Under the pieces are notes generated by a model. The model was given only the letters and a program-made list of their open reading frames with translations, had not been told where the DNA came from and ran no database searches. The translations under genes were made by a program, and so were the position numbers. DNA of 12,761 bases from Candidatus Latescibacterota bacterium (GTDB lineage: Bacteria; Latescibacterota; UBA2968): assembly GCA_038279365.1 (NCBI GenBank), contig JAYODI010000121.1:1-12761 (forward strand), in the 5' to 3' direction. Shown piece after piece: positions 1 through 12,761 of the stretch; the stretch's first letter is position 1, and every line of letters starts with the position of its first letter.

Positions 1-51
1 TTTTTAATTATAAAAAATTTACATATTTAATATTTATAAAAGCTTTTTGTT

Positions 52-80
52 TTGATCCACAACCTAAGAAGCCTTACATT
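52..80 (+). promoter_or_regulatory. Putative sigma70-type promoter of the MFS gene
   Basis: TTGATC (52-57), 17-nt spacer, TACATT (75-80); very AT-rich tract upstream (1-50) could act as an UP element; GAGGA RBS-like motif before ATG 124. Motif match only. Confidence 0.4.
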
Positions 81-123
81 GAACACTATCGTCTAACACA
101 ATACCTGTTCCAGAGGATGTGCA

Positions 124-1353
124 ATGATATCTCCATCCGTACAAAAGCGGATCACCGCAACACTGTTTGCTTCACAAGGCTTGTTTAGCGCATCCAGCAT
201 TTTATCTTTCACCCTCATGCCCATCATCTCGGCGCACTTGGGTGGTAGCGATGCTTATGCAGGCATTCCACCCACCGTGGTTATGCTTGGCCGCGCCATT
301 GCCGCCTATCCCGTGGGTTGGCTTATGGATCGTGTGGGTCGCCGATCAGGTCTTTCCATTGGTTACATCTTGGCCACCCTCGGCGCAATCCTCTGTGTCA
401 TTTCCATACAACCTTGGGCGTCACTCCTTGGTTTCTCCATCGGCGGTCTTCTCATGGGCATGGGCCGTGGCGTCATTGAACAAGCCCGTTTTGTCGCCGC
501 CGAAGTTTATTCCCAAGCCCAACAAGCCAAAGCCATCGGATGGATTGTCTTAGCAGGCACATTTGGCGCAGTGGGTGGCCCGCTCTTGGTTGATCCATCG
601 GGCCACATTGCCGTTTCATTTGGCCTACACACCCACACGGGCCCTTACATCTTTTCGGCCTTACTCATCGCCGTTGCATTGCTCCTCAACATCATCTTTC
701 TACGCCCCGACCCCCTGAGCATTGGGCAAACACTCAGGGATCACACACAAATCCAAGAAGGTATCGGGCGATCACTCAAACAAATCTTTCAAGACCGATC
801 CGTTCGCCTCGGTGCCTGTGCCATGATTATTGGTCAACTGGTGATGACCCTAATCATGGTCATCACCCCACTCCACATGAACCATCACGCCCACAGTGCC
901 AAAGCCATTTCTTGGGTCATTATGGCACACACCTTAGGCATGTATGGTCTCTCCAGCGTCACCGGCCAACTCATCACCCGATTTGGCCGTGTCCCCATCA
1001 TCATTATCGGTGCCATCATCTTGGCCATCTCCGCAATCCTCACCCCTATCTCCAACCAAATGTCTTTGCTCATCTTCGCCCTCTTCCTCTTGGGCCTGGG
1101 ATGGAATTTTTGCTTCATAGCAGGTTCCTCTCTTCTGTCCGAATCCTTGGCCTCCACCGAACGCGGTCGCACACAAGGAGCCACCGAAACAGCCATCGCC
1201 CTTGCCGCAGGAGCAGGCAGCCTCAGCACAGGTCCCATTTTTGCCAGTGCAGGCATCGTTGCCATTTGCGCCATTGGCCTCGCCTTTTCACTCGCACTTT
1301 TTGCGGGCACTTCTCGCTGGCAAAAACAAACCCCTTCTGCGTCAACCTCTTAA
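124..1353 (+). CDS. Major facilitator superfamily (MFS) transporter, substrate unknown
   Basis: 409 aa with about 12 hydrophobic segments; MFS motif A in loop 2-3 (GWLMDRVGRR) and its repeat in the second half (GQLITRFGRV); GAGGA RBS upstream. Confidence 0.92.
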   Translation: MISPSVQKRITATLFASQGLFSASSILSFTLMPIISAHLGGSDAYAGIPPTVVMLGRAIAAYPVGWLMDRVGRRSGLSIGYILATLGAILCVISIQPWASLLGFSIGGLLMGMGRGVIEQARFVAAEVYSQAQQAKAIGWIVLAGTFGAVGGPLLVDPSGHIAVSFGLHTHTGPYIFSALLIAVALLLNIIFLRPDPLSIGQTLRDHTQIQEGIGRSLKQIFQDRSVRLGACAMIIGQLVMTLIMVITPLHMNHHAHSAKAISWVIMAHTLGMYGLSSVTGQLITRFGRVPIIIIGAIILAISAILTPISNQMSLLIFALFLLGLGWNFCFIAGSSLLSESLASTERGRTQGATETAIALAAGAGSLSTGPIFASAGIVAICAIGLAFSLALFAGTSRWQKQTPSASTS

Positions 1354-1523
1354 AAACTAGCCATTCATATCACAAAGCAATCACAAGATTGTGCCATTGC
1401 CGCTTTAAATACCAAAACACGCACCATTGCCAACACAATCAAGGGGGCCAACCAAAGCCGAAAAACCATTGCCAGAACAAACCACAATCTGCATATTATA
1501 AACCGTTTTTCACAAAAGGTAAC

Positions 1524-1553
1524 ACAGCTCACCCAAGTGGGCTGTTTGTTTTT
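1524..1553 (+). terminator. Intrinsic terminator or attenuator hairpin between the MFS and ASST genes
   Basis: ACAGCTCAC-CCAA-GTGGGCTGT, a 9-bp stem with one U-G pair (pairs only as plus-strand RNA), followed by TTGTTTTT. Confidence 0.55.
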
Positions 1554-1567
1554 CAGCCTTTGACTTT

Positions 1568-1602
1568 CCATTTGCCGTTTCACATTTGCCGTTTGCCTTT
1601 CT
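1568..1602. repeat. Degenerate heptamer tandem array (consensus CCRTTTG)
   Basis: Units CCATTTG CCGTTTC ACATTTG CCGTTTG CCTTTCT directly upstream of the ASST RBS. Confidence 0.55.
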
Positions 1603-1620
1603 TTCATCTTCTGAGGTCTC

Positions 1621-3051
1621 ATGGGTTACCCAACCGTCTATCCCACCAGCACCACCATCTACTATCCCGACCAGTGTTATAATGGCTACACCATTTTCTC
1701 GGGTGGCATGTCGGGCCATCCGTATCTCATTGACATGAACGGCAACATCGTTCACGAATGGCAAGGCATGACGGGCTTTCCAGCCAAAATATTGCCCGGT
1801 GGATTTATTATGGGCAGCACAGGATTGCGCAACCCCAAATATGGCTACCAAGACAAACTCGACCTTATCCAAGTCGATTGGAACGGCAACGTCGTTTGGA
1901 AATTTGACAAATACGAACGCATCAAAGACCCCTATCAAAAAAAAGCCCGTTGGATGGCCCGCCAACACCACGACTACCAACGCCCCGGAAATCCGGTTGG
2001 CTATTATGCACCCGGTTTAATTCCTGGTCTCTCCGAAGTCAACACCCTCATCTTGTGTCACAAAAACGTCACCAACCCCGCCATCAGCGAAAAAACCCTC
2101 ATCGACGACACCATCATCGAAGTCAACTGGCAAGGCGACATCATTTGGGAATGGGTCTGTAGCGAACACTTCGACGATCTTTCCTTCAGCGAAGCAGCCC
2201 GCAACACCATGGCCCGCAACCCCAACATGGTCACCGGCAATGTGGGCGACTGGATGCACATGAACGCCATGTCCACCCTCGGCCCCAACAAATGGTACGC
2301 CGATGGCGACCAACGCTTTCACCCCGACAACATCATTTGGTGCGGTCGCCAGACCAGCATCACCGGCATCACCGACAAAAAAACAGGCCAAATAGTTTGG
2401 CACATCGGCCCCGACTATCAAAACAGCAAACTCGGTTGGATCATTGGCCAACACCATGCCCATATGATTCCAAAAGGGCTACCTGGTGCAGGCAACATTC
2501 TCCTCTTCGACAACGGGGGTATGTCAGGTTACGGCGCACCCAACCCCACCGCCCCGCAAGGCATCAACAACGCCAAGCGCGACCATTCCCGCGTCATCGA
2601 ATTCAACCCCCTTACCCTCGAAATCGTTTGGCAATACACGCCCCAAGAAGCTGGCTTGGCCCCTTTGGTCGAAGACCACAAATTCTACAGCACCTTGGTC
2701 AGTTCCGTCCAACGCCTCCCCAACGGCAACACCCTCATCACCGAAGGCAGCGATGGTCGCCTGATTGAAGTCACACCCAATCACGAACTCGTTTGGGAAT
2801 ACATCAGCCCATTCATTCACAAAGCCCGTGGGCACAACCTCGTCTATCGCGGTTATCGCCTCCCCTACGATTGGATACCCCAAGTCGAAAAACCCAAAGA
2901 AATCGAAGTGCCCCAAATCGACAACAGCAAATTTCGCGTCACAGACAGAGGCGACAACCACGCCACCGTCACCAAACTCAAACGCGGAGGCAAAGTCAAC
3001 CCCGACCCGGACCTTTGCGTGCTTCCACCTGGGTTTGCACCCAGAATTTAA
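1621..3051 (+). CDS. Aryl-sulfate sulfotransferase (ASST/arylsulfotransferase) family beta-propeller protein, probably cytoplasmic
   Basis: 476 aa; ASST-like motifs RQHHD, DWMHMNA, CGRQ, GQHHAH and LLFDNG, plus propeller repeats (IDMNGNIVHEW, VDWNGNVVW, QRLPNGNTLITEG...GRLIEVT); no hydrophobic N-terminal signal peptide; GAGG RBS. Confidence 0.85.
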   Translation: MGYPTVYPTSTTIYYPDQCYNGYTIFSGGMSGHPYLIDMNGNIVHEWQGMTGFPAKILPGGFIMGSTGLRNPKYGYQDKLDLIQVDWNGNVVWKFDKYERIKDPYQKKARWMARQHHDYQRPGNPVGYYAPGLIPGLSEVNTLILCHKNVTNPAISEKTLIDDTIIEVNWQGDIIWEWVCSEHFDDLSFSEAARNTMARNPNMVTGNVGDWMHMNAMSTLGPNKWYADGDQRFHPDNIIWCGRQTSITGITDKKTGQIVWHIGPDYQNSKLGWIIGQHHAHMIPKGLPGAGNILLFDNGGMSGYGAPNPTAPQGINNAKRDHSRVIEFNPLTLEIVWQYTPQEAGLAPLVEDHKFYSTLVSSVQRLPNGNTLITEGSDGRLIEVTPNHELVWEYISPFIHKARGHNLVYRGYRLPYDWIPQVEKPKEIEVPQIDNSKFRVTDRGDNHATVTKLKRGGKVNPDPDLCVLPPGFAPRI

Positions 3052-3068
3052 CCATTCAATTTTTCACA

Positions 3069-3105
3069 AAAAAGGCATCGCGTTTAGAAGACGCGATGCC
3101 TTTTT
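3069..3105. terminator. Bidirectional intrinsic terminator between the convergent ASST and bcp genes
   Basis: Perfect 15-bp inverted repeat AAAAAGGCATCGCGT / ACGCGATGCCTTTTT, with A- and T-tracts on either side. Confidence 0.9.
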
Positions 3106-3138
3106 AATTTTACATTTTTAATTTCTCACAAACAAAGC

Positions 3139-3612
3139 CTACCCCATCCCCTTCACATCCGCCAAAACCTCTTCCGCATGTTCTTTCACCTTCACCTTCT
3201 CATACACCTTCGCAATCTTCCCCTTCGCATCAATCAAAAACGACATCCGATGCGTGCCCATAAACTCCCGCCCCATAAACTTCTTCAAACCCCACACCCC
3301 AAAGAGTTCCACCACCACTTGCTCTTCATCGGCCAACAACGTAAACGGCAACGCATACTTCTTCACAAAGTTCGCATGTTTTTTCACCGTATCCGTACTG
3401 ATCCCAAACACCTTCACACCCAACTTCTCAAACTCAGGAAAATGATCCCGAATCGCACACGCCTCCGTCGTACACCCTGGTGTATTATCTCGCGGATAAA
3501 AGTACACCAACACCCATTGCCCCTTATAATCCGACAATGTATGTGACTCTCCATTCTGATCTTGCAACGTAAAATCAGGGGCTTTTTCACCCACCTTCAC
3601 TTTGGGTATCAT
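3139..3612 (-). CDS. bcp: Thioredoxin-dependent peroxiredoxin BCP/PrxQ
   Basis: APDFTL...VYFYPRDNTPGCTTEAC, the PxxxTxxC peroxidatic motif with the resolving Cys five residues later; GISTD; conserved Arg in HRMSFLID. ATG 3612 preferred over GTG 3615 because of AAGGA RBS spacing. Confidence 0.95.
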   Translation of the reverse strand: MIPKVKVGEKAPDFTLQDQNGESHTLSDYKGQWVLVYFYPRDNTPGCTTEACAIRDHFPEFEKLGVKVFGISTDTVKKHANFVKKYALPFTLLADEEQVVVELFGVWGLKKFMGREFMGTHRMSFLIDAKGKIAKVYEKVKVKEHAEEVLADVKGMG

Positions 3613-3680
3613 CACAATCCTTTCAATCTATTAACAAAATTCACCCTTAACACTCACTTTTAAAGTGCACACATTTTTCA

Positions 3681-3965
3681 ATGATCACATATTTAGAATT
3701 CATCCAAGGCGCAAGAAATCGACAAGAATTAAAACATATCAAAGGTTTTCTCAAAGACCATGCATTTCAAACCTTACCACTCAATGAAAATATTGGACAC
3801 AGAGCATCTATATACATGGAGGAATATACACTCAAAACAGCACTTTACCTTGCCGATGCCTTAATAGCAGCAACAGCTGTTGAACAAAACACAACTCTGT
3901 GCACGGCCAATCAAAAACATTACCGTAACATTGGTGAACTCGATCTCAAAATCTTTCGCCCATAG
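3681..3965 (+). pseudogene. vapC: 5'-truncated VapC/PIN-domain toxin remnant with no antitoxin gene
   Basis: ITYLEFIQG, LADALIAATA and LCTANQKHY are PIN motifs, but the N-terminal strand with the first catalytic Asp (xxDT) is missing. There is an in-frame TAA at 3648-3650 and only about 65 nt to the divergent bcp start. More AT-rich than its neighbours. Confidence 0.7.
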
Positions 3966-3976
3966 TTCCAAACTCA

Positions 3977-4876
3977 TTACCCAAACACACCCTTCGCCAC
4001 GCGATGCACTTCCGCGTGCAAATCCGCCGTCTTCTCATCACTTTTGGCATACCCACCCGACAACACCAACGCAACAGGCAAACCTTTTAACCGCATCGTC
4101 TCCAACACATACCGATCACGCGCCGCCAAACCATCACGCGTCAACGCCAATCGCCCAAACCGATCCCCAACCACCGGATCAACCCCCGCCAAATAATACA
4201 CCAAATCGGGTCGTGCTTCATCAATCACATCCATCAAATGACTTTGCAACACATCCAAATACGCCCAATTGTCCACCCCATCGGGCAAAGCCACATCGCG
4301 CGAAGACCGCTCCTTCTTAAACGGATAATTCTTCTCCCCATGCATCGAAAACGTAAACACCGAATCATCCCCTTCAAACACCGCCGCCACCCCATTGCCC
4401 TGATGCACATCCAAATCCACCACCAATACCCGCGCCACATCGCCACCGCGTTGCAACATCCGAATCGCCACCGCCACATCATTCAACACACAAAACCCCT
4501 CCCCATGGTCAGGAAACCCATGATGCATCCCCCCCGCCAAATTGGCCGCCACCCCATCTTGCAAAGCCATTCGTCCCGCCTCAAACGTCCCCTGTGTCGC
4601 CAACCGAGACCGCCTCACAATCGCATCCGTGCGTGGCAACCCCATCCGCCGCTCTGCCAACCGATCCATCGTCCCCAACCGCAAACTATCCAAATATCGC
4701 ACCGTATGCACCAATGCCAAATCATCCCAAGATGTTTCGCTTGGAGTCACCACATCCTGCACCCGAATCAACCCTTCATCCAACAAAATACGATGCAACG
4801 CCACAAACTTCCCCATCGGAAACCGATGTCCCTCAGGCAAAGGTGCTGCATATCCTTCACTAAAACAAACCCGCAC
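3977..4876 (-). CDS. Histone deacetylase-family Zn-dependent amidohydrolase
   Basis: HRFPMGKF, NLAGGMHHG, GFCVLND, VDLDVHQGNG, AGVD and LSGGY motifs; GTG start 3 nt after the upstream stop. Confidence 0.93.
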   Translation of the reverse strand: MRVCFSEGYAAPLPEGHRFPMGKFVALHRILLDEGLIRVQDVVTPSETSWDDLALVHTVRYLDSLRLGTMDRLAERRMGLPRTDAIVRRSRLATQGTFEAGRMALQDGVAANLAGGMHHGFPDHGEGFCVLNDVAVAIRMLQRGGDVARVLVVDLDVHQGNGVAAVFEGDDSVFTFSMHGEKNYPFKKERSSRDVALPDGVDNWAYLDVLQSHLMDVIDEARPDLVYYLAGVDPVVGDRFGRLALTRDGLAARDRYVLETMRLKGLPVALVLSGGYAKSDEKTADLHAEVHRVAKGVFG

Positions 4877-4879
4877 CGC

Positions 4880-5437
4880 CTACCCCTTCCAAATCCGTTC
4901 AATCGTTGGCGTCTCACCCTCAAACGTCAACAACAACACATCCGGGTTCGTCAACGCCTGCCAATGCGTAAACCCAACCGACGCATCATAATGCATCCAC
5001 ATCAACGCCGTCAAATTCCCATGCGACGCCATCACCACCGGCGCATCCTTCTCAAGCGCATCTCCCACCGCCGCAATCGCCCGCCCCATCGCCTCCCGAC
5101 TCGATTCGCCCCCCTCAAAACACAAATCCAAATCTTCAAACGTCTGCCCAAACACCGCCACAGCCCGCTCCGTCTCCACCGCCCAATCCACCCCCAAATC
5201 CCCCACATTGCGCTCACCCAACCGATCATCAATCTCAATCTCCAACCCCAACCGCAATGCCAACGGCACCACCGACTCCCGCGCCCGCACAAACGGACTC
5301 GCCACCACCCGCACAATCCCCTTGTCCTCCAAAAACCCCGCCAACTCCTTCGCCTGCGCCCACCCCAAATCCGTCAACGCCATCTCCGGCGGCTGCCCCA
5401 AAGCCTGACAATGTCGCACCCAATAAATCTGTTTCAT
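4880..5437 (-). CDS. Histidine phosphatase (phosphoglycerate mutase-like) family protein
   Basis: IYWVRHCQA (RHG variant), LTDLGWAQA, SPFVRARES, RLGERNVG, GGES and SHG motifs. Start set at ATG 5437 (GAGGGAG RBS) rather than 5470. Confidence 0.88.
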   Translation of the reverse strand: MKQIYWVRHCQALGQPPEMALTDLGWAQAKELAGFLEDKGIVRVVASPFVRARESVVPLALRLGLEIEIDDRLGERNVGDLGVDWAVETERAVAVFGQTFEDLDLCFEGGESSREAMGRAIAAVGDALEKDAPVVMASHGNLTALMWMHYDASVGFTHWQALTNPDVLLLTFEGETPTIERIWKG

Positions 5438-5494
5438 CTCTCCCTCACCAAATAAGTGATCCGTTCCCACCTACCAAAGCTTGTAACTACCCCC

Positions 5495-5675
5495 GATTTT
5501 CCGCACCATTCCCTCCCACACAATATTTTTTTATGCCACCCACTCTCGTAGGCCCCTTCATCCTTTGTACCCTCAAACGGTATTTGCGGAAAATCAGCCT
5601 CCCCGGCACTTGAGGGGCGGCATTTTTTGCTTACTTTTTTTTGCTGTTGAAAAAAAGTAAGTCGTGCCGAAGGCA
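5495..5675. repeat. Structured intergenic element with nested and adjacent inverted repeats (REP/MITE-like or structured RNA)
   Basis: 11-bp perfect IR GATTTTCCGCA (5495-5505) / TGCGGAAAATC (5585-5595); GCCTCCCC...GGGGCGGC hairpin (5597-5621); 12-bp IR CTTACTTTTTTT (5630-5641) / AAAAAAAGTAAG (5650-5661); TGCC-GAA-GGCA mini-hairpin (5665-5675). Confidence 0.6.
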
Positions 5676-5676
5676 A

Positions 5677-6657
5677 CTACACATGATTTCGCAACATCAA
5701 CTCCACCGGATAAGGCTTCAAATAAACCTGCTCATGCACCCACTCCGGCACCTCATTCCGATTCAAATGATGCTTCAACAACGTAATCGGCACAATCAAC
5801 GGCACCAACCCCGCCCGATACGACTCAAACACCTCCAACAATTCCTCTTTATCTTGCCCCGTCATTTTATCTTTTACAAACCCCATCAAATGCATCAACA
5901 CATTCACATGCTTCCCCCGCGTACTCATCACCTGCAACCCCTCCATCATCAGCTTCCCATACCGCCCAATCATCTCCGCCCAATCAATCGTCTTCCCCAG
6001 TGCCACCAACTGCCCCATCTCCCGATAATGTTTTGGGCTGTGCGCCAAAAGGCTCATCTTCATTCCCGTATGAAACGCCACCAACCCACCTGGCGTCGGG
6101 TTATCCTTCATCATTTCTCGCAACCGATAATATGCAAACACCCGCTCAATAAAATTTTCCCGCAACGGCAAATCATTCAATCGCCCCTCTTCCTCTATGG
6201 GCAACAAAGGAAACCGCTCCGTCAACGCCCGCGCAAAAATGCCCTGTCCATCCCGCGTCGGAATCCCCGTCTTCAAATTATACACCCGCACCCGAAACAA
6301 CCCACAACTCGGCGAATCCTTCTTCAACACATACCCGTGCAAATCCAACGCCTCCAAATCATCCAACCGCGATTTGGCCCACACCTTCATCGCCTCTGTA
6401 TGATCCGTTCCCGACTTGGGCCCCACCAACTGTGGATCATCCACATCTCCTTGCAACCGAATCGACTCACGCGGCGTACTCATTCCCACTTCCACCTCTG
6501 GGCAAACCGACACCCAATCCACATACTCACCCAATGCATGCGTCAAATAAGGCATATGCTTGTGCCCACCATTATAACGCACCTCCTCTCCCAACAAACA
6601 CCCACTCACCCCAAGTCGCAACTTAAATCCCTGTTCAGAAACACGGTTTTGTGCCAT
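5677..6657 (-). CDS. ybgA: YbgA-family DUF523 (TudS-like [4Fe-4S] desulfidase) + DUF1722 protein; RudS-like putative tRNA 4-thiouridine desulfidase
   Basis: All three TudS cluster-ligand Cys motifs are present (GVSGCLLG..VRYNGGH, VCPEVEVG..TPR, LKKDSPSCG). C-terminal DUF1722 motifs FH...K..LLAHS, NVLMHLMGF and YLKPYP. Start overlaps the upstream stop (GTGATG; ATG 6657 or GTG 6660). Confidence 0.9.
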   Translation of the reverse strand: MAQNRVSEQGFKLRLGVSGCLLGEEVRYNGGHKHMPYLTHALGEYVDWVSVCPEVEVGMSTPRESIRLQGDVDDPQLVGPKSGTDHTEAMKVWAKSRLDDLEALDLHGYVLKKDSPSCGLFRVRVYNLKTGIPTRDGQGIFARALTERFPLLPIEEEGRLNDLPLRENFIERVFAYYRLREMMKDNPTPGGLVAFHTGMKMSLLAHSPKHYREMGQLVALGKTIDWAEMIGRYGKLMMEGLQVMSTRGKHVNVLMHLMGFVKDKMTGQDKEELLEVFESYRAGLVPLIVPITLLKHHLNRNEVPEWVHEQVYLKPYPVELMLRNHV

Positions 6658-8150
6658 CACTTGTCCTCGCTTTTAACCGACAATTTTTCTGCCCGCAACA
6701 CAATCTGACGAATCATACCCGAAAAAATCAACGCATGAATAGGATAGAGCACATACCAATACAACAGCCCCCACAAACCCTTGGGCGCAAAAAAGGCCGT
6801 TTGAAAAAGCTGCGCCGTTTCATTCTCCAACGGTTTAATCTCAAATTGTAACCATGCTCGCCCCGGCACCTTCATCTCCGCACGCAAACGCAACACCCGA
6901 CCTGTCTCAACCGCTTCAACCCGCCAAAAATCCAACGCATCCCCCACCCGCACCACATCTGGATCGCGTCGCCCACGTCGCAACCCCACACCTCCCACCG
7001 CACGATCCAACACCCCACGAATCTCCCACGTCCAATTGGCATAAAACCAACCCCGCTTCCCCCCCATCCCCGTCAACACCCGAAAAATAGTTTTCGGACA
7101 CGCCTGCACAACAGACTGCCGGCGCTCCACAATCATCCCCTGATCATTCTTCAAAACAACAGGTGGTTCATCGCCCTTACTGGTCACAAGGGCATCACTC
7201 CACGCCGATTCAATATCGCCCACCTGCAACCGCGTCAAGGCCAGCTTCACCGCCTCGCGACAAGAAATGGGATGAATATTTGGAAACATCTCCCGAGCCA
7301 TATCATCACGCACCACCACCTCATTGCGCAACCCCGCAATCAACGGTCGGCTGATATTGGCAGAAATAGGCGTCACCCAATGCACCCAATACGACGACAA
7401 AGACGGCGTTAAAACCGGCACCGAAATCAACCACCGCCGCAACCCACGCACATCGGCATAGGTCTGCATCATATCACCATACGTCAACACATCTGCCCCA
7501 CCAATTTCGATCACCTTGCCCACACTTTCTGGCACAGACAATGCCGCGACCAAATAATCCAACACATTGCGAATGGCAATCGGTTGTGTACGTGTGGCCA
7601 CCCAACGTGGGCAAATCATAATGGGCAAGCGTTCACTCAAATACCGAATCATTTCAAAAGACAAACTCCCCGACCCCACAATCACCGCCGCACGAAATTC
7701 TGTTACTGCCACACCCTGCTCACCCAACGCACGCCCCGTCTCTTGGCGAGATCTTAAATGCTTTGACAACTCTGCACTTGAGTCACCCAACCCCCCCAAA
7801 TAAATAATGCGCTTCACCCCAGCCTGCTTTGCAGCATCGCCAAATTGACGCGCAGCAAGCAAATCACGGCTGTGAAAATCATCGGCATCACTGCTCATGC
7901 TGTGAATCAAATAATAGGCCACATCAATACCTGCCAAAGCTGGTACCAACGTCTCACTTTTGAGCACATCCCCTTCAACCACATCCACATCATGAAGCCA
8001 AGCACGCCCCTCCAAACGCGTTTTGTCACGCACCATACACCGCACACGATAACCCGCCTCAAGCAAACGAGGCACCAAACGCCCCCCCACATACCCCGTC
8101 ACCCCCGTTACCAAAATATGCGCTTTTTGATTGCTTGAAAAATCCATCAT
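6657..8150 (-). CDS. ybjT: YbjT-like atypical SDR NAD(P)-binding oxidoreductase with C-terminal DUF2867 domain
   Basis: ILVTGVTGYVG Rossmann motif, AYYLIHSM, IYLGGLG, HLRSR, FRAAVIVGSGSLSFE; C-terminal GGKRGW...W.IRG.LD...GDALDFWRV...LRAEMKVPGRAWL. Start uncertain (TTG 8159, ATG 8150 or 8147). Confidence 0.88.
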   Translation of the reverse strand: MMDFSSNQKAHILVTGVTGYVGGRLVPRLLEAGYRVRCMVRDKTRLEGRAWLHDVDVVEGDVLKSETLVPALAGIDVAYYLIHSMSSDADDFHSRDLLAARQFGDAAKQAGVKRIIYLGGLGDSSAELSKHLRSRQETGRALGEQGVAVTEFRAAVIVGSGSLSFEMIRYLSERLPIMICPRWVATRTQPIAIRNVLDYLVAALSVPESVGKVIEIGGADVLTYGDMMQTYADVRGLRRWLISVPVLTPSLSSYWVHWVTPISANISRPLIAGLRNEVVVRDDMAREMFPNIHPISCREAVKLALTRLQVGDIESAWSDALVTSKGDEPPVVLKNDQGMIVERRQSVVQACPKTIFRVLTGMGGKRGWFYANWTWEIRGVLDRAVGGVGLRRGRRDPDVVRVGDALDFWRVEAVETGRVLRLRAEMKVPGRAWLQFEIKPLENETAQLFQTAFFAPKGLWGLLYWYVLYPIHALIFSGMIRQIVLRAEKLSVKSEDK

Positions 8151-8164
8151 ATTATCCAATTCTC

Positions 8165-9181
8165 TTAAATATCAAGTGTGCTCGACTTCACGCGCAAACC
8201 ATTCGAAGCCTCACGCACCATATCCGCTATCATCTTCACCGAAAACTTCACCCCCCACGTTGCCCGAGGTTGCCCAATAGACGACAGCTTGATCAACACA
8301 TTGTCATCGCGAAACACCACAGAAATGCCAAAGTATTGAACCAAATCGCCTTCCTGAACCATCATCGAAACCAATCGATGCCCTTCTTCCAGATGTGCAT
8401 ACACGTCCATCAACTTAACCACCACAGGCACACCCTCATGGGTTTCATGCCAAACCTGGCGCTCAACACCCTTTAAAACCGCGTGACCATCCACTTCACC
8501 TTCCAAAATCACATTTGGCATATCACCCACCTTATCAACTTCAACCGTCCCATTCAAATTGCTGTTTTGTTGCCATTCAAAATAATGAATCGGCACACCC
8601 GATTGTAACGCTTTTTCTTCATACTTGGTTGGCCGACGCCCCGGCACAAAATCAATCCACGTGGTCTCATGCTGAGACCGCAAATCAGATTGTCCTTCCA
8701 AAGCCTCTGCTATCCACGCGGCATAGTCGGCCTGATCGGTTGCAATGGTCACCAAACCATCTCCCGTCAATCGTTCAGCCAATGTGCGCACAAATGGCGC
8801 CTGAATCAATCGCCTATTGTGATGCCGTTCTTTGTGCCAAGGATCAGGAAAATTGATATACACTTCTTTCAACGACTGCGTGTTAAACAAACGATGCATG
8901 GCAAATGACGCATCGGCTTCCAATACACGCACATTTTTAAGCCCTAAAGATTCCACACGTTTAAACATGCGAAGTACAGAAGACCACGCCCGTTCAATGC
9001 CCACAAAATTGCGATCTGGATGGGCCAATGCCAAATCTTCCAAAAACTGACCGTTTCCAAAACCGATTTCCACCACCAAATCACCCGACCGACCAAAAAG
9101 TGTATCCCAATTAATGGGCCAATCCAAACGTTGCCACGGCACCCAATATTGACAAATTGCTTCACTCAACGGTAACGACAT
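8165..9181 (-). CDS. trmB: tRNA (guanine-N7, m7G46)-methyltransferase TrmB with a ~118-aa C-terminal extension
   Basis: VEIGFGNG SAM motif, FVGIE, YINFPDPWHKERHHNRRL, ATDQADYA and TKYEEK are TrmB motifs; an extra domain follows from about residue 221 (MPNVIL...). Confidence 0.93.
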   Translation of the reverse strand: MSLPLSEAICQYWVPWQRLDWPINWDTLFGRSGDLVVEIGFGNGQFLEDLALAHPDRNFVGIERAWSSVLRMFKRVESLGLKNVRVLEADASFAMHRLFNTQSLKEVYINFPDPWHKERHHNRRLIQAPFVRTLAERLTGDGLVTIATDQADYAAWIAEALEGQSDLRSQHETTWIDFVPGRRPTKYEEKALQSGVPIHYFEWQQNSNLNGTVEVDKVGDMPNVILEGEVDGHAVLKGVERQVWHETHEGVPVVVKLMDVYAHLEEGHRLVSMMVQEGDLVQYFGISVVFRDDNVLIKLSSIGQPRATWGVKFSVKMIADMVREASNGLRVKSSTLDI

Positions 9182-9207
9182 CTGACCACTTTCTATTGAT
9201 AAAAACT

Positions 9208-9303
9208 GTCACAAGTCTCAGGTCTGCATGTCTCAAGCCAAAATACATTGGATTATTTTCAGACCTGCGACCTGCAACTTGTGACTTGTGACTTGTGACC
9301 TAT
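9208..9303. repeat. Inverted heptamer tandem arrays (GACYTGY x6 facing about four reverse-complement units)
   Basis: Right arm GACCTGC GACCTGC AACTTGT GACTTGT GACTTGT GACCTAT (9262-9303). Left arm GTCACAA GTCTCAG GTCTGCAT GTCTCAA (9208-9236). GTCACAAGTC/GACTTGTGAC and CAGGTCTG/CAGACCTG are exact complements. Confidence 0.8.
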
Positions 9304-9314
9304 AACGCGCATCT

Positions 9315-9343
9315 AACTTATACAATCACCATCAACCTGTCAA
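9315..9343 (-). promoter_or_regulatory. Putative internal sigma70 promoter for trmB-ybjT-ybgA
   Basis: On the minus strand, perfect TTGACA (9343-9338), 17-nt spacer, TAAGTT (9320-9315), pointing at trmB. Confidence 0.55.
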
Positions 9344-9351
9344 CGCAACCC

Positions 9352-9765
9352 TCACCCCATTTGAAGCATTCCCAAACACAATATGCCACGCGCTGTCCAC
9401 GCAAACGTTCGGATCCAATTTGTTTGCACCAACATACGATGGTGTTCACCATCAAACCTCAAAAGCAATTGATTGTGTCGTGGTACTTGCAACAAAACAG
9501 TCGACAACCAAATCAAGACCAACAAGCCCAAACCCATCCATAAAAAAATCGACGCACCAACAAACAACAACCACACGCCCGTAAATGCCTCCACCAACAT
9601 CCCTGGGCCCACCACCCACGTTGTGCGACGCATGTGATCTGCTTGATACGTTACATAACCTGTCACACCCACCTGTTTCATCAATGGGTAATGTACCATC
9701 TGCACAAACCAAATCACACCCACCATAAACCAAGTGGCCATCACATGAACCCATAATATGCTCAT
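9352..9765 (-). CDS. Uncharacterised small membrane protein (~4 TM), possibly DUF1772/anthrone-oxygenase-like
   Basis: 137 aa with hydrophobic helices and motifs IWFVQMVHYP, VVGPGMLVE, QVPRH and NWIRT; 18 nt downstream of the photolyase stop; G/T-ending codon bias like neighbouring minus-strand genes. Family assignment is tentative. Confidence 0.8.
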   Translation of the reverse strand: MSILWVHVMATWFMVGVIWFVQMVHYPLMKQVGVTGYVTYQADHMRRTTWVVGPGMLVEAFTGVWLLFVGASIFLWMGLGLLVLIWLSTVLLQVPRHNQLLLRFDGEHHRMLVQTNWIRTFAWTARGILCLGMLQMG

Positions 9766-9783
9766 CTTAAAAATCCGCCCAAT

Positions 9784-11136
9784 CTACAGTCGATTCACTT
9801 TCTCAACATATCCATCTGCATCAAATTTGCGCTTCAACCCACTGTCATTCATATACCGCACCATACCAAAAACCGCGCGCTCTTTCCAAGGCCGATCATG
9901 TTTGCCAAAACACCATGCCACCCCCGTAAACGAATTGGCATCGCGCCCATCTAAGGCATACTTATTATTTAAAAACAAAGCCATTTCAAAAGCCTGCTGA
10001 GGCGTCTCACTCCATTCAATAAATTTTTTACCCCAATACATACGCATATAATTATGCATCTTGCCGGTCTTCACCATTTCCATCTGTGCCGCATTCCAAT
10101 ACGGATCATGTGTTTTGGCTGTTTCCCACGTTTCCAAATCATATACATATTCTCGCACATCGTCTTCGTGTTGGGCCAACGTTTTTTTTGCCCACTCTGG
10201 TAATGCGTCATACTGATCATAATAAGGGTTGTGATGCACAAAATTCATACTCAATTCTCGGCGCACCACCAACTCTTCCAAATACGCTTCTGTATCTTCC
10301 GTTTCACCTGCCACATCTTGCATCTGCAACAAAATATCCAACGGTGATACCTGCCCAAAATGCAAATAGAGGCTCATGTGCGACACCCCATTCACATTGG
10401 GGTCATTGCGCCTTGTTGCATACCCATTCAATCGCGATTCTACAAACGATTGCAACATCTTTTGTGCAGCCACCTCTCCCCCCACAAACGTATTCACACG
10501 CCCCACACGCCGATCAATCTTCATCCTTGCCAAAACACCATCCACATCCAACACATCCACCCCTTCAAAATCCATCTTCAACGAAGGCTGCTTCACCTGC
10601 ACATCATCCAACGGCACCCAATAATCTTCCAACACCTTATGAATCTTTGGCCGAATGGTACGCGCCGCATACTCCTCCTTATCCGTCACCACATCCACAG
10701 GCACCACCACATCCGTTTCCACCTGCACCACACCACAAGGCGCATCAGCCACCACACGAGATCGCCACACTTTCTGAATCTTCAAATACCCTCTATCCAT
10801 CACCAACAACGCCGCATCCTTCGCCAAAGACAAGGCCGCCACATCAGGCGATTGATGTTTCAATACAAACCGAATCTTGCGCTTTTTCAACGCAATCGCC
10901 ACATCGCGCAAACCTTCAAGCATAAACGCATAATGCCGTTCATTGGCCTCGGGGAAATCATCCGTCAACCCAAACACCACCACCACAGGCACATTCAGTT
11001 CATTCGCCCGATGTATGGCATACATCAATGCATGGTTATACCGCACCCGTTGCGCCTGTTGCATCCAATACAACACATACTTCCCACCTTCTTGCAAACC
11101 ATCTTTCCTGACTAGAATCCGCTCAGTCTCTATCAT
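9784..11136 (-). CDS. phrB: Class II CPD DNA photolyase
   Basis: Class II signature motifs YVLYWMQQAQR..YNHAL, EYAARTIRPKI, SHMSLYLHFGQVS, EELVVRRELSMNF, THDPYWNAAQ, GKMHNYMRMYWGKKFIEW, LDGRDAN and HDRPWKER..FG.VRYM. ATG 11136 (MIETERI) preferred over TTG 11181. Confidence 0.95.
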   Translation of the reverse strand: MIETERILVRKDGLQEGGKYVLYWMQQAQRVRYNHALMYAIHRANELNVPVVVVFGLTDDFPEANERHYAFMLEGLRDVAIALKKRKIRFVLKHQSPDVAALSLAKDAALLVMDRGYLKIQKVWRSRVVADAPCGVVQVETDVVVPVDVVTDKEEYAARTIRPKIHKVLEDYWVPLDDVQVKQPSLKMDFEGVDVLDVDGVLARMKIDRRVGRVNTFVGGEVAAQKMLQSFVESRLNGYATRRNDPNVNGVSHMSLYLHFGQVSPLDILLQMQDVAGETEDTEAYLEELVVRRELSMNFVHHNPYYDQYDALPEWAKKTLAQHEDDVREYVYDLETWETAKTHDPYWNAAQMEMVKTGKMHNYMRMYWGKKFIEWSETPQQAFEMALFLNNKYALDGRDANSFTGVAWCFGKHDRPWKERAVFGMVRYMNDSGLKRKFDADGYVEKVNRL

Positions 11137-11223
11137 TTCGCCACCCAATCCTATCAAATGAATATGCCATGTTCTACCCAATCAACATACTCAAAAGTTC
11201 TCAACTTGACGACTCCTTATAAC

Positions 11224-11252
11224 AAAAAAAGAGTGTTCTAAAATGAACACTC
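11224..11252 (-). terminator. Intrinsic terminator downstream of the Gfo/Idh/MocA gene
   Basis: Minus strand GAGTGTTC-ATTTTA-GAACACTC followed by T7; separates the oxidoreductase from the photolyase cluster. Confidence 0.75.
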
Positions 11253-11371
11253 CTTTCGCATCTGAAATCAAAACACAGGTGATTGAACCATACGTCGCAC
11301 ACGGCCATTGCAGTCGTCCAAGGCCAAAATGGAGATTTTAAAACAGTTTCTTAAGTTCCAAAACCACTTCC

Positions 11372-12424
11372 TCAATCCAACAAAATATCCAAGGTCTGCT
11401 CCGATGCATCAATCAACGGGTGGTTCACATCTTGAAGTGGCAGTTCTACAATCTGTCTGCTTTGAGCCGACTGATAGGCCGCCATCTTGATTTGCATCAC
11501 AGCAAGCCCATTATGCACACCCGTTATAGGTTCCAAATCCTGCTCAATACAATCAAGCAAATGCTGCACACACGGAACCAACATCCTTTCTGCTGGCGGT
11601 TCAACCGCAACAGACTCACCATTTACCACAATCGATTTACGCGTCACCTGTGCCGAAACCCCATTCCCCGTCACATTGATCGCATCTGCCTCCACACCCA
11701 TTCCTTTTGCCTGAGATCGTCCCAATGTCAGCGTAGCCACCATTTCATCATATTCACACCACAATGTCGCAATATCTTCAGAGCCAAAAGCTTTGTATTC
11801 TTCAAAATAAACATTGTGCATCCGACACAATATGCGGTTTGGCAAACCAAACAACCAATACATATAATCCACAGCATGACTACCCAAATTCATCAACTCA
11901 CCGCCACCATTTTGCCGCATAGGTGTTGGGTAACTCACATAGTCCATCAAATTGCCTTCAAACTGTTTCACACTGTTGTGTGCATAAGCCACCACATGAC
12001 CAAATTCTCCATGATCTATCGCTTTTTTCAACCGCACCATCGCAGGCATAAACCGCAAAGGATAGCCCAACAATACTTTCACATCAGACCCCGAGACCGC
12101 TTTCACAATATCCTGCGCCTCAGTTGCAGTACGCCCCAACGGTTTATCAACCAACACATGTTTGCCATTGGCAACTGCCTTTTGAATTAACGACCGCTTT
12201 AAATAAAAATCCGTGCAAATCGACACAATATCCACATCCGGATTTTCAAGCACAGCGTCATAATCGGTGGCAACATCAACACCATACAGATCTTTTAATG
12301 CACGCCCCTTTTCAACATGGTGCTCTGCCGCTGCAACAATGTCACAATCTGGGTGATTGTGCCACACAGGCCCAAACGTATTTTGATGCGCCCGGTTGCC
12401 AATCAATCCAATGCGATAGGCCAT
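11372..12424 (-). CDS. Gfo/Idh/MocA-family oxidoreductase
   Basis: N-terminal RIGLIG Rossmann strand, DVDIVSICT, GKHVLVDKP (EKP variant), GYPLRF and GGGELMNLGSHAVD; strong AAGGAG RBS. Confidence 0.9.
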   Translation of the reverse strand: MAYRIGLIGNRAHQNTFGPVWHNHPDCDIVAAAEHHVEKGRALKDLYGVDVATDYDAVLENPDVDIVSICTDFYLKRSLIQKAVANGKHVLVDKPLGRTATEAQDIVKAVSGSDVKVLLGYPLRFMPAMVRLKKAIDHGEFGHVVAYAHNSVKQFEGNLMDYVSYPTPMRQNGGGELMNLGSHAVDYMYWLFGLPNRILCRMHNVYFEEYKAFGSEDIATLWCEYDEMVATLTLGRSQAKGMGVEADAINVTGNGVSAQVTRKSIVVNGESVAVEPPAERMLVPCVQHLLDCIEQDLEPITGVHNGLAVMQIKMAAYQSAQSRQIVELPLQDVNHPLIDASEQTLDILLD

Positions 12425-12557
12425 ACCAATTCTCCTTTTACACGGATCCAGCTACAATATTTAGAATCAACATCTGGCTTTATATTTTCACAATATAATA
12501 TACCTCTTGAATACCAAATAGGGTCATATGAGCTAACATTCTATCCGTGATACCACT

Positions 12558-12603
12558 AAAAAAGGCAGATCCGAGCATGGAGGGATACGCCCGAATCTGC
12601 CTT
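12558..12603 (-). terminator. Intrinsic terminator after the partial upstream gene
   Basis: Minus strand AAGGCAGATTCGGGCGT-ATCCCTCC-ATGCTCGGATCTGCCTT then TTTT: a 17-bp stem with three G-U pairs that pair only on the minus strand. Confidence 0.8.
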
Positions 12604-12629
12604 ATAACACCCAATAAAAGGGTGTAAAA

Positions 12630-12761
12630 CTATGCCATCGCCACTTCTTTTACGTTGCGACGGGTTTCCATTTCATATTTGGCACGCGCAATGGCCCGAA
12701 TGTGATCGGCCTTGCCTTCTTCTTCTGCCAGTGCATAAACCAAGGCCAACATGCCCAAATC
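12630..12761 (-). CDS. 3' end of an unidentified protein (partial, runs off the window)
   Basis: Open minus frame DLGMLALVYALAEEEGKADHIRAIARAKYEMETRRNVKEVAMA* ends at TAG 12632-12630 just before a terminator. Not in the ORF track because no start is available for a long ORF. Confidence 0.7.
   Translation of the reverse strand, partial: DLGMLALVYALAEEEGKADHIRAIARAKYEMETRRNVKEVAMA

Follow-up and report, generated by a model that had tools for sequence, protein, structure and literature searches.

Our favoured, still tentative, reading of five minus-strand genes (5677-11136) on a Latescibacterota contig is that they form a light- and UV-damage cluster of a known general type with an ordinary trmB in its middle, a placement that would most naturally mean co-expression. 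The five-gene arrangement exceeds chance, and its genes are found together again in relatives. Throughout, the window is the whole stretch of DNA that was analysed (12,761 nt).

Layout and transcription of the cluster

As the sequence-only reading had it, the five genes (phr class II, 4-TM, trmB, ybjT-like and DUF523+DUF1722) all lie on the minus strand, and each of its gene calls was borne out. The features are as follows.

11226-11257, minus strand: hairpin and T-run resembling an intrinsic terminator (13 pairs, loop of 6)
9784-11136, minus strand: class II CPD photolyase gene (phr), 450 aa, ATG at 11136 (Pfam, NCBIfam, PDB)
9352-9765, minus strand: gene for a small membrane protein with four predicted transmembrane segments (4-TM), 137 aa
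9182-9351, minus strand: spacer between the 4-TM gene and trmB, with hexamers, a hairpin and a U-run
8165-9181, minus strand: trmB, tRNA (guanine46-N7)-methyltransferase, long form, 338 aa (PF02390, TIGR00091)
6657-8159, minus strand: ybjT-like gene, SDR + DUF2867, start at TTG 8159, ATG 8150 or ATG 8147
5677-6657, minus strand: rudS, tRNA 4-thiouridine desulfidase type, 326 aa, TudS/DUF523 fused to DUF1722
5471-5676, minus strand: structured intergenic region after rudS, 206 nt, a terminator-like downstream boundary by its predicted fold

Read from the sequence, 18 nt separate phr from the 4-TM ORF and 170 nt the 4-TM ORF from trmB, the gap between trmB and the ybjT-like gene is 5, 14 or 17 nt depending on the start codon chosen, and the ybjT stop and the rudS ATG overlap by one base as TGATG, with GAGGA 6 nt upstream of this ATG; the gap sizes given earlier (18, 170, 5-14 nt, TGATG) match. 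The upstream boundary is the terminator-like hairpin at 11226-11257, which ends a Gfo/Idh/MocA gene (11372-12424). The region downstream of rudS holds several hairpins, including an A/U-rich one and a GC one followed by UGAUUUUCC, and folds with an MFE of -68.7 kcal/mol (z -2.7). No Rfam family matched anywhere in the window, and no light-responsive regulator gene or operator was found in these 12.7 kb (Pfam and NCBIfam scan for genes).

Given the 5-17 nt gap and the one-base overlap, trmB, the ybjT-like gene and rudS are most likely on one transcript, co-transcription being judged here from spacing. The spacer contains promoter-like hexamers (TTGACA-15 nt-TATAAG at 9343-9317), on which a promoter scan made no call, their 15-nt spacing lying outside its 16-18 range. 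It also contains inverted repeats I2-I4 and a heptamer-repeat hairpin (9208-9299) followed by the U-run AGUUUUUAUC, 26 nt before the trmB ATG, and its fold (MFE -50.2 kcal/mol, z -3.0) was equalled by 0 of 200 shuffles. The spacer could act as a terminator or attenuator, as an internal promoter, or as both. Considering the strength of the hairpin and its U-run, the five genes may be two transcription units, with the hairpin terminating phr-4TM transcripts and setting them apart from trmB-ybjT-rudS.

The encoded proteins

The photolyase has the Pfam domains DNA_photolyase and FAD_binding_7 and scores 535 bits against NCBIfam TIGR00591 ('phr2'), whose cut-off is 550. Its assignment to class II rather than class I agrees with the sequence-only reading: the closest solved relatives, 8oet and 2xry, align at E ~1e-111 over residues 4-448, nearly the full length, whereas the E. 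coli class I photolyase 1dnp reaches just 2e-06. An identical 450-aa protein is present in the protein collection. The 4-TM ORF matched no Pfam or NCBIfam family; in the Atlas it falls in unnamed clusters of proteins of ~140 aa, in one of which 11% of the members carry Anthrone_oxy/DUF1772. Short contigs from close relatives carry its gene together with phr and trmB, and one 1154-bp contig of an NCBI Latescibacterota MAG encodes both the 4-TM protein and TrmB, under consecutive accessions.

The last gene of the cluster is, judged by its residues, a full RudS-type fusion with every residue proven essential in RudS. Its product scores 137 bits for 2-thiour_desulf and 128 bits for DUF1722, is 41.6% identical to phage 1H12 RudS_vir, the assayed protein of PMC11417400, over 95% of its own length, and has all of C20, C52, C118, E54, R63, S115 and S117 of the mutagenesis table of that paper. 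The earlier assignment to RudS thus holds, and so does the pairing of ybgA with phr in E. coli that had been invoked beside it; the equation of the gene with ybgA does not, since ybgA of E. coli, a gene overlapping phr, encodes a DUF1722 domain alone (169 aa), and its product, unlike RudS here, lacks the catalytic TudS domain and, according to the text of PMC11417400, has no effect on s4U.

The YbjT-like protein combines an N-terminal atypical-SDR/NmrA-like NAD(P)-binding domain with a C-terminal DUF2867 (Pfam NAD_binding_10, NmrA and DUF2867, 112 bits), and its PDB matches are confined to the SDR part. The 496-aa form (ATG 8147) is present in the protein collection, and members of its cluster are labelled 'YbjT (DUF2867 family)' by JGI. 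E. coli YbjT has the same two-domain architecture, with E. coli-type homologues 33-35% identical over 96% of the length; the protein here groups with 40-50% identical homologues that adjoin photolyase genes.

TrmB, by its sequence, is an ordinary canonical long form, common to Gemmatimonadota, Chloroflexota and Thermus, with no sign of a specialised paralogue. It scores 156 bits against both PF02390 and the equivalog TIGR00091 (cut-off 113), and counterparts of E. coli D144, H151, R154, R155, T179, D180, T217 and E220 are all present, the reference being the E. coli TrmB residues tested by mutagenesis in PMC10130221. The predicted model (pLDDT 90.3) has E. coli TrmB 3dxz as its top fold match (TM 0.90 on target). 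In the fold search, alignments to the top TrmB/METTL1 entries span no more than ~225 columns, the methyltransferase core, and the C-terminal domain (~130 aa, conserved in 44 sequences) matched no solved counterpart. The core and the catalytic residues are shared with the long forms of Thermus thermophilus and Aquifex aeolicus, which have a 'long C-terminal region' (PMC6313347), and a Thermus sp. TrmB aligns with the extra domain too, through residue 318. Unlike those of Thermus and Aquifex, the protein here belongs to an uncultured Latescibacterota host without a stated high-temperature link, and its gene is set in a photolyase cluster.

It is highly improbable that the genome has a housekeeping trmB elsewhere and that the one here is an additional copy devoted to the light response, an idea that springs solely from its unusual location and for which no supporting evidence was found. 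Outside the lineage, the nearest TrmBs come from MAGs labelled Gemmatimonadota or Chloroflexota and are of the single-form long type, the C-terminal domain is shared with Thermus, the catalytic residues are ordinary and, as weak evidence, no genome gave two loci among the 80 trmB loci listed in the survey described below.

Linkage of trmB in relatives and other bacteria

Linkage was scored from contigs of exactly equal size among the best 120 TrmB, the best 120 RudS and the photolyase matches. TrmB and RudS shared 8 such contigs, against ~0.8 by chance (best 120 of each), and TrmB and photolyase shared 5, against ~0.6 (among the matches listed), the pairs being concentrated among the closest relatives. 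Named by their length in bp, TrmB contigs with a phr match are 15595, 10065 and 8834, those with a rudS match 3749, 7568 and 14506, and those with both 18728 and 417388; further ones, from cluster members, are 18584 (all three), 6250, 17755 and 107608. Beside TrmB and RudS, the 3749-bp contig has space for exactly one ybjT-sized gene. The 2433-bp contig, from a lineage with 58% TrmB identity, has none, which implies that trmB directly adjoins rudS there. TrmB contigs 15595, 10065 and 27262 have no RudS partner among the matches listed, and in one NCBI MAG TrmB and RudS of the 18728 type lie on separate contigs (17397 and 3339 bp), a split that may be an assembly break.

The sequence-only reading had staked itself on linkage in relatives, and trmB does stay with rudS, often with phr, in relatives whose TrmB identity ranges from 92% to 54%. 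The most distant case is a complete Latescibacterota chromosome (L001; TrmB 54%), where rudS (74% identity) lies 2 kb downstream of trmB and the other 9 genes of the window are all missing from the 21-kb locus. An opposite-strand MBL-fold gene stands between the two, and trmB-rudS co-transcription is therefore not conserved. In L001 no photolyase was found within 10 kb to either side.

One could imagine a constitutive tRNA-maturation operon, trmB-(ybjT)-rudS, that sets steady-state s4U and m7G with the photolyase as an accidental neighbour. In its favour, trmB-rudS reaches 54-59% TrmB identity (L001 and contigs 7568, 2433, 14506 and 17755) while detected phr linkage ends at 61%, L001 lacks a nearby photolyase, and the spacer hairpin divides phr-4TM from trmB. 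However, the photolyase matches listed are saturated, ending at 57-60% identity, so that remoter partners could not appear; phr accompanies trmB on the 5 matched contigs plus 18584; and RudS and YbjT-like genes are each photolyase-linked in unrelated phyla. We regard such an operon as unlikely.

A spread of the trmB linkage to other lineages was not found. In an arbitrary sample of 80 trmB loci across bacteria (1.22 Mb; tblastn E <= 0.05), rudS was near trmB in one of the loci listed, that of L001, and a ybjT-like, 4-TM or class II photolyase gene in none. The trmB linkage is real, yet limited to one lineage. Three other phyla have YbjT-like homologues (40-50% identity) next to a photolyase gene or in its vicinity. 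In Streptomyces sp. NBC_00184 the homologue directly precedes a photolyase gene, in Chondrinema litorale it lies upstream of a pair of photolyase-family genes, and on T. thermophilus pTT27 it is beside carH/ldrP, 6 kb from phr. The light clusters of all three lack trmB.

The pTT27 carotenoid/photolyase cluster, built around carH (litR) and ldrP, is reportedly light-inducible, according to Takano and co-workers. It holds a YbjT-like SDR+DUF2867 protein (49% identity), a photolyase and RudS (37% identity; 16 kb from the YbjT-like gene, after a TspO gene) within ~19 kb. Unlike those of the cluster here, these genes lack operon-like packing and are interspersed with carotenoid, uvsE and regulator genes, and the photolyase is of the kind of the E. 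coli class I enzyme, with which it shares 35% identity. A Thermus chromosomal trmB locus has none of the cluster's genes.

The association of RudS with photolyase, also part of the sequence-only reading, is already published: RudS occurs with photolyase in light-responsive operons, of which Pseudomonas PhrB-LitR-RudS and E. coli ybgA-phr are the known type (Jamontas et al. 2024, text of PMC11417400). The likeness lies in a TudS(DUF523)+DUF1722 fusion clustered with a DNA photolyase. The cluster here differs in its class II photolyase, in having no LitR/CarH-type regulator in the window, as opposed to the Pseudomonas operon, and in the position of rudS, three genes from phr behind trmB and the ybjT-like gene. 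Neither TrmB nor m7G appears in the main text and supplement text of that paper.

It is quite conceivable, somewhat short of an even chance, that trmB is a housekeeping passenger around which the light genes phr-4TM and ybjT-rudS settled by chance in an ancestor, the order being kept by descent without functional meaning for tRNA. The canonical long form above its equivalog cut-off, the single linked locus among the 80 listed outside close relatives, the lack of trmB in the Thermus, Streptomyces and Chondrinema light clusters, the opposite-strand gene in L001 and the silence of the RudS paper (main and supplement text) on TrmB and m7G are all consistent with this. Against it, the trmB/rudS pair persists in at least three arrangements (ybjT between, directly adjacent by size, MBL between) while all its other neighbours changed, the trmB-ybjT-rudS spacing is operon-tight, and the two products would share both their substrate and the corner of it at which they work.

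Proposed working on tRNA

In the co-expression reading, which we tentatively prefer, the class II photolyase would mend cyclobutane pyrimidine dimers in DNA, while RudS, via a [4Fe-4S] cluster, would take sulfur off tRNA s4U8 and thereby rid the tRNA of its near-UV chromophore, which forms crosslinks with C13 and stalls charging. A further member would be the YbjT-like SDR+DUF2867 protein, a recurrent photolyase neighbour. As s4U8 is itself a stabiliser of the tRNA core, TrmB made from the same message would keep G46 methylated, and m7G46 could support the C13-G22-m7G46 triple, which belongs to that same region of the molecule. In V. cholerae, tRNAs without s4U8 are degraded.

The structural link between C13, G22, m7G46 and s4U8 that had been proposed is supported by PMC10969862 and PMC10130221. 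Likewise, the review PMC10969862 and PMC6313347 state that m7G46 stabilises the C13-G22-m7G46 triple and that tRNA stability in T. thermophilus needs m7G46, and the text of PMC11417400 reports that RudS overexpression lowers tRNA-Ser and tRNA-Tyr ~2-fold. These reports are the rationale for a compensatory role of m7G46 upon s4U8 removal, which we infer, as we do light induction of the cluster.

Of the 'tRNA-remodelling system' put forward from the sequence, the gene calls, RudS and the linkage in relatives stand, and no spread to other lineages was seen. Grounded in a lineage-restricted gene order and a biochemical logic, the putative coupling is a reasonable hypothesis. Since the arrangement is kept in relatives and not in other bacteria, it offers a testable lead rather than a proven system: RudS beside photolyase was known before (text of PMC11417400), and trmB amid such a cluster is, in our sample, particular to this lineage.

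A five-gene cluster around trmB

Of the eleven credible genes found in the window, nine are encoded on the minus strand. Five of these nine form a tightly spaced cluster, which the sequence-only reading had proposed as a photolyase cluster coupling a putative tRNA s4U eraser with the m7G46 writer TrmB, and its genes, strand and gaps were recovered as described:

9784-11136, minus strand, class II photolyase gene (phr)
9352-9765, minus strand, four-helix (4-TM) membrane protein of 137 aa, no family
8165-9181, minus strand, trmB
6657-8147/8159, minus strand, YbjT-like gene, NAD(P)-binding SDR domain plus DUF2867
5677-6657, minus strand, DUF523+DUF1722 protein (rudS)

The gap from phr to the 4-TM gene is 18 nt and that from the 4-TM gene to trmB is 170 nt. 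Between trmB and the YbjT-like gene it is 5, 14 or 17 nt, according to the start codon chosen, and the form starting at ATG 8147 is present in the protein collection. The ybjT/rudS junction is a TGATG overlap preceded by GAGGA. The proposed boundaries were likewise located: at 11257-11226 a hairpin resembling a terminator, followed by T residues (a T-run), closes the upstream Gfo/Idh/MocA gene, and the 206 nt 3' of rudS fold into hairpins, one of which is followed by a U-run. Scans for promoters and terminators gave 10 against 7.3 and 8 against 6.1 in shuffled sequence, respectively, no excess. No tRNA genes were found within the window and, given that an Rfam search of the whole window returned no match at E <= 1, the two structured spacers lie outside described RNA families.

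The spacer between the 4-TM gene and trmB contains a long hairpin (9208-9299; MFE -50.2 kcal/mol, z -3.0) built of GTCACAA-type heptamers and followed by AGUUUUUAUC. Its stem forms by pairing of tandem GTCACAA/GTYGCAG heptamers with complementary sequence, and no second copy was found in 5400-11400. Promoter-like hexamers (TTGACA-15 nt-TATAAG) lie directly upstream of this hairpin. The cluster may therefore comprise two transcription units, phr-4TM and trmB-ybjT-rudS, with read-through possible. An operator shared by the upstream regions of phr and trmB was rejected, since only short imperfect repeats (D10 and D17) were detected, each with one copy within coding sequence.

Three further genes follow downstream on the same strand, within 3139-5470, and may extend the cluster into a larger stress island:

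4880-5470, minus strand, histidine-phosphatase-family gene
3977-4876, minus strand, HDAC-like deacetylase gene, 3-nt gap to the preceding gene
3139-3615, minus strand, Bcp/PrxQ thiol peroxidase gene

The window also shows an extreme strand asymmetry (plus strand A.279, C.335, G.158, T.228) that far exceeds ordinary replication skew; in L001, a locus on a complete Latescibacterota chromosome, the skew is only -0.04. GC skew at third codon positions ranges from +0.57 to +0.93 in the nine minus-strand genes and is -0.56 and -0.66 in the two plus-strand genes, with an intergenic value of -0.29; the bias therefore tracks the DNA strand and not gene orientation. Because TAG and TGA are rare in the G-poor plus strand, long shadow ORFs rich in H, P, Q and R (250-400 aa; e.g. 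4238-5455, 5641-6708 and 10086-10925) run opposite the real genes, and these were rejected as genes.

Photolyase, RudS and TrmB

The photolyase matches 8oet/2xry (E about 1e-111, residues 4-448) far better than the class I enzyme 1dnp (2e-06), in agreement with its initial assignment to class II; we take 2xry and 3umv to be class II photolyases. Its score against TIGR00591, 535.3, is slightly below the cut-off of 550.05. None of the 11 window proteins matched the MerR/CarH, LOV or BLUF families, and no adjacent LitR/CarH or other light sensor is encoded within the 12.7-kb window; a regulator could lie outside it.

The last gene of the cluster had been labelled RudS/YbgA, of which the first half stands. 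The protein combines an N-terminal TudS/DUF523 domain (PF04463, residues 17-158, 137 bits) with a C-terminal DUF1722 domain (PF08349, residues 201-318, 128 bits). In RudS_KT, a [4Fe-4S] cluster is held by Cys17, Cys49 and Cys114 (Cys10, Cys43 and Cys104 in TudS), the catalytic residues are E51, S111, S113 and R60, and tRNA is contacted by the triad R24-Y25-N26 (PMC11417400). The window protein has an intact active site: C20, C52 and C118 align with the cluster cysteines of TudS and of RudS_vir from phage 1H12, and E54, S115, S117, R63 and the triad R27-Y28-N29 are kept, with E54, S115, S117, R63 and R27 invariant among 31 relatives. Among assayed relatives, RudS_vir (PMC11417400) is also the nearest, with 41.6% identity to the window protein across 95% of that protein's length. 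The E. coli ybgA product has the DUF1722 domain only (169 aa) and left tRNA s4U unchanged (PMC11417400); its gene overlaps phr, so the adjacency noted for E. coli is correct. Judged by domains and conserved residues, the window gene encodes a RudS-type fusion and not an E. coli-type YbgA.

In 13 of the 31 close relatives (61-66% identity; e.g. P0143, P0154, P0163, P0166, P0173 and P0180 in alignment A3), SPSSG replaces SPSCG, placing a serine at the position of the third Fe-S cysteine. Mutating that cysteine abolished RudS_KT activity (PMC11417400), and these relatives may use another cluster ligand or have another activity.

TrmB passes the equivalog model TIGR00091 (156.3 bits, cut-off 112.65). 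Residues D144, H151, R154, R155, D180, T217 and E220 are essential in the E. coli enzyme, as are T179 and R26 (PMC10130221). The window residues D113, H120, R123 and R124 align with D144, H151, R154 and R155, and T148, D149, T185 and E188 with T179, D180, T217 and E220; R26 falls in an N-terminal segment that has no aligned counterpart. The AlphaFold model (pLDDT 90.3) has a core matching that of E. coli TrmB. An extra ~130 residues constitute a conserved C-terminal domain (residues 205-338; window 8165-8581), confidently modelled as beta-rich plus a helix; across 44 sequences, P222, E277, Q282, G303, P305, T308 and G310 do not vary. A fold search with the TrmB model yielded no solved counterpart of this domain, the top entries (TrmB/METTL1) aligning with the methyltransferase core only. 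The domain aligns with a Thermus sp. TrmB up to residue 318 and is common to Thermus and to MAGs labelled Latescibacterota, Gemmatimonadota or Chloroflexota; Thermus and Aquifex TrmB are known to carry a 'long C-terminal region' (PMC6313347), and the long form accounts for 28 of the 80 trmB loci listed. A specialised second trmB is very improbable: no features of a specialised paralogue were found in the window protein.

Gene linkage in relatives and in other lineages

The nearest named relatives of several of the cluster proteins carry the label Candidatus Latescibacterota or Latescibacteria. A scan of genome contigs gave an arbitrary sample of at least 80 trmB loci (1.22 Mb in total). Among the 80 listed, rudS was detected by tblastn (E <= 0.05) in L001 only, where TrmB has 54% identity. 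The RudS encoded there has 74% identity; its gene is found 2 kb downstream of trmB, and an MBL-fold gene on the opposite strand separates the two. The other nine genes of the window are absent from that locus. The YbjT-like gene, the 4-TM gene and the class II photolyase gene were found in 0 of these 80 loci at the same threshold. One of them, L009, from an uncultured bacterium that is not related, has a photolyase-family ORF of 429 aa (6653-7942) with FAD_binding_7 as its sole domain, two genes upstream of its long-form trmB, a single case that may be due to chance.

For relatives, linkage was deduced from protein matches on contigs of identical size in bp, using the best 120 matches for each protein. 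This gave eight exact matches for TrmB with RudS (about 0.8 expected from near-misses) and five for TrmB with photolyase (about 0.6 expected).

Contigs of relatives on which TrmB is matched, by length, with the photolyase (phr) or RudS (rudS) gene, with identity to the window TrmB
15595 bp, phr, 92%
10065 bp, phr, 80%
417388 bp, phr and rudS, 79%
3749 bp, rudS, 72%
18728 bp, phr and rudS, 68%
8834 bp, phr, 61%
7568 bp, rudS, 59%
14506 bp, rudS, 59%

Cluster members added contigs of 18584 bp (all three genes) and 6250 bp, and of 17755 and 107608 bp in the clade of L001. Among close relatives (at least 90% clusters), the orders phr-4TM-trmB and ybjT-rudS recur on contigs of 3-15 kb, and in one NCBI Latescibacterota MAG the 4-TM protein and TrmB have consecutive accessions on a 1154-bp contig. 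Judging by size, trmB and rudS on the 3749-bp contig leave space between them for a single gene as large as ybjT, and on a 2433-bp contig they leave none. A match on a 2463-bp contig (TrmB 42% identity) is possibly a real linkage. Two matches were dismissed as chance, one on a 1304-bp contig too short for both proteins and one concerning a second RudS (P0181) on a 2433-bp contig. TrmB and RudS are on separate contigs in one NCBI MAG, and no RudS partner was found for three TrmB contigs among the best 120 matches.

On this contig evidence, the trmB-rudS linkage is a stable trait of the window's lineage, where it takes three or more local forms, and phr linkage to trmB is detected down to 61% TrmB identity. 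The sequence-only reading had named absence of the linkage from relatives and other lineages as evidence against itself; the linkage is kept in relatives and was not seen beyond the lineage among the 80 trmB loci listed. That trmB and rudS belong to a constitutive tRNA operon, phr being a bystander, is improbable; the spacer hairpin separating phr-4TM from trmB would suit it, and the recurrence of phr on trmB contigs of relatives argues against it.

The YbjT-like protein has an N-terminal NAD(P)-binding Rossmann domain (NAD_binding_10, residues 19-128) and a C-terminal DUF2867 domain (residues 351-482, 112 bits), and its cluster members carry the JGI name YbjT (DUF2867 family). It has 57 plasmid-borne homologues, and eight loci of homologues, picked to span genera, were inspected.

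Neighbourhoods of YbjT-like homologues
L088, Streptomyces sp. NBC_00184 plasmid, 6746-9717, photolyase gene directly after the YbjT-like gene
L086, Chondrinema litorale plasmid, 8995-13057, FAD-binding protein gene directly after, then a cryptochrome/photolyase-family gene
L084/L085, T. thermophilus pTT27, L084 13998-22955, phr at 6 kb, beside carH and ldrP; RudS gene at 16 kb
L090, Kitasatospora fiedleri, 6908-12533, spore-photoproduct-lyase-family gene at 3 kb
L087, Allomeiothermus silvanus, no photolyase-related neighbour
L089, Kitasatospora sp. NBC_00039, no photolyase-related neighbour
L091, Arthrobacter sp. StoSoilB13, no photolyase-related neighbour
L092, Streptomyces sp. NBC_01237, no photolyase-related neighbour

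Photolyase genes are usually present in one copy per genome, so their occurrence at three of eight loci, in three phyla, goes well beyond what chance would give. No Pfam family matches the 4-TM protein, its atlas look-alikes are unnamed, and its homologues occur on three Deinococcus plasmids; no photolyase was found near the homologue in the two inspected, and the protein is therefore without an independent light link. On pTT27, the RudS gene shares 4 nt with the end of the gene encoding TspO, a tryptophan-rich sensory membrane protein (L085, 2377-4109), and the two are apparently in one operon. As in the window, a small membrane protein, possibly an unrelated one, is paired there with light-response genes.

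The genes flanking trmB thus have independent photolyase ties, and trmB itself sits inside a cluster of light-damage genes. That it is a pure passenger there is a serious possibility, if one we hold at clearly less than an even chance: in its favour, the linkage to rudS was seen in the window's lineage only among the loci listed; against it, the linkage persists within that lineage through several arrangements.

A candidate light-responsive tRNA operon

To our knowledge, no bacterial tRNA 'eraser' had been linked to light stress before RudS. In near-UV, s4U8 crosslinks to C13, and V. cholerae degrades tRNAs without s4U8. RudS lowered s4U and shortened the UVA growth delay, and some tRNAs were about 2-fold lower upon its overexpression (PMC11417400). 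The m7G46 made by TrmB joins the C13-G22 pair (PMC10969862, PMC10130221), and tRNA stability in Thermus requires it (PMC6313347; PMC10969862).

The reading we favour, at just short of even confidence, is that trmB, ybjT and rudS would be read out as one transcript responding to light, and that TrmB made alongside RudS would compensate for the loss of the stabilising s4U8. A fuller version, which we regard as unlikely, has TrmB and RudS act on the tRNA core as writer and eraser under common regulation. Light would then lead to removal of the photoreactive s4U8 while m7G46 is secured, pairing with C13-G22, the very pair to which s4U8 would crosslink, and such tRNAs would still be chargeable and spared degradation. 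To these the YbjT-like SDR+DUF2867 protein, found repeatedly near photolyase genes across four phyla, would add a third component of bacterial light protection that has so far gone unrecognized.

The locus may work in the same way as the RudS-photolyase light clusters already described (PMC11417400) and as the cluster on Thermus pTT27. Unlike these, it stands out in using a class II photolyase, in having no regulator in view within the 12.7-kb window, in carrying trmB and in the operon-like packing of trmB, ybjT-like and rudS. The main and supplement text of PMC11417400 contains no mention of TrmB or m7G. Our literature search found no published link of TrmB with DUF1722, or with photolyase and light induction, and no light-related titles in the DUF2867/YbjT literature (titles only).

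If trmB is a passenger, the locus is another case of the known RudS-photolyase light cluster. The photolyase neighbourhood provides a possible first functional context for the uncharacterized YbjT/DUF2867 family. The trmB-rudS hypothesis is well defined and derives from gene order in an uncultured lineage: an m7G46 writer kept beside an s4U8 eraser raises the question, testable in E. coli, of whether tolerating s4U removal needs m7G46.
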